DNA of 64,000 nucleotides from Alphaproteobacteria bacterium. Lineage in GTDB: Bacteria; Pseudomonadota; Alphaproteobacteria; RF32; CAG-239. Below, in pieces: positions 1 through 64,000 of this stretch. Both the position numbers and the translations under genes were made by a program. The DNA is taken from contig JAGBHO010000021.1 of assembly GCA_017935485.1 (NCBI GenBank), positions 2,479 through 66,478 of the forward strand. Direction: 5' to 3'. The number at the start of each line of letters is the position of its first letter. Position 1 is the first letter of the stretch. A model generated the notes under the pieces. The model saw only the letters and a list, made by a program, of their open reading frames with translations. It was not told the origin of the DNA and did no database searches.

Positions 1-1
1 T

Positions 2-307
<306 letters not shown>

Positions 308-331
308 TTCTGAGCAGGCTTAGTTAAGAAA

Positions 332-366
332 AATCCCCGATTGTGAAAACATCGGGGATTTTTTTT
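332..366 (+). terminator. Rho-independent terminator after rpoC
   Basis: Stem ATCCCCGAT / ATCGGGGAT with a 9 nt loop, followed by a T8 run. Confidence 0.85.
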
Positions 367-633
367 GCGGGGAGGGGAAGGCGGGGTGATGAAACAAGAA
401 AAATGGCGGACAGACAGAGGGAAAAATGACAGGATGAAAGGATGGGAAAAGGCGGCAAGAAGAGAGCGTAGAGTGATAAAAATATGCGGAAAAAAGAAAA
501 CGGAAGAAAAAAAGCAGAAAGCAAGGAGGGGAACGAAGACAGCCGGGATGAAATAAATACGGAAAAGGAGAAAGGCCGGATTAGAGACTGAGGGAAATAA
601 AGACGGGATGGAAAATAGGGAGAAAATGAGCGA
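367..633 (+). repeat. Polypurine (A/G) tract, about 83 percent purine on the plus strand
   Basis: My manual count gives 45 pyrimidines in 267 nt. There are many GGA, GGAG and AGGATG motifs. It lies between the rpoC terminator and the next promoter. Confidence 0.8.
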
Positions 634-642
634 TTTTTGTGT

Positions 643-671
643 TTGACAAAAGGTGTTGCAGCTTGTAAAGT
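643..671 (+). promoter_or_regulatory. Sigma70-like promoter TTGACA-17-TAAAGT
   Basis: Hexamers at 643-648 and 666-671 with a 17 nt spacer, about 40 nt upstream of the ATG at 712. Confidence 0.5.
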
Positions 672-711
672 CAAAGCAATTAACAGAATTATTAACTAAA
701 TTTTATTTATT

Positions 712-1110
712 ATGGATTTGCAAATATTTTTAATGGTTGTTTGTATGGGCGGGCTTGTTTATTTGATTTTGTTACAAGTTCAAATTGCCCAGCTGAAGCA
801 AGAGAACAAAAAGCTGGCAAATGAAGCTCGGGCTTATCTTGAAATGCACAATGAACTCAAGCGAAAAAGGCTGGCCGAAAAATCAGAAGCCGAGCATTTG
901 CTTGAGGTATTTTTAGATTCAGCAGATGAAGATGCTGTTCGTTATTATCTTGGGACTTTGACGAACAGAGAAGCATGTGCCGAAAATCCGGAAGCCAGAC
1001 GAGTGGCAGAGGAATTACAGAAGGAGCTTGTTCCCAAAGCATTGCGGAAGAGAGATGCGCGTCGTAAGACGGGGGAGGCATGGCATGAGATTGATATTGA
1101 CAATGTTTAA
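712..1110 (+). CDS. Hypothetical membrane-anchored coiled-coil protein (132 aa)
   Basis: N-terminal hydrophobic helix IFLMVVCMGGLVYLILL followed by charged helical sequence. No clear SD. Confidence 0.55.
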   Translation: MDLQIFLMVVCMGGLVYLILLQVQIAQLKQENKKLANEARAYLEMHNELKRKRLAEKSEAEHLLEVFLDSADEDAVRYYLGTLTNREACAENPEARRVAEELQKELVPKALRKRDARRKTGEAWHEIDIDNV

Positions 1111-1121
1111 AAAACAGGCTT

Positions 1122-1310
1122 ATGGAAGTTGAAGTTTGGATTTTTATCGGCTTTTCGGTTATTATTGCTGTCACGGCTTTGGTTTTGCTTGTATATTATC
1201 AACGTCAGCTTGATGCAAAAGACAGGCTGCTTCAGGAACAGCAACATGAACTCGATAAAATGCGTTTGAAGTTGCAACGGTATAAGGCCGGTTTGAGGTC
1301 CAAAATATGA
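1122..1310 (+). CDS. Hypothetical small membrane-anchored coiled-coil protein (62 aa)
   Basis: N-terminal TM helix WIFIGFSVIIAVTALVLLVYY followed by a Q/L/K-rich helix. Same architecture as the upstream ORF. A terminator follows. Confidence 0.5.
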   Translation: MEVEVWIFIGFSVIIAVTALVLLVYYQRQLDAKDRLLQEQQHELDKMRLKLQRYKAGLRSKI

Positions 1311-1342
1311 ATATCGAACGTATTTGCTTTAAGAATTATCAA

Positions 1343-1371
1343 CCTCCCGGAATTATCTCGGGAGTTTTTTT
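1343..1371 (+). terminator. Rho-independent terminator
   Basis: Stem CTCCCG / CGGGAG followed by a T7 run. Confidence 0.75.
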
Positions 1372-1469
1372 GTCAAAAAATATTTGGAAAATTTAAGGTA
1401 ATGCTGATGATTGGATATTATAAACTCGTTTAAAAATTATATTTTTATATAATCTTTTGAAAAATGTAA

Positions 1470-1500
1470 AACGGTATCTTGAAAAGGTGCCGTTTTTTTT
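1470..1500 (+). terminator. Orphan rho-independent terminator (no ORF upstream)
   Basis: A 9 bp stem AACGGTATC / GGTGCCGTT followed by T8. It contains two G-U pairs that work only on the plus-strand RNA. Confidence 0.6.
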
Positions 1501-1537
1501 CTATATTAAAAGAAATAAATAAAAATGACGAAAAATA

Positions 1538-1566
1538 TTGACGTAATTTGTCTATTGTGGTATAGT
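1538..1566 (+). promoter_or_regulatory. Sigma70-like promoter TTGACG-17-TATAGT
   Basis: Near-consensus hexamers with a 17 nt spacer, 38 nt upstream of the ATG at 1604. Confidence 0.6.
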
Positions 1567-1603
1567 TTTTGTCAGTTTTAAGATTCTAGCCGAGGTTGTT
1601 ATA

Positions 1604-2842
1604 ATGAGCAGTAGTTGGTTTAGCAAACAAAATATTAGAAAAACAATTATGAAGACATTACAAGGGGCGGTGATACTGGCCGCACCGTATTTTATCCGGA
1701 GTTATTTTGAAAAAAGTGAACAACAGGACCGGCAACAGGTTAAAAAAGAAATCCGGACGGATCATAAAACTGCTCAGACAAAAGAAACCGGCAATACAAA
1801 AGTGTTAAATAAGGCGGATTGGGATTTTGGAACCAAAACTTTGTCCAAGATTTCAGAATTGGTTTCTGAGGTTAAGAGCGAGAAAAAATCCGGTAAGCAA
1901 ACCATGGTTTTTTCTCGGCAAAAAACGACTGCTTCCCAGGCAAGATTAATGGATAAGATTGTGGCAAAGATCAGAACAAAGCCGAACAAAAAGGCCGATA
2001 ACCGCCGTTATGAAACGCAAAAAATTTCTTTGTCGTCCACGCTTAACAAATATGCTTCTAAAAACGGTCAGAGATTGTGTCAGATTGAAAATAAAATCGT
2101 GGCAATGATTGCCCTTATGGAAAATTATGAAGCTTATCCTTATATGAGTGGCGGTGCGGCAACAATCGGCTACGGTTCCTGCTACAAACCGAACGGAATG
2201 CCCGTTACGATGCACGATGCTCCGATTGACAAGACAACGGCGCGTTTGTATACGCAGGCTCATTTGCGCAAAGACGTTTTTCCGGCAATTGAGAAATATG
2301 TGCATAAAGACTTGGATGATGGTCAGCTGATGGCTGTCAGCGCCTTTATCTATGCTGTCGGCAGCGCCAATTTTGCAGGCCTGGGGTATGATGATCATGG
2401 CAGAAAGCGCCAACCCAGCGAGTTTTTGAAAGCGGTTAACAGCGGTAAGAGCGATTTTGAATGCGCGCGTAAGCTGAGTGGCTGGAAAACTGCCGGCGGC
2501 GGCATTTTGCACGAAGGGCTGCTTAAGCGGCGCTGGCTGGAAATGGCCTTGTATTGTCATCGTCTGGAACCTCAGGAACTTTTGGATATGACGCCGGGCG
2601 GGCATTTTAATCTGGCCGTACGCGACTTATATAAACACGGCCGTGCCGACAAAGACGGTTATTATACGCCGATGATGGACGATGCCACAATGCGGCGCGT
2701 GATGCAAAAATGCAAGACAGGGCGCCGCCGGCTGAAAGATATTATTGACGAGAAAACTTTGCAGAATTTGAAATCCGAACAGGTTTGGGCCCTGACTGAT
2801 TTTGCACAAAGATATGCGGCATTGAGAACTGCAGGTGCTTAA
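1604..2842 (+). CDS. Membrane-anchored GH24 (phage-type) lysozyme-like protein
   Basis: N-terminal hydrophobic anchor. The central segment LMENYEAYPYMSGGAATIGYGS ... LMAVSAFIYAVGSANF ... GLLKRRWLEMALY resembles the GH24 muramidase signature (E..AY.D..G..TIGYG). SD GAGG lies upstream. Confidence 0.7.
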   Translation: MSSSWFSKQNIRKTIMKTLQGAVILAAPYFIRSYFEKSEQQDRQQVKKEIRTDHKTAQTKETGNTKVLNKADWDFGTKTLSKISELVSEVKSEKKSGKQTMVFSRQKTTASQARLMDKIVAKIRTKPNKKADNRRYETQKISLSSTLNKYASKNGQRLCQIENKIVAMIALMENYEAYPYMSGGAATIGYGSCYKPNGMPVTMHDAPIDKTTARLYTQAHLRKDVFPAIEKYVHKDLDDGQLMAVSAFIYAVGSANFAGLGYDDHGRKRQPSEFLKAVNSGKSDFECARKLSGWKTAGGGILHEGLLKRRWLEMALYCHRLEPQELLDMTPGGHFNLAVRDLYKHGRADKDGYYTPMMDDATMRRVMQKCKTGRRRLKDIIDEKTLQNLKSEQVWALTDFAQRYAALRTAGA

Positions 2843-2921
2843 AAAATTTTTTCCGTCTCCTTGTTTTTGTTCCGAAAGGGATTATTTGCATTAGCAAAAT
2901 TACAAACAGCGAGGTGGGAAA

Positions 2922-3413
2922 ATGGATGAAGCTTTGCGGAACCTGACAATGATTTTATGGGCGTATTGCGCCATAAACAGTCCGGCATCGGCCGAGGCGA
3001 GAATGGTGACTATCAGCGAGGAAAATCCGCCGATTCGGGAGACTGTTGTATATGGCGCGGCCAAAACGCCTTCCGGAAAAGAAAATGTTTTTGAGATTGA
3101 ACAGCCGGAGAATGCGCCTAACCCTTTAGGTAATCCGATTGTCGGAGAAGATGGTGCGCCGGCTGCCGGCGAATCGGCTCAGGAGATTCCGGCTCAGCCC
3201 TTGCCTGAAATGCAAAAACAGCCTAAAGTTCTTGCCCGAGACGCTGTCGGCGAGGCTATGGGCGCGGGGGAAATTCCGCTGCCAGAAAACGGCAAGATCG
3301 AAAATGAGCTGTATCAGCAGGGAAATGATATTATTGATGTTCAGGCCTTTCCGATTAAAGACGTTGATGAAGTAACAACGCCCAATACCCAGCCGGCCAT
3401 TGTAACACAGTAA
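2922..3413 (+). CDS. Hypothetical secreted acidic/proline-rich protein (163 aa)
   Basis: SD GAGGTGGG. Signal-peptide-like N-terminus ending SPASAEA. Low-complexity P/E/A-rich body. Confidence 0.55.
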   Translation: MDEALRNLTMILWAYCAINSPASAEARMVTISEENPPIRETVVYGAAKTPSGKENVFEIEQPENAPNPLGNPIVGEDGAPAAGESAQEIPAQPLPEMQKQPKVLARDAVGEAMGAGEIPLPENGKIENELYQQGNDIIDVQAFPIKDVDEVTTPNTQPAIVTQ

Positions 3414-3414
3414 G

Positions 3415-4197
3415 CTAAATTTTTTCAAAATCCAAAAATACCGGTTTTCGGCCTTCGGCCAGAGCTTTGCGCTGGTATTTGGTTTCGACCCAGTCTCTGG
3501 GCGGGAGCCGCCAGTCATTACTGCATTTGGCTGTCCAGCGGAAGACTTTTTCTCCATTTTCATTTGTAAAGTTGCAGGTTTGGTGCAAAGCCCAGCCTTT
3601 GTAAATTTTATGGTCCGTTGCAACGCGGAGCATACCGCCTTTTTTCAAAATACGGCTGATTTCTTTTAAGTTGTCCGGATTGATAAAGCGGCGGAAAGCA
3701 TGGCGCTTTTTGGGCCAAGGGTCAGGAAAAAGCACAAAGACTTTATCCAGAAAACCATCAGGAATACGGGAAAACAACAGGCGGACGTCGTCGTTGAAGA
3801 TACGGATGTTGTCTTTGCGTCCGGACAGAAGCGTGATTTTTTCCGGCAGGTCGGAGCCTTCTTTGATGCCGGTCAGCAGTCCAAGCAGCGAGGCTATGCC
3901 ATTTTTGAAGACTTCGGCGCCGATAAAACCGCAATCCGGATTGTTCAGTGCTTGTCCGGCGATATGCTCGCCGTTGCCAAATCCGATTTCCAAGCAGACT
4001 TTTTTTACCGGATGTCCGAACAGCGTGTCTTTGTTGAATTCGGTTTGGGGAGAGATGATTACCTGCGGCAGAAAAGAATCCAGTAATGTCGATTTGGCTT
4101 TGCGTAATTTACGTCCTTGGCGGCGGCCGTAAAACTTCGGCTGATTGTCGGTTAAAAGCATTTTTTTAATTTCTCGCTTAGATCTGTTTTTTCCCAC
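3415..4197 (-). CDS. trmB: tRNA (guanine-N7)-methyltransferase
   Basis: Motifs FYGRRQGRKL, EIGFGNGEH and LFPDPWPKKRH. The start is uncertain: GTG at 4197 or ATG at 4161. Confidence 0.9.
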   Translation of the reverse strand: MGKNRSKREIKKMLLTDNQPKFYGRRQGRKLRKAKSTLLDSFLPQVIISPQTEFNKDTLFGHPVKKVCLEIGFGNGEHIAGQALNNPDCGFIGAEVFKNGIASLLGLLTGIKEGSDLPEKITLLSGRKDNIRIFNDDVRLLFSRIPDGFLDKVFVLFPDPWPKKRHAFRRFINPDNLKEISRILKKGGMLRVATDHKIYKGWALHQTCNFTNENGEKVFRWTAKCSNDWRLPPRDWVETKYQRKALAEGRKPVFLDFEKI

Positions 4198-5306
4198 GAA
4201 AAGCTTCCGTCTTCTCCCGGTTGCCGGCCAAAATGTCCGTAACTGGAAGTTGGGGTATAAATCGGACGGTTTAATCCGAGGTGGCGGATAATACCTTTCG
4301 GGCTCAAATCTACCATATCTTTCAGAATGTGCAAGATTTTTTGTTCATCAACTTTGGCAGTGTTATTGCAATCAATAAACAGGGAAAGCGGTTCTTTGAC
4401 GCCAATGGCATAAGAGATTTGCAACAGGCATTCTTCTGCTAAGCCGGCAGCAACGATGTTTTTAGCCAGATAACGCAGCATATAGGCTGCCGAACGGTCT
4501 ACCTTGGTGGCATCTTTTCCGGAAAAAGCTCCGCCGCCGTGCGGGGCATAACCGCCGTAAGTGTCAACAATGATTTTTCGTCCGGTCAGACCGGTATCTC
4601 CGTCCGGGCCTCCGATAACGAAACGTCCGGTCGGGTTTATCAAAATGTCTTTATCCTCAGGCATGAAGTCTGCGGGAATTGTCTGGCGCAGATTTTCTTT
4701 GACGATTTCATGTACTTGTTCTTGACTGAGGGCTTCTGTATGCTGTGTGGAGACAACCAGTTTGGCAATGCTGATCGGTTTGCCGTCAACATATCGCAGT
4801 GTGACTTGAGATTTGGCATCTGGCTCAAGGCCTGTGAGTTCACCGTTGTGGCGAGCAAGACTTAAGTTGTGCAGAATTTTGTGCGCCCAGAAAATGGCAA
4901 GCGGCATGTAGTTGCTGTCAAAGCCTTCTTCTTTTTTGGCATAGCCGAACATAATGCCTTGATCGCCGGCACCGTCATTATTTACGCCGAGTGCAATGTC
5001 GGAGGACTGGCTGTGCAAGTAGTTGTCGATGCGGACGGTCTGCCAGTTGAAGCCTTTTTGCGCATAGCCGATTTCTTTGATGGTTTGGCGGACGGATTCG
5101 ACGATGTCTTCATACATAATAACGGCGTTGCTGCTGGTTTCGCCGGAAATAATAACGCGGTTTGTTGTGGCCAAGGTCTCAATAGCCGTGCGGGCTGACG
5201 GATCTTGGCTAATATATAAATCAACAATCGAATCGGAAATGCGATCGCAGACTTTATCCGGATGTCCTTCTGAAACTGATTCGCTGGTAAATAAATAGTC
5301 CTGCAT
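4152..5306 (-). CDS. metK: S-adenosylmethionine synthetase
   Basis: FTSESVSEGHPDKVCDRISD, GAGDQGIMFGYA and GGGAFSGKD motifs. SD GGAGG. Confidence 0.97.
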   Translation of the reverse strand: MQDYLFTSESVSEGHPDKVCDRISDSIVDLYISQDPSARTAIETLATTNRVIISGETSSNAVIMYEDIVESVRQTIKEIGYAQKGFNWQTVRIDNYLHSQSSDIALGVNNDGAGDQGIMFGYAKKEEGFDSNYMPLAIFWAHKILHNLSLARHNGELTGLEPDAKSQVTLRYVDGKPISIAKLVVSTQHTEALSQEQVHEIVKENLRQTIPADFMPEDKDILINPTGRFVIGGPDGDTGLTGRKIIVDTYGGYAPHGGGAFSGKDATKVDRSAAYMLRYLAKNIVAAGLAEECLLQISYAIGVKEPLSLFIDCNNTAKVDEQKILHILKDMVDLSPKGIIRHLGLNRPIYTPTSSYGHFGRQPGEDGSFSWEKTDLSEKLKKCF

Positions 5307-5334
5307 AAATTTTTTCCTCCAAAGCTTTTTTATA

Positions 5335-5371
5335 AAAATAAAAAAAAGCCGGAATTTATCCAGCTTTTTTT
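5335..5371 (-). terminator. Hairpin with flanking A and T runs between the HTH gene and metK (terminator or attenuator)
   Basis: On the minus-strand RNA: AAAAAAAGCUGG-loop-CCGGCUUUUUUU. It sits 35 nt upstream of the metK ATG. Confidence 0.55.
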
Positions 5372-5390
5372 GTTAGTTATGCTCGTTATA

Positions 5391-5888
5391 TTATTCGCCG
5401 TCTTCGTCTTTGTTATAGGTGCTTTTTGACAAAGAGACGATGAGGTCATAAACATGTTTGGCCGCTTTGCGGTTGGGAATTTTGTAGTAAGCGCGAACCA
5501 GCTCGATTGTTTCCTGACGGTTCATCGGGTCGGCGTCAAAAGCGGCATCGTCTTCGGCCAGAGCCAAAGGCGTGCTGTCGGGAATGCTGAACATTCTCGG
5601 GCTTTGGTTGGCTACTTCTTTGTCCATATCTTCATAAAAGAAACCAACGGGAACTTCCAAAACTTTGCTGATGTCCCAAAGACGGCTTGCTCCGACTCGG
5701 TTCATTCCGCGTTCATATTTCTGAACCTGTTGAAAGGTCAGACCTAATAATGAAGCCATCTTTTCCTGACTTAAACCGAGAAGAGTACGACGCAGACGAA
5801 TGCGATTGCCTACGTGTACGTCGATGGGGTTAGGTTGTCCGGTTGGAGTTCTCCCCCGACTTGATCTTTTAAAAGTTTCAGCAGTCAT
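5391..5888 (-). CDS. XRE-family helix-turn-helix transcriptional regulator
   Basis: HVGNRIRLRRTLLGLSQEKMASLLGLTFQQVQKYERGMNRV is a classic Cro/C1 HTH. The ATG at 5888 has an AAAGGAAAA SD. Confidence 0.85.
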   Translation of the reverse strand: MTAETFKRSSRGRTPTGQPNPIDVHVGNRIRLRRTLLGLSQEKMASLLGLTFQQVQKYERGMNRVGASRLWDISKVLEVPVGFFYEDMDKEVANQSPRMFSIPDSTPLALAEDDAAFDADPMNRQETIELVRAYYKIPNRKAAKHVYDLIVSLSKSTYNKDEDGE

Positions 5889-6004
5889 TTTTTTTCCTTT
5901 ACGCTTTTTATTTATATATCTATTACTATAAATATGATTTTCCAAGCGTGTCGTCAACAAATTTTTTATATAATATATTATATTATTTTTTACTTATATA
6001 TCTG

Positions 6005-7573
6005 TTATTGTTGAATTTGCTTCTTTTTCATATTTTTATCGTTTCTTTGAGAAATATAACAGGCAAGTATTATGTTGAAAAGATACAATGCTATGGGAAT
6101 ATTGTTACCATGTTTATTGTAAAAAGTAAAGACAGAAGCTTCAGCCGGAAGGCGGATATCCATAATATTTTGAATATTAAGCGGAATCGCGGCAATAACC
6201 TGTCCATAAGGCGAGATGGCGGCACTGATGCCGCTGTTGGCCGCGCGGATTATGGTAATGCCTTCTTCCACGGCACGCAGTCTCGCTGCCGTTAAATGTT
6301 GGTAAGGCCCCATGGAGTCTCCGTACCAGCCGTCATTGGTCAGGTTTATCATCCATTCGGGCTTTTTCTGCCTGTTTATAACCTGGTAGGGAAAGATGAT
6401 TTCATAACAAATGCTTGCGCTCAATTCCGGAAAGTTTTTTATACTGAGGGTTTGCGGACCGCTGCCTGTGCCGAAATTGGCAATGGTATTGGCGACAGGC
6501 CGGATCCAATCCGGCAGGTATTGTTTCAGCGGTATGTATTCGCCGAAAGGCACTAAGTGCGTTTTATCGTAGTGGGCAATGATTTCTCCTTGTTTGTTGA
6601 TAACAAACATTGAATTGAACGGCGTGTATCCGCCGTCTGGTTTGCCTTCGTATCTGACCAATCCGGTTATCAGATAACCGTCAGCGGGAATGGCGGCGGT
6701 TATGGCCTGCCGGTGTTCTTTGTCAACGTCCAGCGGAAAGGGAACGGCCGTTTCTCCCCAGACGACAAAGTCAATTTTATCCAATCCGGCTGTTCGGCTC
6801 AAGGCGATGTATTTTTGAAAATTGTATTCCAAGGCATTGCGATCCCACTTCATGGCTTGCGGGATGGCAGGCTGGACAAGGCGGACAGTTGTTTCTCCGG
6901 CAGTTTGCACGGCGGCGGAAAGGCGAAAAAAGCCGATTCCGAAAAGAAGCAGCAACAGCAAAGCAGGAATGCCGGCAGCCGGAAGCAGATTTCTTTTCTG
7001 CGGGTTGCTGAGGTATAATGCCGGAAAAGAAGATATGAGGATTGTGATGAGGGAAAGCCCGTAAGTTCCCCACAGAGAAGCCGTTTGTAGCATGGTATCG
7101 GAGAAAGCAAAAACCGAGCCGAGAAGATTCCACGGAAAACCGGTCAGGACAAAGCTGCGCAGCCATTCGCTGAAACCCCAGAAGCCGGCAAAGGCCAAAA
7201 TCCGGGCAATGAGCGGTTTGAAGTAATAAGAAAGCCACAACGGCAGGGCGGTAAAAAGTCCGAAAAAGGCGCCGCCGGCCAGCAGGCAGAGCGGGTAGAG
7301 CCAGCCGAAAGCCGAGGCGTCCAACAACAAGGCATTGCCGATCCATGACAGGCCGAAAGCAAAATGGCCAAAGCCGAAAGCATAGCCGAGTTTCCATGCT
7401 TTCGGGGCGGTGTCCGCCGTTTTTTCCAGCAGGCAGAACAAGCCGGAAAAGCTCACGAAAAGAATGGGAAAAATATGAAAAGGCGGCAGGGCATAAACGC
7501 TGAGAATGCCGAGCATAAAAGCCGCAGTTTGGGGAAAGGACGAAAGCATGGCGGAAAGGCGGCGGAAAGGCAT
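6005..7573 (-). CDS. lnt: Apolipoprotein N-acyltransferase
   Basis: Polytopic N-terminal half plus a C-terminal nitrilase-like domain (VVWGETA, ICYEIIFP, NDGWYG). SD AAGGAAA. Confidence 0.93.
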   Translation of the reverse strand: MPFRRLSAMLSSFPQTAAFMLGILSVYALPPFHIFPILFVSFSGLFCLLEKTADTAPKAWKLGYAFGFGHFAFGLSWIGNALLLDASAFGWLYPLCLLAGGAFFGLFTALPLWLSYYFKPLIARILAFAGFWGFSEWLRSFVLTGFPWNLLGSVFAFSDTMLQTASLWGTYGLSLITILISSFPALYLSNPQKRNLLPAAGIPALLLLLLFGIGFFRLSAAVQTAGETTVRLVQPAIPQAMKWDRNALEYNFQKYIALSRTAGLDKIDFVVWGETAVPFPLDVDKEHRQAITAAIPADGYLITGLVRYEGKPDGGYTPFNSMFVINKQGEIIAHYDKTHLVPFGEYIPLKQYLPDWIRPVANTIANFGTGSGPQTLSIKNFPELSASICYEIIFPYQVINRQKKPEWMINLTNDGWYGDSMGPYQHLTAARLRAVEEGITIIRAANSGISAAISPYGQVIAAIPLNIQNIMDIRLPAEASVFTFYNKHGNNIPIALYLFNIILACYISQRNDKNMKKKQIQQ

Positions 7574-7588
7574 GGTTTTTCCTTTATG

Positions 7589-8107
7589 TTAATCCAGATA
7601 AGGATTTTTGATGTTTAGTTTTTCCAAAATTTTAACTTCACAGCTTTCCATATATTCGGCTTCTTCGTCTTCAATATGGTCAAAGCCGAGCAAATGCAGC
7701 AGACCGTGAGTCAGAAGGTGGCAGTAGTGGTCGGAAAGCGGAATTTGTTTCAGGTCGGCTTCGCGTTCCAAGGTTTCCAGAGCAATGATGATGTCGCCGA
7801 GTTCGATTTCTTCGTACAGTTCACAGTCTTCGGCAAAGGCCTCATCATCAATATTGGCAAAAGACAGGACGTTGGTCGGTTTGTCCATGCCGCGAAATTC
7901 TTTGTTGAGTTTTTGGACATTGGCGTCATTGCTCAGGCATAAGTTAACTTCCATCGGTTTTTTGCCGTCCCAGAAATCAATTTCTCCGAGGGAAGATATA
8001 TAATCAAAAACCGTGGCCATGACCTGATCGGAAAGGCTGCCGAAATCCGGCAATGCCTGATTCCAGCGGCCTTCTTCAACTGAAATTAAAAGACAGGTAT
8101 TACTCAT
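7589..8107 (-). CDS. ybeY: rRNA maturation endoribonuclease YbeY
   Basis: H-x3-H-x5-H motif HLLTHGLLHLLGFDH. The ATG at 8107 overlaps the phoH stop. Confidence 0.92.
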   Translation of the reverse strand: MSNTCLLISVEEGRWNQALPDFGSLSDQVMATVFDYISSLGEIDFWDGKKPMEVNLCLSNDANVQKLNKEFRGMDKPTNVLSFANIDDEAFAEDCELYEEIELGDIIIALETLEREADLKQIPLSDHYCHLLTHGLLHLLGFDHIEDEEAEYMESCEVKILEKLNIKNPYLD

Positions 8108-9065
8108 CGCCGTAAGTCTTTTTGCTTCTTTCTTCATAGGCCTTGACAATTTTTGCCACCAGACCGTGGCGGACAACGTCAGCGGCGCTGAAGCGGACTG
8201 AACTGATGTTGTCAATGCCTTTTAAGGTTTCAAGCGAATCGCGCAGGCCGGAGATTGTGCCTTTGGGCAGGTCAACCTGACTTAAGTCGCCGTTGACGAC
8301 CATGCGGGAGTTTTCGCCCAAGCGGGTCAAAAACATTTTCATCTGCATCGGCGTGGTGTTTTGAGCCTCGTCAAGGATAATGAATGAGTTTGACAATGTA
8401 CGACCGCGCATGAATGCCAGCGGGGCAATTTCTATTTCTCCGATAGCCAACTTTTTATCAACTTGCTCAGCCGGCAGCATTTCATATAAGGCATCATACA
8501 GCGGACGCAGATACGGGTCGACTTTTTCTTTTAAGTCACCGGGCAGAAAACCGAGGTTTTCTCCGGCTTCCACGGCCGGGCGCGACAAAATGATCTTGTC
8601 GATTTTGCCTTCCAGCATCATGGAAACAGCCAATGCGACCGCCAGATAAGTTTTACCGGTACCGGCCGGCCCCAGGCCAAAGACAAGCTCGTTTTTCATC
8701 ATTTCCTGAATGTAAGCCGCCTGAGTGGCAGAACGCGGATAGATATGACGTTTTTTGGTTTTTAAAACGATGTTTTCCATATTTTCTTCGGCAATTTTTT
8801 CAGCGCCGGCGCCGGAAATCCGAACGGCAGCCTTGACTTCTTCTTCATTAATATCAATATTTTTGCCGACTTTGTGATACAGAATGTCGATGGCAGTCTG
8901 TGCCTGAACGGCGGCTTCTTTGTCGCCGGTGATTTTGATCTGGTTGCCGAAAGAGGATATTTCCACATTCAGCAGTTTTTCAAGCAGGCGCAGGTGCGAA
9001 TCCTGCGGGCCGACGACTTGCTGCACCAAAAGATTGTTATAAAGTTCCAAATTGATTTCTGCCAT
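8100..9065 (-). CDS. phoH: PhoH-like ATPase
   Basis: Walker A GPAGTGKTYLAVA and LDEAQN. ATG at 9065 with SD GAAGGG (alternative GTG at 9074). Confidence 0.93.
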   Translation of the reverse strand: MAEINLELYNNLLVQQVVGPQDSHLRLLEKLLNVEISSFGNQIKITGDKEAAVQAQTAIDILYHKVGKNIDINEEEVKAAVRISGAGAEKIAEENMENIVLKTKKRHIYPRSATQAAYIQEMMKNELVFGLGPAGTGKTYLAVALAVSMMLEGKIDKIILSRPAVEAGENLGFLPGDLKEKVDPYLRPLYDALYEMLPAEQVDKKLAIGEIEIAPLAFMRGRTLSNSFIILDEAQNTTPMQMKMFLTRLGENSRMVVNGDLSQVDLPKGTISGLRDSLETLKGIDNISSVRFSAADVVRHGLVAKIVKAYEERSKKTYGDE

Positions 9066-9070
9066 GATCT

Positions 9071-10402
9071 TCACCCTTCCACTACCCCGATCAGGGAGTT
9101 TGTTGCTGCTTCGGTTATTTTTATATTTACGATTTTGTTTAAAAAGTTTTTATCCAGTTCGGCATGCAGGTTTTGCATATACGGCGTGCGTCCGAACAGT
9201 TGGCTGCGGCCGCGGCCTTTGCTTTCAAAAAGAACAGGCATGACTTTGCCGATGCTGCTTTTGTTGAATTTCAGCTGATAAGAAAATAATAAATCCTGCA
9301 ATATGTCCAGCCGCTCTTTTTTGACTTTTTCTTCGACCTGATTTTTGAGCAGGGCGGCCGGCGTTCCGGCACGGCGGGAATATTTGAACGAAAAGGCCTG
9401 AATATACTTGACGCGGTTGACAACGTCGAGCGTGGCCCGAAAGTCTTCATCGGTTTCTCCGGGGAAGCCGACAATAAAGTCAGAAGACATGCCGATTGCC
9501 GGATTGGCTTTGTGCAGTTTTTCAACGACACGCAGATAATCGGCCGAGGTGTGGCGGCGGTTCATGGCTTTTAAAATCCGGTCGGATCCGGACTGAACCG
9601 GAAGATGAAGATAAGGCATCAACTTGTCTAAGTCATGGTGGCATTCTATCAGGTCATCAGTCATGTCGGCCGGATAAGAAGTGGTGTACCGCAGGCGCTG
9701 CAGGCCGTCTATCCGTGCAAGTTCGCGCAACAGGTATGACAGCGGCCGTTCTTTGCCGGCGGTGTCCTCGCCGTGGTAAGAATTTACGTTTTGGCCGAGG
9801 AGGTTGATTTCAAGCGCGCCGTTTTGAACCAGCTGTCTGGCTTCGGCGACGACCTCTTTGACCGGACGGGAGTATTCGGCGCCGCGGGTATAAGGGACAA
9901 CGCAGTAGGTGCAGAAGTTGTTGCAGCCTTCCTGGACAGCCAGAAAAGCACAGGAAGAACGGTTGTCGTTTTGCGGAAGATAATCAAATTTGGATTCAGC
10001 CGGAAAATCGGTGTCAATGACGGGAGCGCCTTTTTGACGTCCGATTTTGGCAAGGATTTCCGGAATGCGGTGATAGGTGAGCGGGCCGGTGGCAAAGTCT
10101 ACAAAGGGAGCGCGTTTGGCAATTTGTTCGTCTTCAGCCTGCACGACGCAGCCGACAACGCCGATAACGGTATCGAGCCCCTGCTGACGGCGTTCTTCTT
10201 TGATGAGATTAATGCGGCCAAGATCGGAAAAGACTTTTTCCGCGGCTTTTTCCCTGATATGGCAGGTGTTGAAAATAATCAAATCGGCATCTTTGGGAGC
10301 GGCTGCTTCCCGATATCCCAGATTTTGCAGAATGCCGGCAATGCGTTCCGAATCGTATACATTCATCTGGCAGCCGAAAGTTTTAATAAAATAGTGTTTC
10401 AC
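9071..10402 (-). CDS. miaB: tRNA-2-methylthio-N6-dimethylallyladenosine synthase
   Basis: FIKTFGCQMNVYDSE at the N-terminus. Radical-SAM motif CNNFCTYCVVP. TRAM C-terminus. GTG start. Confidence 0.95.
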   Translation of the reverse strand: MKHYFIKTFGCQMNVYDSERIAGILQNLGYREAAAPKDADLIIFNTCHIREKAAEKVFSDLGRINLIKEERRQQGLDTVIGVVGCVVQAEDEQIAKRAPFVDFATGPLTYHRIPEILAKIGRQKGAPVIDTDFPAESKFDYLPQNDNRSSCAFLAVQEGCNNFCTYCVVPYTRGAEYSRPVKEVVAEARQLVQNGALEINLLGQNVNSYHGEDTAGKERPLSYLLRELARIDGLQRLRYTTSYPADMTDDLIECHHDLDKLMPYLHLPVQSGSDRILKAMNRRHTSADYLRVVEKLHKANPAIGMSSDFIVGFPGETDEDFRATLDVVNRVKYIQAFSFKYSRRAGTPAALLKNQVEEKVKKERLDILQDLLFSYQLKFNKSSIGKVMPVLFESKGRGRSQLFGRTPYMQNLHAELDKNFLNKIVNIKITEAATNSLIGVVEG

Positions 10403-10579
10403 GCTTTTCTCGCCCTTATTTTCCTATCCTTATATTTTAAGCCAAAAGGTCAGGGATTTCAACCGAATTTTGCGTTATCTGCAGCGGATTTTCTTTTCCG
10501 TTGCGGAAGGCCGTGCTTTTTTGTTGCAAAAAACGGCAGTTTTGGTAAGATAAAACGAAAGTTAATCAGGAGGCTTGTT

Positions 10580-11026
10580 ATGGCTAGTTTAAAATTGGAG
10601 CAGGATATGGAATATCTTACCAGACTTAATGAAGATCAGCGAATCGCTTTTATGAAGGCTTTGGCCAGACTGGCCAATGCGGACGGAAAACTTGACGATG
10701 ACGAGAAAGCTTTTATCCGCGATGTTGCCAAGATATACGGCGTGTCCGAAAGCAGGCTTGAAGAAATTCTTCATCAGGGGTCGGACGATGAAATTGTTGA
10801 AGCCGTTAAAATTATTGACAACCGTAAGGCCGCTTTGGAGTTGGTTAAGGAAATGTGTATTCTGGCGCATGCCGACGATGTCCTTTCGGACAGTGAAACG
10901 CTGCTTATCGGCAGGGTCGGACAGGCCATGGGTGTGGAACTGGAAAAAATCGAGCAGATCAGCCGGTGGGTGATTGACCGTATGATCTGGCTGGAAGAAG
11001 GGCGGATTATTTTTGAAGAAGTGTAG
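10580..11026 (+). CDS. TerB-like (tellurite-resistance TerB / DjlA N-terminal type) domain protein
   Basis: Two LA.ADG.L...E half-repeats (ALARLANADGKLDDDEKAFI; CILAHADDVLSDSETLLI). ATG at 10580 after AGGAGG. The upstream part of the 417 aa ORF is antisense to miaB. Confidence 0.7.
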   Translation: MASLKLEQDMEYLTRLNEDQRIAFMKALARLANADGKLDDDEKAFIRDVAKIYGVSESRLEEILHQGSDDEIVEAVKIIDNRKAALELVKEMCILAHADDVLSDSETLLIGRVGQAMGVELEKIEQISRWVIDRMIWLEEGRIIFEEV

Positions 11027-11040
11027 AACGGAGGGGCAGC

Positions 11041-11922
11041 ATGAGTGCGGCAGACCAGATTAATGAATTGCGCGGCCTGCGCAATGCCGGCGGCGGCATT
11101 GTCAGAAACAACAATGAGCTGATTCAAAGAGGTTTGGAACATGCTTATCCCCGAATCAGCAAGGACGAAAGGGAAGTTCTGGCTTCTCAGCTGGAGGTTA
11201 AATCTGACGGCAAGGTTAAAATCGGCGACAGGGAAATTACGGTCGGCGAACTTGATTTTATTGTAGCGAATTCGATTCAGACCATTACATCCGAGACTGA
11301 TCCGAAAAATGAGTATTTTACCTGGATTGAAGACGGGATAGACATTATCAAAGATATGTCGACCGACGGAGTGACCAAAGAAGAACTGGAAAGAAGAAAC
11401 GAGTTTTTAACAGATTTGGATCAGCGGGAAACCGAGGTCAAAATGTGTATTTCTTTGTATCAGCGGGCGGCCATGGGGACAGGACATTTGGCTGATACAG
11501 CCAAAGAAAAAATTGCTTTTTTGCAGAAAAAATGGGCCAAGCTGATGGAAATCCGCAGCGCCGTCAAACTGTCGACGCAGAATTATGCCGATGAGAAGAA
11601 ATCGGACCGGATTGCCAACGACCGGACAAAGCTTTATTTGCTGGCGCTTTATTTTATGCGGCAGGGGCGTGAAATTCCGCACCGGCTGAAGACAAAACTT
11701 GAAATTAATTACGGTATTACATTTGAAGACGGTCTGGCCGAGCAGATGATTAGCAGAGTTAATCGCGAACCGTTAACGAAAAAGCAAACAATTGATCGTA
11801 TAAATGCACTTAGAGGCAGGCTGCCGGAGGGTGAACGTCCGGTTTTGTCCGTGCATAAACAAAACTTTAATTCGGCTCAGTTTGAAAGATTGAGCAGGCA
11901 GTATATGAACAGTTATAACTAG
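11041..11922 (+). CDS. Hypothetical protein (293 aa)
   Basis: SD GGAGGGG. Starts 14 nt after the TerB-like gene. No motif that I recognise. Confidence 0.65.
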   Translation: MSAADQINELRGLRNAGGGIVRNNNELIQRGLEHAYPRISKDEREVLASQLEVKSDGKVKIGDREITVGELDFIVANSIQTITSETDPKNEYFTWIEDGIDIIKDMSTDGVTKEELERRNEFLTDLDQRETEVKMCISLYQRAAMGTGHLADTAKEKIAFLQKKWAKLMEIRSAVKLSTQNYADEKKSDRIANDRTKLYLLALYFMRQGREIPHRLKTKLEINYGITFEDGLAEQMISRVNREPLTKKQTIDRINALRGRLPEGERPVLSVHKQNFNSAQFERLSRQYMNSYN

Positions 11923-11934
11923 GAGATAAAAATT

Positions 11935-12234
11935 ATGGGTGCTTTATTTGAGCCGTTTTTATATATTATCGGACTGCTTTTGAATATTTATTTCAAAATC
12001 GTGGTTGTGGAAGTTGTCTTGCATTGGTTGATTCATTTCAAAATTTTGGACGTTACCAACAAATATGCCAAAAAGACGATGGAGATTTTGGAAAACGTTA
12101 CGCATCCGGTTTATGAAAAAATCCGCAGCAAATTGCCTCCCGTTTCCGGATTTGATTATTCTCCGTTTGTTTTGCTGCTGGTTTTGCTGTTTCTGGAACG
12201 TATGGTTTACAGATTGAGCGACATCGTTTTGTAA
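11935..12234 (+). CDS. yggT: YggT-family membrane protein
   Basis: Two-TM profile of about 100 aa, of the IVVVEVVLHWLI...F type. SD AGGAG. Adjacent to a DUF167 gene, as is typical. Confidence 0.75.
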   Translation: MGALFEPFLYIIGLLLNIYFKIVVVEVVLHWLIHFKILDVTNKYAKKTMEILENVTHPVYEKIRSKLPPVSGFDYSPFVLLLVLLFLERMVYRLSDIVL

Positions 12235-12269
12235 CCGTTGTTTCCAAAACAAAGGGCGGGTCTTTTTAG

Positions 12270-12590
12270 ATGGCAGATATCACGGAAAAGACACCTCAGG
12301 GTTTGATGTTAAGAGTTAGGATTGCTCCTAACTCTTCTTCTTGCTCCATAAACGGGGTTTATACGGATGCTGACGGTGTCGCGTATCTGAAGGTTTCGGT
12401 TAATGCCGTGCCGGAAAAGGGAAAAGCCAACAAAGAGCTGATTGCCTTTCTGGCAAAATTTTTAAGGCTGGCAAAATCCCGGCTGAAAATTGTCAGCGGC
12501 GAGACGGACAGGTGTAAAAAAATCTGTATTGAGGCCGGTGATGACGAGGTTATGCAAATTGCCGCAAAATTAAAAGAGGAAGTATTATGA
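12270..12590 (+). CDS. DUF167 (YggU-like) protein
   Basis: LRVRIAPNSS...VSVNAVPEKGKANKELIAFLAK...IVSGETDRCK matches the UPF0235 pattern. Confidence 0.8.
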   Translation: MADITEKTPQGLMLRVRIAPNSSSCSINGVYTDADGVAYLKVSVNAVPEKGKANKELIAFLAKFLRLAKSRLKIVSGETDRCKKICIEAGDDEVMQIAAKLKEEVL

Positions 12591-13444
12591 CAAACAGCTG
12601 CAATATCATTGACGGAAAAAAAATCGCACAGGACGTTCTGTCGTCTTTGAAAAGGCAGATTTCCGATATGGCAGCGAAACCGGTTTTGGCAGTTATGTCC
12701 GTCGGTGATGACGAGGCCAGCCGTATTTATGTGCGCAACAAAGAAAAGGCTGCGGCCGACATCGGCATGGAATGCAGATTGCTGCATTTCGGCAATACCG
12801 TTACCGAAAAGGAGCTGTTGGAGGTTATCGGGGCTTTGAATGAGGATGAAAACGTGAACGGGATAATCATCCAGCAGCCGCTGCCGTGTCATTTGAATAC
12901 GGCTTGTCTGGTGGAAGCCGTCAGAGCCTGTAAGGATGTGGACGGTTTCGGACCGGTGAATCTGGGGCTTTTGCAAGTGAACAGTCCCGAGGCCGTTATC
13001 GCGGCAACGCCGAAAGGTGTTCTTCGCCTGATAAAAAGCACTCAAGTTAAACTTGCCGGTAAGCATGCTGTTATTATCGGACGTTCCAATATTGTCGGAA
13101 AGCCTCTGGCCAGCCTGCTTTTGAATCAGGACTGTACAATTACGGTCGCACATTCCAAAACTGTCGGTTTGCCGGCGCTCGTCCGGCAGGCGGATATTAT
13201 CGTGGCGGCCTGCGGTTGTGCAAAGCTGGTTAAAAGCGACTGGGTTAAAGACGGCGCCGTATTGGTTGATGTCGGGATAAACCGCGGTTCGGACGGCAGG
13301 CTTTGCGGCGATATTGATTTTGAGGCGCTGGCCGGCCGTAATGTCCGGATTACGCCCGTCCCGGGAGGCGTAGGGCCGATGACGGTGGCGATGCTTTTGG
13401 AAAATACATGGCAGGCTTATAAAAAGCAAAAAAACATTTTGTAA
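12587..13444 (+). CDS. folD: Bifunctional methylenetetrahydrofolate dehydrogenase/cyclohydrolase
   Basis: IIDGKKIA, VGDDEASRIYVRNK, GIIIQQPLP, VIIGRSNIVGKP and PGGVGPMT motifs. Confidence 0.96.
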   Translation: MTNSCNIIDGKKIAQDVLSSLKRQISDMAAKPVLAVMSVGDDEASRIYVRNKEKAAADIGMECRLLHFGNTVTEKELLEVIGALNEDENVNGIIIQQPLPCHLNTACLVEAVRACKDVDGFGPVNLGLLQVNSPEAVIAATPKGVLRLIKSTQVKLAGKHAVIIGRSNIVGKPLASLLLNQDCTITVAHSKTVGLPALVRQADIIVAACGCAKLVKSDWVKDGAVLVDVGINRGSDGRLCGDIDFEALAGRNVRITPVPGGVGPMTVAMLLENTWQAYKKQKNIL

Positions 13445-13509
13445 TCTTTTAAAATCATTTCCAGTTCTTATATATTTTCTATTCAATTGTTTAGTGCAAA
13501 GGAAGAGAA

Positions 13510-14145
13510 ATGACTAAGAAATTGGGACGGGTTTTTATGCTTGACGATGATCTGATTGTTCTTAACTTATATCGGGAAATGTTGGAAAAAAACGGTTATG
13601 AGGTTTTTGCCACGGCGAATGCTTATCAGTTTTTGCTTTATGCCAGAGAGCTGATGCCTGATCTTGTTATTCTGGATATTAACATGCCCGAAATTACCGG
13701 CTGGGAGGTTATGAGCCGGCTGGCGGCGGAAGAGCAGACATCCGAAATTCCGGTCGTCGTGATGAGTGTGCTGGCAGACAAGGCACTGGCTGTGCAGAAA
13801 GGAGCTGCGCATTATCTTAACAAACCCGTAAAACCGGAAGATTTGTTGGAGATTTTGGAAGCGTATTGTGTCGGAAACAAAAAGCATGATGTTTTGCTGC
13901 TGGAGGATTTTGAACCGATGAAAAAAACGCTCCGGCAAAGAATGGAAGAACGAAAATGGTCTTGTTTTGAGGTTAATGATCTTAAGGCAGCCAAACGTTA
14001 TCTGCAGAAAAATAATCCGAAAATCGTGGTAGTCAACCTGCCGCATAACCGGTTGGGGAAGGTTATGAACGAGCTTAAACATCCGCTTGTCCGTTATTTG
14101 GAGAGTTATGAACAGGTTGATGATTTAGAGGAGTTGCTAAAATAA
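13510..14145 (+). CDS. Response regulator, receiver domain plus degenerate second receiver-like domain, no output domain
   Basis: REC signature DD...DLVILDINMP...NKP in the first half. The second half is REC-like, but the phospho-Asp position reads VVVNLP. Confidence 0.85.
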   Translation: MTKKLGRVFMLDDDLIVLNLYREMLEKNGYEVFATANAYQFLLYARELMPDLVILDINMPEITGWEVMSRLAAEEQTSEIPVVVMSVLADKALAVQKGAAHYLNKPVKPEDLLEILEAYCVGNKKHDVLLLEDFEPMKKTLRQRMEERKWSCFEVNDLKAAKRYLQKNNPKIVVVNLPHNRLGKVMNELKHPLVRYLESYEQVDDLEELLK

Positions 14146-14244
14146 TTATTTGTCTTTATACTGGGGGTGTTTGCGGCGGTAAGCGTGATTAATATTCTGC
14201 CGTCCGAGTGTCGGTTAAGGTTTTCAGGTAAAGACGGAGTTTTT

Positions 14245-14859
14245 ATGGTTTTAAGAAGTATGTTGAATTTGTGGCACAAAATGACGGGTGCCTGTTATGA
14301 TTATATGATTAATCTGGCTTCCAGCGAAAAGGCAATGTATTTTTTGTTTGCCGTGGCCTTTATTGAAAGTTCGTTTTTTCCGATCCCGCCTGACATTATG
14401 CTGATTCCGATGGTTCTGGCGACACCTTCCAAAGCTTGGAGAATTGCCGGCATAGCAACCGTTGCCAGTGTCTTAGGCGGGTATTTCGGATATCTTATCG
14501 GCGTTTATTTCTTTGATCTGATTGCCAAACCGGTTTTGAGTTTTTACGGGTATCTCAATCAGTTTGAGCAGTTTAAGAATTATTATCACGAGTGGGGCGC
14601 ATGGATTGTGTTCGGTGCCGGAATTACGCCTTTCCCTTATAAGGTTATTACCATTGCCAGCGGTGTGGTTCATCTGGATATCTGGGTCTTTGGTCTGGCT
14701 TCGGTCGTGGCTCGGGGAATGCGTTTTTATCTGGTGGCATGGCTCTTGAAAAAATACGGTGCACCGATGAAGATTTTTATTGAAAAAAATCTCGGATTGT
14801 TGTCGGTGCTGTTTTTGCTGCTGCTTGTCGGCGGGTTTGCCGCAATTAAGTTTATGTAA
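14245..14859 (+). CDS. YqaA/DedA-related (SNARE-associated) membrane protein
   Basis: FLFAVAFIESSFFPIPPDIMLIPM motif and a polytopic profile. ATG at 14245 after GACGGAG. Confidence 0.8.
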   Translation: MVLRSMLNLWHKMTGACYDYMINLASSEKAMYFLFAVAFIESSFFPIPPDIMLIPMVLATPSKAWRIAGIATVASVLGGYFGYLIGVYFFDLIAKPVLSFYGYLNQFEQFKNYYHEWGAWIVFGAGITPFPYKVITIASGVVHLDIWVFGLASVVARGMRFYLVAWLLKKYGAPMKIFIEKNLGLLSVLFLLLLVGGFAAIKFM

Positions 14860-14902
14860 TAAAAAATCCGTGTTTGAAGCTTTTTTTCAAAAGAAGGATA
14901 AT

Positions 14903-14946
14903 AAAAAACCGAAGAGAGCGTTTTGAGCAATCTTCGGTTTTTTTTA
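14903..14946. terminator. Bidirectional terminator between the yqaA-like gene and infA
   Basis: Stem AACCGAAGA / TCTTCGGTT flanked by an A run and a T run. Confidence 0.75.
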
Positions 14947-15165
14947 ATCTTTATGACGAAAGGTAATTCGTCCTTTGGTGAGATCATACGGAGTCATTTC
15001 AATATCGACCTTGTCCCCGACCATAACGCGGATGCGGAATTTTCTCATTTTTCCGGCAGTGTGTGCCAAAATTTCAACGCCGTTTTCCAATCTTACGCGG
15101 AACATGGCGTTGGGCAGTTTTTCAATGACCTCTCCGGTTAATTCAAGAAGTTCTTCCTTACTCAT
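14944..15165 (-). CDS. infA: Translation initiation factor IF-1
   Basis: A 73 aa protein with [19 protein letters not shown]...[16 protein letters not shown]. Confidence 0.97.
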
Positions 15166-15239
15166 TAATATTTCCTTTGTTATTGTATTTTGTTATTGTA
15201 TAACGCCTAAATTTTATTTATGCAATTGATTTCTTTCGC

Positions 15240-16946
15240 CTATTCGTTTTTTTTATATTTAGGCGTACGGGATTCGGCGTATTGCGGAAACTCGATTGTA
15301 AAGGTTGTTCCTTTGCCTTCCTTACTTTGGACGCTGATGTTGCCGCTGAATTTTTCTACAATGGATTTTACGATGGCAAGTCCCAGACCGGTGCCGCTTT
15401 GGCTGCCCTTTTGCCCTTCGGAATAGAAAGGTTCAAAAATGTGCGGAAGGTTTTTGGCCGAAATTCCCCGTCCGGTGTCTTTTACTTTGATTGTGGTTAT
15501 GTCGGCGGCCGTACGAAGCGAGACTTCGATTTTTCCTTCGCTGCCGGTTGCTTTGATGGCATTTTGCAGCAGGTTCAAAATCAGCATTTTGAAGTCGGAG
15601 TCATTGCCGAGGATACAAACTTTTTTGCCTGAGGATTTAAGGAGGAGCTCAATTCCTTTACGTTTGGCCTCATAATCCAGCAGGGCAATGATTTCCTGGC
15701 TTGAGGTGATGCAGTCAACGGGGCCGTTGCTGTCATGAATGTTTTGGGAAAGTTTTAAAAGCCGTTCGGGAATGTCCAGACAAACCGTTATTTGTTCCAG
15801 AATCATCTGCAGATATTTTTTGGCTTCGTCAGTGTCGGGAATGTTTTGATAATATTTGTTGATAATGTTTTCCATAATCATGCGGACGGAGCCAAGGCTG
15901 TTTTTCATCTCGTGGGCGACGGAGGTTGATAAAAAGCCAAGAGAAGACAGCTTTTGCTGGTGAGAGAATTTTATGTCGTCACTCAGGTCGCGAATGGATT
16001 CAACAATATAAAATTCCTGACGATTGTCCTCATCAATCACCAGCGGGGCGGCATTGATTGACAGATGGCGGTGCGGAAAGGCCTGAAACTGCTGAATTAC
16101 TTTAATTTGCTTTTGCCGGTTTTTTCTGATTTCCTTTAACGGGCAGGTAAAACTGCTGTCCGGACAAGGGTGATCCAGGTTTTGGCAGGAGGCGTAACAT
16201 TTTAAGCCGACGCCATGTGGCGTGTCGATTTGCTTGTAATAGGCATCATTGGCGAGAATGATGTCATAATTTTCATTGATGACCCGAATGCCGTCAGGAA
16301 TGCTGTTAATCAGTGCCTGCTGGAATTTTTCTTTTTGCCGGATTTCGTTAAAACTGTTGTTCAGATTTTCAAGCATCTGGTTAAAGGCCTGACCGAGTTT
16401 GTCAATCTCGTCTTCAAACAGGTAATTTGTATTCAGGCTGACCCGCTGCGAAAGGTCGCCGGATGCGGCCAAGTCGCTGATATGGGAGAGCTTGTCAATG
16501 GGTTCTAGTATCCATTTTCGCAGCAGAATTCCCAAAATGATGATTAGCAAAATAATCAGAAACGTGCTGATAAGCGTTACTTTTACGGCGCGGGCAAAAG
16601 AATTGTAGCGGCTGTTGTAGTTGCGGATGATTTCTTCAACGCGTTTGTGTTCGGTGGTGATTTCGTTTAGCGAGCGCGGGTCCTCATTGTAGCGGAGAAT
16701 CTCGGCGACATTGGTGGAAACCTGTGAAATTTCATTGTTTTTCAAAAGTGTATTCAGTTCCTGCCGCAGGATGACGTTTTCATAATTTAATTCTGAAAAC
16801 TGTTTGGTATTTAACAGGTTGATTTGCCCTTCTTCCTGAAATTTCTGACCGTAGACGATGTAAAACGAATAAACGAAGATTGTACAGGTCAGGATGAAGA
16901 AAATGGCAATCGTATATAGTATTTTTCTGTTCAGGCTGATAAACAT
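15240..16946 (-). CDS. Sensor histidine kinase (TM-HAMP-PAS-HisKA-HATPase)
   Basis: H-box SVAHEMKNSL. N, G1 and G2 boxes (LLQNAIKAT, DTGRGI, GTGLGLAIV). HAMP after the second TM. ATG at 16946 (TTG at 16958 is possible). Confidence 0.9.
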   Translation of the reverse strand: MFISLNRKILYTIAIFFILTCTIFVYSFYIVYGQKFQEEGQINLLNTKQFSELNYENVILRQELNTLLKNNEISQVSTNVAEILRYNEDPRSLNEITTEHKRVEEIIRNYNSRYNSFARAVKVTLISTFLIILLIIILGILLRKWILEPIDKLSHISDLAASGDLSQRVSLNTNYLFEDEIDKLGQAFNQMLENLNNSFNEIRQKEKFQQALINSIPDGIRVINENYDIILANDAYYKQIDTPHGVGLKCYASCQNLDHPCPDSSFTCPLKEIRKNRQKQIKVIQQFQAFPHRHLSINAAPLVIDEDNRQEFYIVESIRDLSDDIKFSHQQKLSSLGFLSTSVAHEMKNSLGSVRMIMENIINKYYQNIPDTDEAKKYLQMILEQITVCLDIPERLLKLSQNIHDSNGPVDCITSSQEIIALLDYEAKRKGIELLLKSSGKKVCILGNDSDFKMLILNLLQNAIKATGSEGKIEVSLRTAADITTIKVKDTGRGISAKNLPHIFEPFYSEGQKGSQSGTGLGLAIVKSIVEKFSGNISVQSKEGKGTTFTIEFPQYAESRTPKYKKNE

Positions 16947-17034
16947 GGGCGCTCGCAAAAATAAATTAAATTTTTAATAAAATAGAAACTTATTGCCAGT
17001 ATACAGGGGGAATGGTTAAAGAAGAGGAAACATT

Positions 17035-17253
17035 ATGAAAAAAGAGACAGAACTGAGTCCTGAAGAATTGGCAATATGGTATGAAGATTGGAATGATGAA
17101 AATCTGGCTTTTATCAAGTATGATAATTATGAGGGAGACAAGATGTGGGTTATTTACGGCGCGGACGGTTCCCGAATTGCTGCGACGGATAACCGGGATT
17201 TTGCTTTTTTGGTTGCCCGGCAGCGTGATTTGGAGCCTTGCAGCGTGCATTAG
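17035..17253 (+). CDS. DUF1150-family small protein
   Basis: The ...AFIKYD...WVIYGADGSRIAATDNRDFAFLVARQRDLEPCSVH pattern is typical of this alphaproteobacterial family. Confidence 0.75.
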   Translation: MKKETELSPEELAIWYEDWNDENLAFIKYDNYEGDKMWVIYGADGSRIAATDNRDFAFLVARQRDLEPCSVH

Positions 17254-17282
17254 AGAAGATGTTTGTCCGGTTTTAAAATGAG

Positions 17283-17310
17283 AAAAAACCCCGTATGAAC
17301 GGGGTTTTTG
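17283..17310. terminator. Bidirectional terminator
   Basis: AAAAAACCCCG-loop-CGGGGTTTTT between convergent genes. Confidence 0.8.
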
Positions 17311-17322
17311 TCTATGCGCATT

Positions 17323-17772
17323 TTAGTCCTGATTATTTAACAAAGCATAAATTTCTTCGCATTTGGAAATCTGACGGATTTTGTTGCAGGTTGCTTCGTC
17401 TTTCAAAATGCGGGAGGCTTTGGCCAAAGCGGTCAGGTGATCCGCACCGCTGCCTTCCGGTGAAATCAGCATAAAAATCAGATCCACGGGCTTGCCGTCC
17501 ACAGCATCAAAATCAACCGGCGTATTGAGTTTTGCAAAAATGCCGCAAACTTTTCCGGCTTCGGCAATACGGGCATGCGGCAGGGCGGTTGCTCCGCCAA
17601 AACCGGTGGAACCCAGATTTTCGCGTTCCAGAAGGCTGTCAAAGATTGTTCGTTCCGAAATTTGTGTTATTTCGGAAGCTTTTTGAGCGAGTTCCTGAAG
17701 AAGCTGACGTTTATTTTGGGCCTTTATACCCACAACAATACAGTTTTCATTCATGATTTCTGAAATTTTCAT
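17323..17772 (-). CDS. ptsN: PTS IIA-like nitrogen regulatory protein
   Basis: EIIA-Ntr motif GFGGATALPHARI. Lies in the rpoN-hpf-ptsN context. Confidence 0.92.
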   Translation of the reverse strand: MKISEIMNENCIVVGIKAQNKRQLLQELAQKASEITQISERTIFDSLLERENLGSTGFGGATALPHARIAEAGKVCGIFAKLNTPVDFDAVDGKPVDLIFMLISPEGSGADHLTALAKASRILKDEATCNKIRQISKCEEIYALLNNQD

Positions 17773-17799
17773 AAATTATATGCCTTATGTAATTTCAAC

Positions 17800-18363
17800 T
17801 TAATTTTCGGCTTTCGGCTCTACCCAGCCGATATTGCCGTCTTTGCGGCGATATACCATGCTGATGTGGCCGTTGGCGCTGTTTCTGAACATCAGAGCAC
17901 ATTCTTCGTTCAAATCCATGAACATGACAGCTTCAGAAACCGTGCAGACCGGAATGTTGGCCTCTACTTCGGCAATTGTCAGCGGAGCATCGTCGATATC
18001 AATTTCTTCCTGAGTTTCATCAATGCGGAAAACGGCTTCGTTTGCAATTTCAGCCAGGCCGGTTTTGCCTTTGTGGTCGTTCAGTTTGGTTTTGTGACGA
18101 CGCAGGCGGGTTGCAATATGAGCATTGGCATTATCAAAAGCAGAATAGGGATCGCCGGCGGTGCCGCTGCCTTTTAAGACAATGTTTTTGGCAGGATGAA
18201 CGGTAACTTCAGCGCAAAAATCATCACGTTCTTTGGAGAAATAAACGTTGCAGCTGATCGGAGCGCTGAAATATTTGTTTACAGAGTTTGAAATATTCTC
18301 TTCAACATGTGAACGCAGTCTGTCGCCAATGTCTACTTGTTTGCCTGTCAATGTAATTTTCAT
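17800..18363 (-). CDS. hpf: Ribosome hibernation promoting factor (long form)
   Basis: MKITLTGKQVDIGDRLRSHVE N-terminus and a C-terminal dimerisation-type extension. ATG at 18363 after AAGGAAAA. Confidence 0.92.
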   Translation of the reverse strand: MKITLTGKQVDIGDRLRSHVEENISNSVNKYFSAPISCNVYFSKERDDFCAEVTVHPAKNIVLKGSGTAGDPYSAFDNANAHIATRLRRHKTKLNDHKGKTGLAEIANEAVFRIDETQEEIDIDDAPLTIAEVEANIPVCTVSEAVMFMDLNEECALMFRNSANGHISMVYRRKDGNIGWVEPKAEN

Positions 18364-18508
18364 AATTTTTCCTTGCAAATTGATTATTAACCATGTTTAT
18401 AAGCATTAATATACTTCAGTTTGATGCTTATTACAATCAGAAAATCAGATAATAACATATTTCGGGAAAAGTCAATATAAAACTTTTCCGCCTTTTGCTT
18501 GTGCTTTG

Positions 18509-19993
18509 TTATGGCGTTGTTTTTTGTTTTTTGCGGACGGCCGAGGAGGCCAGGCCGAGCTGATCGCGGTATTTGGCGACGGTGCGGCGGGCGATTTTTA
18601 TGCCTTCCTGTCCCAAGAGATCGACAATTTTATCATCTGATAAGATATTGTCCGGTTTTTCTTCGTCGATCATTTTTTTGATTTTATGTTTGATTGTCAG
18701 CGTGGAGGTGGCGTCATCGCCGGTATAACTGCCGGCAGCGTTGGTGAAGAAATATTTGAGTTCGAAGATGCCGAGCGGCGTGTGCATATATTTGTTGGAG
18801 GTGACGCGGCTGACGGTGCTTTCATGCATCTCAACCTGTTCCGCAATGTTTTTAAGCTGCATGGGGCGCAGAAAATCAATGCCTTTTTCAAAGAATTCAT
18901 ATTGGTTCCGGACAATTTCTTCCGTGACCTTCAGAATGGTTTCGGCTCTTTGGCGCAGCGCCCTTACCAAAAAGCCGGCATTGCCGAGCTGCTGCTTGAG
19001 GTACCGGCGTTCGGTTTTGCCGCCTTTGTCTTTGACTTCCGAATAGTATTGGCGGTTGACCAGTATGCGCGGCAGCGACATATTGTTGAGTTCTATCCGG
19101 TAACTGCCGTCTTTTTTGCGGCGAACGAAAACATCCGGAATGATATAGCTTGTGAGATCATGGTGGTATTCGGCGGCCGGTTTGGGATTGAGGGATTTGA
19201 TATCATCTATGACGGACGCAAGATCCTCGTCATCAATCCGGCAGATTTTTTTCAGCTCGGCAAACTTTTTGTCTCCCAGCAGTTCAAGGTTGTTCAGAAC
19301 TTTTTCGGCAACGGGATCCAGGCGCCCTTTGTCCCGAAGCTGAATTTTCAGACATTCGGACAGGGAACGGGCGAATATGCCCGATGGTTCGAATTCCTGC
19401 ATTTTGTTTAAAATATTTTCGGCAGTGTTTTTCTCAATTTTCAGCCGTTTGGCAATCGCGGACAAGTCTCCGCGAAAATATCCGGCATCGTCAAGATGTT
19501 CGACCAGATTTAAGGCAATGCTTCGTTCCTTGGCAGAAATGAAACTTTGAGAAATCTGTTCGTCCAGCAAGCGGTAAAGGGATTTTTCATCGGCGAGCTT
19601 TTGTTCAAAAAAATCATAATCGTCATCGTCGCGTTTGTTTTTTGCGGCGGCATAATCCTGCCAGTCGTACCGGTTTTCGGCATCGTCGTACCCTTCACGG
19701 TCACTGCCGAAATCATCGCATTCGTTATCGCAGGGTATGTCGTTCGGCGTTTCTTCCGCCGTATCGGGAATTGAGTCTGCGGCGTAGTCATCAATGGTCG
19801 GGATTGCGGTTTCCGGCAGCAGGGGACTGTTTTCATCTTCCCGTTCCAGCAGCGGATTCTGCTCGAGTTCTTTTTCTATCAAGGCGTTTAATTCGAGGTT
19901 TGAAACCTGCAGGAGATTGATGGCTTGCCGCAGTTCCGGCGTCATTACCAGAGACTGTGTCTGCTTCAGGTCTAAATGCGGGGTGACGGCCAT
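18509..19993 (-). CDS. rpoN: RNA polymerase sigma-54 factor
   Basis: LKQTQSLVMTPELRQAINLLQ N-terminus, acidic region II, and the RpoN box ARRTVAKYR. Confidence 0.97.
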   Translation of the reverse strand: MAVTPHLDLKQTQSLVMTPELRQAINLLQVSNLELNALIEKELEQNPLLEREDENSPLLPETAIPTIDDYAADSIPDTAEETPNDIPCDNECDDFGSDREGYDDAENRYDWQDYAAAKNKRDDDDYDFFEQKLADEKSLYRLLDEQISQSFISAKERSIALNLVEHLDDAGYFRGDLSAIAKRLKIEKNTAENILNKMQEFEPSGIFARSLSECLKIQLRDKGRLDPVAEKVLNNLELLGDKKFAELKKICRIDDEDLASVIDDIKSLNPKPAAEYHHDLTSYIIPDVFVRRKKDGSYRIELNNMSLPRILVNRQYYSEVKDKGGKTERRYLKQQLGNAGFLVRALRQRAETILKVTEEIVRNQYEFFEKGIDFLRPMQLKNIAEQVEMHESTVSRVTSNKYMHTPLGIFELKYFFTNAAGSYTGDDATSTLTIKHKIKKMIDEEKPDNILSDDKIVDLLGQEGIKIARRTVAKYRDQLGLASSAVRKKQKTTP

Positions 19994-20006
19994 CAGTCAA
20001 TTCCTC

Positions 20007-20747
20007 TTACATGGAGAAATTATCGCCCAGATAAACTTTTCTGACCTCTTTGTTGGCAATAATTTCTTCCGGTGTGCCTTCCATTAAAACGGTGCCTCCG
20101 TGTAAGATATAGGCCCGATCCGTAATATCAAGGGTTTCTCTGACATTGTGGTCGGTAATCAGCACGCCCAGACCGCGGTGTTTGAGTTGGGAAACCAGAT
20201 TGCGAATCTCACCGACGGCAATCGGGTCAATACCGGCCAAAGGTTCGTCAAGCAAAATAAAATTCGGCTGGCTGGCCAAGGCTCTGGCGATTTCCAACCG
20301 TCTCCGCTCGCCGCCGGACAAGGCAATGGCCGGCGATTTGCGCAGATGGGAGATGGAAAATTCCGATAAAAGTTCTTCCAACATGTTTTCACGCTGGCTT
20401 TCGTCGTCAATCACAAGTTCCAAAATAGCTTTGATGTTATCTTCAACCGTTAACGAGCGAAAAATGGAAGCTTCCTGCGGCAGGTAGCCGATACCCATGC
20501 GGGCGCGGCGGTACATCGGCAGGTTGGTAATGTCTTTGCCGTCAATATGGACGTCGCCGTAGTCCGGCGTAATCAGGCCGGTAACACAATAAAAGCAAGT
20601 GGTTTTGCCGGCGCCGTTCGGGCCGAGCAGGCCTACGGCCTCGCCGCGGCGGACGTTGAGTGAAACATTACGCAAAACCGGCCGGTTTTTATATTTTTTT
20701 CCGATGTTGAAGATTTCCAGTTTGGAATCGCCGTAGTTATTGGACAT
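20007..20747 (-). CDS. lptB: LPS export ABC transporter ATP-binding protein
   Basis: Walker A GPNGAGKTT, signature LSGGERRRLEIARAL, Walker B ILLDEP. The ATG at 20747 overlaps the lptA end. Confidence 0.95.
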   Translation of the reverse strand: MSNNYGDSKLEIFNIGKKYKNRPVLRNVSLNVRRGEAVGLLGPNGAGKTTCFYCVTGLITPDYGDVHIDGKDITNLPMYRRARMGIGYLPQEASIFRSLTVEDNIKAILELVIDDESQRENMLEELLSEFSISHLRKSPAIALSGGERRRLEIARALASQPNFILLDEPLAGIDPIAVGEIRNLVSQLKHRGLGVLITDHNVRETLDITDRAYILHGGTVLMEGTPEEIIANKEVRKVYLGDNFSM

Positions 20748-21549
20748 CTTTATTTTCCTCCGCAGTCGGTGCCGTTTCTTTGTTTTTGGCTTTTTCAATA
20801 AACACGCCGGTCACTCGTTTTTTCGTTCCCGGAGCAACCAGCATTTTGCTGATGCCGGTATTCAGGTTGGTTTCGGCCAAATCGCCGTGCAGTTTGTTGC
20901 CTTTTTGGTCAATGGTAATATTGTCGTAGAGTTTGACCAGCCCCTGTTTGGGCAGATAGGTTCCGCGGTCGGCCCAAACCGTGCCGTCTTTGGTCAAGAT
21001 TTTGACGTTGCCGAAAACTTTTACCTGTTTCATGGTTGTCTTTCCGGCTTTGTCTTTTTCAAAATGGGCAATCATGCTGTCCGCATAGATTTTGCTTTCG
21101 CCGTTTGTGGCGTAAACATTGCCTTCGGCAACGGCTTTTTGCTGTGACGGGTAGTAGGTAATATGGTCTTCGGCCGTAATGGTATCCGTCGGGGTTTTGA
21201 CTTTGGCCGGAGTGCCGTGCAAAACGGCCTTGTCGGCAATCAGGTCATAGTCCATCGTATGGCCGTAGGCTGAAGATTCCCCTGATTTCATAATGACATT
21301 GTCGCGGGCATGGACTCTGGATATTTGCTGTTTGCCGGTAGAGGGAAGCTTTTGATACCAGGCAGAGAGTTCGCCGGCTTTTATGCTCATATCTTTTTTG
21401 CTGGCAACGGCGTTGCCGACGGCAACCATTTTTTGTTCTTTGGAATGCCATTCGACTTTGTTGTCGGCGTGAATGTTAATATCTTCCGCAGCGGCGGCAG
21501 AGCTTAGGAAAAGGCCGAAAACGGCGGTGATAAGAGATAATTTGCGCAT
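20737..21549 (-). CDS. lptA: LPS transport periplasmic protein LptA (OstA-like)
   Basis: Signal peptide MRKLSLITAVFGLFLSSAAAA from the ATG at 21549. Repeated beta-jellyroll-like segments. Lies between lptC and lptB. Confidence 0.85.
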   Translation of the reverse strand: MRKLSLITAVFGLFLSSAAAAEDINIHADNKVEWHSKEQKMVAVGNAVASKKDMSIKAGELSAWYQKLPSTGKQQISRVHARDNVIMKSGESSAYGHTMDYDLIADKAVLHGTPAKVKTPTDTITAEDHITYYPSQQKAVAEGNVYATNGESKIYADSMIAHFEKDKAGKTTMKQVKVFGNVKILTKDGTVWADRGTYLPKQGLVKLYDNITIDQKGNKLHGDLAETNLNTGISKMLVAPGTKKRVTGVFIEKAKNKETAPTAEENKDVQ

Positions 21550-21550
21550 A

Positions 21551-22255
21551 TTATTTGTTCCCTGCGTTAAAGCTTTCTTCTCTGATTTTAATATCGGCCG
21601 GGCCGATAAATACCAACACTCCGGTCCGGTTGTATAAGTCAAATCCGGCGGCTTTAATGTCCCCGAAAATACCCTGGCCGTCAACAGGAGTGCGTCCGCT
21701 GCCGGTTGAAGTCGTGAAATTAAAGTCAGCTTCAAAAGTATTGACGCTCATGCCTTCGCTATAAAACATTTCTACCTGATCGGTCAGTTTCAGGATGTTG
21801 TCAGTCTGGTTGAAAAAACCGGTCGGAGCTTTGATGTTGACCCAGGTGTCATCGCTGCCGGGTATAATGCCCTCGGGGGCGTTGAGCCTTATCAATTTTG
21901 AACCGGGGGAAGTTTCATCAATGTTGACGGCCGTAAGGTTGGTGACCCGGTTGTTTTTGTCAGTGATATAAAAAGCGGCTTTTTCCATATGAAGTTTTTC
22001 GAGCTCGCCGCTTTTGGGGCGGGTGATGTCAAGTTTTATGTCATAAGCCTGTTGCCGGAGATTGGGAAAAATGAGCAAGAGACCGATGAGCAATGCCGCA
22101 GCGCCGGGCAGCAGCAGTTTGGCAAGACGGATCATTCTGGAATGGCGGCTTACGGCATCTTTTTTTTGCGGTGAAGATGCCGGTTTCTGATAAAAATATT
22201 TATCCAGTTTTTGAGTATCGGACAACTCAGGCCACTCCGATGCGCAGGCAGTCAT
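21551..22255 (-). CDS. lptC: LPS export system protein LptC
   Basis: Single TM LLLPGAAALLIGLLLIF followed by a periplasmic beta-rich domain. The gene position fits. The start is uncertain: ATG at 22255, or ATG at 22135 giving 194 aa. Confidence 0.75.
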   Translation of the reverse strand: MTACASEWPELSDTQKLDKYFYQKPASSPQKKDAVSRHSRMIRLAKLLLPGAAALLIGLLLIFPNLRQQAYDIKLDITRPKSGELEKLHMEKAAFYITDKNNRVTNLTAVNIDETSPGSKLIRLNAPEGIIPGSDDTWVNIKAPTGFFNQTDNILKLTDQVEMFYSEGMSVNTFEADFNFTTSTGSGRTPVDGQGIFGDIKAAGFDLYNRTGVLVFIGPADIKIREESFNAGNK

Positions 22256-23189
22256 GCATGTGCAGAATGCCGACCGGTTTTCGGTCTTTTAAAACAAAGA
22301 GCTGGGTGATCTGCTTTTCGTTCATGGTTTTTAACGCTTCGGCCACAAGCATATCGCCTTCAATCGTTTTGGGATTGCGGGTCATGATTTCGGAAGCTTT
22401 TTTGTTAAAGATGTCGGCGCTCATGCAGCGGCGCAGGTCGCCATCGGTAATAATGCCTTCCAAGCAGCCGTCTTTATCGACAATTCCGACACAGCCCAGC
22501 ATTTTTGACGTCATGGTCAGCAGCGCTTCCTGCATGGAAGCTGTATCGGAAACCAACGGGATTTCTTCGTCTTTATGCATCAGGTCAAAAACCTTTTGCA
22601 AAAAGGCGCCGAGTTTGCCTCCGGGGTGTCTCTGACGGAAATCCGTTTTGGTAAAGCCCTTGCGTTCCAGCAGAGCAATAGCCAGAATGTCTCCCAAAAC
22701 CAATGTTGCGGTCGTGGATGATGTCGGCGCCAGTCCGAGCGGGCAGGCTTCGCCGTTATCCGGCAGTTTGAGGATAATATCGCCGGCTTTTCCCAATGCG
22801 CTCTGCGGGTTTTTGGTAATGGCGATTAACGGAATGCCGTAACGTTTGCAATAAAGGATAATGTCAGAGAGTTCTTTGGTCTCGCCGGAATTGGAGATGG
22901 CGATGACAATGTCTTCGTCAGTCAGCATTCCCAAGTCGCCGTGACTGGCTTCGCCGGGGTGTACAAAGAAAGACGGCGTGCCCGTGGAGGCCAGCGTTGC
23001 CGCAATCTTGCTGCCGATATGACCCGATTTCCCCATACCGGTAATGATGACGCGGCCTTTGGTGTTTTGCATCAGGTCAAGAGCCCGGGAAAGGCTGTCG
23101 CTGATTTCGTTTTCCATGATTTTTAAGGCGTCGATTTCTTTTTCAATGGTTCTTTTTGCAGACTGCAAGTCTTCTTCGCGTGTCATCAT
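22227..23189 (-). CDS. kdsD: Arabinose-5-phosphate isomerase (SIS + 2 CBS)
   Basis: GRVIITGMGKSGHIG, SNSGET and a tandem CBS C-terminus. ATG at 23189 after AGAGGA (the ORF extends to a TTG at 23207). Confidence 0.93.
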   Translation of the reverse strand: MMTREEDLQSAKRTIEKEIDALKIMENEISDSLSRALDLMQNTKGRVIITGMGKSGHIGSKIAATLASTGTPSFFVHPGEASHGDLGMLTDEDIVIAISNSGETKELSDIILYCKRYGIPLIAITKNPQSALGKAGDIILKLPDNGEACPLGLAPTSSTTATLVLGDILAIALLERKGFTKTDFRQRHPGGKLGAFLQKVFDLMHKDEEIPLVSDTASMQEALLTMTSKMLGCVGIVDKDGCLEGIITDGDLRRCMSADIFNKKASEIMTRNPKTIEGDMLVAEALKTMNEKQITQLFVLKDRKPVGILHMHDCLRIGVA

Positions 23190-23311
23190 TTTGTAGTCCT
23201 CTGTCAAATTTGTTCTGACAGCGAGGGTATTATTTTATATTGCGAATTGCAAGAGATTTTTACTTGTTATGCAAAAATCAGACCAAAAAATCAAATTTAT
23301 GGACTTAATTT

Positions 23312-23527
23312 GACTCAAAGATCCGACGTTTTTTTTAGCGGCCGAGGACAGATTCCCGAATCCGTGCAACAAGTTTGCGACTCGGGAAAATAAAGTCTTA
23401 AGCAAAGGTAAAAATATTTTAGACTCAAATGTGAAAAAAATTGTAAAAACGGGGTTGACTTTCGGGGAAACTGATTCTAGTATGCCGAGACTCATTTGAG
23501 AATGACGGGTGGCATGTGCCCGGAATC
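23312..23527. promoter_or_regulatory. Cluster of 8 GANTC sites (4 are GACTC, 3 of them as GACTCAAA/GACTCATT) around the rpsL promoter
   Basis: Sites start at 23312, 23351, 23358, 23389, 23422, 23473, 23489 and 23523. One lies in the promoter spacer and one at about +1. Confidence 0.7.
23455..23483 (+). promoter_or_regulatory. Sigma70-like promoter TTGACT-17-TAGTAT of the str operon
   Basis: Hexamers at 23455-23460 and 23478-23483, about 90 nt upstream of rpsL. Confidence 0.6.
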
Positions 23528-23573
23528 TTTCAAAAATGAGGAGTTTAATTTATTTAATTTAAGGAAATTAGTG

Positions 23574-23945
23574 ATGCCTACAATTAATCAGTTAATTCGT
23601 AAATCACGAACACCCAAAGTGAAAAGAAACAAAGTTCCGGCTTTGAAAGCTTGCCCTCAGAAACGCGGTGTTTGTACAAGGGTTTATACAACAACCCCTA
23701 AGAAACCGAACTCTGCGTTGCGTAAAGTGGCACGTATCCGCTTGACAAACGGCTTTGAAGTAATCAGCTATATCCCTGGTGAAGGTCACAACCTGCAAGA
23801 ACACTCAGTGGTGCTGATTAGAGGAGGCCGTGTAAAAGACTTGCCTGGTGTTCGTTATCATATCATCCGCGGCACTTTGGATACACAGGGTGTTGCCAAA
23901 CGTCGTCAACGTCGTTCTCTGTACGGCGCCAAGAGACCTAAATAG
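23574..23945 (+). CDS. rpsL: 30S ribosomal protein S12
   Basis: [10 protein letters not shown]...[16 protein letters not shown]... ATG at 23574 after AAGGAAA. Confidence 0.98.
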
Positions 23946-23954
23946 GAGAAATGA

Positions 23955-24428
<474 letters not shown>

Positions 24429-24446
24429 TCGAGGAGACAAAAGACA

Positions 24447-26522
24447 ATGGCTCGTACACATAAATTGGAAATGTACAGAAACATCGGTATTATGGCTCAC
24501 ATTGACGCCGGTAAAACAACGACTACCGAGCGTATTTTGTATTATACCGGTCAAAACCATAAAATCGGCGAAACCCATGACGGTGCCGCTACCATGGACT
24601 GGATGGAACAGGAGCAGGAGCGCGGTATTACAATTACCTCTGCTGCCACAACCTGTTTTTGGAAAGGCCATCGCGTTAATATTATTGATACTCCGGGACA
24701 CGTTGACTTTACTGTTGAAGTTGAACGTTCTTTGCGCGTGTTGGACGGTGCTATTACCGTATTTGACTCGGTTGCCGGTGTTGAACCTCAGTCTGAAACC
24801 GTTTGGAGACAGGCTGACAAATATGGCGTTCCGCGTATTTGCTTCTGCAACAAAATGGATCGTATCGGGGCAAACTTCTATCGCTGTCTGGAAATGATCA
24901 AAGACCGTCTGGGTGCACGCCCGATGGCTGTTCAATTGCCGATCGGCGCTGAAGCTGATTTTAAAGGAATTATTGATCTGATCAATATGAAAGCCGTTAT
25001 TTATACCGGCGATACTCCTGATTCTCCGATTAATGTCGTTGAAATTCCGGCGGAGTTCAAAGACAGAGCCGAAGACTATCATCATCAGCTGGTTGAAATG
25101 GCTGTCGAAGAAGATGAGCAGGCCATGGAAGATTATCTGGAAGGCAAAGAAGTTTCTGTCGAGACTTTGAAAAAATGTATCCGCAAAGGTACGATTGCTC
25201 AGGATTTTGTTCCGGTTCTGTGCGGTACCGCATTCAAGAACAAAGGTGTTCAGCCGTTGTTGGATGCTGTTATTGATTATCTGCCGTCTCCGGTTGATAT
25301 TCCTGCCGTTGAAGGCGTCAAGCCGGGAACTGACGAAGTTATCACCCGCAAGCCGTCTGACAACGAGCCGTTGTCCGCTTTGGCCTTTAAGATTATGAAT
25401 GACCCGTTTGTCGGTTCTTTGACTTTTACCCGTATCTATTCCGGTACAATGTCTGCCGGTTCTTATATCTATAACTCGGTTAAAGATAAGAAAGAACGCG
25501 TCGGCCGCATGTTGTTGATGCATGCCAATAAACGTGAAGAACTCAAAGAAGCCAACGCCGGTGATATTGTGGCTTTGGCAGGTTTGAAAGATACCACAAC
25601 CGGTGATACCTTGTGTGATCAGACTCATCCGATTGTTCTGGAAAACATGGAGTTTCCGGATCCGGTTATTGAGTTGGCCGTTGAACCGAAGACTAAAGCC
25701 GACGTTGAAAAAATGGGCCTGGCTTTGTCCCGTCTGGCTATGGAAGATCCGTCTTTCAAGGTTTCTTCCGATCCCGATTCCGGTCAAACCATTATTAAAG
25801 GTATGGGCGAATTGCACTTGGATATTATTGTTGACCGTCTGCGCCGCGAATTTAAAGTCGAGGCTAATGTCGGCGAACCGCAGGTTGCTTATCGCGAGAC
25901 CATTACCAAACCTTGTGATATTGAATATACTCACAAGAAGCAGTCCGGTGGTGCCGGTCAGTTTGCCAAGGTCAAAATCAAGTTTGAACCGATTGAAGGT
26001 TACAACGGTTTTGAGTTTGAAAACACTGTTGTTGGCGGTAATGTTCCGAAAGAATATATTCCGGGTGTTGAAAAAGGTTTGCGCTCGGCAATGGATGCCG
26101 GTGTATTGGCCGGATATCCGGTAACGGGTGTCAAAGCTACACTTTATGACGGTGCTTATCACGAAGTCGACTCTAACGTTATGTGCTTTGAAATTGCCGG
26201 ACGTGCCGCTTTCCGCGAAGGTATGCGCCAGGCCGATGCCAGACTGTTGGAGCCGATTATGAAGGTTGAAGTTGTTACCCCTGAAGAATATATGGGTGAT
26301 ATTATCGGTGACCTGAACTCCCGCCGCGGTTTGGTAAGCGGTATGGATCAGAGAGCCAATGCGCGCGTTGTTGATGCGAGCGTTCCTCTGGCCAACATGT
26401 TCGGTTATGTAAATACTTTGCGTTCTTTGTCTCAAGGCCGCGCTCAGTTTACAATGGTATTCGACCATTATGCCGAAGTACCGAGAGAAGTGGCTGAGAA
26501 GGTGAAAGCCAAAAACGCATAA
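24447..26522 (+). CDS. fusA: Elongation factor G
   Basis: [28 protein letters not shown] and NKMDR GTPase motifs, 691 aa. Confidence 0.98.
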
Positions 26523-26526
26523 TTTT

Positions 26527-26642
26527 CCATTTTAAGGGAAATCTAAAGCGGTTTTACGTGGTCGGTAAAAATTCATGTACGTTTGTGTACACTAAAATTT
26601 TTACCGCCACTAGAAACCATTTTATCTTCCTCCTTAAAAGTG
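26527..26642 (+). repeat. Long imperfect hairpin element, copy 1 (apex TGTAC-GTTTGT-GTACA at 26576-26591)
   Basis: Starts 5 nt after the fusA stop. I paired the arms by hand along about 50 nt each (for example GTGG(T)CGGTAAAAATT / AAATTTTTACCGCCAC). Homologous to the copies at 27889, 34741 and 44745. Confidence 0.8.
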
Positions 26643-26693
26643 AAAAATACTAACTCATTTTAATATATAATTTTTTATTTGGAGTAAATCTAA

Positions 26694-27884
26694 ATGGCAA
26701 AAGAGAAGTTTGAGCGGACGAAGCCGCACTGCAATATCGGAACAATCGGTCACGTGGACCACGGTAAAACGACATTGACGGCAGCGATTACGAAAGTATT
26801 GGCTGAAGAAGGCGGCGCCAGCTTTACAGCATATGATCAAATTGATAAAGCCCCGGAAGAGAAGGCACGCGGAATTACCATTTCTACGTCGCACGTAGAA
26901 TATGAGACACCGAACCGCCACTATGCGCACGTAGACTGCCCGGGTCACGCGGACTATGTTAAAAACATGATTACCGGTGCAGCGCAGATGGACGGTGCGA
27001 TTTTGGTAGTGAGTGCCGCCGACGGCCCGATGCCGCAGACGCGTGAACACATCTTGCTGGCCCGTCAGGTAGGCGTACCGGCATTGGTTGTTTACATGAA
27101 CAAAGTAGACCAGGTAGATGATCCGGAATTGTTGGAATTGGTCGAGATGGAAATTCGCGATCTGTTGAGTTCTTATGAATTTCCCGGCGATGAAATTCCG
27201 ATTATCAAAGGATCAGCCTTGGCCGTATTGGAAAACGGAGATAAAACGATCGGTCATGATTCAATCATTGAATTGATGAAAGCGGTAGACAGCTACATTC
27301 CGCAGCCGGATCGTCCGAAAGACAAACCGTTCCTGATGCCGATAGAAGACGTATTCTCAATTTCGGGCCGCGGTACGGTTGTTACTGGTCGTGTAGAACG
27401 TGGTGTTCTGCATGTAGGCGATGAAATTGAAATCGTAGGCATTAAACCGACGCAGAAAACAACATGTACGGGTATTGAAATGTTCCGTAAGTTGTTGGAT
27501 GAAGGCGAAGCCGGGGATAACATCGGTGTATTGCTGCGCGGCACGAAGAGAGAAGAAGTAGAGCGCGGCCAGGTATTGGCAGCACCAGGAACGATTACGC
27601 CGCACACAACGTTTAACTGCGAATGCTATATTCTGACGAAGGAAGAAGGCGGGCGTCATACACCGTTCTTCAGCAACTATCGTCCGCAGTTCTACTTCAG
27701 AACAACCGACGTTACGGGTTCGATCGAACTGCCTGAAGGTACAGAGATGGTCATGCCCGGTGATAACATCCGGATGACGGCCACGTTGATTCACCCGATT
27801 GCGATGAATGAAGGTTTGCGTTTCGCCATTCGTGAAGGCGGTAGAACAGTTGGAGCCGGAGTGGTTTCCAAAATTATAAAATAG
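26694..27884 (+). CDS. tuf: Elongation factor Tu
   Basis: [22 protein letters not shown] and NKVD motifs, 396 aa. Confidence 0.98.
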
Positions 27885-27888
27885 TGCT

Positions 27889-27972
27889 AAACGCCTTTCA
27901 TACTTGTTATTTTTCTTCTCGTGTATCTATGTTTACACTTCGTCGAAAAATAACGGCGTAGCAAAGGCATTT
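27889..27972 (+). repeat. Long imperfect hairpin element, copy 4 (short; apex GTGTA-N8-TACAC at 27921-27938)
   Basis: Starts 5 nt after the tuf stop. The arms AAACGCCTTTCATACTTGTTATTTTTC and GAAAAATAACGGCGTAGCAAAGGCATTT are complementary apart from a few mismatches. Confidence 0.7.
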
Positions 27973-27988
27973 ATCCCAATTTTAAGAA

Positions 27989-28021
27989 AAAGCTCTTTGC
28001 AGAGATGCAAAGAGCTTTTTT
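27989..28021 (+). terminator. Strong rho-independent terminator ending the str operon
   Basis: A 13 bp stem AAAGCTCTTTGCA / TGCAAAGAGCTTT, a 4 nt loop, then a T run. Confidence 0.9.
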
Positions 28022-28143
28022 AGTGTATAATGACGGAGGTGGGGAGAGGGCAAATAATTTATTATTGACAATGTGTTGTCTTGTGCTATCTTTTCGGGGT
28101 TTTGAAATTATTTTAAAGTAAATTTTTTTAATTATTATCAGGT

Positions 28144-28863
28144 ATGAAAATATTAAAATTTTTGGCAAATGCAGATGTTTTTATGACAGAAGATTTTTAT
28201 TTTTATAAAGCTAAAGTTCCTGTTTTGTTGAATGATGCCGACAATTTGCAGAAAGAAGGGAGAAAGCTTTTGATTCAAAAAATTGCTCCCCGTTATAAAA
28301 ACAGCTTCGTAGAAATTTATGTTATAGAACGCGCTCTTTTTTCGCCGTATTATTTTGCAGTGACTTTATCGGCTGGCGGCAGTCGGACGTTATGTTCCGA
28401 TGTGTTTACAAAAGCACTGTTCCCTTATAAAATCCAAATGTTGGGAAAAGCGGATTTTGCCGTTGCCTGGTTGGGAGAAACCCGAAAAGTGATTACGGAT
28501 GACGGGATACGTTTTGAAGACGTACAAAATGATTTTGGTGAGAACTGGAGTGTGTTTATGCTGGCCGAGGACAAGTCTTTTCGGAATATTTCCGAAGATT
28601 TTGGGGCAACGGGAGATGTGCATATTTCTTCATTAAGGTATGATGACGGAATTTTGAACATATCTTTGATGACCCAAGGAGGTGCTTACGAAGATAAAAA
28701 TCTGTTGTTTATGAAGCAGGGAAAAGGTTATTGCCGGATTTCCCGGGAAGAAAATGAAATTTATTGGGCTGATGTTTACAACAGAGTAGTGGAGTCTTCC
28801 GAGTGGATGCCGGCCGATGGGGCACTGTTGGACAATCTGTATGAATTTGCCGGTGTGATTTGA
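28144..28863 (+). CDS. Hypothetical protein (239 aa)
   Basis: Long ORF with ordinary amino-acid composition. No signal peptide and no motif I recognise. Weak SD. Confidence 0.6.
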   Translation: MKILKFLANADVFMTEDFYFYKAKVPVLLNDADNLQKEGRKLLIQKIAPRYKNSFVEIYVIERALFSPYYFAVTLSAGGSRTLCSDVFTKALFPYKIQMLGKADFAVAWLGETRKVITDDGIRFEDVQNDFGENWSVFMLAEDKSFRNISEDFGATGDVHISSLRYDDGILNISLMTQGGAYEDKNLLFMKQGKGYCRISREENEIYWADVYNRVVESSEWMPADGALLDNLYEFAGVI

Positions 28864-28867
28864 GTAT

Positions 28868-28906
28868 TAAAAAAACTCTGAACTTTTGTGGTTCAGAGCT
28901 TTTTTT
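28868..28906. terminator. Bidirectional terminator
   Basis: Stem CTCTGAAC / GTTCAGAG flanked by an A run and a T run, between convergent genes. Confidence 0.85.
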
Positions 28907-28919
28907 GTATTAGAGAAAG

Positions 28920-29279
28920 CTAGTTTTTCCAAGTATTCTTGATTGCTTCCAAATCGCTTTTGATTTTTGCTTTTTTCTCTTCGGCGGCAGCTTTGTCCGC
29001 TTCTTGCTGGGCTTTGTATTCTGCTTTTTTCTCTTCTATTGATTTTTTTAATTCGTCTTTGAGGCTGCTGTCGGAGGAAGCCGTTTTTTCCTGCTTGATT
29101 TTTTTTGCATTCTCTTTAGCCGTTTTGAGGCTCTTTTTGATATTTTCCGCTTTTTCGTGCAGGCTGTCGGAAGTCTGGCGGAGTTCGGATGCTGTTTTAA
29201 CAAGGTCAATATCCTGAGCGGAAGCGTCGGCGGCGGCAAAAGCCAGGGCAATGGCGGCGCAGGTAAGAATTTTTTTCAT
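28920..29279 (-). CDS. Small secreted K/E/A-rich helical protein (119 aa)
   Basis: SD AGGAG. Signal peptide MKKILTCAAIALAFAAADASA. The remainder is charged low-complexity helix. Confidence 0.7.
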   Translation of the reverse strand: MKKILTCAAIALAFAAADASAQDIDLVKTASELRQTSDSLHEKAENIKKSLKTAKENAKKIKQEKTASSDSSLKDELKKSIEEKKAEYKAQQEADKAAAEEKKAKIKSDLEAIKNTWKN

Positions 29280-29521
29280 GTTATTACTCCTATAATTTGA
29301 TTTACCGTTATAATGTAATGCAGTCTTTTTTTTATAGCAAGATTAATCGCTTTTGTTGTGAAAAAGATTGGCTTGACATTTGTAAAAGCCAGAATTAAGT
29401 TTGTTATGTTCCGGTCGTCCTCAGGGCTTATGGGCGAGGGACTGATATAAACTGAGCCGGTTTAGAACAGATATGTTTTTATGTGTCGATTCTTGCAGGC
29501 TCCTGTTCAGGGAGTTTTTTT

Positions 29522-30058
29522 ATGCATAAATACAAACACGGAATTGCGGTTATGCGTGCGCAGCCTTTTCATATCGGACATGCCCGAATAATCGACCGCA
29601 TGCTTGCGGAATGTGAGCAGGTTACCGTTATTCTCGGTTCGATTCAGGAGCAGGGGACGCAGCGTAATCCGCTTAATTATACTACCCGCAAAAAAATGAT
29701 TCAGAATGTTTACCGTCATCATCAGGATTATCCGCGTCTGAAAGTTATCGGTTTGTTTGATATTAACAATCCGGCGGAATGGGCGGCGTATGTTTTGGAT
29801 TTTATGAATGAAAGCCTGCCGCAGCTCGGGATGCCGGATGTTTATTATGCCGGAAGTTCTTATGATGCGCACTGGTTTAAAGAGGCTTTTAAAAATATCG
29901 AATGTGTTGACCGTACCAGTGAGGATTTTCCGTTTGTAACCGGTACAATGGTTCGGGATATGATTAAATTTGGCGACAAACGCTGGCGGAATTTTGTTCA
30001 TCCGGAAAATTATGCCCTCATTGAAGAACATTTTTATAAGAAGAAAGCAATTATTTAG
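29522..30058 (+). CDS. Cytidylyltransferase-family nucleotidyltransferase, probably nicotinamide-nucleotide adenylyltransferase (NadM-like)
   Basis: HxGH motif in GIAVMRAQPFHIGHARII and a distal TGTMVRD (ISST.R-like) motif. ATG at 29522 after GGAG. Confidence 0.7.
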   Translation: MHKYKHGIAVMRAQPFHIGHARIIDRMLAECEQVTVILGSIQEQGTQRNPLNYTTRKKMIQNVYRHHQDYPRLKVIGLFDINNPAEWAAYVLDFMNESLPQLGMPDVYYAGSSYDAHWFKEAFKNIECVDRTSEDFPFVTGTMVRDMIKFGDKRWRNFVHPENYALIEEHFYKKKAII

Positions 30059-30162
30059 TTTTTAACCAAATGTTCTCCGTTTTTCTGAACTGTCTCCCTC
30101 CTCAGGAAGGGGGCTGTAAAAAGTAACATGAACGGATGATTTGAAAAATTCCCTCTTTTGTC

Positions 30163-30266
30163 GATTCGGGCAAATTCGAGTCGTTTTTGAGTCGAAAAAT
30201 TAAATTTAGACTCGTGATTTTTAAAATTTGTCAATCTGACTCAAAAAGAGTCTGACACGGTGATTC
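30163..30266. promoter_or_regulatory. Cluster of 7 GANTC sites (5 are GACTC/GAGTC) upstream of rpsJ
   Basis: Sites start at 30163, 30178, 30189, 30209, 30238, 30248 and 30262. A possible promoter, TGACA-16-TATAAA, overlaps at about 30253-30280. Confidence 0.7.
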
Positions 30267-30495
30267 ATTCTTGTATAAAAAATGAAAAAAGTTGATTTTT
30301 TTGCTTGCAATTAGAATTTGTCTATGTTACAAAGGGCGCACAGTAGCTGTGAGACGGGCGGAATCTGTCTGGCAGCGAGGATATAAAACATAGCGCAAAC
30401 TATTGAGAACCAAGGGTTTGCTTAGTTTAATTCTTAGATGGCAAGGATAAGATAATCGAATCTTTTGCCGTCTAGTTATAAGGTAAAAATTAAAA

Positions 30496-30807
30496 ATGAT
30501 GGAAACACAAAATATCAGAATTCGCCTCAAGGCTTTTGACCACCGTCTGCTTGATCTGTCTACCAAAGAGATTGTGCATACGGCCAAAAGAACCGGGGCT
30601 AATGTCAGAGGGCCGATCCCCCTGCCGACCAGAATTGAGAAGTTTACGGTAAACCGTTCTCCGCACGTTGACAAGAAATCCCGCGAGCAGTTCGAGATCC
30701 GTACTCACAAGAGACTTCTTGATATTGTTGATCCGACACCGCAAACCGTAGATGCTTTGATGAAGCTGGATCTGGCTGCCGGTGTTAATGTTGAGATCAA
30801 ATTGTAG
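30496..30807 (+). CDS. rpsJ: 30S ribosomal protein S10
   Basis: [14 protein letters not shown]...[14 protein letters not shown]... Confidence 0.98.
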
Positions 30808-30875
30808 TTATAAATTAATGTTGGCTTTTTGAATTTTTAAATGGTCAACCTATTAAGAAAAGGAAAAATATAATA

Positions 30876-31598
30876 ATGCGTACGGGTCTAATCGCAAAAA
30901 AGCTTGGAATGTCTCGTATTTTCGAGAGTGACGGAACTCATGTTCCCGTTACCGTTCTCAGCATTGAAGATTTGAAAGTCGTTGACGTTAAAACTCTCGA
31001 CAGGGATGGATATACAGCTGTACAACTTGGTACAGGCGCCATTAAGGCTAAAAATGTATCCAAGCCTCTGAAAGGACATTTTGCCAAAGCTAACGTTGAG
31101 CCTAAGAAAAAATTGGCAGAATTCAGAGTTTCTGAAGATTGTCTGCTTTCTGTAGGTGATGAATTATCTGTAGAACATTTTGTTGCCGGTCAATACGTTG
31201 ACGTTTGCAGCATCTCCAAAGGTAAGGGTTTTGCCGGTGTTATGAAGCGCCACAACTTTGCCGGTCTGGAGGCTACTCACGGTGTGTCTATTTCTCACCG
31301 TTCTCACGGTTCTACAGGACAAAGACAGGATCCTGGTAAGGTATTTAAAGGCAAGAAAATGGCCGGACATCTCGGTGACGAGCGTGTAACCGTTCAAAAT
31401 CTGAAGGTTGTTGCCACTGATGCTGCCAGAGGGTTGCTGATGGTTAAAGGCGGCGTGCCCGGCGGTGAAAATGCCTGGGTATATGTTACCGATGCCGTTA
31501 AAATCCCGAGCAAGGTTGAATTGCCGATGCCTGCAGGATTGAAGAAAGTTGATGAACCTGTTGCAGCTCAGGCTGAAACTCCGGCTGAAAATGCATAA
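30876..31598 (+). CDS. rplC: 50S ribosomal protein L3
   Basis: [13 protein letters not shown]...[14 protein letters not shown]... Confidence 0.98.
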
Positions 31599-31608
31599 GC
31601 GATAAGGA

Positions 31609-32241
31609 TTGAAAAATATGAAACAGGACATCTTAAGTTTAGATACGAATAAAAGTGTCGGCCAAATTGAGCTGAACGAGTCGATTTTCGGCTTGGAAGT
31701 TCGTGCCGATATTTTGCATCGCGTTGTTGTTTGGCAGCTCGCCAGACTGCAGTGCGGCAACCACAAGACTAAAGGCCGTTCCGAAGTTGCCTTGACCGGT
31801 TCAAAACCTTTCAAGCAGAAAGGCGGCGGACGTGCCCGTCAGGGTTCTTACAAAGGAACTCAGTTTAGAAAAGGTGGTGTTGTGTTTGGTCCGGTTGTAC
31901 GTGATCATTCGCATGAACTGACCAAGAAGTTCAGAAAACTTGGTTTGAAAACCGCTCTTTCGGCTAAAGCCAAAGAGGGGAATCTGGTTGTTGTCGATGA
32001 AGCAAAATTATCAGCTCCGAAAACTAAAGATTTGCTCGGCAAACTCAATAGCTGCGGGTTGAAGAACTGCTTGTTTATTGACGGCAAAGAGGTTGATACT
32101 AATTTTGCATTGGCATCCAGAAACATTATTGGAGTCGATGTTTTGCCTACGATCGGCGCTAATGTATACGACATCTTGAGAAAAGACAAACTGGTCTTGA
32201 CCAAAGATGCAGTTGCCTGCTTGGAGGATAGATTGAAATGA
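31609..32241 (+). CDS. rplD: 50S ribosomal protein L4
   Basis: ...[15 protein letters not shown]... S10-operon order. Confidence 0.97.
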
Positions 32242-32558
32242 TAAAATCTAAGAAAACAAACAATACCGTAACTGCAAAAATGTATGATACATTGACCCGT
32301 CCGGTAATCACAGAAAAATCGATGATTGCATCGGAAGCCGGCAAAGTGACTTTTTTGGTTCCGCTGAGCGCTACCAAAGACGAAGTTAAGGCTGCCGTTG
32401 AAGCAATCTTTAATGTGAAAGTAAACAAAGTCAATACTATTCGCCAGTTCGGCAAAGAGAAACGTTTCAAAGGCTATATCGGTCAGCGTTCTGACTATAA
32501 AAAAGCCGTCGTTACTCTGGCTGAAGGCCAAAATATTGACGTTACAACAGGAATTTAA
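32238..32558 (+). CDS. rplW: 50S ribosomal protein L23
   Basis: [10 protein letters not shown]...[10 protein letters not shown]...KKAVVTL. Confidence 0.97.
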
Positions 32559-32561
32559 GAT

Positions 32562-33398
32562 ATGGCATTGAAAAAATATAAGCCTACATCTCCGGGGCTT
32601 CGTCAGCTTGTTATCGTTGACAGAAGCGAGCTCTACAAGGGCGCTCCGGAAAAGACCCTGACTGTCGGTTTAACCAAGTCAGGCGGGCGTGACAATTTCG
32701 GACACGTAACAAGTCGCAGAATCGGTGGCGGTCATAAACGCAAACTTCGTATTATCGACTTCAAACGTAATAAATTTGATTGTGAAGCAACTGTCGAGAG
32801 AATTGAATATGATCCGAACCGTTCCGCTTTTATTGCTTTGATCAGCTATACAGACGGTACAAAATCTTATATTCTCGCTCCGCAGAGACTTAAAGCCGGT
32901 GATAAAGTCGTATCTTCCGATAAGGCTGATATCAAACCGGGTAACGCCATGCCTTTGAAGAATATGCCGGTTGGTACAATTATTCATAATATCGAGCTCA
33001 AAGCCGGTAAAGGCGGACAGCTGGTACGTTCGGCCGGCTGCTATGCCCAACTGGTTGGTAAAGATGCCGGTTATGCTCAGTTGAAGCTGGGATCCGGTGA
33101 ATTGAGAATCGTCCGTGAAGAATGTCTGGCTACCGTCGGTGCAGTTTCCAACCCCGACAATCAGAACAAGTCTCTCGGCAAGGCAGGCCGTACACGCTGG
33201 GTCGGCAAACGTCCGGTTTCCCGCGGTGTGGCCATGAACCCGGTTGATCACCCGCATGGTGGTGGTGAAGGCCGTACTTCCGGCGGTCGCCATCCGGTTA
33301 CTCCTTGGGGTAAACCTACTAAGGGTGCTAAGACTCGTACTAACAAAAAGACTGATAAGTTCATTATGAGAACTCGTCATGAAAACAAAAAGAAATAG
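32562..33398 (+). CDS. rplB: 50S ribosomal protein L2
   Basis: ...[15 protein letters not shown]...[13 protein letters not shown]... Confidence 0.98.
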
Positions 33399-33410
33399 GG
33401 AGAAACGCTA

Positions 33411-33689
33411 ATGACACGTTCCGTATGGAAAGGGCCGTTTGTTGATGGCTATCTTCTCAAAAAAGCTGAAAAAGCTAGAGCAACTACTCGTAATGAAGTA
33501 ATTAAAATCTGGTCGCGCAGATCTACGATGCTGCCGCAGTTTGTCGGTCTGACCTTCGGGGTTTACAACGGCCACAAATTTATTCCGGTTTTGGTTACTG
33601 AGGATATGGTTGGTCATAAATTTGGTGAATTTGCTCCGACCCGTACATTCTACGGCCACGCAGCAGATAAGAAAGCTAAGAGAGGTTAA
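33411..33689 (+). CDS. rpsS: 30S ribosomal protein S19
   Basis: [12 protein letters not shown]...[10 protein letters not shown]...[11 protein letters not shown]. Confidence 0.98.
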
Positions 33690-33691
33690 TT

Positions 33692-34066
33692 ATGGGAAAA
33701 ACTAAAGACGCCAGAAGAGTAGCCGCTAATGAAGCCATGGCTTATTGCAGCTCTATTCGTTCCAGTGCCCAGAAACTGAACCTCGTTGCCCAATCAATTC
33801 GTGGTTTGAATGCTTCCAAGGCTGTTGCCGAGCTGAGCTTTTCAAAGAAGAGAATCGCTAAAACTGCTTTGGCCGTTTTGCAATCTGCAATCGCCAATGC
33901 TGAAAACAATCACCAATTGAACATTGATAAGCTTTTTGTTAAAGAGGCTTATGTTGGCAAAGGTTTAGTAATGAAACGTATGCACGCCAGAGGTCGTGGC
34001 AGAGGAGCCAGAGTTTTGAAACCCTTCTCTAATCTGACCATTGTCGTTTCCGAGCGTGGGGAGTAA
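33692..34066 (+). CDS. rplV: 50S ribosomal protein L22
   Basis: ...[14 protein letters not shown]...[16 protein letters not shown]... Confidence 0.97.
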
Positions 34067-34070
34067 GTTA

Positions 34071-34739
34071 ATGGGACAAAAAGTTAATCCTACAAGTCTT
34101 CGTCTGGGAGTTAACCGTACTTGGGATTCCCGCTGGTATGCCGATGAAAAGTATGCTGATTATCTGCACGAAGATTTGAAAATTAAAGAATTCTTGAAAG
34201 AGAAATTGGCTCAGGCCGGTGTAAGCAAGATTGTTATTGAACGTCCTGCCAAAAAGGCCAGAGTTACAATTCACTCTGCAAGACCGGGTGTCGTAATTGG
34301 CAAAAAGGGTCAGGATATTGAAATTCTGAGATCTCAGATTCAGAAGATGACTGATGCCGAAGTTCAATTGAACATTCTGGAAGTCAGAAAACCGGAGCTT
34401 GATGCTCAACTCGTAGCAGACAGCGTTGCTCAGCAGTTGGAACGCCGCGTTGCTTTCCGCCGTGCCATGAAGCGCGTTATGCAGTCTGCCCTGCGTTTGG
34501 GTGCTGAAGGTATTAAAGTCAGCTGTTCCGGCCGTCTCGGCGGTGCCGAAATTGCCAGAACCGAGTATTATCGTGAAGGTCGTGTTCCTTTGCACACATT
34601 GCGTGCTGACATTGATTATGCTACCTCTACGGCTCACACAACTTATGGTGCCTGCGGCGTTAAAGTATGGATCTACAAAGGCGAGATTATGGCTCATGAT
34701 CCTATGGCGCAGGATAAGAAGTTGGCTGAACAAAAATAA
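34071..34739 (+). CDS. rpsC: 30S ribosomal protein S3
   Basis: [13 protein letters not shown]...; KH and S3-C motifs. ATG at 34071. Confidence 0.98.
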
Positions 34740-34740
34740 T

Positions 34741-34869
34741 TATGAAGGGTTTTATGGCGCATCTAGAGCAGAAAATTCACTATCGAAAAAATTCATGTAC
34801 CTTTTTGTACACTAAAATTTTTTCTCAGTTCTTTTCTACTCTATCTATCACCCTAAAACCTCTACATAA
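34741..34869 (+). repeat. Long imperfect hairpin element, copy 2 (apex TGTAC-CTTTTT-GTACA at 34796-34811)
   Basis: Starts 2 nt after the rpsC stop. The left arm TATGAAGGGTTTTATGGCGCATCTAGAGCAGAAAA... pairs with the right arm ...TTTTCTACTCTATCTATCACCCTAAAACCTCTACATAA. It fills a 155 nt rpsC-rplP gap. Confidence 0.8.
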
Positions 34870-34894
34870 TGTATAGAAATAAGGTAAAGAATAA

Positions 34895-35320
34895 ATGTTA
34901 AGTCCAAAACGTATTAAGTTCCGCAAACAGCACAAAGGCCGTATTCACGGTTTGGCCAAAGGCGGATCAGAATTGAGTTTCGGTTCATACGGATTGAAAG
35001 CTCTTACACCGGATCGTATCACTGCTCGCCAAATCGAGGCTGCTCGTAGAGCTTTGACACGTGCGATGAAAAGAGCCGGAAGAATATGGATCCGAATTTT
35101 CCCGGATGTTCCCGTGTCGGATAAACCTGCCGAGGTTCGTATGGGTAAAGGTAAGGGCTCTGTTGAGTTCTGGGTTGCCCGTGTTAAGCCGGGTCGGATT
35201 TTGTTTGAAGCAGAAGGCGTTGACGAAGCAACAGCCCGCGAAGGTTTTGCCTTGGCTGCCGCCAAACTGCCGATTAAAACAAAGTTTGTTAAAAAATTAG
35301 CTTCAGAGCAAGGAGAATAA
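34895..35320 (+). CDS. rplP: 50S ribosomal protein L16
   Basis: [16 protein letters not shown]... Confidence 0.98.
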
Positions 35321-35323
35321 TTA

Positions 35324-35524
35324 ATGGTTACTAAAATAAAAGATCTTCGTGCTATGAGCGATAATGAACTCGAAAATAAATTGCTCGAGGCAAAAAAAGA
35401 ACAATTTAACTTAAGAGTTCAACAATCTACTGGACAATTGCAAAATACTGCTGTAATAAAGAATGTCCGTCGTGAAATAGCAAAAATCAACACGCTCCTC
35501 GCCGAGCGCAAGAAGAATAGTTAG
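35324..35524 (+). CDS. rpmC: 50S ribosomal protein L29
   Basis: A 66 aa protein with ...[14 protein letters not shown]... In operon order. Confidence 0.96.
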
Positions 35525-35535
35525 GAGAAAGAGTT

Positions 35536-35772
35536 ATGCCTAAAAGAATTCTTCAAGGTGTTGTTGTCAGTGATAAACAGGATAAAACTGTCGTGGTCAG
35601 CGTAGAGCGTCAGGTTATGCATCCCGTTTATAAGAAATTCGTTAAGAAAAGCAAAAAATATGCAGCTCATGACGAAAATAACCAGTTCAAAGTCGGCGAT
35701 ACTGTCCGGATTATTGAATCCAGACCGCTTTCCAAGACAAAAACTTGGACTGTATTAGTTGATAACGCCTAA
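35536..35772 (+). CDS. rpsQ: 30S ribosomal protein S17
   Basis: [18 protein letters not shown]...HPVYKKF... Confidence 0.97.
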
Positions 35773-35790
35773 GAGAAAAGGAATTAAAAA

Positions 35791-36159
35791 ATGATACAGA
35801 TGCAAACCACCCTTGATGTTGCTGATAATTCCGGCGCACGTCAGGTGCAGTGCATTAAAGTTCTTGGCGGGTCCAAGAGAATGCATGCGACGGTTGGCGA
35901 CGTAATTGTCGTGTCGGTTAAAGACGCTATCCCCAAGGGTCGTGTAAAAAAAGGCGATGTTCAAAAAGCTGTTATTGTTCGTACAGCCAGCGACATCAGA
36001 CGTAAAGACGGATCCGTTATCCGTTTTGACAAGAATGCTGCAGTTCTCATCAACAAAGACGGTGAGCCGATCGGTACCCGTATCTTCGGGCCGGTTACCA
36101 GAGAATTGCGTGCAAAGAAATTTATGAAAATTATTTCATTAGCACCGGAGGTATTATAA
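35791..36159 (+). CDS. rplN: 50S ribosomal protein L14
   Basis: [17 protein letters not shown]... Confidence 0.98.
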
Positions 36160-36476
36160 TGCCTAAAATGAAAATTAAAAAAGGCGACCAAGTTGTTATT
36201 TTGTCAGGCGATGACAAAGGTAAGAACGGTGAAGTTGTAAAAGCCATGCCTAAAGAGGGTAAAGTGGTTGTTCAAGGTGTCAATCTGGTTAAAAGACACA
36301 CCAAACCCAGCCAAACTACTCCTGGCGGCATTGTTACCAAAGAAGCCCCGATTAACGTTTCCAACGTGGCTTTGGTTGATCCGAAATCCGGAAAGGCTAC
36401 CAAAGTCGGTTACAAAGAAGTTAACGGGAAAAAAGTTCGTGTTGCCCGTAAATCCGGTGAAGTAATCGATAAATAG
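36159..36476 (+). CDS. rplX: 50S ribosomal protein L24
   Basis: [18 protein letters not shown]... KOW motif. Confidence 0.97.
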
Positions 36477-36487
36477 GAGAAAAATTT

Positions 36488-37027
36488 ATGACAAATTTTG
36501 AAAAGTTATATAATGAGGTCATAAAAAAATCTCTTGTTGAGAAGTTCGGTTACCAGAACAAACATGAGATACCTAAACTGACTAAAATTGTCTTGAACAT
36601 GGGCGTCGGTGATGCTGTTACAGACAAGAAAAAGCTGAATAATGCCGCTGACGAATTGGCTTTGATTGCCGGTCAGAAGCCGGTTATTACAAAAGCCCGC
36701 AAATCTATTGCGACTTTTAAGCTGAGAGAAGGTATGCCGATTGGTTGTAAGGTAACGCTGCGTTCCGACAGAATGTATGAGTTCCTCGAGAGATTGATTA
36801 ATATGGCTTTGCCGCGTGTGAGAGACTTTCACGGAATCTCCGGTAAAAACTTCGATGGTAAAGGCAACTTTGCTTTCGGTATTAAAGAACAGATCATTTT
36901 CCCTGAAATTAACTACGACAAGGTAGAAAATGTCCGTGGTTTGGATGTGGTCATTTGTACAACAGCAAAGACTGACGAAGAAGCTAAAGCTCTTCTTACC
37001 GGTTTTAACTTGCCCTGCAAGAAATAG
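36488..37027 (+). CDS. rplE: 50S ribosomal protein L5
   Basis: ...[11 protein letters not shown]...[15 protein letters not shown]... Confidence 0.98.
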
Positions 37028-37041
37028 ACGGAGATTTTACT

Positions 37042-37347
37042 ATGGCAAAAACAAGTTCAGTTTTTAAAAATCTGAAAAGAGCCAAGATGGCGGCAAAATT
37101 TGCAAACCGCCGTCAGAAGCTTAAAGATATCGTTATGGACAAGACAATTTCTCCAGAAGAAAGATTCCAGGCGACTCTTAAATTGGCAGAACTGCCGCGT
37201 AACTCTGCACGCATTCGTTTCAGAAACCGTTGCAAACTTACAGGCCGTTCCCGCGGTTATTACAGGAAATTCGGTCTGGGCCGTTCCGAGCTCAGAGACA
37301 TGGCCGGCTTCGGTGAAATTCCCGGGTTGGTAAAATCTAGTTGGTAG
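37042..37347 (+). CDS. rpsN: 30S ribosomal protein S14 (long, non-zinc type)
   Basis: A 101 aa protein ending ...RNRCKLTGRSRGYYRKFGLGRSELRDMA..GEIPGLVKSSW. Confidence 0.97.
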   Translation: MAKTSSVFKNLKRAKMAAKFANRRQKLKDIVMDKTISPEERFQATLKLAELPRNSARIRFRNRCKLTGRSRGYYRKFGLGRSELRDMAGFGEIPGLVKSSW

Positions 37348-37359
37348 GAGAGTGAGATA

Positions 37360-37758
37360 ATGTCTATGTCAGATACTTTGGGCGATATGCTCACACGCAT
37401 CAGAAACGCACAAAGGGCCAAGAAAAGTGATGTTGTATCACCTGCTTCCCGCCTGCGTGAAAATGTTTTGGAAGTTTTGAAGAAAGAAGGTTATATTTCC
37501 GGTTATGAAAGAGTTAATGTTCGTGCCGGCGTTGATGAGCTTCGTATTCAATTGAAGTACCATGAAGGTACTGGTGTAATTACAGAAATTTACCGCGTGT
37601 CCACTCCGGGCAGACGCGTATACTCCAGCGTTAAAGATTTGCCGAGAGTATACAATGGTTTGGGTATTTCCATCATCTCTACGCCGCAAGGTGTTATGAG
37701 TGACCATGAAGCCCGCAAAGCCAATGTCGGCGGTGAAATTTTGTGTCAGGTATTTTAA
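37360..37758 (+). CDS. rpsH: 30S ribosomal protein S8
   Basis: [13 protein letters not shown]... In operon order. Confidence 0.98.
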
Positions 37759-37770
37759 GGGAGAAAATGG

Positions 37771-38310
37771 ATGTCTAGAGTTGGAAAATATCCGGTTATT
37801 ATCCCGAACGGCGTTACGGTTGATATTAACAATAACGTTGTTACCGCTAAAGGTAAATTGGGCGAACTGAGCTACGCTTTTGACGATAGCCATGTCGCTG
37901 CAAAAGTTGAAAACAATGCTGTTACTGTTTCTCCGTTGTCAGATACGAAACAGGCTAGAACTTTGTGGGGCACGACAAGAGCCAGAATTAACACTATGGT
38001 TAAAGGCGTTAACGAAGGCTTTTCTAAGAATATGGAACTGTTGGGCGTTGGTTATAAAGCCCGTGTTGAAGGTTCCCGCAAGCTGGTACTTTCTCTGGGA
38101 TATTCTCATGATGTTATTTTTGAGGTTCCCGAAGGTTTGAAAGTTTCTTGCGCAAGCCCGACACAGATTTGTATCTCCGGTGCGGATAAGCAATTAGTCG
38201 GCCAGACTGCGGCAGAAATTCGCGAGTTCAGAAAACCTGAACCTTACAAAGGAAAAGGTATCAGATACGAAGGCGAATACGTACGTCGTAAAGAAGGCAA
38301 GAAGAAATAA
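37771..38310 (+). CDS. rplF: 50S ribosomal protein L6
   Basis: [15 protein letters not shown]...[11 protein letters not shown]... Confidence 0.98.
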
Positions 38311-38321
38311 GGATTAATTTG

Positions 38322-38684
38322 ATGAATACGCCAAAAGAGTTATTTGAAAAAAGAAAAAGCCGCGTAAGAACAGCTTTGAAAAAGGCTGCGAATGGAAAGA
38401 TGAGACTGTCTGTATTTCGCAGCGGAAAGCATATTTACGTGCAGGTTATTGACGATGCCAAAGGTGCTACCGTAGCTTCTGCTTCTACCTTGGACAAAGA
38501 GATCAGAGACCAGATTAAAAAGTCTTCTACCATTGAGGCAGCAAGCATTATTGGTAAGACTGTTGCCGAAAGAGCATTGAAATCCGGTGTAAGTGAAGTT
38601 GTCTTTGACAGAGGCGGTTACATCTACCATGGTCGTGTTAAAGCTTTAGCTGATGCAGCTCGTGAAGCTGGTCTGAAATTCTAG
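38322..38684 (+). CDS. rplR: 50S ribosomal protein L18
   Basis: ...[18 protein letters not shown]...[27 protein letters not shown] at 38322 after AAGGA (TTG at 38319 is possible). Confidence 0.97.
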
Positions 38685-38695
38685 GAGATTATGTT

Positions 38696-39259
38696 ATGGC
38701 ACAAGCTGTAGATCGTCGTAAGGCAGAAAAGAAAGATGAATTGGTTGAAAAACTGGTTCATATTAACCGTGTAGCCAAGACAGTTAAGGGCGGACGCAAT
38801 ATGTCCTTTGCCGCCGTTGTTGTTGTCGGTGACCAGAAAGGCCGTGTCGGCTATGGTTCCGGTAAGGCAACCGAGGTTCCCGATGCTATTGTCAAAGCTA
38901 CCAATGAAGCTAAGAAAAATATGGTTCGCATTCCTCTGCGCGAGGGCAGAACCCTTCACCATGACGTTCACGGACGTTTTGGTGCAGGTAAGGTTGTTCT
39001 GAGAACAGCTCCTGCCGGTACCGGTGTTATTGCCGGCGGCCCGATGCGTGCTATTTTTGAAGTTTTGGGCGTGCAAGACGTGGTTGCTAAATCTTTGGGA
39101 TCCAATAATCCTTACAATATGATTAAGGCAACTTTTGACGCTTTGCAATCTATCAATTCTCCGAGAATGGTTGCTGCCAAACGCGGCAAAAAAGTCGGTG
39201 ATATTGTTAGCCGTCGTGAAAACTCTTCAAATGCAAAACTTTCAGTTGAGGAGGCTTAA
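38696..39259 (+). CDS. rpsE: 30S ribosomal protein S5
   Basis: ...[27 protein letters not shown]... Confidence 0.98.
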
Positions 39260-39262
39260 TCG

Positions 39263-39448
39263 ATGTCAGCAAATAAAACTATTAAAGTTACTCAAATCAG
39301 AAGCGCGGTTAATCGTCCGGCTGATCAGGAAGCCACCCTTAAAGGGCTGGGCCTGAACAAAATGCATAAAGTATCGGTTTTGGAGGATACTCCTTCGGTA
39401 CGCGGGATGATTAAAAAAGTGGCTCACTTGGTTAAAGTTGAAGAGTAG
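39263..39448 (+). CDS. rpmD: 50S ribosomal protein L30
   Basis: A 61 aa protein with IKVTQIRS...TLKGLGL... Confidence 0.96.
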
Positions 39449-39513
39449 TCCGGTGGCCGGCAAAAGTTTTATGTTTGTCGGCACCTAACTCCGATTATTT
39501 AAGGTGAATAGAT

Positions 39514-39966
39514 ATGAAATTGAATGAAATTAAAGATAACGAAGGTGCCAGAAAGTCTCGCAAACGCGTAGCCCGCGGTATTGGCAGCGGCTCCGGCAAA
39601 ACGGCCGGCCGCGGTGTTAAAGGCCAGAAATCCCGCTCCGGTGTTGCCGTTAACGGTTTTGAAGGCGGCCAAATGCCTATCTACCGCAGACTTCCGAAGC
39701 GCGGTTTTAAAAATCCGTTCTCTAAAGAGTTTGCAGTAGTTAACCTGGACACTATTCAAAAAGCTGTTGATGCCGGCAAATTGAAGGCAGAGGCTATTGA
39801 TGTTGATACATTGATGAGTGCAGGCATTGTTTCCAAAAAGTTGGACGGTGTTCGCCTGTTGGCTCGCGGTGCATTGACAGCCAAAGTTGTTATCAGCGTT
39901 AATTCTGCTTCTAGAGCAGCTGTTGAAGCTGTTGAAAAAGCCGGTGGTAAGGTTAACCTTATCTAG
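39514..39966 (+). CDS. rplO: 50S ribosomal protein L15
   Basis: [12 protein letters not shown]...[12 protein letters not shown]...[15 protein letters not shown]. Confidence 0.98.
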
Positions 39967-39992
39967 CCAGAAAGCAGAAAAGCAATTTGATG

Positions 39993-40022
39993 AAAAGGCG
40001 GGATAATTGTTCCGCCTTTTTG
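39993..40022 (+). terminator. Rho-independent terminator directly after rplO
   Basis: Stem GGCGG / CCGCC with a 10 nt loop, an A run before it and a T5 run after it. Confidence 0.7.
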
Positions 40023-40048
40023 TGTTTGTAAAATTTTGTCAAAAATGC

Positions 40049-40077
40049 TTGCCGCAGACGTAAAAATATGATATGGT
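40049..40077 (+). promoter_or_regulatory. Sigma70-like promoter TTGCCG-17-TATGGT
   Basis: Hexamers at 40049-40054 and 40072-40077, upstream of the small ORF at 40143. Confidence 0.45.
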
Positions 40078-40142
40078 ATTTCCAATGTTAAATTATTTTG
40101 AGAATTACTAATCGGGGCAAAGCCCCATAAAAATTAAAAAAT

Positions 40143-40337
40143 ATGGAAAGATTAGAAAAAATTTTTACTGTTGCATTGGTTATTGCGATGATGGGCGTTG
40201 TAATATTTTGGGCTGCCGGCTTTAACGGCCACATGGATGTAGCCCAAGGGTCATTGATTACAGCCGGTGTTTCATGCTGGGTGGCTTTGGTCAGTATCGG
40301 ATTGCGAAAACTCCGCCAGAGGAATTGTTGGTATTAA
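40143..40337 (+). CDS. Hypothetical small two-TM membrane protein (64 aa)
   Basis: Two hydrophobic helices (FTVALVIAMMGVVIFWAAG; LITAGVSCWVALVSIGL). It has its own promoter-like and terminator signals, but no SD. Confidence 0.5.
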   Translation: MERLEKIFTVALVIAMMGVVIFWAAGFNGHMDVAQGSLITAGVSCWVALVSIGLRKLRQRNCWY

Positions 40338-40355
40338 TGGCTTTCCATAAGATAA

Positions 40356-40385
40356 AAAACGGTTTCATTTGAAGCCGTTTTTTTG
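40356..40385 (+). terminator. Rho-independent terminator
   Basis: Stem AACGGTTTC / GAAGCCGTT (one G-U pair) followed by T7. Confidence 0.7.
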
Positions 40386-40487
40386 TTTGCAGCAATTTTA
40401 CGGTCAAATTGTTTTTCCTCTGTTTATACTCCGATTTTTTATAGAGAGTGATGAGGCAATCTGAATTCGCCGAGGTTTTTTATTGCA

Positions 40488-40521
40488 GATGCCGTTATGT
40501 AAAAAAACGGCATCTTTTTTG
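40488..40521 (+). terminator. Orphan rho-independent terminator upstream of secY
   Basis: Stem GATGCCGTT / AACGGCATC followed by T6. There is no ORF between it and the previous terminator. Confidence 0.65.
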
Positions 40522-40672
40522 TGTATTCGGGATAATTTAAGGAATCTGTTTATTCTTATGGTGTAAATGGATAATTTTGTTGAATTAAATTTTTTTTCGT
40601 GTATAACTAGCTTAGTTTAAAAGGGAAAATTTCCCTTGCTTGGTTGTTTAAAAATAAAATAAGGAAGTAAAA

Positions 40673-42025
40673 ATGGTTTCTCTTGCAGAAAAAATGGCAG
40701 CGAATCTTGATATGTCTGCTTTTAGCAAAGCTGAAGAACTAAAGAAAAGATTGTGGTTTACAATTTTGGCCTTAATCGTTTTCCGGTTGGGAACTTTTAT
40801 CCCGCTGCCGGGGATTGATCCGCATATTCTGGCTGACATCTTCAACAGAAATTCCGGCGGTATTCTGGGGATGTTTAATATGTTTGCCGGCGGTGCGTTG
40901 GAACGTATGACCATTTTTGCCCTTAACATTATGCCGTACATTTCGGCTTCAATTATCGTTCAGCTCGGACAGTCGGTTATTCCGTCTCTGGGGGCACTGA
41001 AGAAGGAAGGCGAGGCCGGGCATCGCAAGATTACGCAATATACCCGTATTCTGACGGTTTTAATTACCATAATCCAAGGTTACGGCATTGCCGTCGGTTT
41101 GGAGGGCATGACCGGTGCAGCCGGTGTTTCTGCCGTGGTTGATCCGGGTTTTACCTTTAAGTTTACGACAGTGGTTTCTCTGGTCGGCGGCACGATGTTT
41201 ATCGTCTGGCTGGGCGAGCAGATTACGGCGCGCGGCGTCGGCAACGGCTCTTCTCTGATTATTACGGTCGGTATTATTGCCAATATTCCGTCGGCTTTGG
41301 CCAAGACCTTTGAATTGGGGCGCGTCGGTTCCATGTCTTTGGGCGTGATTGCCTTGTTGATGATTATGGTTGTGGTTTTGATTTATACCATTGTTCTGGT
41401 CGAGAGAGCGCAGAGAAAAATCACGATTCAATATCCGAAGCGTCAGGCTATGCTGGGCGGCAGCACGGCCGAAAGCTCCCATTTGCCGCTGAAGATTAAT
41501 CCGACCGGCGTTATTCCGCCGATTTTTGCCAGCTCTTTGTTGCTGTTGCCGATTACGATTGCCAATTTCAGCGCCGAAAGCGGTCCGGCCTGGGTTCAGA
41601 CTTTGAGTCAGTTGCTTGGTCACGGACAGCCGCTGTATCTGACATTGTATGCCGGTTTGATTTTGTTTTTTGCTTTCTTTTATACCGCGATTGTGTTCAA
41701 TCCGGAAGAAACAGCCGATAATTTGAAAAAGCACGGCGGTTTTATTGCTGGTATCCGTCCGGGGAAAAATACAGCCGAGTATCTTGACTATGTCGTTACC
41801 CGTTTGACGGTTCTGGGTGCGGTTTATCTGGTGGCTTTATGTATTTTGCCGGAAATTTTAATCAGCCGTCTTTCCGTTCCGTTTGTTTTGGGCGGTACGA
41901 CGCTTTTGATCGTGGTTCAGGTGACTATGGATTTTGTCGGACAGGTTCAGTCTCATCTGATTGCTTATCAGTACGAATCTCTGATTAAAAAAGCCTCCTT
42001 GGCCGGAAAAGGAAAGAGAAGATAA
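40673..42025 (+). CDS. secY: Preprotein translocase subunit SecY
   Basis: A 450 aa polytopic protein with ...LGTFIPLPGID..., GGALERMTIFALNIMPYISASII. SD AAGGAAG. Confidence 0.98.
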   Translation: MVSLAEKMAANLDMSAFSKAEELKKRLWFTILALIVFRLGTFIPLPGIDPHILADIFNRNSGGILGMFNMFAGGALERMTIFALNIMPYISASIIVQLGQSVIPSLGALKKEGEAGHRKITQYTRILTVLITIIQGYGIAVGLEGMTGAAGVSAVVDPGFTFKFTTVVSLVGGTMFIVWLGEQITARGVGNGSSLIITVGIIANIPSALAKTFELGRVGSMSLGVIALLMIMVVVLIYTIVLVERAQRKITIQYPKRQAMLGGSTAESSHLPLKINPTGVIPPIFASSLLLLPITIANFSAESGPAWVQTLSQLLGHGQPLYLTLYAGLILFFAFFYTAIVFNPEETADNLKKHGGFIAGIRPGKNTAEYLDYVVTRLTVLGAVYLVALCILPEILISRLSVPFVLGGTTLLIVVQVTMDFVGQVQSHLIAYQYESLIKKASLAGKGKRR

Positions 42026-42696
42026 TGAATCAGAACGGTTTAGGTTTGCATCTGGTCTTTACCGGTGCTCCGGGCTGCGGTAAGGGAACACAGGCGCGAC
42101 TCCTGAAGGAAAAAGTGAATATCTGTCATTTGTCGACGGGAGAAATGCTGCGTGCCGAAGCGGCAAAAGCGACTCCTTTGGGACTCGAAATCAAAAAGCT
42201 TTTGCATGCCGGTTCTTTTGTGACTGATGAAATGATTATTAAAATGGTTTCGCAGCGGATTGATGAAGATGACTGCAAAAACGGTTTTATTCTGGACGGG
42301 TTTCCGAGAACACTGCCGCAGGCAGAAGCTCTGGAAGAATTATTGGCCAAAAAAGGAATCAAACTGGATGCCGTTATCGAGATTCAGGTGCCCGATGAGA
42401 TTATTATGGAGCGTATTCTCGGGCGTTATGCCTGCATGACCTGCGGGGAAGGGTATCATGACAAGTTTCACAAGCCCAAGGTTTACGGCGTTTGTGACAA
42501 GTGCGGCGGGACAGATTTTTACCGCCGTTTGGATGATAACCGGACGACCGTGCAGAATCGACTCGTCAATTATCGTGTTTATACGTATCCGACAATTCCT
42601 TACTTTGAGCAGAAAGGCCTGCTCAGATGTGTGGACGGGACCGGTACAATTGAGGCGACAGCGAAGAAGGTTGACAGCCTTTTGGCGGTTGCATAA
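42025..42696 (+). CDS. adk: Adenylate kinase (zinc-lid type)
   Basis: P-loop GAPGCGKGTQ, GFILDGFPRT, and a lid with CMTCG...CDKCG. Confidence 0.97.
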   Translation: MNQNGLGLHLVFTGAPGCGKGTQARLLKEKVNICHLSTGEMLRAEAAKATPLGLEIKKLLHAGSFVTDEMIIKMVSQRIDEDDCKNGFILDGFPRTLPQAEALEELLAKKGIKLDAVIEIQVPDEIIMERILGRYACMTCGEGYHDKFHKPKVYGVCDKCGGTDFYRRLDDNRTTVQNRLVNYRVYTYPTIPYFEQKGLLRCVDGTGTIEATAKKVDSLLAVA

Positions 42697-42749
42697 TGAA
42701 TTTTTTTGAAAAAAATGCGTTTTTTTCAAGAATTTTGTAAAAAGGGTGG

Positions 42750-42777
42750 TTGACACTAAAATTTTTTGGCATATAAT
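42750..42777 (+). promoter_or_regulatory. Sigma70-like promoter TTGACA-16-TATAAT of the alpha operon
   Basis: Consensus hexamers at 42750-42755 and 42772-42777. Confidence 0.7.
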
Positions 42778-42847
42778 CCGCCTTAATTTTGAAGAGTGGT
42801 GATCAACTTTTTGAATGTGGTAAATTTTTTTAAAATGGAGAGTTAAT

Positions 42848-43216
42848 TTGGCTCGTATAGCTGGTGTAAATATCCCAACTGCCAAGAAAATTGAAGTCGC
42901 ATTGACTTATATTTTCGGTATTGGAAGAAAAACTGCTCAAGACATTTGTGCAAAAACCGGAGTTTCCGGCGATCGTCGCGTTCAGGATCTGAGCGAAGAC
43001 GAGATTGCCAAAATCCGTGAAGAAATTGATTCAAACTGCCTCGTTGAAGGCGAATTGCGCCGTGAAGTAGGTGTTAATATTAAAAGACTGATGGATCTCG
43101 GCTGCTACAGAGGCTTGAGACATCGTAAAGGTTTGCCGGTACGCGGACAGAGCACTAAACAAAATGCCAGAACCCGCAAAGGCAAACGTAAAACTGTCGC
43201 TAACAAGAAAAAATAG
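42848..43216 (+). CDS. rpsM: 30S ribosomal protein S13
   Basis: (M)ARIAGVNIP... TTG start after GGAGAG. Confidence 0.97.
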
Positions 43217-43235
43217 TTTGAAGGGTAGTTGTTAA

Positions 43236-43628
43236 ATGGCAAAAGCAGTATCACAACGTGTGAAGAAAAAAGAAAAGAAGAATATTACAGCGGGTGTTGC
43301 TCATGTAAATTCTACTTTCAATAATACAAGAATTACAATTACCGATGCTCAGGGTAACACCGTTGCCTGGTCGACATCGGGTGCTCAGGGTTTTAAAGGT
43401 TCCAGAAAGTCTACCCCTTATGCTGCTCAGGTAGCGGCAGAAGATGCCGGTAAAAAAGCTCAGGAACACGGCATGAAAACTCTGGAAGTTGAAGTTAAAG
43501 GTCCCGGTTCTGGTAGAGAATCTGCGATCAGAGCATTGCAGGTTATAGGTTTTACCATCACTTCCATTCGTGATGTTACTCCTATTCCTCACAATGGCTG
43601 CCGCTTGAGAAAAAGACGCCGCGTTTAG
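43236..43628 (+). CDS. rpsK: 30S ribosomal protein S11
   Basis: ...[18 protein letters not shown]...[14 protein letters not shown]... Confidence 0.98.
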
Positions 43629-43732
43629 TCTTTTATCTTTGTTATGTAAAGAGATCGAGGCTGCTTTAGTGCCTCGCTTTCTCTTGAGTTTTGTAAAATA
43701 TGCATATGCACTAATTGAAAGAGGACATACCA

Positions 43733-44743
43733 GTGATTCAAAAGAATTGGCAAGAACTTATTAAACCTACGAACTTAGAAGTTGTTCCCAGTGAGGGCGG
43801 CAGCAAGGCTAAAATTGTGGTTGAACCTCTGGAGCGGGGTTTCGGATTAACTTTGGGTAACGCGCTGAGACGCGTTTTGCTGTCTTCTCTGCAAGGCGGC
43901 GCCGTAACCGCTATCAAAATTAACGGCGTACTTCACGAGTTTTCCGTTATTCCGGGTGTCAGAGAAGATGTTACAGATATCGTCCTGAATATTAAGGGTT
44001 TGGCTGTGGCTGTTCACGGCGAAGGCCCGAAGACGATGACTTTGAAGGCTGAAGGTCCTTGTGAGGTTACCGCACAGATGATTGAAACCGGTCATGATGT
44101 TGAAATTAAGAATCCTGACCATGTTATTTGTAATCTGGATGCCGGTGCTAAAATTAATATGGAGCTGACGGTTAATACCGGTAAAGGTTATGTGCCGGCG
44201 TTCCAGAACAAAGCCGCTGACGCCCCGATCGGATTGATTGCCGTAGATGCAATTTATTCTCCGGTTAAAAAGGTTTCTTACAAAGTTGAGAATACCCGCG
44301 TCGGCCAGGTTACCGACTATGACAAACTGACGCTGGTTGTTGAGACCAACGGTGTTGTTTCTCCGGAAGATGCGGTTGCTTTGGCTGCAAGAATCCTGCA
44401 GGATCAGTTGAAACCGTTTATTAACTTCGATGAGCCGGAAAGTGAAGTTGAAGTTGAAAAAGAAGAGCTGCCGTTCAACAAAAACCTGCTTAAAAAGGTT
44501 GAAGAGCTTGAATTGTCCGTTCGCTCTGCCAATTGCCTTAAAAATGACAACATTGTTTATATTGGCGATTTGGTTCAGAAAACCGAAGCGGAAATGCTCA
44601 GAACGCCGAACTTCGGCAGAAAATCTTTGAACGAAATCAAAGAAGTTTTGGCAAAAATGGGGATTCATCTCGGTATGGATACGCCGGGTTGGCCGCCTGA
44701 AAATATTGAAGAGCTGATTCGTCGTATTGACGAACACTTTTAA
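43733..44743 (+). CDS. rpoA: DNA-directed RNA polymerase alpha subunit
   Basis: (M)[11 protein letters not shown]... N-terminus from the GTG at 43733 after AGAGGA. C-terminal domain [11 protein letters not shown]. The ORF track extends to a TTG at 43715. Confidence 0.97.
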
Positions 44744-44744
44744 T

Positions 44745-44862
44745 GACTTGTATAACGGTCATCTAATGCAGATTTAGCGGGTCGGAGAAATGCTCATGTA
44801 CTATTTTGTACATTCCGCTTTCTCTGCCCTAAAATCTTATTATATGCCTCATTCTCCAAGTC
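44745..44862 (+). repeat. Long imperfect hairpin element, copy 3 (apex TGTAC-TATTTT-GTACA at 44797-44812)
   Basis: Starts 2 nt after the rpoA stop. The arm GACTTGTATAACGGTCATCTAATGCAGATTTAGCGGGTCGGAGAAA pairs with ...TTTCTCTGCCCTAAAATCTTATTATATGCCTCATTCTCCAAGTC. Confidence 0.75.
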
Positions 44863-44983
44863 ATTCCCTGTAATTGGGAGATTAATTTCTCCATGCATGA
44901 ATGTGAAAACAAATCCGTGGTGGAGATGAACGTTTTATCCGCTTTGCCCCGCAAAGCACAGAGAAAAAGAAAGGAAATATGTC

Positions 44984-45424
44984 ATGAGACATGGAATGAA
45001 ACACAGAAAACTTAATATGACAAGAAGCCAGAGAAGAGCTTTATTTGCGAACCTGACCAATGCTGTTTTGACACATGAACAGATCAGCGTTACTCTTCCG
45101 AGAGCTAAAGAATTGAGAACCTTTGTTGATAACATGATTACTTTGGGTAAAAAAGGTGATTTGAGCAACCGCAGACAGGCTTTGGCTTTTCTTCGTGACA
45201 ACGAAGTCGTTTCCAAGCTTTTCTCCACTTTGGCCGAGCGTTATAAAGAACGCAACGGTGGTTATACCAGAGTTTTGAAGGCCGGTTTCCGTTATGGTGA
45301 CTGTGCTCCGATGGCTGTTATCGAACTGGTTGACAGAGATGTTAATGCCAAAGGTGCAAAAGATCTGGCTCGCGTTGCCGAAGAAAAAGCCGCAGCTGAA
45401 GCTGCTGCCAAAGAGGCTAATTAA
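44984..45424 (+). CDS. rplQ: 50S ribosomal protein L17
   Basis: [21 protein letters not shown]...GGYTRV... Confidence 0.97.
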
Positions 45425-45440
45425 TTTATTCTTTTGAGCA

Positions 45441-45470
45441 AAAAAAGGCGATGCGAATCGCCTTTTTTTT
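45441..45470. terminator. Terminator after rplQ with symmetric A/T flanks (could act in both directions)
   Basis: AAAAAAAGGCGAT-loop-ATCGCCTTTTTTTT. Confidence 0.85.
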
Positions 45471-45480
45471 ATTACATGCC

Positions 45481-45780
45481 TTACAGAAAAACCCGAGTTT
45501 ACTCAGGGCTGAATGCCAAGGTGCCGTTAGACACCGTTCCACGCCAACGAGCGTGGTCAAACCGTAAGGTTTGTAGCTGATTAGCCCCCCAGGTTACTGG
45601 GGGATATCTATGGTTCGAACGTAACACTACCTGCGTTAGCAGGCAGATGTAAATATACCAGCCCAGCCGTTAGGTTTGCGGAGCCTTTGGGCTGGGTGAA
45701 CGAAGTTCGGAATGGTTAATACCACTTGCGTAAGCTGGTGGAAGTTTATGTTGATGTATCACAGGCTCCCTTTCCACTTT
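45481..45780. ncRNA. Candidate structured non-coding RNA of unknown class (about 300 nt); strand unresolved
   Basis: No ORF of 60 aa or more is listed in the supplied six-frame track. It looks more GC-rich by eye than its AT-rich right flank. At least eight local hairpins are present: 45492-45508, 45520-45535, 45539-45556, 45559-45572 (GTAA loop), 45586-45603, 45630-45643, 45658-45695 and 45722-45741 (GTAA loop). A possible 7 bp pseudoknot joins 45680-45686 and 45763-45769. Confidence 0.45.
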
Positions 45781-46074
45781 ATTGGGGTATATCTATTCTG
45801 AAAAATAAATTTTCCAATCCAAAATTATTTTTATTTTTAAAGTCGCTTATTTGTAGGTTTATAAACAAAAGTTTTATAATTTTATGATAAATCTTATATG
45901 TTATGAGGGTTTGTTGAGCTTTTGTGTCAAAAATATACGCAAATTGTAATTTTTTGTTGTTTTTAGTTCTATAAAATAAATTTAAGTTTATTTTTAAAGT
46001 TGACAAATTTTGTTTTTTATATAATTTTTGATTGTTGTAAATTTTTACTTCTTTTAGAAGTTTCAGGGGGTATA

Positions 46075-46278
46075 ATGGTTGGAAGAATTAAATGGTTTGA
46101 TGTTGCAAAAGGATATGGTTTTATTATTCATGAGGAAACCAAGCAGGAATTTTTTCTGCATATCTCACAATTGGAAAAGATCGGATTTAAATATTTGAAA
46201 GAAGGTCAAAAGGTCAGTTTTGACTTATATGATGACAAAGGCAGAGTTGCTGCAGGAAATATTAAGATTTTGTATTGA
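46075..46278 (+). CDS. Cold-shock domain protein (CspA family)
   Basis: GRIKWFDVAKGYGFI (RNP1-like) and FFLHIS (RNP2-like). ATG at 46075 after AGGGGG. 67 aa. Confidence 0.92.
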   Translation: MVGRIKWFDVAKGYGFIIHEETKQEFFLHISQLEKIGFKYLKEGQKVSFDLYDDKGRVAAGNIKILY

Positions 46279-46375
46279 ATTATTGGGATCTGTATTATAA
46301 GGGCGTTGTGCCGAAGCTGACAGTTTCAGAAATTGCGGGCCGGGTGTCGGCCGGAATTGCGATGGACATTGTTGT

Positions 46376-46642
46376 TTGCAGATGCAGGGCAAGATATTTG
46401 TTGCCGAAAGCAGCCGTATGGGGCGATATGAAGAATGTGATAACACGGTGTGGAAGTGCGGCGGAAAAGGCAGGTTGTTGGTTGGGAAGGCAAAAAGCAA
46501 CCGGCGCGTCTGCAGAATGAATGGCGCAGGTGCGGGTATAAAAGCGGCCGGAGGCGTGATGCAGGTAATTTCGGTTGCCGGAAATGCGGTCGGAGCTGCC
46601 GGAGTTGCCGTATTTGCGGCGGGGATTGCTGTTTGCCGGTGA
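46376..46642 (+). CDS. Possible small ORF with a Gly/Ala/Val-rich hydrophobic C-terminus (88 aa; a 41 aa version starts at the ATG at 46517)
   Basis: By my count about 28 of the last 41 codons start with G, with mixed third positions. The tail is NGAGAGIKAAGGVMQVISVAGNAVGAAGVAVFAAGIAVCR. No SD. Several other frames, some on the opposite strand, are also open here, so this is a weak call. Confidence 0.3.
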   Translation: MQMQGKIFVAESSRMGRYEECDNTVWKCGGKGRLLVGKAKSNRRVCRMNGAGAGIKAAGGVMQVISVAGNAVGAAGVAVFAAGIAVCR

Positions 46643-46818
46643 AAAAGCGGCAGGTAAGGCAACCAAGGCGGCAATACCGCCAAACAGACGGACAGGCAAT
46701 CAAAAAGGCCGGCAGGATCGGGGCGAAAGGTGTATCCATTGGTTATAAAAGAGGCCGGGTTAACGGTTTGCTGCGGAAGAAAAAGCCTGTGGCGGAACGT
46801 GTTTGTCGTTTGTGACGG

Positions 46819-47556
46819 CTACCTCTTTCGGGCGGTAATGCCGCGCGTGATGATACCAATCATTATTCCCAGAATGATATAGCCGGTCAGGCATTCAAGG
46901 GCGACAACAAATCGGGACAGTAATGTCTGAGGAACGATATTACCATAGCCGACGGTTGTTATGGTAATGACGCTGAAGTAGAAAGCGTCTATGACCGCGG
47001 CAAAGCCATCTCCGAAATTAAATGCAGGTTTCCAGCCGAGGTCATTGTGGAGCGTGTTGAGACTTAGGTTTATGACCGAAAAAGAGATAATCAAATTGAT
47101 GAAAAAATTGGCAAATTCGCCGATATCTTTGCGTGTTGCCAATGTATTTTGCCGCAAGAGGGAGGAAAGCTTTCCGGCAAAGCGGCGAATGTTCATTACT
47201 GCCGTGTAAATTATTATCAGGCTGATCAGGTAGGTGGTGAGGGAGGACGCCGTAATATAATAACCCAAAAGTCCGGCGCCGAATGCGATGCAAAACAGTT
47301 TGAGTTTGTCGTGAGGGTGGTAAGAAAAGATATAGTTCCGGCGGGCCAGAAAGCTGTTGAGCGTCAGAATGGCCAATCCGGTGACGGCGGCATTGCCCAG
47401 AGGGACGAACAGTCCGGAGAGCGTTTGATTAGCCGGGCTGCCGTGAAAATATCCGGGCAACGGAAAAACTGACAATAAAAACAGGCTGATGAAAATGCTG
47501 AAGTTGAAATTTTGAATCAGCATTTTAAGAAAATTTGAAGCAGCGTATTTTTTCAT
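46819..47556 (-). CDS. Potassium channel protein
   Basis: Selectivity filter TTVGYGN in a pore loop between TM helices. The ATG overlaps the stop of the upstream antiporter gene (ATGA). Confidence 0.85.
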   Translation of the reverse strand: MKKYAASNFLKMLIQNFNFSIFISLFLLSVFPLPGYFHGSPANQTLSGLFVPLGNAAVTGLAILTLNSFLARRNYIFSYHPHDKLKLFCIAFGAGLLGYYITASSLTTYLISLIIIYTAVMNIRRFAGKLSSLLRQNTLATRKDIGEFANFFINLIISFSVINLSLNTLHNDLGWKPAFNFGDGFAAVIDAFYFSVITITTVGYGNIVPQTLLSRFVVALECLTGYIILGIMIGIITRGITARKR

Positions 47557-48881
47557 TCTTCTTCTTTGGGTTCTTTGTGCAGCAGTTTTCTGAACAGTTT
47601 ACGGAATGATAAACGGGAGAAATTTTCTTCTTTTTCTTCTTCGTCATCATCGTCTTCTTCATTTTCGCTGATATAATCAGGATTTTCCGGATTTAAAGTT
47701 TTTTCCGTGTTCAGGCGGAGCAGGCGGGCCAGCGGCGCAAGGGTTTTGCCCTGAAACAGCACGGAAATGATGACCATAAAGAAAATCAGGTTGAATAAAA
47801 ACTGAGAATTGGGAAAGCCGCGGATGAGCGGATAGGTTGCCAGAATAATCGGTACGGCTCCTTTGAAGCCGGCCCAGCCGATAAATATTTGTTCTTTTAA
47901 GGTGAAGTCGCTGCGCAGCAGGCAGAGCCACACGGCCAGCGGGCGGGCGATAAAAATCAAAAAGATTGTGCAGGCAAAGCTGACAGGCATGACCTGAAAG
48001 AGTTCATTGGGGTTGACTAACAGACCCAGAATCAGAAACATGCTGATCTGCATGATCCAAGCCAGAGAGTCCTGAAAGCGGATGATGTGGCGGCGGTATT
48101 GGTAGCTGGTATTGCCCATAACGATTCCTGACAGATAGACTGCCAAAAATCCGTTGCCGCCGGCAAGCTGGGTCAAACTGTAGCTCAGCAGAACCACGCC
48201 AACGCCGTAAACAGGGTACAGGCCTTTATACGGCAGACTGAATTGTGAAAGAAGGCGGCAGGCGCCGAAGCCGAAACTTAACCCCAAAATAATACCCAAA
48301 GACATTTGCAGGAAGAAACTGCGAAGCAGGCTGAGAAGGTCAAAGTCGGCTTGTGAGATAAAGGCAATGGCGCTCATTGACAGGAACACGGCCATCGGGT
48401 CGTTACTGCCGGATTCAAATTCCAACAGGGCTTTCAGGCGGGGCTGGACGTTTAAATTATGTGACCGCAGAATGGAAAAAACGGCAGGCGCATCGGTTGA
48501 GGATACGATGACGCTGAGCAGCATGGCGATTTCGACGGACAGTCCCAAGATATCATGGCTGAACAAAAAGAGAAAAACGGCAGTCAGCAAAACGCCGGCG
48601 GTAGACAACACGCTGCCGCGTTTGGCAATGCCTTTGACGTTTTGCCAGTTGGTGTCCAAACCGCCGGAAAACAAAATGAAAGCCAGAGCAATAGTACCAA
48701 TGACGTTTGTCAGGCGGGCATTGTGGAATTCTATGCGGCCAACGCCGTCCGAACCGGCAAGCATGCCAAGCCCCAGAAAAATCAAAAGGGCGGGAATGCC
48801 GTATTTATCGGAAATTTTGTTGGCAAAAACGCAAAGCATCAACAGCAGTCCGGCAATTGCCAGCAAAATGTCCAAATTCAT
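47553..48881 (-). CDS. Cation/H+ antiporter (CPA1, NhaP-type)
   Basis: Polytopic, with ...GLGMLAGSDG..., ESGSNDPMAV and an acidic C-terminal tail. ATG at 48881 after AAGGAGAAA. Confidence 0.88.
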   Translation of the reverse strand: MNLDILLAIAGLLLMLCVFANKISDKYGIPALLIFLGLGMLAGSDGVGRIEFHNARLTNVIGTIALAFILFSGGLDTNWQNVKGIAKRGSVLSTAGVLLTAVFLFLFSHDILGLSVEIAMLLSVIVSSTDAPAVFSILRSHNLNVQPRLKALLEFESGSNDPMAVFLSMSAIAFISQADFDLLSLLRSFFLQMSLGIILGLSFGFGACRLLSQFSLPYKGLYPVYGVGVVLLSYSLTQLAGGNGFLAVYLSGIVMGNTSYQYRRHIIRFQDSLAWIMQISMFLILGLLVNPNELFQVMPVSFACTIFLIFIARPLAVWLCLLRSDFTLKEQIFIGWAGFKGAVPIILATYPLIRGFPNSQFLFNLIFFMVIISVLFQGKTLAPLARLLRLNTEKTLNPENPDYISENEEDDDDEEEKEENFSRLSFRKLFRKLLHKEPKEEE

Positions 48882-49006
48882 GTTTTTTCTCCTTAAGCCG
48901 ATTGTCTGAAATGTAACATTTAATCCTTTATATTTGGTAAAGCTTGAAAAGCCGTTTACGGATTTTATATAAGCCGGAGTGAGACAATTTTTCAGAGGGA
49001 AAAGCG

Positions 49007-49717
49007 ATGGAAAATACAGAACATGCAAAGATGCCTCTTATCGGGGACGAAGCGCCGTCTTTTACGGCGGCAACAACAAAGGGCGAAATCAATTTTCCGG
49101 ATGATTACAGCGGAAAATGGGTGATTTTGTTTTCTCATCCGGCTGATTTTACGCCGGTTTGTACCAGCGAGCTGATGTCTTTTGCGGCAATGGCCGATGA
49201 ATTTGAGGCTTTAAATGCCAAGCTTGTCGGGGTTTCGGTTGACAGTATCAGTTCTCATCTGGCGTGGCTGAAGACCATGGAAGACAAGATTGAGTTTAAC
49301 GGCATTAAATCGCCGAAGATGGATTTTCCGGTCGTTGCCGACGTCAGTATGGATGTGGCTAAACGATACGGCATGATTCAGCCGGGAGCCAGCGATACCA
49401 AAACCGTCCGTTCGGTCTTTTTTATTGATCCGCAGGGAAAAATTCGGGCGATTATTTATTATCCTTTGTCAAACGGGCGGAATTTTCAGGAGATTAAACG
49501 GATTTTGACGGCAATGCAGGTCAGCGACGCTTTTGGCGTAGCAACGCCTGCGGATTGGCAGCCCGGAGACAAGGTCGTGTTGTCGGCACCGTCCAATATG
49601 GAAGACCTGAAACATCGCAACGAGGAACTGCCGGAAGGTGCCGTTTGCGAAGACTGGTTTTTTTGTTTGCAGGATTTGGATGATAAAAAGATAGAAAAGA
49701 AAATTTACGGCAGATGA
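49007..49717 (+). CDS. Peroxiredoxin (AhpC/TSA family, Prx6-like)
   Basis: WVILFSHPADFTPVCTSE active-site motif. Confidence 0.92.
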   Translation: MENTEHAKMPLIGDEAPSFTAATTKGEINFPDDYSGKWVILFSHPADFTPVCTSELMSFAAMADEFEALNAKLVGVSVDSISSHLAWLKTMEDKIEFNGIKSPKMDFPVVADVSMDVAKRYGMIQPGASDTKTVRSVFFIDPQGKIRAIIYYPLSNGRNFQEIKRILTAMQVSDAFGVATPADWQPGDKVVLSAPSNMEDLKHRNEELPEGAVCEDWFFCLQDLDDKKIEKKIYGR

Positions 49718-49719
49718 TT

Positions 49720-50973
49720 TCAGTGCACGTTGACCAGTGACTGCCATGAAGTGGTGTATGCCGGGGAATGAAAATTGCTGCGGACAAATTTTTGCGGCGC
49801 CAATGCCTGAGCGGCAAAGAAAACCGTACGGGCACCGAGTTTGGCGTTTAGTTTGTCGAGTGTCTGCATGAGTTTTTGCTCTTCCGGCGGCAGGGCGGAT
49901 TTTTCAAACAAAGAAGTTTGGAGGGCATCGGCGCTTTCTATTGCCAGCAAGGTTATGCCAGCGGATTTATAGGTTTCCTGCGGCGAGAATATTTGCTTCA
50001 GCCCGTATTTCATGGCGGCAATAAAACGGCCGGTGTGGACGCAGGGACCGCCGAGCGAGACAAGGTATGAGCCGCCGCTGCTTCCGTTTTGATTCCTGAA
50101 GCGGTTTGTTTTCAGAAAAACGGCAATTTCTCCGGCGGCGGCATTTTGGGCGCGCAGCCGGCGGCAGGCGGTATCGGTGAAGCCGGCAATAATGGCTTCG
50201 AGCTGTTCAAAATTTGAGATTTCGTGTTCAAAGCTGCGGGAGACGGTTATGCTTTGCGCCGTTTCTTCCCGTTCAATGTCCAAACAGGGGCGGCCGTTCA
50301 GTTCCATGACGGTTTTTTCCAGCGGAATGCCAAAGTTCCGGCGAATCATTTTCAGCGGTGAATTTTGGAGTTCAAGCGCGGTGAATATGCCCAGAAAGTT
50401 GAGTTTCGGCGTCAGCCGGCGGCCGATGCCCCAGATGTTTTCGACCTCAAAATTTTTCAGCGTTTGGCGGATCCTTTGCGGGTCGGTCAAAATTTCCACT
50501 TTGTCAAAGGCTTTGCTTTTGGCCAGAGAAGACGCGACTTTGCACAGGGTTTTGGTCGGAGCGATGCCGATGGAAACCGGAATGCCGACTTCTTTTAGAA
50601 TTTGGTGCCGGATGCAGACCGCCAGCTGGAAATGATCTATACCGGTGTCGGGAAGGCGGGCAAAGGCTTCATCGACGGAATAAACCTGTATGGCGCCGCA
50701 GTTTTGGCGAATCAGGCTCATAACGCGGCGGGAGATGTCCGAATAAAGCTCGAAATTTGAAGACAGCGCGACACCGCCGGCGCCCCGGAGCATTTTTTCG
50801 ATTTTGAAATAAGGCGCTCCCATGGCTATCGGCAGGGCTTTGGCCTCGTAAGAGCGCGAAACGACACAGCCGTCGTTGCTGGACAGGACAACTACCGGAC
50901 GTTTTTTCAAATCCGGACGGAATATCCGTTCGCAGGAAACAAAAAAATTGTCGCAGTCAAACAGGAAAAACAT
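49720..50973 (-). CDS. umuC: Y-family translesion DNA polymerase (UmuC-like)
   Basis: MFFLFDCDNFFVSCERIF...VVLSSNDG...SVDEAF motifs. Directly downstream of umuD. Confidence 0.9.
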   Translation of the reverse strand: MFFLFDCDNFFVSCERIFRPDLKKRPVVVLSSNDGCVVSRSYEAKALPIAMGAPYFKIEKMLRGAGGVALSSNFELYSDISRRVMSLIRQNCGAIQVYSVDEAFARLPDTGIDHFQLAVCIRHQILKEVGIPVSIGIAPTKTLCKVASSLAKSKAFDKVEILTDPQRIRQTLKNFEVENIWGIGRRLTPKLNFLGIFTALELQNSPLKMIRRNFGIPLEKTVMELNGRPCLDIEREETAQSITVSRSFEHEISNFEQLEAIIAGFTDTACRRLRAQNAAAGEIAVFLKTNRFRNQNGSSGGSYLVSLGGPCVHTGRFIAAMKYGLKQIFSPQETYKSAGITLLAIESADALQTSLFEKSALPPEEQKLMQTLDKLNAKLGARTVFFAAQALAPQKFVRSNFHSPAYTTSWQSLVNVH

Positions 50974-50974
50974 A

Positions 50975-51349
50975 TCAATACTTTCTGAAACTTGCGATTA
51001 TGACACCCCAGACCGAAAAGTTGTCGCGGGCGGAAACCATGCGGGCAGTGCCGTTGCCGTCGGAGCACAATAAGCTTGTCCGGCCTGAAGACAGCTGCAG
51101 GCGGCGGGCAAGCAATTCTCCGTTAAGTTCAGCCACGACCAAGCTGCCTGATACCGGTTGCAGGGTGCGGTCAACAATCAGCGTATCGCCGCGGAGAATG
51201 CCGTCCTGTCTGAGAGAATCGCCATCCAGGCGCAGAAAATAGGTAGCCGCGGGATGAGGAACCAAATGGCGGTTCAGATCCAGCGGGGAGGAATAATCAT
51301 TTTCTGAAAAATCAAAAGCGTCAGCATGTGAGGAATGAAAAGCAGGCAT
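50975..51349 (-). CDS. umuD: LexA-like S24 peptidase UmuD
   Basis: ...ATYFLRLDGDSL...GDTLIVDR...NGELLARRL... S24 fold pattern. ATG at 51349. Confidence 0.85.
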   Translation of the reverse strand: MPAFHSSHADAFDFSENDYSSPLDLNRHLVPHPAATYFLRLDGDSLRQDGILRGDTLIVDRTLQPVSGSLVVAELNGELLARRLQLSSGRTSLLCSDGNGTARMVSARDNFSVWGVIIASFRKY

Positions 51350-51366
51350 GGCATTCTCGTTATTGT

Positions 51367-51381
51367 GTTCTTGTTTTGTTC
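51367..51381 (-). promoter_or_regulatory. Alphaproteobacterial-type SOS (LexA) box GTTC-N7-GTTC
   Basis: GTTCTTGTTTTGTTC on the plus strand (GAAC-N7-GAAC on the coding strand), 18 nt upstream of the umuD ATG. Confidence 0.75.
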
Positions 51382-51472
51382 TTATAATAATTACGGATAA
51401 ATTTAAATGCAATAGAAATTTTGATTAAGCTGTAATAAAATCCGGTTAAAAGATTTTTAGCAAGGAGGAAAA

Positions 51473-52468
51473 ATGAAAAAGATTGTACCGCAGGTGTTGA
51501 AAGCAGGGGATGAAGTCCGGATTGTGGCGCCGGCCAGAGGACTGAGGCTGATTGGCCGGGACAGCCGCGAGATTGCCAAAGCACGGTTTGAAGAAATGGG
51601 GCTGAAGGTGACTTTCGGCAGGAACACCACGGATGAAAACTGGGATATGTTCGGTTCCACAGACGTTGAAAAACGGGCGGAGGATTTGAACGAGGCTTTC
51701 GGGGACAAAAACGTGAAAGCCGTATTTACGGTGATTGGCGGAAGCAATTCGAATCAGCTGCTGCCGTATCTGGATTATGAGCTTATTCGGCAAAATCCAA
51801 AAATTTTCTGCGGCTTTTCCGACATTACGGCGTTGTTGAACGGCATTTATGCCAAGACGGGACTGGTGACCTTTTCCGGTCCGCATTTCAGCTCGCTGGG
51901 AATGAAAAAGGGGGCGGAATATACGCTGGAAAACTTGAAAAAAATGATTTTGGGCGATCAGGAAAACGAGATTAAGCCGTCAGATGCCTGGAGTGACGAT
52001 TTGTGGTTTATCAATCAGGAGGACCGTACCTTTATTAAGAACGAGGGCTGGCAGGTGATTAATGCCGGAAAGGCCGAAGGAACGATCGTCGGCGGCAATC
52101 TCGGAACTTTTGATTTGCTGCTCGGGTCTTCTTACCGGCCGGCATTTGAGAAAAACACCGTTTTGTTTGTTGAAGAGTGTTTTACCAGCGAAGCGACGGA
52201 TGCCGGAAGTTTTGAGAGAAATTTGCAGGCGCTGATTTACCAGCCTGATTTTGAAAATGTGAGCGGAATTGTCATCGGGCGTTTTCAAAAGGCTTCCAAT
52301 GTGACAAAAGAAAAGCTCGAATATATTATTAAAAGCAAAAAAGCGCTGGACCGGATGCCGGTTATTGCCAATGTTGATTTTGGGCATACGACGCCGCTTT
52401 TGACATTGCCGATCGGCGGGGAATGCAGTCTGGATGCGGAGTCCGGGCTATTGACGGTAAAAGCTTGA
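51473..52468 (+). CDS. ldcA: LD-carboxypeptidase (peptidase S66, LdcA/MccF-like)
   Basis: ...FCGFSDITALL... (nucleophile Ser) and ...NVDFGHTTP... (catalytic His). SD AAGGAGG. Confidence 0.88.
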   Translation: MKKIVPQVLKAGDEVRIVAPARGLRLIGRDSREIAKARFEEMGLKVTFGRNTTDENWDMFGSTDVEKRAEDLNEAFGDKNVKAVFTVIGGSNSNQLLPYLDYELIRQNPKIFCGFSDITALLNGIYAKTGLVTFSGPHFSSLGMKKGAEYTLENLKKMILGDQENEIKPSDAWSDDLWFINQEDRTFIKNEGWQVINAGKAEGTIVGGNLGTFDLLLGSSYRPAFEKNTVLFVEECFTSEATDAGSFERNLQALIYQPDFENVSGIVIGRFQKASNVTKEKLEYIIKSKKALDRMPVIANVDFGHTTPLLTLPIGGECSLDAESGLLTVKA

Positions 52469-52474
52469 AGCAAA

Positions 52475-52508
52475 GATCCCCGAGCGTGAGGTTCGGGGAT
52501 CTTTTTTT
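52475..52508 (+). terminator. Rho-independent terminator after ldcA
   Basis: Stem GATCCCCGA / TCGGGGATC followed by T7. Confidence 0.9.
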
Positions 52509-52656
52509 GTGAAAAAACGCCGATTCGATTTCTAAAAGCCGCGGAAAACCATATAAAATAAAAGATATTTTAACTAAATCCGGTTATAATTTTATTTAAT
52601 CAGAAAAATTTTTGACCGAAAACGTATTTTTTTAGATTAATTTGACAAAAAAGTTG

Positions 52657-52685
52657 TTGAAATATTCTGAAAAATGCGTTATTAT
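52657..52685 (+). promoter_or_regulatory. Sigma70-like promoter TTGAAA-17-TATTAT
   Basis: Embedded in TTGACAAAAAAGTTGTTGAAA. A near-identical motif precedes the paralog at 55743. Confidence 0.5.
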
Positions 52686-52719
52686 CGCGTCAAATAGAAT
52701 TTTGTTAGGAGTTTTTAAG

Positions 52720-55593
52720 ATGGCTATTGATGCTCAAAATGCAATTCGGGCGATTAATGATGGAAAATATGAAGTGTTTTCCAATGACGATTTGATTAAT
52801 TTGGCCAAAATTTTGCCGGCTGCCGGAAAAGAAGGCGCTGAAGCTTTTGCCAAATTGAAGGATTTTGTCGGAACAAATTTGATGGCGCCGTTTGCCGAAG
52901 GTATTTATCAACTCAATCCCAAAGACATGGATGTTTTTGAGGAACTGGTTAAAATTTACGGCAAGGGCGCGGACGGCAAGGTTATTAAAGGCATGACCAG
53001 CGGCAAAACCGTGCAGGAGGCTTTTGATGTTTATAAAAAGCTTAATGACGTTAACGTTGATGCCAAGACGATTGAAAATAATGCCGCCAAGCTTGAGGCG
53101 TTTGAGCAAAAGCATGATATTGCGGACAGCAAATTTGAGTCAAACGGCCGGAAGCTTCTTGACAGAATGGATATTGACAAAGATACAAAGGCAGACGTTT
53201 TGGAAGCCGTCAGACTGAATGCTTATACGGACAGTTTGGTTGACGGAAAACTTGACGAGGCCAAATATGTCGAGAATTTGAAGAGCAATATCGAGCTGGC
53301 CGTTTACAGCATGCTGACCGGTACTGCCATTTCAAAAGCCGGTGCGGAAGCCAACAAGTCTTTGGACATGTCCATTAAGGCGACTTTGGAACAGGCTGTT
53401 GCTGTTACGGATAAAGAAAACAGCATGCTTAAAGTTAACGGCGATGCCGTTATGGGTTATCTGGCGACAACGCTGGACCGAACAGAAAGTATTAAAGACC
53501 GCATTAAGAATAAGCTTGGCAATATTCCGGTATTGGCCAAACTGAACAAGAAAATTTCGCAGTTGGATGATAAATTCTCCAAAAAATACGGCAAGCGTTA
53601 TGAGGTTGCCAAGACGGCGGTTAAGGTTGTTTCCAATATCGGCGCAGGTGGTCTGATGTTGTGCGCTGCAGGTGGTTTGGGTCCGGTCGGTCTGGCGGCA
53701 TACGGTGTTTATGCTTCTTATAACGGTATGAAACCGATGGTTCAGTCTTGGAAAAACAGCCGGAAAGAGTATAAGTCATTCGGCGCTTTTCTGAAAGATA
53801 ACAAGCTGAATGCCCTGACCGCAGTTTCCGGCGTTCTGGCGTTGGGTGTGGCCGGTTATAATGCCGGAAATGCCGCTTTGCAGGTTGCCGGAGGACAATT
53901 GAATTCGGCAACGGTAAGTCCTCTGCTCGGATATGCCAGCAAAACGCGCGCAACGCTTGCTTATGGTACGGTTGCCCTGAAAAATGCCGTTGATATCAAA
54001 GATGCATACAATAAGGGTGAAGGCACAGGGAAAGCTTGGGCAAAAGCCGGGTTGACGGCGCTGGCGTTTGTTGTGAACTATCATCTGGCCGGTGCATTCC
54101 AAGCAGATTCTAATGTTTCCGAGAAAAGCGGTCTGACTTTGCCGGACGGCAGAGATTTGAATGAGGCAAAAGTCGATTCTGCCGCTCAAAACAGCGTGGC
54201 TGAGGATTCCACACAAGTTTCCGACGGTGCGGATACAACGACAACAGCCGGTACGGAACAAGATCCGTGCGAGGAGATTGAAAATGCTTTGCATGGCAGT
54301 CAGCAGCAGAGTGCAGAACAGAATGTCGATGACGGCGACTGCAACGGCAAGATTGAGGCTCAGGCCAGAGACCATACCCTGCATACAGAGTTTTGGGACA
54401 ACCGTAACCGTCACTTCCTCGGTGATGATTTGACCAATGCTTTGTACGGCCTGTTTGAAGGCGACAAGCCGGTTTTGAATTTGAATGATTTTGAAGGCAT
54501 TGATAACAAAGAAGAATTTGTTTATAAATATGCCATTATGAAGGCTAATAACATTCCCGAGCAGCAGATTTTGGTCGATATGATTGAGAAAGCCTGCGGC
54601 GGCCAGTTGACGCAGAATGATTATATTGATATTGCCCGCGGCATGAACTCGTATGACAATCACGGTAATCCGCTGTGCTGGGAAAATACGCAGAATACCG
54701 GCGGTACCAGACTGGCTGACGATTTTGTCCGCTGCGATCCGGAACCGACCAAGCCGGAACCGGCTGATGTTGTTCCCGTAACTCCGGTTAATCCGGAGCC
54801 TGTTGAACCTGAGCCGACAGAGCCCGTTCAACCCGTTGAACCCGTACAGGAGGCAGAACCTGCCAAGATTTACAAGGGTAAGATTGTTGAACATGTTACG
54901 CTTGACAATGTTCCGCAGGATAAGATTAAAGGTTATGATTATGACTTTTATGATGCGCCTATTCCCGAGAAAGAAGCCGCACAGGGTTATGATTATGACG
55001 TTGACGGCAACAAAGGCGAGCCCGCTCCGACACTTGAGGCCGATGCCGTAGCCGGAAAAATTGCGATGGCGAACGGCGGCAAGGTTGAATATACCTTTTA
55101 TAACGGTGCAGCACAAATTCAGTATGAAATGCCGGAAGACAAATATGCCGATGAAGTGGCTGCCCATTTGGAAGGTTTTACCGACAAGCCGGAAACAATG
55201 TCCCGCCGTTATGCGGCTTACAGCGAGGTTTATTATGACCTGCACAGCCGTCTGGCCGAAGGCGAAACCATTAAAGGCGCCGAGGAATGGATGGATTGGA
55301 TGGATAAGCACTTGGCCAAACGCGGTTTGTTTATTGATGACAAAGGTTATATTGCCATTAATCAGAATGTTGACCGTGAGCTGTTGCTGGAAGCTTATCG
55401 TAAAGATCCGGACGGTCTGATGACGGACAAAGAAATGCGTCAGCTTGAAAAAGAGACCGAAAAAGCCGAGAAACAGGCTGCCAAGGAAGCTGCCAAAGCG
55501 GAAAAAGAAGCCGCCAAAGAAGCAGCAAAGGCTGAGAAAGAAGCTGCAAAAATGGCTAAAATGAAAGCTAAAAGCAACAGTTGGGATTATTAA
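52720..55593 (+). CDS. Giant hypothetical membrane protein A (957 aa), paralog of the next gene
   Basis: ATG at 52720 after AGGAG. No signal peptide. Gly/Ala-rich hydrophobic core at about 53620-54100. P/E/V-rich linker at about 54738-54860. C-terminal KEAAKAE repeats. Confidence 0.85.
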   Translation: MAIDAQNAIRAINDGKYEVFSNDDLINLAKILPAAGKEGAEAFAKLKDFVGTNLMAPFAEGIYQLNPKDMDVFEELVKIYGKGADGKVIKGMTSGKTVQEAFDVYKKLNDVNVDAKTIENNAAKLEAFEQKHDIADSKFESNGRKLLDRMDIDKDTKADVLEAVRLNAYTDSLVDGKLDEAKYVENLKSNIELAVYSMLTGTAISKAGAEANKSLDMSIKATLEQAVAVTDKENSMLKVNGDAVMGYLATTLDRTESIKDRIKNKLGNIPVLAKLNKKISQLDDKFSKKYGKRYEVAKTAVKVVSNIGAGGLMLCAAGGLGPVGLAAYGVYASYNGMKPMVQSWKNSRKEYKSFGAFLKDNKLNALTAVSGVLALGVAGYNAGNAALQVAGGQLNSATVSPLLGYASKTRATLAYGTVALKNAVDIKDAYNKGEGTGKAWAKAGLTALAFVVNYHLAGAFQADSNVSEKSGLTLPDGRDLNEAKVDSAAQNSVAEDSTQVSDGADTTTTAGTEQDPCEEIENALHGSQQQSAEQNVDDGDCNGKIEAQARDHTLHTEFWDNRNRHFLGDDLTNALYGLFEGDKPVLNLNDFEGIDNKEEFVYKYAIMKANNIPEQQILVDMIEKACGGQLTQNDYIDIARGMNSYDNHGNPLCWENTQNTGGTRLADDFVRCDPEPTKPEPADVVPVTPVNPEPVEPEPTEPVQPVEPVQEAEPAKIYKGKIVEHVTLDNVPQDKIKGYDYDFYDAPIPEKEAAQGYDYDVDGNKGEPAPTLEADAVAGKIAMANGGKVEYTFYNGAAQIQYEMPEDKYADEVAAHLEGFTDKPETMSRRYAAYSEVYYDLHSRLAEGETIKGAEEWMDWMDKHLAKRGLFIDDKGYIAINQNVDRELLLEAYRKDPDGLMTDKEMRQLEKETEKAEKQAAKEAAKAEKEAAKEAAKAEKEAAKMAKMKAKSNSWDY

Positions 55594-55620
55594 TCTTCTT
55601 AAAAAAACTCCTGACAAAAG

Positions 55621-55660
55621 AGAAAGAGCTGCAGAGAAATCTGCGGCTCTTTTTCTTTTG
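55621..55660 (+). terminator. Rho-independent terminator between the paralogs
   Basis: Stem AAGAGCTGCAG / CTGCGGCTCTT (one G-U pair) followed by a T run. Confidence 0.75.
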
Positions 55661-55755
55661 GCATCAGGCTCTTAATGAATAATTTAAGTTTTATCGCTAT
55701 GATTGAGATAAATGTTACATTACTGTTAATATCGTCTTTTTGTTGACAAAAATTG

Positions 55756-55784
55756 TTGTACAAAATAAATAATTTTGGTACAAT
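55756..55784 (+). promoter_or_regulatory. Promoter TTGTAC-17-TACAAT with an extended -10 TG
   Basis: TGgTACAAT at 55776-55784. The upstream TTGACAAAAATTGTTG motif is shared with the gene A promoter region. Confidence 0.55.
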
Positions 55785-55820
55785 AAAGTATGTTGAATTA
55801 AATATTCCGGAGTAAGAACC

Positions 55821-58800
55821 ATGGCTGATGAATCTAATGTATTGACCCAGGAACAGAGGGATTTTTATGAGAATGAAACCGGCAAGCCTTTGCCGGAAGG
55901 AGCAACCTGGGATTCTCTGGATGGGGAACAAAAAGCCGTTCTCAGCGATGTTTATGCTCCCAAAAGCGCGGAAGCCGAGGAATATGCCGGCAAGTTCAAA
56001 GAGCCGGAGCAGGAAGCGGCCGTGATTGAGCAAAAAGAGCCGATGAAGCTTGAGGATGCGATTAATGCCGCGGATGGCAAAGAATTGTATAATCTGAATC
56101 CGAACGATTTAGCCGAGATGAACAATGTGCTGCGGACAGCGGCAGCAGAGGGCAATGAAGCTGCGGTGCTCGGTTACGGAAAAGTCCGGCTGGCCATGGA
56201 AGAAAAAATGCAGGCCTATGCCAACGGCGAAATTGAAACGCCGATAGAATGGGCCGGCGGGATGCAGGCCATGCTGCGGGCGGCGAAAGAACGCCTGCCG
56301 GAAAAAGAGCCTTATCAGGAAGAACCGATTACCGGCATGCATACGGTGACGGCGCAGAATATTTCTAATGACAAAGATAAGAATTTGGATGACCTCAGCC
56401 TGCATGACCTGGCGGCGTTGAAAGTCGAAATGGACAAGAATCCGGAAGGTTTTGACAAGCAGCGCGTTGACGAGGCCGTCGGCCATCGTTTGAATAAGCT
56501 TGCGTCAATGGGGAAAAATGATTTTATTGCGAAGGAAGATTTGGCGGCGGCGCAGGTTTTGCTTGACGCCATTCCGATGTCAAACCGTCGGGAAAGCGCC
56601 GGCAAAGCTTTTGAGGTTTTTACCAAAGTAGAGGGCAAACTGTATGACTCCCGCAAGGTTGTCAACGGAACTTTTGACGAGCCGCGGATTGCCGAGCTGG
56701 CCGAAGCCTGTGAGGGAAAGCTGAAAGAGTTTACCGAGGCTTATGACAAAGAGCACGGCTTGTCGATGATGACTTCGGAAGATGCCGAGCGGGTTTCGGA
56801 GAATATTGCCGCCATGAGCGAAATGGGCAAAGACGCTCTTGACAAGGCGGAATATAAAGAAGAACCGATCAAGCCGATGTCGAAAGACGAGGCTGAGAAA
56901 GCAATGGCCGAGTTGCGGCAGGGCAAAGATTTTGACATGAAAACGCTGGCGTCTTTGTCGGCTTCCAATGCTTTTGGCACAATGGGGCCGGATGCTGAGG
57001 CGCTGGAAAAGGCGATTGCCGCTAAACTGACCAAGGTCGGCAAGGAAGTTCCGGCCGATGAGCTGGGCAGCATGGATTTTCTGCTGGAGAAGGCTTCGCA
57101 CCTGCCGGAGTCAATGTTTCCGGCCAAGAAGTATGAGAAAGCCAAGGGTATTTTAGACAAGAACCGGAAAGAGGCTCAGAAGAATCCGAAGCCGAAGCAT
57201 CCGGAAATGGCTGATGCCATGGCGCTGTTTGACAATCTGGAGATTACGGACGGCGTTAAGATGTTCAGCAAGGCCAAGAGCAAGGATAGTGACGAATTAA
57301 AGGCGCAGTTGCTGGAGAGTATCCGTCTGCAGACGATGGAAAGCATGGCCGGTACCAAACCGGGGCCGATTGATCCGGCAGAATTTAATAAGGAATTTGC
57401 CGCGAATATCGTGGCGGAGGTCGGCAGGCTGGCCGGTGTCGAGAGCGTGATTGCCGGCGGCAGCAAGGCGATTGAAGATTATGCCAAAGGTCACAAGATT
57501 CAGGTTGGAAAAGGGGCGCTGTTAGGGTATTTGGCGGCACAGAGCGACGCGCGCGAGGGTTTTGCCGCCCGTCTGGAGAGCAAGGTCGGAAAGGGTAATG
57601 CCGGTGTTGCAAAACTGCGGGAACAAGGTAAGAGTCTGGATGACAAGACAGCTAAAAATGCAGCACCCAAGCAGTATGCGATGCTTAAATCTCTGGCCAA
57701 GACTGCAGCGTGGTCGGGAGCGTATTATGCTGCCGGAGCAGTTTGCGGTCCGGCCGGTATAGCGGTTGTGGCAACGGCGTCTTTGGCGAATCAGGCCTTG
57801 AAGCTGCGCAAGGAATATAAGAAGAAAAAAGAAGAAATGGCCAAAAAGGGCAAGAAACTCAAGCTTTGGTCTTTCTTAAAAAACAATAAAATGGCTTTGG
57901 CCGGCGCGGCAATGACGGCTCTCGGTATTGGAGCGGCCGGTATTGAAGCAGCCGAGTTGGTTCCGGAAGTGGCCAGAGCGATGACAAATGCCAAAGCAAC
58001 GTCAGGAATTGCGCTGGGTATCGGTTCAACCATCAAAGCCTTCAGGGAAGTGCGAAAAAACGGCGGCAGTATGTGGAAAGCGATGGGCGCGGCCAGTGTG
58101 GCCGGTGCCGGTACGGCCTGGGCCGTGATTTCCGGAGCCACATCATCATTTGATTCTCCGGCGATTGAAGGGGAAGGAACCATTGCCGCTCATATTAATT
58201 GGGGAGAACATAGTTCTTATGGACCGGAACATCCGACAATGTCGGAGATTGAAACAGCAAATTCAGTGACTCCGGCGATGGTTGATGAAAATAACAATGG
58301 TATTTCAGATTATATTGAGCGGCCGGCCGAACAACAGACGCCGCCGATGTTGGATAAGGATAATGATGGCATTTCCGATTATATAGACCGTGACGGTGGC
58401 GAGGGCTGGGCGAATGAGCCGGAAAAACCGGCGGTTGAGCAGGAAGCTCCGGTACAGGAGACCCCGTTGCAGGAGCCGGTTGTTCAGCAGGAATCCGAGG
58501 AACGTCCGGATTGGGCTTCCCAGCCGCTGGAAGCCGGTGCGATTGCCGGTCTTGAAACCGAGCAGCCGGATATTGCCGGCGTTAATGAGCAAATGCAGGC
58601 TCAGGCAGAGGCAAACAAAATATACGGCGTGCAGGATCCGGTCAGCGGCAAGACGTTAGAGTTTTCTCTGGGTGACAATGGGGAAATCCAGACTCATAAT
58701 GCCGAGGAAATCGGGTTGGTGGGAAGTGAGCAGCTTCATGGCGCCGTTGCCGAAAGGATTAGTCAGGAAGCCGGTCATTTCAGCGACAGGGAACTGGCTT

Positions 58801-59225
58801 TTCTGGAGAAGAATCTGTCCGGCGAGCAATACAGCGACGTTATGTTGGCCGATGCGCAGATAAGAGCGGAGCAGGATACACAGTTGTTGGCACAGGAGGC
58901 TGAAAAGACTTTCGGAAATCCGCAAGATGTTCATACGGCCGAACAGTCTATGGCGGACAATCAATCGGCGGCAGCAGGGAAACCAGATGTCGAGAAGCTG
59001 AATGAGGAGCTGCAGTCGATGGTTCATGGCGATAAAGCAGCCGAACAGCAGCCGCAGGAACTTTCAAAGGCCGAAAAGCTGGAAGCGCTCAGACAGGGTA
59101 AAAGCGTGGAAGAAGCCACGGCGGCAAAATCTGCTTCCAAAGAGCCGATAATGGCACAGAACATTAACAGGGTGCAAACGCCCATTAACAGTGTAGACCC
59201 GCGCGGCGGCGGATACACAGCCTAA
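55821..59225 (+). CDS. Giant hypothetical membrane protein B (1134 aa), paralog of gene A
   Basis: SD GGAG. Alignable with A by eye (GALLGYLAAQSDAREGF vs DAVMGYLATTLDRTESI; FLKNNKMALAGAAMTALGIGAAG vs FLKDNKLNALTAVSGVLALGVAG). Hydrophobic core at about 57700-58140. Two DxDxDGISDYI repeats. Confidence 0.85.
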   Translation: MADESNVLTQEQRDFYENETGKPLPEGATWDSLDGEQKAVLSDVYAPKSAEAEEYAGKFKEPEQEAAVIEQKEPMKLEDAINAADGKELYNLNPNDLAEMNNVLRTAAAEGNEAAVLGYGKVRLAMEEKMQAYANGEIETPIEWAGGMQAMLRAAKERLPEKEPYQEEPITGMHTVTAQNISNDKDKNLDDLSLHDLAALKVEMDKNPEGFDKQRVDEAVGHRLNKLASMGKNDFIAKEDLAAAQVLLDAIPMSNRRESAGKAFEVFTKVEGKLYDSRKVVNGTFDEPRIAELAEACEGKLKEFTEAYDKEHGLSMMTSEDAERVSENIAAMSEMGKDALDKAEYKEEPIKPMSKDEAEKAMAELRQGKDFDMKTLASLSASNAFGTMGPDAEALEKAIAAKLTKVGKEVPADELGSMDFLLEKASHLPESMFPAKKYEKAKGILDKNRKEAQKNPKPKHPEMADAMALFDNLEITDGVKMFSKAKSKDSDELKAQLLESIRLQTMESMAGTKPGPIDPAEFNKEFAANIVAEVGRLAGVESVIAGGSKAIEDYAKGHKIQVGKGALLGYLAAQSDAREGFAARLESKVGKGNAGVAKLREQGKSLDDKTAKNAAPKQYAMLKSLAKTAAWSGAYYAAGAVCGPAGIAVVATASLANQALKLRKEYKKKKEEMAKKGKKLKLWSFLKNNKMALAGAAMTALGIGAAGIEAAELVPEVARAMTNAKATSGIALGIGSTIKAFREVRKNGGSMWKAMGAASVAGAGTAWAVISGATSSFDSPAIEGEGTIAAHINWGEHSSYGPEHPTMSEIETANSVTPAMVDENNNGISDYIERPAEQQTPPMLDKDNDGISDYIDRDGGEGWANEPEKPAVEQEAPVQETPLQEPVVQQESEERPDWASQPLEAGAIAGLETEQPDIAGVNEQMQAQAEANKIYGVQDPVSGKTLEFSLGDNGEIQTHNAEEIGLVGSEQLHGAVAERISQEAGHFSDRELAFLEKNLSGEQYSDVMLADAQIRAEQDTQLLAQEAEKTFGNPQDVHTAEQSMADNQSAAAGKPDVEKLNEELQSMVHGDKAAEQQPQELSKAEKLEALRQGKSVEEATAAKSASKEPIMAQNINRVQTPINSVDPRGGGYTA

Positions 59226-59236
59226 AAGGAAGACAT

Positions 59237-59269
59237 AAAAAAACCGGAGTTTTAATCTCCGGTTTTTTT
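59237..59269. terminator. Bidirectional terminator between gene B and deoA
   Basis: AAAAAAACCGGAG-loop-CTCCGGTTTTTTT. Confidence 0.9.
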
Positions 59270-59273
59270 CCGG

Positions 59274-60581
59274 TTAAGATATTTTTTCAATGACCGGATC
59301 GGTTATTGCCGGTGCATCTTCTCCGATTTGGATATTGTTCAGCAATTCTTTCCGCGCATGGTTGAACTGATCTTCGGTTTGGGCATGGATGAAGGCCAGC
59401 GGTTTTTGAGAATCGACATAATCGCCGATTTGGCAAAAAGCGCTGAAGCCGGTGGCGTAATCCAGTTTTTGATTCGGATGGGCGCGCCCGCCTTTTAATT
59501 CTATAACGCTTAGGCCGATGTTGCGGGTGTTCATGCCGCAGACATATCCTGATACCGGAGAAAATACCGGACGGATAATTGCAGCCTGCGGCAGATAGGA
59601 TTGGTATTTTTCTATAAAATCTGCCGGCCCGCCCAATGCAGTGACCATGCGGGCGAAGATTTCCAAAGCTTTTCCCGTGGAAAGGGCTTTTTCCAGTTTG
59701 GTACGGGCTTCTTCCGTGCTGCCGGCCAATCCGGCGTTCGCCAGAAGTTCGGCGCACAAATCCATGGTTATTTGGTGCAAGCGCGGGTTTATGTTTTTTC
59801 CCTGCAGGTATTCTACGGCTTCGGCCATTTCCAGTGCATTGCCGACGGTGTGACCGAGAACCTGATTCATATCCGTCAGCAGGGCAGAAGTTTTGGTGCC
59901 GGCATGGTTGGCGACGTCGACAATGGAATGTGCCAGATTTCTGCCGTCTTCAAGCGAGGGCATGAAAGCCCCGTTGCCGCATTTTAAATCCATGACCAGA
60001 TATTCCAGTCCGGCGGCAAGTTTTTTGGAGAGAATCGAGGCGGTAATCAGAGGAATGGATTCAACCGTGCCGCAGACGTCGCGAATGGCGTATATTTTTT
60101 TATCAGCCGGTGCCAGATTGCCGGTCTGTCCGATTATGGCGCAGCCGACTTCCCGGACGGTTTTTTTGAACAGTTCATTGGTCGGAACGGTTTGATATCC
60201 CGGAATGGAATCGAACTTGTCAAGTGTGCCGCCGGTGTGTCCGAGGCCGCGGCCGGAGATCATCGGGACATAGCCGCCGCAGGCTGCAATCAGCGGTGCA
60301 AGCATCAGGCTGACTTTGTCGCCGACGCCGCCGGAGGAATGTTTGTCAACAACCGGCCCGTTCAGGTTCCAGCTTAAGACATCGCCGGAATCGCGCATGT
60401 TTAGCGTTAATGACGTGATTTCTTCTTTGGACAGGCCGTTGAGAAAAATGGCCATGGTCAATGCCGCAGTCTGGCAGTCGGCAATTTCTTCGGAGGTTAC
60501 GCCTTTGATGAAAAAGCTGATTTCTTCTGCCGTTAAAGTTTGGCGGTTGCGTTTTTTGCGAATGATTTCTTGTGGCAGCAT
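59274..60581 (-). CDS. deoA: Thymidine (pyrimidine-nucleoside) phosphorylase
   Basis: ...DKHSSGGVGDK..., SGRGLGHTGGTLDK. ATG at 60581 after GGGGAT, 1 nt after the deoC stop. Confidence 0.93.
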   Translation of the reverse strand: MLPQEIIRKKRNRQTLTAEEISFFIKGVTSEEIADCQTAALTMAIFLNGLSKEEITSLTLNMRDSGDVLSWNLNGPVVDKHSSGGVGDKVSLMLAPLIAACGGYVPMISGRGLGHTGGTLDKFDSIPGYQTVPTNELFKKTVREVGCAIIGQTGNLAPADKKIYAIRDVCGTVESIPLITASILSKKLAAGLEYLVMDLKCGNGAFMPSLEDGRNLAHSIVDVANHAGTKTSALLTDMNQVLGHTVGNALEMAEAVEYLQGKNINPRLHQITMDLCAELLANAGLAGSTEEARTKLEKALSTGKALEIFARMVTALGGPADFIEKYQSYLPQAAIIRPVFSPVSGYVCGMNTRNIGLSVIELKGGRAHPNQKLDYATGFSAFCQIGDYVDSQKPLAFIHAQTEDQFNHARKELLNNIQIGEDAPAITDPVIEKIS

Positions 60582-60582
60582 T

Positions 60583-61320
60583 TTAATATCCCCGATTAAT
60601 GACTTCAATTAAATTATCCAGCAGCGAGCTGGCGCCAATGCGAAAATTTTTTGGGGTAACCCATTTGCCGCCCATGACGGCAACGGCCAGCACCAGATAT
60701 TTTTTTGCATCGTCAATGGTTTTGATGCCGCCGCTGGCTTTGAATCCGGCGTTTTTACGGCCGGAAGCAATGGTTTCCAAAATGATGTTGGCGGCTTCGG
60801 GCGTGGCGGAAACTTTGGTTTTGCCGGTAGAGGTTTTGATGAAGTCGGCACCGTTTTGAATGCACAATTTTGCGGCTTCGGCGATAGTGGCGGCATGTAT
60901 CAGTTCGCCGGTTTCAAGAATTACTTTGAGAAGTATTTTTTTTCCAAGGTGTTCCTTGATTTGTTTGATGAAAAGGCCGCATTCGTTTTTTTGACCTTCC
61001 AAAAACTGTTTGTACGGAAAAACAAGGTCAATCTCATCGGCACCTTTGACAACGGCGGTGGTTACGGCGCTTTTGGTCCTTTCCAAATCCAGGCTGCCGT
61101 CGGGAAAATTGATGACGGTTGCGACTTTGATGTCGGTATGGCGCAGGTGTTCTTTGGCAATGCCGACAAACTGCGGATAAACGCAGACGGCGGCGACATT
61201 GCCGTAAGGCGTCTGGGCTTTGCGGCAAAGGTCAATAATGCTTTCAGAGGTATCCGTGTTGTTGAGCGAGGTCAGATCCAGACATGAGATTAAGGTTTCG
61301 GCAGCGGTTACGTCATCCAT
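60583..61320 (-). CDS. deoC: Deoxyribose-phosphate aldolase
   Basis: ...CVYPQFV..., FIKTSTGK (Schiff-base Lys), KASGGI. SD AGGAG. Confidence 0.93.
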   Translation of the reverse strand: MDDVTAAETLISCLDLTSLNNTDTSESIIDLCRKAQTPYGNVAAVCVYPQFVGIAKEHLRHTDIKVATVINFPDGSLDLERTKSAVTTAVVKGADEIDLVFPYKQFLEGQKNECGLFIKQIKEHLGKKILLKVILETGELIHAATIAEAAKLCIQNGADFIKTSTGKTKVSATPEAANIILETIASGRKNAGFKASGGIKTIDDAKKYLVLAVAVMGGKWVTPKNFRIGASSLLDNLIEVINRGY

Positions 61321-61321
61321 G

Positions 61322-62131
61322 TTATTTCTCCTGTTTTAAAAAGGCTTTGACCAGTTTTTGCAGGTCAGCGGAAGCCTTTTCTCCCTGTGCCAGCGTTTCG
61401 GCATGGCTCTGGCTGCCGGTTCGCAATCCGGTGCCCATATTGGTCAGGACAGACAGTCCCAGAACTTCCATGCCGGAATGGGCGGCGCAGATGACTTCCG
61501 GCACGGTAGACATTCCGATTGCGTCGGCACCGAGGATGCGGAAGGCGTGGATTTCGGCAGCAGTTTCAAAATTGGGACCGGTCACCATCATATATATGCC
61601 TTCGTCCAGCGGGATTTTTTGTTCTTGGGCGATTTGCTTCATTTTAGCACGCAGTGCGGCGGTATAGGCGTTGCTCATGTCGGGAAAACGCGGGCCGTAA
61701 CTGTCATCGTTCGGGCCGATCAGCGGATTGGTTCCGCTCAGGTTGATATGATCTTTTATCAGCATAATGGTTCCGGGTTGGAAATCAGGGTTCAGCGAGC
61801 CGGCGGCATTGGTCACGATCAGGCGATTGATGCCGAGTTCCTGCAATGTTTTGACAACGGTATTGATAACCTGCGGCCGGTGTCCCTCATATAAGTGAAA
61901 ACGTCCCTGCAGGCACAAAACTTCCGTGCCTTCCAAGCTGCCGGCAATCAGACGTCCCTGATGGCCGCTGACGGTACTTTGCGGAAAGCCGGCAATGTCT
62001 TTGTATTCCACGCAAACCGGATTGCAGACGGCATCACCGAGGCTGCCCAGCCCGCTGCCGAGAATAATGGCGGTTTGCGGGGTGTGACCGGAAATTTTTT
62101 GGCGGATTTGTCCCGCAATGTCTTTTATCAT
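61322..62131 (-). CDS. Purine nucleoside phosphorylase (trimeric PNP/PunA type)
   Basis: AIILGSGLG, GRFHLYEG, VTNAAG, GPNFET and MSTVPEV motifs. Confidence 0.93.
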   Translation of the reverse strand: MIKDIAGQIRQKISGHTPQTAIILGSGLGSLGDAVCNPVCVEYKDIAGFPQSTVSGHQGRLIAGSLEGTEVLCLQGRFHLYEGHRPQVINTVVKTLQELGINRLIVTNAAGSLNPDFQPGTIMLIKDHINLSGTNPLIGPNDDSYGPRFPDMSNAYTAALRAKMKQIAQEQKIPLDEGIYMMVTGPNFETAAEIHAFRILGADAIGMSTVPEVICAAHSGMEVLGLSVLTNMGTGLRTGSQSHAETLAQGEKASADLQKLVKAFLKQEK

Positions 62132-62529
62132 TTTTTTACCTCCAGATTATTGAATGCCAGTGGCAGAAAATCATTAAAATTCAGGCTGCTGATAATGCCG
62201 TTCAGGTCAGCCAGGTGAACAATAGTTTGCGTTCCGGCAAATTCTTTTATGCGCTGCAGGCAGGCGCCGCAGGGAGTTATCGGTTCGGCAGTGTCGGCGA
62301 TAATCAGGATTTCGGCAATCTCGCGGCAGCCGTCGCCGATCATTTGGGCAATAGCGGCCTGTTCGGCACAGGTTCCGCAGGGGTAAGAGATGTTTTCGAC
62401 ATTGGTTCCGATATAAATTTTGCCGTTGCTGCCAAGGACAGCGGCGCCAACGGCAAAGTTTGAATAGGGCGCATAGGCGAGCCGGCGGACATCGCGCGCT
62501 GCGGCAAAGAGTTCTTTTGTTTGTGTCAT
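62128..62529 (-). CDS. cdd: Cytidine deaminase
   Basis: AYAPYSNFAVGAA, zinc motifs CAEQAAI and PCGACLQ. ATG at 62529 after AAGGCCGAG (the ORF extends to an ATG at 62565). Confidence 0.92.
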   Translation of the reverse strand: MTQTKELFAAARDVRRLAYAPYSNFAVGAAVLGSNGKIYIGTNVENISYPCGTCAEQAAIAQMIGDGCREIAEILIIADTAEPITPCGACLQRIKEFAGTQTIVHLADLNGIISSLNFNDFLPLAFNNLEVKK

Positions 62530-62632
62530 CTTACTCGGCCTTAAAAGTTTTATTAATACTTGCATGTTAAAATAAGATAATTAAAATTGTCTTATCAGAA
62601 AGATTTTTGTGCTTTAAAAGGAGAAAACAGAC

Positions 62633-64000
62633 GTGAGAAAATGGTGGCTGATCGGCACAGGCGTTTTGCTGTTGGTGATTGCCGGAGGTTTTTTTTACAT
62701 TACCTCAATTGACTGGAACGAGCACAAAAACCGCATTGCGGCCGAAATATCTCAAAAAACCGGAAAAAACGTGGTGATTAACGGCCCGTTGTCGCTGTCC
62801 ATATTTCCGTCTCCGAAGCTGCTGGTTGAGGATGTTAAGGTTTTCAGCCAGGATAAAAAGATTACGGAGCCTTTGGCGAGCGCGGCCAAAATGTCGGCGC
62901 GCCTTGATCTGGTTCCGTTTATTAAAGGCGAGTTTAAGGTAACGCGGATGTCGGTGACGAATCCGGTTCTGCGGATTGAGGTTTTTGAAGACGGTACAAA
63001 AAACTGGAAATCTGACCTTACGCCGCAGCAAAAACAGGATTTGCAGGATACGCCGGTAACGCTGGAAAGCGTGACGCTGGAAAACGCCGAGATTGATTAT
63101 ATTGACAAGCTCAGGGATATTGACTGGAAATTTACCGACCTGAATGCCGAGGTGATTGCTCAGACATTGTTCGGGCCGTATAAGATTGACGGCAGCTTTG
63201 TCAAGAACAATATGCCGGAGGGTTTTTCTCTTGAGATGGGGCGTTTGTCGGACGATTTTAACACAACGCTGAATTTTGTATTTAATAATCCGCAGTTGGG
63301 GACGATTTATCGTTTTGACGGGTCGGTTTTGTTCAAAAACGAAAGTTTGAAAGGCAGCTTGATTTTTGATACGCAAAAGTTGGCGGAGTATCTTAATGCC
63401 AACTGCAAGGGCTTTAAACTGGACAAGAAATATGATTTGCCGCTGTCGGTTTCGACGGCGGTTACGCTGGATAAAACCAGACTGGAGTTCAGTGATCTGG
63501 TTATGAAATACGGTCAGACGGCGGCAGCCGGAAATATTATTATTCCGCGGCCGCAGGAGGTGACTGACTGGACGCAGAAAGACAAAGAAGAACGACAAAA
63601 GGTGGAAATGGCCTTCAATATGACGGATGTTGATTTGGATTTGGCCGAAGCTTTTGCACGGGATTATGGCGGCAAGTATTTTAGGGGGGAAAAGTTTGAG
63701 CCGGATTTTGTTTGGGATGTGATTGCCGATATTAAAGCCGTTAAAGGAAAGTACCGGCAGCAGAATATCAGAAATCTGGATCTGAGTTTTGACGTTGTTC
63801 CCGAAAAAGTTCATATTAACCGTTTTAACATGATTTTGCCGGGGGAAACCTCTTTGCAGACAAAAGGAGAGATTTTTCCGGATAAGGAAAAGATTTTGAC
63901 CTATCGTTTTGATGTCAATGCGGCGACGGAAAATTTGGATATGACATTAAACTGGCTTGGATTTAAACCGGAGGTCAGGGCCGCGTCAACTTATAAGAAA
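62633..64000 (+). CDS. AsmA-family outer-membrane biogenesis protein, N-terminal part (runs off-window)
   Basis: I translated this by hand from the GTG at 62633, which follows AAGGAGAAA: VRKWWLIGTGVLLLVIAGGFFYITSIDWNEHKNRIAAEISQKTGKNVVINGPLSLSIFPSPKL... This is the typical AsmA N-terminus. The frame stays open to position 64000. It is not in the ORF track because there is no stop. Confidence 0.8.
   Translation, partial: MRKWWLIGTGVLLLVIAGGFFYITSIDWNEHKNRIAAEISQKTGKNVVINGPLSLSIFPSPKLLVEDVKVFSQDKKITEPLASAAKMSARLDLVPFIKGEFKVTRMSVTNPVLRIEVFEDGTKNWKSDLTPQQKQDLQDTPVTLESVTLENAEIDYIDKLRDIDWKFTDLNAEVIAQTLFGPYKIDGSFVKNNMPEGFSLEMGRLSDDFNTTLNFVFNNPQLGTIYRFDGSVLFKNESLKGSLIFDTQKLAEYLNANCKGFKLDKKYDLPLSVSTAVTLDKTRLEFSDLVMKYGQTAAAGNIIIPRPQEVTDWTQKDKEERQKVEMAFNMTDVDLDLAEAFARDYGGKYFRGEKFEPDFVWDVIADIKAVKGKYRQQNIRNLDLSFDVVPEKVHINRFNMILPGETSLQTKGEIFPDKEKILTYRFDVNAATENLDMTLNWLGFKPEVRAASTYKK

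Follow-up and report, generated by a model that had tools for sequence, protein, structure and literature searches.

Palindromic repeats placed at stop codons in uncultured gut Alphaproteobacteria, a probable family of mobile elements transcribed with their host genes

Long hairpins standing directly behind the stop codons of ribosomal-protein operons raise the question of what they are, how they came to their sites and whether the host makes use of them. In the window, by which we mean the whole stretch of 64,000 nucleotides analysed, an earlier note had described four such hairpins, all in the orientation of transcription, as members of one homologous family, and this description held. Each of the four stretches folded into a long imperfect single hairpin with a stability far above that of dinucleotide shuffles (RNA fold energies of -42.6, -26.4, -32.6 and -40.3 kcal/mol for copies 1 to 4, respectively, with none of 200 shuffles equalling any of them), and all four lay on the + strand, within the ribosomal-protein gene cluster (23.5-45.4 kb). 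The motif TGTAC-N6-GTACA was present 4 times in the window against 0.43 expected, and three of these matches were the apices of copies 1, 3 and 4, as had been claimed. A covariance model seeded with 26 family members, copies 1 and 3 among them and copy 4 outside the seed, was applied, unfiltered, to the + and - strands of the whole window and found all four copies and nothing else with E < 0.05. Identity among the four, in one and the same genome, was only 35-64%. Sliding-window MFE and Lfold scans gave about -35 kcal/mol for every segment, without discrimination, and were dropped; a blastn comparison between the window and its reverse complement failed to pick up the four hairpins, whose arms contain mismatches.

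Copy 1, of the long type (about 125-135 nt), lies between fusA and tuf at 26520-26650 (z = -7.5; 101.2 bits in the covariance model, at 26519-26650), with the apex at 26576-26591 and outer arms at 26520-37 and 26632-49, so that the palindrome takes in the fusA stop codon (26520-26522). Copies 3 and 4 are also of the long type. The former occupies 34737-34871 (z = -6.2; 101.2 bits), between rpsC (stop codon 34737-34739) and rplP (start 34895), and has its apex at 34796-34811; the latter is found 3' of rpoA at 44741-44867 (rpoA stop codon 44741-44743; apex 44797-44812; z = -7.0; 66.6 bits). The hairpins had been said to start 2-5 nt past the stop codon, which needs correction, as in copies 1, 3 and 4 the palindrome reaches into it. 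Copy 2 (27882-27985; z = -5.5; nhmmer E = 5.7e-5; 21.2 bits, E = 0.01) belongs to a short type of about 90-105 nt and fills the space between the tuf stop codon (27882-27884) and an intrinsic terminator (27987-28020). Its apex, GTGTA (27921-25) and TACAC (27934-38), that is TGTA-N8-TACA, has the inner C:G pair changed to T.T and has gained an outer G:C pair. Rather than a compensated variant, as previously read, copy 2 represents a shorter subfamily, whose homologues in three relatives (L014, L011 and L024) carry TGTAC-N6-GTACA. A search for promoters inside the element gave only a weak 9-of-12 consensus match, in copy 4, and that candidate was discarded.

The differences between arms had been reported as mirrored on the opposite arm, and the alignment bore this out. 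A MAFFT alignment of 14 mixed copies had placed the arms out of register, leaving RNAalifold with the apex only, and a single subfamily anchored on the stop codon was used instead. In the resulting 26-copy alignment, 90.7% of the cells were paired, against 76.4% in shuffles, and 126 cells showed double changes, against 35; none of 500 shuffles reached any of five covariation measures, and slid controls were far lower. The apex was the most conserved part, the outer arms pairing within each copy and differing between copies, with arm ends such as AAAGTTCG/CGAACTTT, AGGGTAAAA/..CCGCCT and TGACTTG/CAAGTCA conserved only within subfamilies. The invariant columns were those of the apex and ATCTAGAGC. 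Two asymmetries were conserved as well, even where the neighbouring pairs covary: the apex is flanked by C.U and A.C mismatches (TCA|TGTAC...GTACA|CTA), and in the lower stem ATCTAGAGC stands opposite CTCTATCTA. Two known kinds of site were considered and set aside. A CRP/NtcA-type duplex site, suggested by TGTA-N8-TACA, leaves the long arms and the conserved asymmetry unexplained, and integron attC sites, with conserved R/L boxes at the hairpin base, a variable apex and cassette arrays beside an integrase, show the opposite conservation pattern to this family, in which the apex is conserved and core genes that keep their order serve as hosts.

Outside the window, the elements make up an apparently undescribed family of palindromic repeats of about 105-135 bases which, as far as sampled, is confined to one group of gut Alphaproteobacteria without cultured members, represented by MAGs that bear the names 'Alphaproteobacteria bacterium' or 'uncultured Azospirillum sp.'. 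By nhmmer and the covariance model, members among the ribosomal-protein loci were found only in the window and its close relatives (L001-L026), with some 30 copies in the loci of the relatives and none in 23 more distant alphaproteobacterial loci. An exact-motif scan of human-gut and other metagenomes listed at least 120 loci, in which nhmmer gave 131 matches (E ≤ 0.01), and the covariance model found about 105 sense-strand copies in the first 100 of these loci. Viral contigs were set aside as carriers, because in their 32 exact apex matches nhmmer aligned the apex alone, as expected of chance matches. No Rfam family reached its gathering score anywhere in the window, and the hairpins stayed without a match even at E ≤ 1. 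The host genes disposed of the proposed link to ribosomal-protein operons: the same element stands 3' of dozens of unrelated genes, at least 20 of them without relation to ribosomal proteins, and inside the ribosomal-protein cluster the occupied sites vary between species.

The palindrome has its start at the stop codon or within it. Most of 80 cases among the matches listed had the apex 57-67 nt downstream of the stop codon; in a further class, where this distance is 48 nt, the ORF terminates at a stop inside the 5' arm of the element, usually the TAA of CGTATAAnGG. Of 65 copies, 43 had an inverted repeat that overlapped the stop codon, and 23 of the 65 palindromes started at the stop-codon T, most of these ending in ..TA. 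Because TA is self-complementary, such ends fit a TA duplication and an extension of the palindrome equally well, and of the 9 clear cases there were 6 in which no stop codon was restored by the base that follows the 3' TA; a direct repeat of the stop codon itself, as a target duplication, fitted just 1 of 41 cases and was rejected. The only common feature 5' of the element was TAA or TAG, preceded by any base. Stop-codon type was dropped as a clue to the target, since usage at elements (62 TAA, 16 TAG, 2 TGA) did not differ from the background (417, 160 and 43). Two further candidates also failed. A 3' flank made of an inverted copy of the gene's last codons was not general (mean score 5.9 vs 5.4 in controls), although it was true for one element at the tuf site (L133, L224). 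A reading frame through the element, as in MIRU/YPAL, was stop-free in 43% of the copies, compared to 24% of shuffles, in frames that varied, and 57% of the copies had stop codons in all three sense frames.

Comparison of close strains revealed that copies are present, absent or replaced among near-identical genomes. The rpsC-rplP gap measured 15-23 nt in 18 relatives, and only the window and the relative closest to it have one of 152-155 nt, which agrees with the view that this spacer is normally short and its element acquired. The same view of the rpoA-rplQ gap proved mistaken, as it spans 231-415 nt in all relatives; the site 3' of rpoA harbours family members in L007, L013 and L014 and an ordinary terminator instead in L008, L009, L010, L015 and L022. 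Three different states were found at the site 3' of tuf in strains with flanks about 93-99% identical. Copies 95% identical to each other stood behind unrelated genes (pol III delta in L230 vs a KdsB-like gene in L120; also L139 vs L148), tandem arrays of 2-4 copies occurred, some copies stood 3' of phage terminase genes, a further sign of mobility, and median identity between loci was 64%.

These observations are best accounted for, with a probability that we put at about 0.6, by a MITE/REP-like family of mobile palindromes that is co-transcribed with its host genes; of the roles advanced previously, the palindromic MITE is the one nearest to the data. The elements would insert at the stop codon or a few bases to either side, oriented with the gene and the leading strand, and would then persist singly or in tandem, being gained, lost and replaced among close strains. 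Since it starts at the stop codon, an element must be transcribed with the upstream gene, and the mRNA would carry an imperfect hairpin of 40-55 bp directly behind the ORF. Spread may proceed via a folded single strand, as suggested by the strict strand bias and by the asymmetric features near the apex and in the lower stem. Once resident, the hairpin might serve as an RNase III substrate or as a barrier to 3' exonucleases and so uncouple operon segments; the stems predicted on the mRNA strand, 40-55 pairs with internal loops, have the length that RNase III demands (about two or more helical turns). Several facts sit uneasily with the mobile palindrome. The copies share no common terminal inverted repeat, and it is the apex that is conserved most, contrary to the pattern of a classical MITE or REPIN; the ambiguous TA termini do not allow a target-site duplication to be demonstrated. 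Pfam detected no transposase near the window copies, a tblastn search of 2.3 Mb of loci with an IS200 TnpA sequence, a weak test, yielded nothing below E = 0.12, and no full-length insertion sequence with the same ends was seen in the loci examined. Most copies must be old, because they are only 35-64% identical within one genome, and purifying constraint on resident copies is unexpected for purely selfish DNA.

That constraint speaks for a possible, though less favoured, reading in which the host has selected the hairpin as a cis-acting RNA behind the stop codons of highly expressed genes, where it would be an RNase III target or would stall 3'-to-5' exonucleases, setting the stability of operon segments or stopping ribosomes from coupling to the next cistron, with duplication as a mere means of spread. 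Between orthologous copies of close strains, paired sites had accumulated 0.016 changes per site and unpaired sites 0.10, a roughly sixfold difference; the former were about as slow as codon positions 1 and 2 of the upstream genes (0.011), and the latter resembled third positions (0.077). Among the matches listed, 93 of 98 copies (95%) were co-oriented with the upstream gene, at whose stop codon they begin, and 5 were opposite, and the upstream genes were strongly biased to highly expressed ones (tuf, fusA, infB, frr, rplI, rplY, groES, ppdk, adhE, pgk, pnp, ftsH). Moreover, the rpmD-rplO slot seems always to be filled. In the window it contains a small non-family hairpin (39446-39490, + strand) directly 3' of the rpmD stop codon; in eight relatives it holds a short-type family member, and the gaps without one still hold a hairpin (z = -2.6 to -5.8), so that some hairpin, of unrelated sequence, follows rpmD in 20 of 20 relatives compared. 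This permanence, in every relative and with or without the family, points to a host-level need at that site and weighs against a purely mobile palindrome. The rpsC-rplP gap of L008, with its non-family hairpin, is of the same kind.

Other evidence tells against selection on RNA. The covariation is without RNA-specific signature: G.U appositions (254) were about as frequent as A.C (218), lacking any RNA-type wobble bias, and, of the two strands, the antisense gave the better fold in all four window copies and, among the matches listed, in 80 of 98 overall. The earlier inference of selection on structure rather than a recent burst thus stands as regards the constraint on pairing and falls short as regards RNA. 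The same sites are without element in most relatives, and in L002 and L006 one arm of copy 2 has been replaced and the hairpin lost (z = -1.3). The note had also opposed its structural interpretation to a plain MITE, scattered in both orientations and free of compensatory change; dozens of copies at many loci match that picture, but their single orientation and compensatory changes do not.

Finally, the bias relative to replication was at least as strict as that relative to transcription, which speaks against the RNA and brings in a third, rather unlikely reading, namely that the functional form is single-stranded DNA folded on the lagging-strand template, either acted on by an HUH/Y1 enzyme, as REP-RAYT or IS200/IS605 elements are, or serving as a strand-specific priming or processing signal, transcription being incidental. 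Among the matches listed, the element lay on the G-rich (leading) strand in 46 of 47 loci and, counted by copies, in 84 of 84, which places the sense strand on the lagging-strand template, and the + strand of the window kept its positive GC skew where genes of the minus strand form blocks. Copies were found at 0 of 84 lagging-strand genes and 55 of 640 leading-strand genes (p = 0.0015), a comparison in which the gene caller, trained on leading-strand genes, under-calls lagging-strand ones. The asymmetric mismatches by the apex and in ATCTAGAGC/CTCTATCTA fit recognition of one folded strand; the missing RNA-type wobble bias also favours this reading, and the lagging-strand template is a known target of IS200/IS605 elements (PMC5027513, PMC6006769). 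Nevertheless, almost every highly expressed gene is on the leading strand, which confounds replication with transcription and gene orientation; there is one long hairpin instead of two subterminal ones, the target has no fixed 4-5 nt beyond TAR, the tblastn search mentioned above, weak as it is, saw no Y1 transposase, and the mechanism alone leaves the abutment on stop codons unexplained.

A more speculative proposal, which we consider improbable, would make the family a novel kind of element that seeks out stop codons. A dedicated protein would recognise the asymmetric apex TCA-TGTAC-N6-GTACA-CTA (TGTA-N8-TACA) and set this single-hairpin DNA behind the stop codons of highly transcribed leading-strand genes, one possible reason being that the non-template strand is exposed where ribosomes leave the transcript, and the host would since have come to depend on the hairpins to partition operon mRNA. 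Such dependence would explain both the purifying constraint on pairing and the ever-filled slots like rpmD-rplO.

Lastly, that the hairpins are feedback operators of ribosomal proteins, as the earlier note had considered, or intrinsic terminators or attenuators of the str, S10 and alpha operons is highly improbable: the location of all four window copies inside the ribosomal-protein cluster is the one point in favour, and the operator was rejected by the presence of the element behind unrelated genes, which besides adhE, ppdk, pgk, groES and ftsH include mreB, an autotransporter gene and phage terminase genes. The copies also lie at positions other than the known operator sites of S7, L4, S8 and S4, and the Rfam result gives the operator or terminator no help. 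As for the intrinsic terminator, rejected as well, the stems are A+T-rich (G+C 0.31-0.38) and are followed by ATACTAAC, TGTATAG or TTCCCTG, without a downstream T-run, and a consensus scan called none of the four. Copy 2 precedes a separate canonical terminator, 10 nt further on, and copy 3 lies 25 nt upstream of rplP with no promoter between, so that an efficient terminator at this point would shut off the remaining genes of the operon.

How small palindromic repeats choose their sites, and whether hosts use them, is largely open, and this family makes both questions testable. Its set of rules is unusually clean (one orientation, a position at the stop codon, a conserved apex and paired arms that diverge fast), and the constraint can be measured in natural strain variation. 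In practical terms, the element widens the spaces between genes in the core operons of this uncultured lineage of the gut, can change the C-terminal codons of proteins, and confuses the prediction of operons, terminators and small RNAs in these genomes.

Among known systems, the family shares with MITEs a small non-coding unit in many dispersed copies, but not terminal inverted repeats conserved across copies. Correia, ERIC, RUP and RPE elements measure 100-200 bp, many of them with 5'-TA-3' termini, and are transcribed into long stem-loops, and some bacterial MITEs fuse to reading frames or alter mRNA decay (PMC2229807). Correia/NEMIS in Neisseria and ERIC/IRU and YPAL in enterobacteria are MITEs transcribed as long stem-loops, with effects on mRNA exerted via RNase III for Correia and via orientation-dependent RNase E for ERIC (PMC2229807; PMC2649163). 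Like Correia, ERIC and YPAL, the present elements are dispersed non-coding units (100-170 bp) folding end to end into a long imperfect hairpin, often with apparent 5'-TA...TA-3' termini, co-transcribed with their neighbours and varying in presence between strains; as in YPAL and RPE, the upstream gene takes its final codons and its stop from the element in some copies. They differ in having no sequence similarity to these repeats, in that the apex is most conserved and the termini vary, where Correia, ERIC and YPAL have conserved terminal inverted repeats, in their near-single orientation (93:5 and 84:0 among the matches listed), and in their fixed place at the stop codon, from which the apex is 57-67 nt away on the 3' side.

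The resemblance to REP/BIME and REPIN-RAYT systems (PMC3116915, PMC8266576) lies in the many extragenic palindromes, often in 3' regions inside operons, whose pairing is maintained and which persist for long in a lineage by vertical inheritance. REP and REPIN sequences are thought to move as single-stranded DNA (PMC3116915, PMC8266576). A REPIN, however, has two conserved REP arms around a variable spacer and near-identical copies, whereas here the centre is conserved and the arms diverge, and no GTAG head is shared. As in IS200/IS605 (PMC5027513, PMC6006769), there is a strict strand bias that agrees with a lagging-strand template, neither terminal inverted repeats nor duplications stand out clearly, and recognition of folded DNA over duplex sequence is plausible; unlike them, with two subterminal hairpins and insertion 3' of a fixed tetra- or pentanucleotide, the present elements have one hairpin and targets that share TAA/TAG only. 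The RPE of Rickettsia (PMC2229807) lie in frame inside genes and are translated, whereas the copies described here stay at or after the stop codon, and sequence similarity to RPE was not seen; both, nevertheless, are palindromic repeats of 100-150 bp in an alphaproteobacterial lineage for which contact with reading frames is tolerated.

The four palindromic segments that follow fusA (copy 1, 26520..26650), tuf (copy 2, 27882..27985), rpsC (copy 3, 34737..34871) and rpoA (copy 4, 44741..44867) each fold, as + strand RNA, into one long imperfect hairpin, with energies of -42.6, -26.4, -32.6 and -40.3 kcal/mol (antisense, -52.2, -33.2, -54.4 and -43.7 kcal/mol) and z values of -7.5, -5.5, -6.2 and -7.0 against dinucleotide shuffles, none of which was as stable as the native copies. 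The apical motif TGTAC-N6-GTACA has four occurrences in the window, where 0.43 would be expected: three are the apices of copies 1, 3 and 4, and the fourth lies within an ORF downstream of rpsJ (30876-31598). Rfam gave no match at the four copies, either at gathering score or at E <= 1. A covariance model (R1) derived from 26 main-subfamily members and applied unfiltered to both strands of the whole window recovered exactly these four, each on the + strand (101.2, 101.2, 66.6 and 21.2 bits), and the next match (E = 0.057) was an unrelated hairpin. The hairpins of the earlier note are therefore real, and the finding is larger than first reported. Three of its details changed: the palindrome overlaps the stop codon instead of starting 2-5 nt past it, copy 2 is a member of a shorter subfamily instead of a compensated variant, and the rpoA-rplQ gap, thought to be normally short, measures 231-415 nt in all relatives.

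A RplP scan of species-representative genomes placed the window among uncultured gut Alphaproteobacteria, a group that we take to be the GTDB order RF32, whose metagenome-assembled genomes, obtained from human, Hadza, roe deer and rumen samples, bear the label 'Alphaproteobacteria bacterium' or 'uncultured Azospirillum sp.' Among the loci fetched from close relatives (L001-L026), the closest was L007 (~90% nucleotide identity), and L008-L026 showed 72-85% identity across the ribosomal-protein cluster. The rpsC-rplP gap spans 15-23 nt in 18 relatives and reaches 152-155 nt in the window and L007 alone, so that copy 3 is an insertion; in L008 this gap is 115 nt long and holds an unrelated hairpin. 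The L007 orthologues of copies 3 and 4 kept the arms and differ in the small apical hairpin. A profile search of the relatives' loci revealed ~30 further family members, every one on the operon strand and filling different gaps by species (upstream of rpsJ, rpmD-rplO, rplO-secY, rpoA-rplQ and 3' of tuf), and none in 23 loci from more distant Alphaproteobacteria. In the rpmD-rplO gap, all 20 relatives carry a hairpin at or beside the stop codon, 8 of them short-type family members and the other 12, including that of the window (39449-39490), unrelated, mostly G+C-rich and devoid of a U-run (z from -2.6 to -5.8). Either palindromes have a hot spot in this slot or a hairpin is wanted there, a hint of host use.

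Further features of the window were noted. The rplO-secY gap (39967-40672) is 706 nt long in the window, where it contains, besides a possible small ORF, three terminator-like hairpins that have T-runs, and 120-1494 nt in relatives, opening with a family member in L019 and L020. A perfect sigma-70 consensus promoter (TTGACA-16-TATAAT, 42750-42777) is followed, within 42750-42880 and upstream of rpsM, by a sub-threshold match to Rfam Alpha_RBS (25.6 bits, E = 0.024). Upstream of rplQ, a structured segment (44890-44983; TCTCCATGCATGAATG...CCGTGGTGGAGA, then GTTTTATCCGCTTTGCCC.GCAAAGCACAGAGAAA) is conserved in the window, L007, L009, L014 and L022, with or without the palindromic element; it had no Rfam match and may serve rplQ (L17) as a leader or as a promoter region of its own. 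Between the rplQ terminator and a cold-shock protein gene (46000-46278), ~330 nt of non-coding, G+C-richer and highly structured sequence (45480-45810) gave no Rfam match at E <= 1 and no tRNA or tmRNA, and is a candidate new structured RNA on either strand. Two large, strongly coding ORFs of 983 and 1134 aa (52642-55593 and 55821-59225) had no Pfam domain, and the gap that separates them opens with a near-perfect 26-bp hairpin (55610-55668, z = -6.5) without a T-run. On the minus strand, a 712-aa ORF antisense to fusA (24330-26468), non-coding by codon usage, exceeds fusA itself (691 aa) and misleads length-based gene calling.

Since the fetched loci were all ribosomal-protein regions, metagenome contigs were scanned once, without bias, with the exact apex motif TTCATGTAC-N6-GTACACTA. 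At least 120 loci were found, many of whose record names are human gut metagenome; among the loci listed, nhmmer gave at least 131 matches (E <= 0.01), tandem arrays of 2-4 copies were frequent, and R1 confirmed, within the first 100, ~105 copies on the sense strand. With R1, a copy scored ~80 bits less on its reverse strand, so copy orientation is unambiguous. Thirty non-redundant upstream genes were annotated with Pfam, encoding functions in translation or RNA turnover (EF-Tu, EF-G, IF-2, RRF, RsfS, L9, L25, YqeY, PNPase), chaperones, proteases and central metabolism (GroES, followed by groEL, pyruvate phosphate dikinase, AdhE, PGK, GpsA, FabI, FtsH, a Lon-like protease), cell envelope and other proteins (MreB, PBP1, KdsB-like, autotransporter, FlhB, pol III delta, a TPR protein, a ParB-like protein) and two phage terminase large subunits. 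The association with ribosomal-protein operons therefore merely follows from a bias to highly expressed genes, and these upstream genes, mostly of other functions, exclude the proposed operator for a feedback ribosomal protein.

Using a crude codon-usage gene caller trained on the window, an upstream gene could be identified for 98 of the 112 unique elements, co-oriented in 93 cases and opposite in 5, while the downstream gene was co-oriented in 76 and convergent in 14. In most of 80 cases, 57-67 nt separate the stop codon from the apex centre. In a 48-nt class the reading frame enters the element by ~4 codons and ends in its 5' arm, usually on the TAA of a conserved CGTATAAnGG motif (e.g. AdhE, GroES, PGK and pol III delta), and in L020 the rplO frame ends on a TAG at the equivalent position. 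Among 65 unique copies, 23 have an inverted repeat whose first base is the T of the stop codon, and in 43 the repeat starts within that codon; most stop-codon-starting palindromes have the termini 5'-TA(A/G)...(T/C)TA-3'. Element-associated stop-codon usage equals the background, which seldom uses TGA. The sense strand was the G-rich strand in 46 of the 47 loci of at least 4 kb, and in 84 of 84 copies when all loci were considered. In the window the GC skew is positive on the + strand, also across blocks of minus-strand genes, and thus reflects replication. Copies followed 55 of 640 leading-strand and 0 of 84 lagging-strand genes (p = 0.0015), a comparison limited by a caller that misses some lagging-strand genes and by the confounding of expression with strand.

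Among strains with ~93-99% identical flanks, three states were found for the site 3' of tuf: copy 2 alone (window, L001), copy 2 preceded by an additional long-type element of 141 nt that follows the stop codon (L002, L006), or a wholly different element (L003-L005). In L002 and L006 the 5' arm of copy 2 is swapped for a 34-nt stretch and the hairpin is lost (z = -1.3); this replacement (L002:2679-2712) lacks C beyond its first three bases (GCCTTGAGGTGAGAGAGGTGTTTTGTGTGTTGTT). Copies 95% identical were found behind unrelated genes in two pairs of metagenome loci (L230 and L120; L139 and L148), the adjacent tandem element having been copied too. Because most different-locus pairs are only ~64% identical, and the window copies 35-64%, the family is old, with occasional recent moves. 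Two metagenome elements 3' of tuf (L129, L133) have identical 5' arms, yet 5 of 6 apical-loop bases differ (GATAGT vs TGACGT); the apical loop behaves as a hypervariable spot at the palindrome centre. In L001 (3001-4355) a tuf gene lies in another neighbourhood, after SIS, SpoU and ABC genes and not after fusA, and is 97.8% identical to that of the window over 1355 nt spanning coding sequence, copy 2 and terminator, which suggests that gene conversion reaching beyond the stop codon may link the two tuf loci.

The earlier note had read the covariation as selection on structure, of which the pairing stood and the RNA signature did not. In a 26-copy alignment anchored on the stop codon, the consensus comprised 35 pairs in 4 helices, 22 of them with changes on both sides; 90.7% of cells were paired (76.4% in shuffles) and 126 showed double changes (35 in shuffles), none of 500 shuffles matched any of five measures, and slid partners paired in 32-60%. 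Across nine groups of orthologous copies from close strains, substitution amounted to 0.016 states per site at paired positions, 0.101 at other unpaired positions and 0.107 in the apical loop, a contrast exaggerated up to ~two-fold since the structure was taken from one member per group; third codon positions of the upstream gene gave 0.077, and first and second positions 0.011. Pairing is thus clearly maintained post-insertion, which selfish DNA alone does not predict. Instead of selection, template-switch correction between the arms could maintain it; strain-level changes comprised one double and eleven single. The signature of an RNA helix is missing: in a strand-neutral arm-versus-arm alignment, G.U appositions (254) were about matched by A.C (218), sense-strand mismatches were mostly pyrimidine-pyrimidine (494 vs 116 purine-purine), and for 80 of 98 copies, including all four of the window, the antisense gave a better fold than the mRNA strand, a ranking unchanged with DNA energy parameters. 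This asymmetry is due in part to conserved anatomy. The apex is flanked by C.U and A.C mismatches (TCA/TGTAC...GTACA/CTA), kept even next to a covarying pair (CACGTAC...GTACGC), and ATCTAGAGC opposite CTCTATCTA is a further conserved asymmetry. Conservation of such features favours a single folded strand, whether RNA or DNA, over a symmetric duplex as the form that is recognized. The RNA roles first proposed are possible, and the strand-symmetry data lend them no support.

Other readings were rejected. Intrinsic terminators would need a U-run, absent after the stems; a promoter-free interval of 25 nt separates copy 3 from rplP, and copy 2 is accompanied by a separate terminator (27987-28020). 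A coding or coupling frame is not consistent among copies, and an inverted duplication of the flank was seen at a single locus only. Against a phage origin, viral-contig matches were apex-only and at chance level, though family copies do lie behind terminase genes in apparent prophages.

We conclude that these hairpins are a lineage-specific family of palindromic mobile elements, whose pairing is maintained and which follow three unusually strict rules: they lie at the stop codon, in the direction of the gene and on the leading strand. Literature searches found no earlier description of the family. Bacterial MITEs are 100-200 bp units with frequent 5'-TA-3' termini and long stem-loop transcripts, which may be fused to reading frames, processed by RNase III (NEMIS) or subject to orientation-dependent RNase E effects (ERIC) (PMC2229807). 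The nearest kind are those MITEs that fold end-to-end and are transcribed with their neighbours (Correia/NEMIS, ERIC, YPAL, RUP and RPE), and the nearest mechanistic models are REPINs/RAYTs (PMC3116915) and the single-strand transposition of IS200/IS605 at the lagging-strand template (PMC5027513). Unlike MITEs, the present family has neither family-wide conserved terminal repeats nor a demonstrable duplication; unlike REPINs, it conserves its centre and not its arms; and unlike IS200/IS605, it has one hairpin and not two. Because it departs in defining features from each of these systems, we assign it to no named family, though it is of a known, MITE-like kind.

What the first reader, a model, noticed from the sequence alone, without database searches (positions are those of the whole stretch)
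52657..59225. Tandem pair of giant paralogous membrane proteins (957 and 1134 aa) with no recognisable domains
Two adjacent plus-strand genes each have their own promoter-like region and terminator. Both promoter regions share a TTGACAAAAA(A)(G)TTGTTG motif. The proteins align by eye in the N-terminal region (DGKYEVFSNDDLINLAKIL vs DGKELYNLNPNDLAEMNNVL). They also align around a central Gly/Ala-rich hydrophobic core (DAVMGYLATTLDRTESIKDRIKNKLGN vs GALLGYLAAQSDAREGFAARLESKVGK; FLKDNKLNALTAVSGVLALGVAG vs FLKNNKMALAGAAMTALGIGAAG). Neither has a signal peptide. Each has 3-4 predicted hydrophobic helices clustered mid-protein (A at about 53620-54100, B at about 57700-58140). Long hydrophilic, acidic, helical regions flank the core, and proline- or acid-rich linkers follow it. 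A large soluble domain plus a clustered hydrophobic hairpin region recalls secreted membrane-inserting effectors and translocators, or large envelope scaffolds. That comparison is only an analogy. I could not assign any catalytic motif.
Basis: partly seen in the sequence, partly recalled or inferred. Interest (0 to 1): 0.75.

Follow-up and report, generated by a model that had tools for sequence, protein, structure and literature searches.

The report
Novel paired envelope-anchor proteins, unknown function
Two neighbouring large genes of an uncultured gut alphaproteobacterium belong to a protein family that matches nothing known. They most likely sit in the inner membrane with one long arm in the cytoplasm and another in the periplasm, but their function is still unknown.

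Summary
Gene A (52720-55593, 957 aa) and gene B (55821-59225, 1134 aa) are real genes under purifying selection. Each has its own promoter and its own strong terminator. They are paralogous only in a central core of about 300 aa (BLASTP 1e-10; hhalign 96%). Pfam, NCBIfam, PHROGs, PADLOC, PDB sequence and profile searches, and Foldseek against PDB and BFVD give no significant match.

A profile of the core finds 148 cluster representatives. Every member that carries a source name is a 'hypothetical protein' from an uncultured Alphaproteobacteria genome. The family is modular and exists in fused and split forms. In split forms the N-module is a separate protein without a signal peptide. In one subfamily the C-terminal module also exists as a neighbouring stand-alone gene with a signal peptide. 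Loop charges follow the positive-inside rule.

The best reading (about 0.5) is an inner-membrane anchor with the N-terminus inside and the C-terminus outside. The helical N-arm would be cytoplasmic and the acidic, Pro-rich, Ca-loop or Cys-bearing C-arm periplasmic, forming an envelope scaffold. The main rival (about 0.2) is a secreted membrane-inserting protein. It is favoured by weak hydrophobicity, scarce cysteine and a conserved basic C-terminal tail. Function is unproven.

The parts
52472..52510 (+). Intrinsic terminator of the upstream LD-carboxypeptidase gene. It marks the 5' boundary of the A transcription unit.
   Evidence: 14-bp stem plus U-tract, dG -24.9, z -5.3.
52642..52651 (+). 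TTGACAAAAA element, about 9 nt upstream of the -35 box of A and 78 nt before the ATG.
   Evidence: The same element lies at -69 to -86 in A and B orthologues and in distant family members (L007, L009, L011, L014, L015).
52657..52685 (+). Promoter of A: TTGAAA, 17-nt spacer, TATTAT.
   Evidence: 10 of 12 matches. Conserved in L001-L006 and L014.
52720..55593 (+). Gene A, 957 aa. RBS AGGAG at 52707-52711.
   Evidence: dN/dS 0.11-0.23. CAI 0.708, against 0.717 for the ribosomal/EF reference set.
53167..54129 (+). Family core domain of A (aa 150-470). It consists of amphipathic helices followed by hydrophobic segments H1-H4 (aa 303-460, nt 53626-54099).
54337..54735 (+). Cys/His-bearing module of A (aa 540-672). 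C541, C626, C653 and C672 are invariant within the A family, as is C517 just upstream of the module.
   Evidence: The module recurs after the core in 16 other family representatives.
54736..54864 (+). Pro/Glu-rich spacer (PEPxxPEP..., aa 673-715).
   Evidence: AF2 pLDDT is below 50 here.
54865..55419 (+). C-terminal alpha/beta module of A (aa 716-900).
   Evidence: AF2 pLDDT is about 80 over aa 777-900. The module is shared with 8 other family representatives.
55420..55590 (+). Lys/Ala/Glu helical repeat (33-bp tandem repeat at 55461-55551) and basic tail ending ...KSNSWDY.
55615..55660 (+). Intrinsic terminator of A.
   Evidence: 21-bp stem, dG -33.7 kcal/mol, z -8.5, followed by a U-tract.
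55714..55729 (-). CtrA-box-like direct repeat (TTAACAGTAATGTAAC on the minus strand; consensus TTAA-N7-TTAAC). It lies 107 nt before the B start codon.
   Evidence: It is conserved in all B orthologues and sits at -110 to -115 before distant family members in L007 and L011. Ten of 16 exact sites in 375 kb lie there.
55740..55784 (+). B promoter region. It holds a 13-bp tandem unit, TTGTTGACAAAAA then TTGTTGTACAAAA, whose second copy supplies the -35 box (TTGTAC, 55756-55761). A 17-nt spacer ending in TGG precedes the -10 box TACAAT (55779-55784).
55821..59225 (+). Gene B, 1134 aa. RBS GGAG at 55809-55812.
   Evidence: dN/dS 0.06-0.12.
57273..58145 (+). Family core domain of B (aa 485-775). Hydrophobic segments H1-H4 are at aa 629-773 (nt 57705-58139), with the conserved Gly-Pro turn at G643-P644 (invariant in the B family and in an alignment of 34 distant members).
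58284..58388 (+). Two DxDxDGxxDxxD-type putative Ca-binding loops (aa 822-833 and 845-856) in the acidic linker after the core.
   Evidence: D845, D849, D853 and D856 are invariant. The motif recurs right after the core in at least 12 family representatives.
58608..58925 (+). Small C-terminal alpha/beta module of B (aa 930-1035).
   Evidence: AF2 pLDDT is 73-84 for most of it. It is conserved in B orthologues.
59058..59222 (+). Conserved C-terminal tail of B (LSKAEKLEALRQGKSVEEA...QNI...DPRGGGYTA).
59237..59270 (.). Hairpin terminator flanked by A- and T-runs, shared with the convergent deoA gene.
   Evidence: dG -16.9, z -3.7.

Best explanation
A and B are two paralogous members of a previously undescribed, modular protein family. 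So far the family has been found only in uncultured, largely gut-derived Alphaproteobacteria.

The family-defining core is about 300 aa. It consists of a soluble amphipathic helical part followed by four Gly/Ala-rich hydrophobic segments.

Proposed arrangement (inferred, not shown):
- H1, with its conserved Gly-Pro turn, is a re-entrant hairpin entered from the cytoplasmic side.
- H2 and H3 form a hairpin across the membrane.
- H4 carries the chain out.
- The three strongly basic loops stay on the cytoplasmic face.

The helical N-terminal arm is then cytoplasmic. The acidic C-terminal arm lies in the periplasm. That arm holds Pro/Glu spacers, DxDxDG calcium-type loops in B, a Cys-bearing module in A, small alpha/beta modules and a basic tail.

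The two proteins share the anchor but carry different modules at both ends. I therefore infer that they act as envelope-spanning scaffolds or tethers. Each would couple a different cytoplasmic partner to a different periplasmic or outer-envelope partner. A shared promoter element suggests common transcriptional control.

The topology is the supported part. The tether function is inference.
For: Real, maintained genes:
- dN/dS is 0.06-0.23.
- The pair and its full synteny are kept in six species.

Cytoplasmic N-arm:
- In four independent loci the family is split into two genes. A 226-246-aa gene matches the region just N-terminal of, and including, the start of the core of long members. It has no signal peptide and no hydrophobic segment (L016, L018, L019, L021).
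- A profile of these stand-alone N-modules gives 63 matched stretches in long family members, including two in B (whole-protein E = 1e-4).

Extracytoplasmic C-arm:
- In L010 and L013 the gene next to the large family member is a stand-alone copy of that member's C-terminal module. Identity is 69% (8e-54) and 47% (1e-33).
- Both stand-alone copies carry an N-terminal signal peptide, one of them with a twin-arginine motif.

Charge pattern over 68 members with a full core:
- pre-H1 +3.7; H1-H2 loop +5.1; H2-H3 loop +0.4; H3-H4 loop +2.6; post-H4 -2.3.
- This fits N-in/C-out with H1 as a hairpin.

Features after H4 typical of periplasmic chains:
- TonB-like PEP spacers.
- DxDxDGxxDxxD loops in B and at least 12 relatives, and a canonical EF-hand loop in short members.
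- Cys clusters whose positions vary between lineages.

Genomic setting:
- Contexts are housekeeping genes of diderm, flagellated bacteria. They show no secretion-system, chaperone, immunity or phage genes.
- The TTGACAAAA element at about -78 is shared by A, B and distant members. A CtrA-like box lies before B and before two distant members.
Against: - The hydrophobic segments are weak. The best 19-mers score +4.0 to +5.0 on a crude Hessa-scale sum. That equals the weakest helices of SecY or the antiporter, and the best segment of soluble DeoA.
- No segment is hydrophobic enough to look like a strong SRP or signal-anchor sequence. Yet 350-490 acidic residues would have to be exported.
- AF2 gives pLDDT below 50 for most of the hydrophobic segments in both proteins.
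- Cys is also depleted in the supposedly cytoplasmic N-part: 1.25 per 1000, against 12 per 1000 in neighbouring genes.
- The signal-peptide evidence comes from a different subfamily's C-module, not from the modules of A or B.
- The conserved basic C-terminal tail could equally be a secretion signal.
- No partner protein or function has been identified.
Confidence: 0.5

Rival explanations
1. Secreted, membrane-inserting proteins (effectors, translocators or pore-formers). They would be exported in one step through a C-terminal signal, by a type I-like or type IV-like route. The weakly hydrophobic core would insert into a target membrane, as in RTX cytolysins or translocated membrane effectors.
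For: - No N-terminal signal peptide in any member; nearly all begin MA....
- Acidic pI of about 4.9, and four-fold Cys depletion that includes the N-part.
- Hydrophobic segments below the usual insertion range.
- A conserved C-terminal tail on otherwise acidic proteins. The last 30 aa carry net +1.7, against -1.5 per 30 aa in the rest of the protein. The tail is positive in 101 of 130 members and Arg is enriched 2.1-fold. 57 of 130 members end G-x(0-1)-[RK]-x(0-3). 26 of 130 carry [LIVMA]xx[LIVM]RG about 40 aa from the end, against 1.2% expected.
- Mosaic shuffling of modules, and amino-acid divergence about twice that of most neighbours.
Against: - No ABC/MFP/TolC, VirB/D4, chaperone, acyltransferase or immunity gene in any of the 14 independent contexts examined.
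- No RTX repeats or any toxin domain.
- Stand-alone C-modules use Sec/Tat signal peptides, so they function in the periplasm. Stand-alone N-modules have none.
- The positive-inside pattern holds across the family.
- Purifying selection and stable core-genome synteny.
Confidence: 0.2
2. A cytoplasmic, monotopic or peripheral membrane scaffold. All hydrophobic segments would be re-entrant hairpins or buried bundle helices. Both arms would stay in the cytoplasm, for example as a membrane-shaping or polar landmark protein.
For: - H1 is only about 27 aa long with a conserved Gly-Pro turn (invariant in two alignments), and the other segments are short and weak.
- All loops but one are basic, as expected for binding to lipid head-groups.
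- No signal peptide is present.
- A CtrA-like box upstream of B suggests cell-cycle or polarity control.
Against: - Stand-alone C-modules carry signal peptides.
- DxDxDG and EF-hand calcium loops, variable Cys clusters and TonB-like Pro spacers are unusual in the bacterial cytoplasm.
- The segment after H4 switches to net negative charge.
Confidence: 0.12
3. Domesticated relatives of phage or gene-transfer-agent tail tape-measure proteins.
For: - The top BFVD Foldseek matches for A are tape-measure proteins (best E = 1.8e-3, probability 0.33).
- Tape-measure proteins are also long, helical and carry central Gly/Ala-rich hydrophobic segments (general knowledge).
- CtrA controls gene transfer agents in some Alphaproteobacteria (general knowledge).
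Against: - TM-scores are 0.06-0.07 and rmsd is above 30 A, so the match reflects composition and helicity only.
- No PHROG hit.
- No tblastn hit in 50,697 phage records even at E = 1.
- No relative in IMG/VR.
- No phage genes in any context.
Confidence: 0.03

Closest known systems
TonB / TolA-type inner-membrane-anchored, periplasm-spanning proteins
   Same: In the proposed topology, a membrane anchor is followed by extended Pro/Glu/Lys-rich spacers and small C-terminal globular modules that reach across the periplasm. A even ends in a TolA-like Lys/Ala/Glu helical repeat.
   Different: TonB and TolA have a single strongly hydrophobic N-terminal helix, no large cytoplasmic arm, and work with ExbBD or TolQR. 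Here the anchor is a 300-aa core with four weak Gly/Ala helices placed mid-protein. No TonB_C or TolA domain and no ExbBD/TolQR neighbour was found.
Alphaproteobacterial polar or envelope landmark proteins such as PodJ (comparison from general knowledge)
   Same: Large size, helical cytoplasmic N-terminal part, central membrane segment and periplasmic C-terminal part. Cell-cycle-type promoter control is possible, given the CtrA-like box before B.
   Different: PodJ has one ordinary transmembrane helix plus TPR and peptidoglycan-binding domains. None was detected here. No sequence or fold similarity was found. Localisation is untested.
RTX pore-forming cytolysins (HlyA type) and other type I secretion substrates
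   Same: About 1000 aa, acidic, nearly Cys-free and without a signal peptide. Ala/Gly/Ser-rich weakly hydrophobic helices are followed by Asp-rich calcium-type motifs and a conserved C-terminal tail.
   Different: No GGxGxD nonapeptide repeats, no RTX N-terminal domain, and no acyltransferase, ABC or MFP genes nearby. The family's modules also occur as Sec/Tat-exported stand-alone proteins.
Translocated membrane effectors with hydrophobic hairpins (chlamydial Inc proteins, type III translocators, type IV membrane effectors)
   Same: Hairpin-like hydrophobic segments of reduced hydrophobicity, no signal peptide, lineage-specific and fast-diversifying. The basic C-terminal tail resembles VirB/D4-type signals.
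   Different: No secretion system or chaperone gene was seen in any context. Calcium loops and Cys clusters do not fit a host-cytosol destination. The evidence for a periplasmic C-arm argues against translocation.
Phage tail tape-measure proteins
   Same: Long helical proteins with central Gly/Ala-rich hydrophobic segments. They are the best, though non-significant, structural matches in BFVD.
   Different: No sequence relationship, no phage context, and core-genome synteny.

Membership tests
RTX / type I-secreted cytolysins | Tandem GGxGxD nonapeptide calcium repeats (Pfam HemolysinCabind) and an RTX hydrophobic N-terminal domain | tested here: not met
   No Pfam hit for A, B or 34 family members. 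Only 1-2 DxDxDGxxDxxD loops are present.
RTX / type I-secreted cytolysins | Linked acyltransferase, ABC exporter and membrane-fusion protein genes | tested here: not met
   The neighbours are an LD-carboxypeptidase, umuDC and the deo operon. None of these genes appears in the other contexts. Unlinked genes elsewhere in the genome could not be checked.
TonB / TolA energy transducers | Single N-terminal signal-anchor helix, a TonB_C or TolA C-terminal domain, and ExbBD/TolQR partners | tested here: not met
   The anchor lies mid-protein and has four segments. No Pfam or NCBIfam hit. No partner genes nearby.
Phage tail tape-measure proteins | Match to a tape-measure family and a position in a tail gene cluster | tested here: not met
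   PHROGs gave 0 families. tblastn against phage records found no match. IMG/VR held none. Foldseek against BFVD gave a best E of 1.8e-3, probability 0.33 and TM-score 0.06. There is no phage context.
Pore-forming colicins / bacteriocins | Colicin pore domain and an adjacent immunity gene | tested here: not met
   No Pfam or PDB match. No small membrane-protein gene lies between or beside A and B.
VirB/D4-type (type IV) secretion substrates | Hydrophilic, net-positive, Arg-rich C-terminal tail | tested here: inconclusive
   The tail is net +1.7, Arg is enriched 2.1-fold, and 101 of 130 tails are positive. This feature is not diagnostic on its own.
VirB/D4-type (type IV) secretion substrates | A type IV secretion system in the same genome, and demonstrated translocation | not testable with these tools
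   Only fragments of 10-25 kb of the genomes could be read. None carries virB or virD4 genes.
Canonical Sec/SRP-inserted integral inner-membrane proteins | Hydrophobic helices of about 20 aa within the range of bona fide transmembrane helices | tested here: inconclusive
   The best 19-mers score +4.0 to +5.0. Helices of SecY and the antiporter range from -5.3 to +5.1, and the best segments of soluble controls score +4.0 to +10.7.
Canonical Sec/SRP-inserted integral inner-membrane proteins | Positive-inside charge distribution | tested here: met
   Net loop charges are +3.7, +5.1, +0.4, +2.6 and -2.3 over 68 members.
CtrA regulon (Alphaproteobacteria) | A TTAA-N7-TTAAC box in the promoter region, bound by CtrA | tested here: inconclusive
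   The B promoter carries TTAACAGTAATGTAAC, one mismatch from the consensus. It is conserved in B orthologues and sits at the same distance before two distant family members. Gene A lacks this box at the corresponding position; its upstream region has only one 1-mismatch match, at -161. Binding is untested.

The most novel reading that the evidence does not exclude
The conserved core, with its Gly-Pro hairpin and basic loops, together with the conserved C-terminal tail ([LIVMA]xx[LIVM]RG ... GGR[ES]), could define a new kind of export or display system. In it, large acidic proteins without signal peptides would be moved across, or anchored through, the envelope of these gut Alphaproteobacteria. 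That could happen by self-insertion of weakly hydrophobic hairpins, or through a so far unrecognised secretion route that reads the tail. The 148 or more mosaic family members would then be a repertoire of surface or effector modules for interaction with the host or with neighbouring microbes.
Probability: 0.15. Interest if true: 0.85.

Novelty: categorically new. Interest (0 to 1): 0.6.

Why it matters
These uncultured Alphaproteobacteria recur in human and animal gut metagenomes, and almost nothing is known of their cell biology.

- The family is large: 148 clusters at 50% identity.
- It is under purifying selection.
- Gene A has ribosomal-protein-like codon usage, which suggests high expression.
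- It is built entirely from domains that match no curated family or solved structure.

If the proposed topology is right, the family is a lineage-specific solution for linking cytoplasm and envelope, with interchangeable modules on both sides. If the rival is right, it is a new repertoire of secreted membrane-active proteins in gut commensals. In both cases it gives concrete targets: the core domain, the Gly-Pro hairpin, the C-terminal tail and the TTGACAAAA promoter element. These can be used for topology mapping, structure determination and regulon analysis. The 'categorically new' rating refers to sequence and fold. The inferred role, an envelope scaffold, is itself a familiar kind.

Tried and rejected
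Searches that found nothing significant:
- Pfam, NCBIfam, PHROGs and PADLOC on A and B. The only entries were noise hits with E of 0.05-0.09.
- Pfam on 34 distant family members gave only low-complexity hits.
- PDB by sequence and by family profiles.
- AlphaFold2 models followed by Foldseek against PDB. The best E was 0.37 for B and 0.95 for A, all generic helical repeats.
- Foldseek against BFVD returned tape-measure proteins, not significant.
- tblastn of both cores against 50,697 phage and 72,556 plasmid records found no match at E = 1.
- Scans for relatives in IMG/VR and JGI metagenome contigs found none.
- The third word-indexed homologue search, run with the core profile, returned one fragment only.
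- Rfam and tRNA scans of the window found none.
- Self-BLAST for internal repeats in A and B found none significant, although a three-fold N-terminal motif in B is visible by eye.
- Literature searches on the suspected lineage gave nothing on cell biology or secretion.

Ideas rejected:
- Prophage or tape-measure origin.
- Colicin-type bacteriocin, because there is no immunity gene.
- RTX toxin, because there are no repeats and no export genes.
- Horizontal acquisition. GC content and codon usage are native, and the site is syntenic.
- The long antisense ORFs inside A and B, which are artefacts.

Full report
**1. What is there**

The window carries two adjacent plus-strand ORFs.
- ORF A runs 52642-55593. 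The true start is the ATG at 52720, giving 957 aa. All orthologues begin MAIDA, an AGGAG lies 9 nt upstream, and the -10 box lies downstream of the alternative TTG.
- ORF B runs 55821-59225 and encodes 1134 aa.

Each gene is its own transcription unit.
- A has the promoter TTGAAA-17-TATTAT at 52657-52685. B has TTGTAC-17-(TGG)TACAAT at 55756-55784.
- Three strong hairpin plus U-tract terminators lie before A, between A and B (dG -33.7 kcal/mol, z -8.5) and after B.

The neighbours are housekeeping genes.
- Upstream lie a Na/H exchanger, a 1-Cys peroxiredoxin, a umuDC-like pair and an LD-carboxypeptidase.
- Downstream lie thymidine phosphorylase, DeoC, purine nucleoside phosphorylase and cytidine deaminase.
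- Further upstream are EF-G, EF-Tu, SecY, RpoA and L17, together with RpoN and Lnt.
- GC content and codon usage are native. A has a codon adaptation index of 0.708. The ribosomal/EF reference set scores 0.717 and the other genes in the window 0.54-0.67. B scores 0.592, which is average.

**2. Paralogy and selection**

- BLASTP aligns A155-411 with B492-740 at 26% identity (E = 1e-10).
- A profile-profile comparison of the two orthologue alignments gives 96% probability for A154-449 / B491-764 and nothing else.
- The central similarity is therefore real.
- The pair, in the same order and full synteny, is present in six species-level genomes. All are titled as uncultured (Alpha)proteobacteria MAGs, and several titles indicate a human gut origin.
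- Pairwise dN/dS is 0.11-0.23 for A and 0.06-0.12 for B, within the range of the neighbours. Amino-acid divergence is about twice that of most neighbours.
- Both are genuine, maintained protein-coding genes.
- In a more distant relative (L014) the syntenic site, between the Na/H exchanger and deoA-deoC-PNP-cdd, holds a single A-type gene. The A-type gene is probably the older occupant, and B was added in the lineage of the window.

**3. No known relatives**

- Pfam, NCBIfam, PHROGs and PADLOC give nothing for A or B.
- PDB sequence and profile searches give nothing.
- AlphaFold2 models have mean pLDDT 60.5 for B and 58.5 for A. The helical N-terminal parts and small C-terminal alpha/beta modules score 70-90. 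Most of the hydrophobic region and the linkers score below 50.
- Foldseek has no significant match in PDB.
- In BFVD the top matches are tape-measure proteins at E = 1.8e-3, probability 0.33 and TM-score 0.06. This reflects long helices and composition, not fold.
- tblastn of the cores against phage and plasmid collections finds nothing even at E = 1.

**4. A wider family**

- An HMM of the shared core was searched against 1.84 billion cluster representatives. It finds 148 proteins at E <= 1e-3 and 85 at E <= 1e-10. Most are 700-2300 aa with the core mid-protein.
- Where sources give names, these are 'hypothetical protein [Alphaproteobacteria bacterium]'. One is labelled Lactobacillaceae, on an 829-kb contig.
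- None of 34 diverse members has a meaningful Pfam domain.
- The family is a mosaic. A's Cys-bearing module recurs after the core in 16 other representatives. A's C-terminal module recurs in 8. B's DxDxDG loop recurs right after the core in at least 12. B's N-terminal region recurs in several.
- Members are solitary genes among housekeeping genes of diderm, flagellated bacteria (LpxC, BamD, MlaA/C, AsmA, FlgE). No conserved partner and no secretion, chaperone, immunity or phage genes were seen.

**5. Anatomy of the core**

Across 68 members with a full core, the consensus runs in this order:
- about 130 aa of amphipathic helices;
- H1 (about 27 aa, Gly/Ala-rich, with a conserved Gly-Pro turn that is invariant in the B family and in an alignment of 34 distant members);
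- a 30-aa strongly basic loop;
- H2;
- a neutral 19-aa loop;
- H3;
- a basic loop;
- H4;
- an acidic stretch.

Mean net charges are +3.7, +5.1, +0.4, +2.6 and -2.3. This is a clear positive-inside pattern if H1 is a hairpin entered from the cytoplasmic side, H2 goes out, H3 comes back and H4 goes out. That arrangement gives N-in/C-out.

The caveat is hydrophobicity.
- On a crude Hessa-scale sum the best 19-mers of A and B score +4.0 to +5.0.
- SecY and the antiporter of the same window range from -5.3 to +5.1.
- The best segments of soluble proteins range from +4.0 to +10.7.
- The segments are therefore marginal, and 'membrane protein' remains an inference.

**6. Fused and split forms give independent evidence on topology**

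- Short family members (318-570 aa) start at about core position 85.
- In four independent loci they sit next to a separate 226-246-aa gene. That gene is homologous to the region just N-terminal of, and including, the start of the core of long members (BLASTP 1e-5 to 1e-13).
- A profile of the four stand-alone proteins gives 63 matched stretches in long members, including two in B (whole-protein E = 1e-4).
- These stand-alone N-modules have no signal peptide and no hydrophobic segment.
- Conversely, in L010 and L013 the gene directly after the large family member is a stand-alone copy of that member's C-terminal module (69% identity, 8e-54; 47% identity, 1e-33).
- Both stand-alone C-modules carry an N-terminal signal peptide. 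One is ...ALSTAIALTGLASSGTVQA|KE. The other has a twin-arginine motif.
- The N-side module therefore works in the cytoplasm, and at least one C-side module works outside it. This agrees with the charge pattern.
- This evidence comes from another subfamily, so extending it to A and B rests on the shared core.

**7. Features of the C-terminal arms**

- After H4, A has an acidic disordered linker and then a module with four invariant Cys (plus C517 just upstream) and several invariant His. Cys positions differ between lineages, and one relative has none. This suggests optional disulfides rather than a metal site.
- A continues with a PEP-rich spacer, a confident alpha/beta module, a Lys/Ala/Glu repeat encoded by a 33-bp tandem repeat, and a basic tail.
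- B has two DxDxDGxxDxxD loops with invariant Asp residues, a long acidic Pro/Gln/Glu linker, a small alpha/beta module and a conserved tail.
- Short members carry a canonical EF-hand loop.
- Such elements are typical of extracytoplasmic chains. This is general knowledge, not a test.

**8. Features that keep the secretion hypothesis alive**

- The family is acidic (median pI 4.9) and Cys-poor: 2.8 per 1000 overall and 1.25 per 1000 in the N-part, against 12 per 1000 in neighbouring genes.
- No member has a signal peptide.
- The hydrophobic helices are weak.
- The extreme C-terminus is conserved although the modules before it vary. The last 30 aa carry net +1.7, against -1.5 per 30 aa in the rest of the protein, and the tail is positive in 101 of 130 members. 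Arg is enriched 2.1-fold. 57 of 130 members end G-x(0-1)-[RK]-x(0-3), against 3% expected. 26 of 130 carry [LIVMA]xx[LIVM]RG about 40 aa from the end, against 1.2% expected.
- This could be a secretion signal, of the type I kind or the VirB/D4 kind. It could also be a docking peptide for an envelope partner.
- I could not check whole genomes for secretion systems.

**9. Regulation**

- T[TG]GACAAAA occurs 38 times in 438 kb of window plus loci.
- Twenty-two of these lie 69-86 nt upstream of family start codons on the coding strand. They include A, B, the syntenic L014 gene and distant members in L007, L009, L011 and L015.
- In B the element is the first copy of a 13-bp tandem unit whose second copy provides the -35 box.
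- A second element, TTAA-N7-[TG]TAAC, differs by one base from the CtrA consensus (known from the literature on Caulobacter). It lies 106-115 nt upstream of B orthologues and of two distant members. These account for 10 of the 16 exact sites in 375 kb.
It suggests common, possibly cell-cycle-linked, control. Binding is untested.

**10. Verdict**

- The proteins belong to an undescribed, lineage-restricted, modular family.
- The best-supported model (about 0.5) is an N-in/C-out inner-membrane anchor. It would carry a cytoplasmic helical arm and a periplasm-spanning acidic arm, acting as an envelope scaffold or tether.
- The rivals are a secreted membrane-inserting protein (about 0.2), a monotopic cytoplasmic scaffold (about 0.12) and a tape-measure derivative (about 0.03).
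- The function itself is not established by any test here.

Noticed in passing
window 55714-55729 (minus-strand reading); also L001-L006, L007 9886, L011 2815: A CtrA-box-like direct repeat (TTAA-N7-GTAAC) lies 106-115 nt upstream of B orthologues and of two distant family members. Ten of the 16 exact sites in 375 kb are at this position. Gene A lacks this box at the corresponding position.
   Followed up: partly
window 55740-55765: The B promoter contains a 13-bp tandem duplication (TTGTTGACAAAAA / TTGTTGTACAAAA). The shared TTGACAAAA element and the -35 box are two copies of one unit.
   Followed up: partly
L016 7035-9431; L018 417-2073; L019 8001-10406; L021 1531-3284: In these loci the family is split into two adjacent genes. 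One encodes a soluble N-module protein of about 230 aa. The other encodes a short protein that carries the hydrophobic part of the core.
   Followed up: yes
L010 16963-17643; L013 11991-12551: Small genes lie next to large family members and encode stand-alone copies of the large protein's C-terminal module. Both carry their own signal peptide, one with a twin-arginine motif.
   Followed up: yes
window 52720-55593: Gene A has a codon adaptation index of 0.708, equal to the ribosomal/EF reference set (0.717) and the highest of the other genes tested. This suggests high expression. B is average at 0.592.
   Followed up: partly
window 58146-58220 (B aa 776-800): The window's B carries a stretch of about 25 aa right after H4 (SFDSPAIEGEGTIAAHINWGEHSSY) that aligns with gaps in all 11 other B-family sequences in the alignment.
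   Followed up: no
window 55461-55551: A 33-bp tandem repeat (2.8 copies) encodes the KEAAKAEKEAA repeat at the C-terminus of A. The repeat is present only in the closest relatives and absent from more distant A orthologues.
   Followed up: partly
window 49007-52468 compared with L014: The peroxiredoxin, umuDC-like pair and LD-carboxypeptidase that separate the Na/H exchanger from gene A are absent from the syntenic site of a more distant relative. This interval has gained or lost genes, B among them.
   Followed up: partly
window 53776-55617 (-) and other antisense ORFs inside A and B: Long antisense ORFs, up to 613 aa, overlap A and B. Their low-complexity translations, and the conserved sense-strand genes, make them look like artefacts of codon composition.
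   Followed up: no
window 1604-2842 (+): A 412-aa chromosomal protein has a phage-lysozyme (GH24-type) domain at aa 176-310 and no phage context in view.
   Followed up: no
window 56000-56975 (B aa 63-105, 161-205, 343-385): By eye, a three-fold motif recurs in the N-terminal arm of B: (K)EP..EEP...M....A......K.....L....LA.L. One orthologue (P0009) appears to carry an extra copy. Self-BLAST does not detect it.
   Followed up: partly
protein P0018 (A orthologue from a metagenome assembly): A 771-aa variant of A ends in an out-of-frame, Arg/Met-rich tail. This is probably a frameshift from assembly error, or a pseudogene.
   Followed up: no
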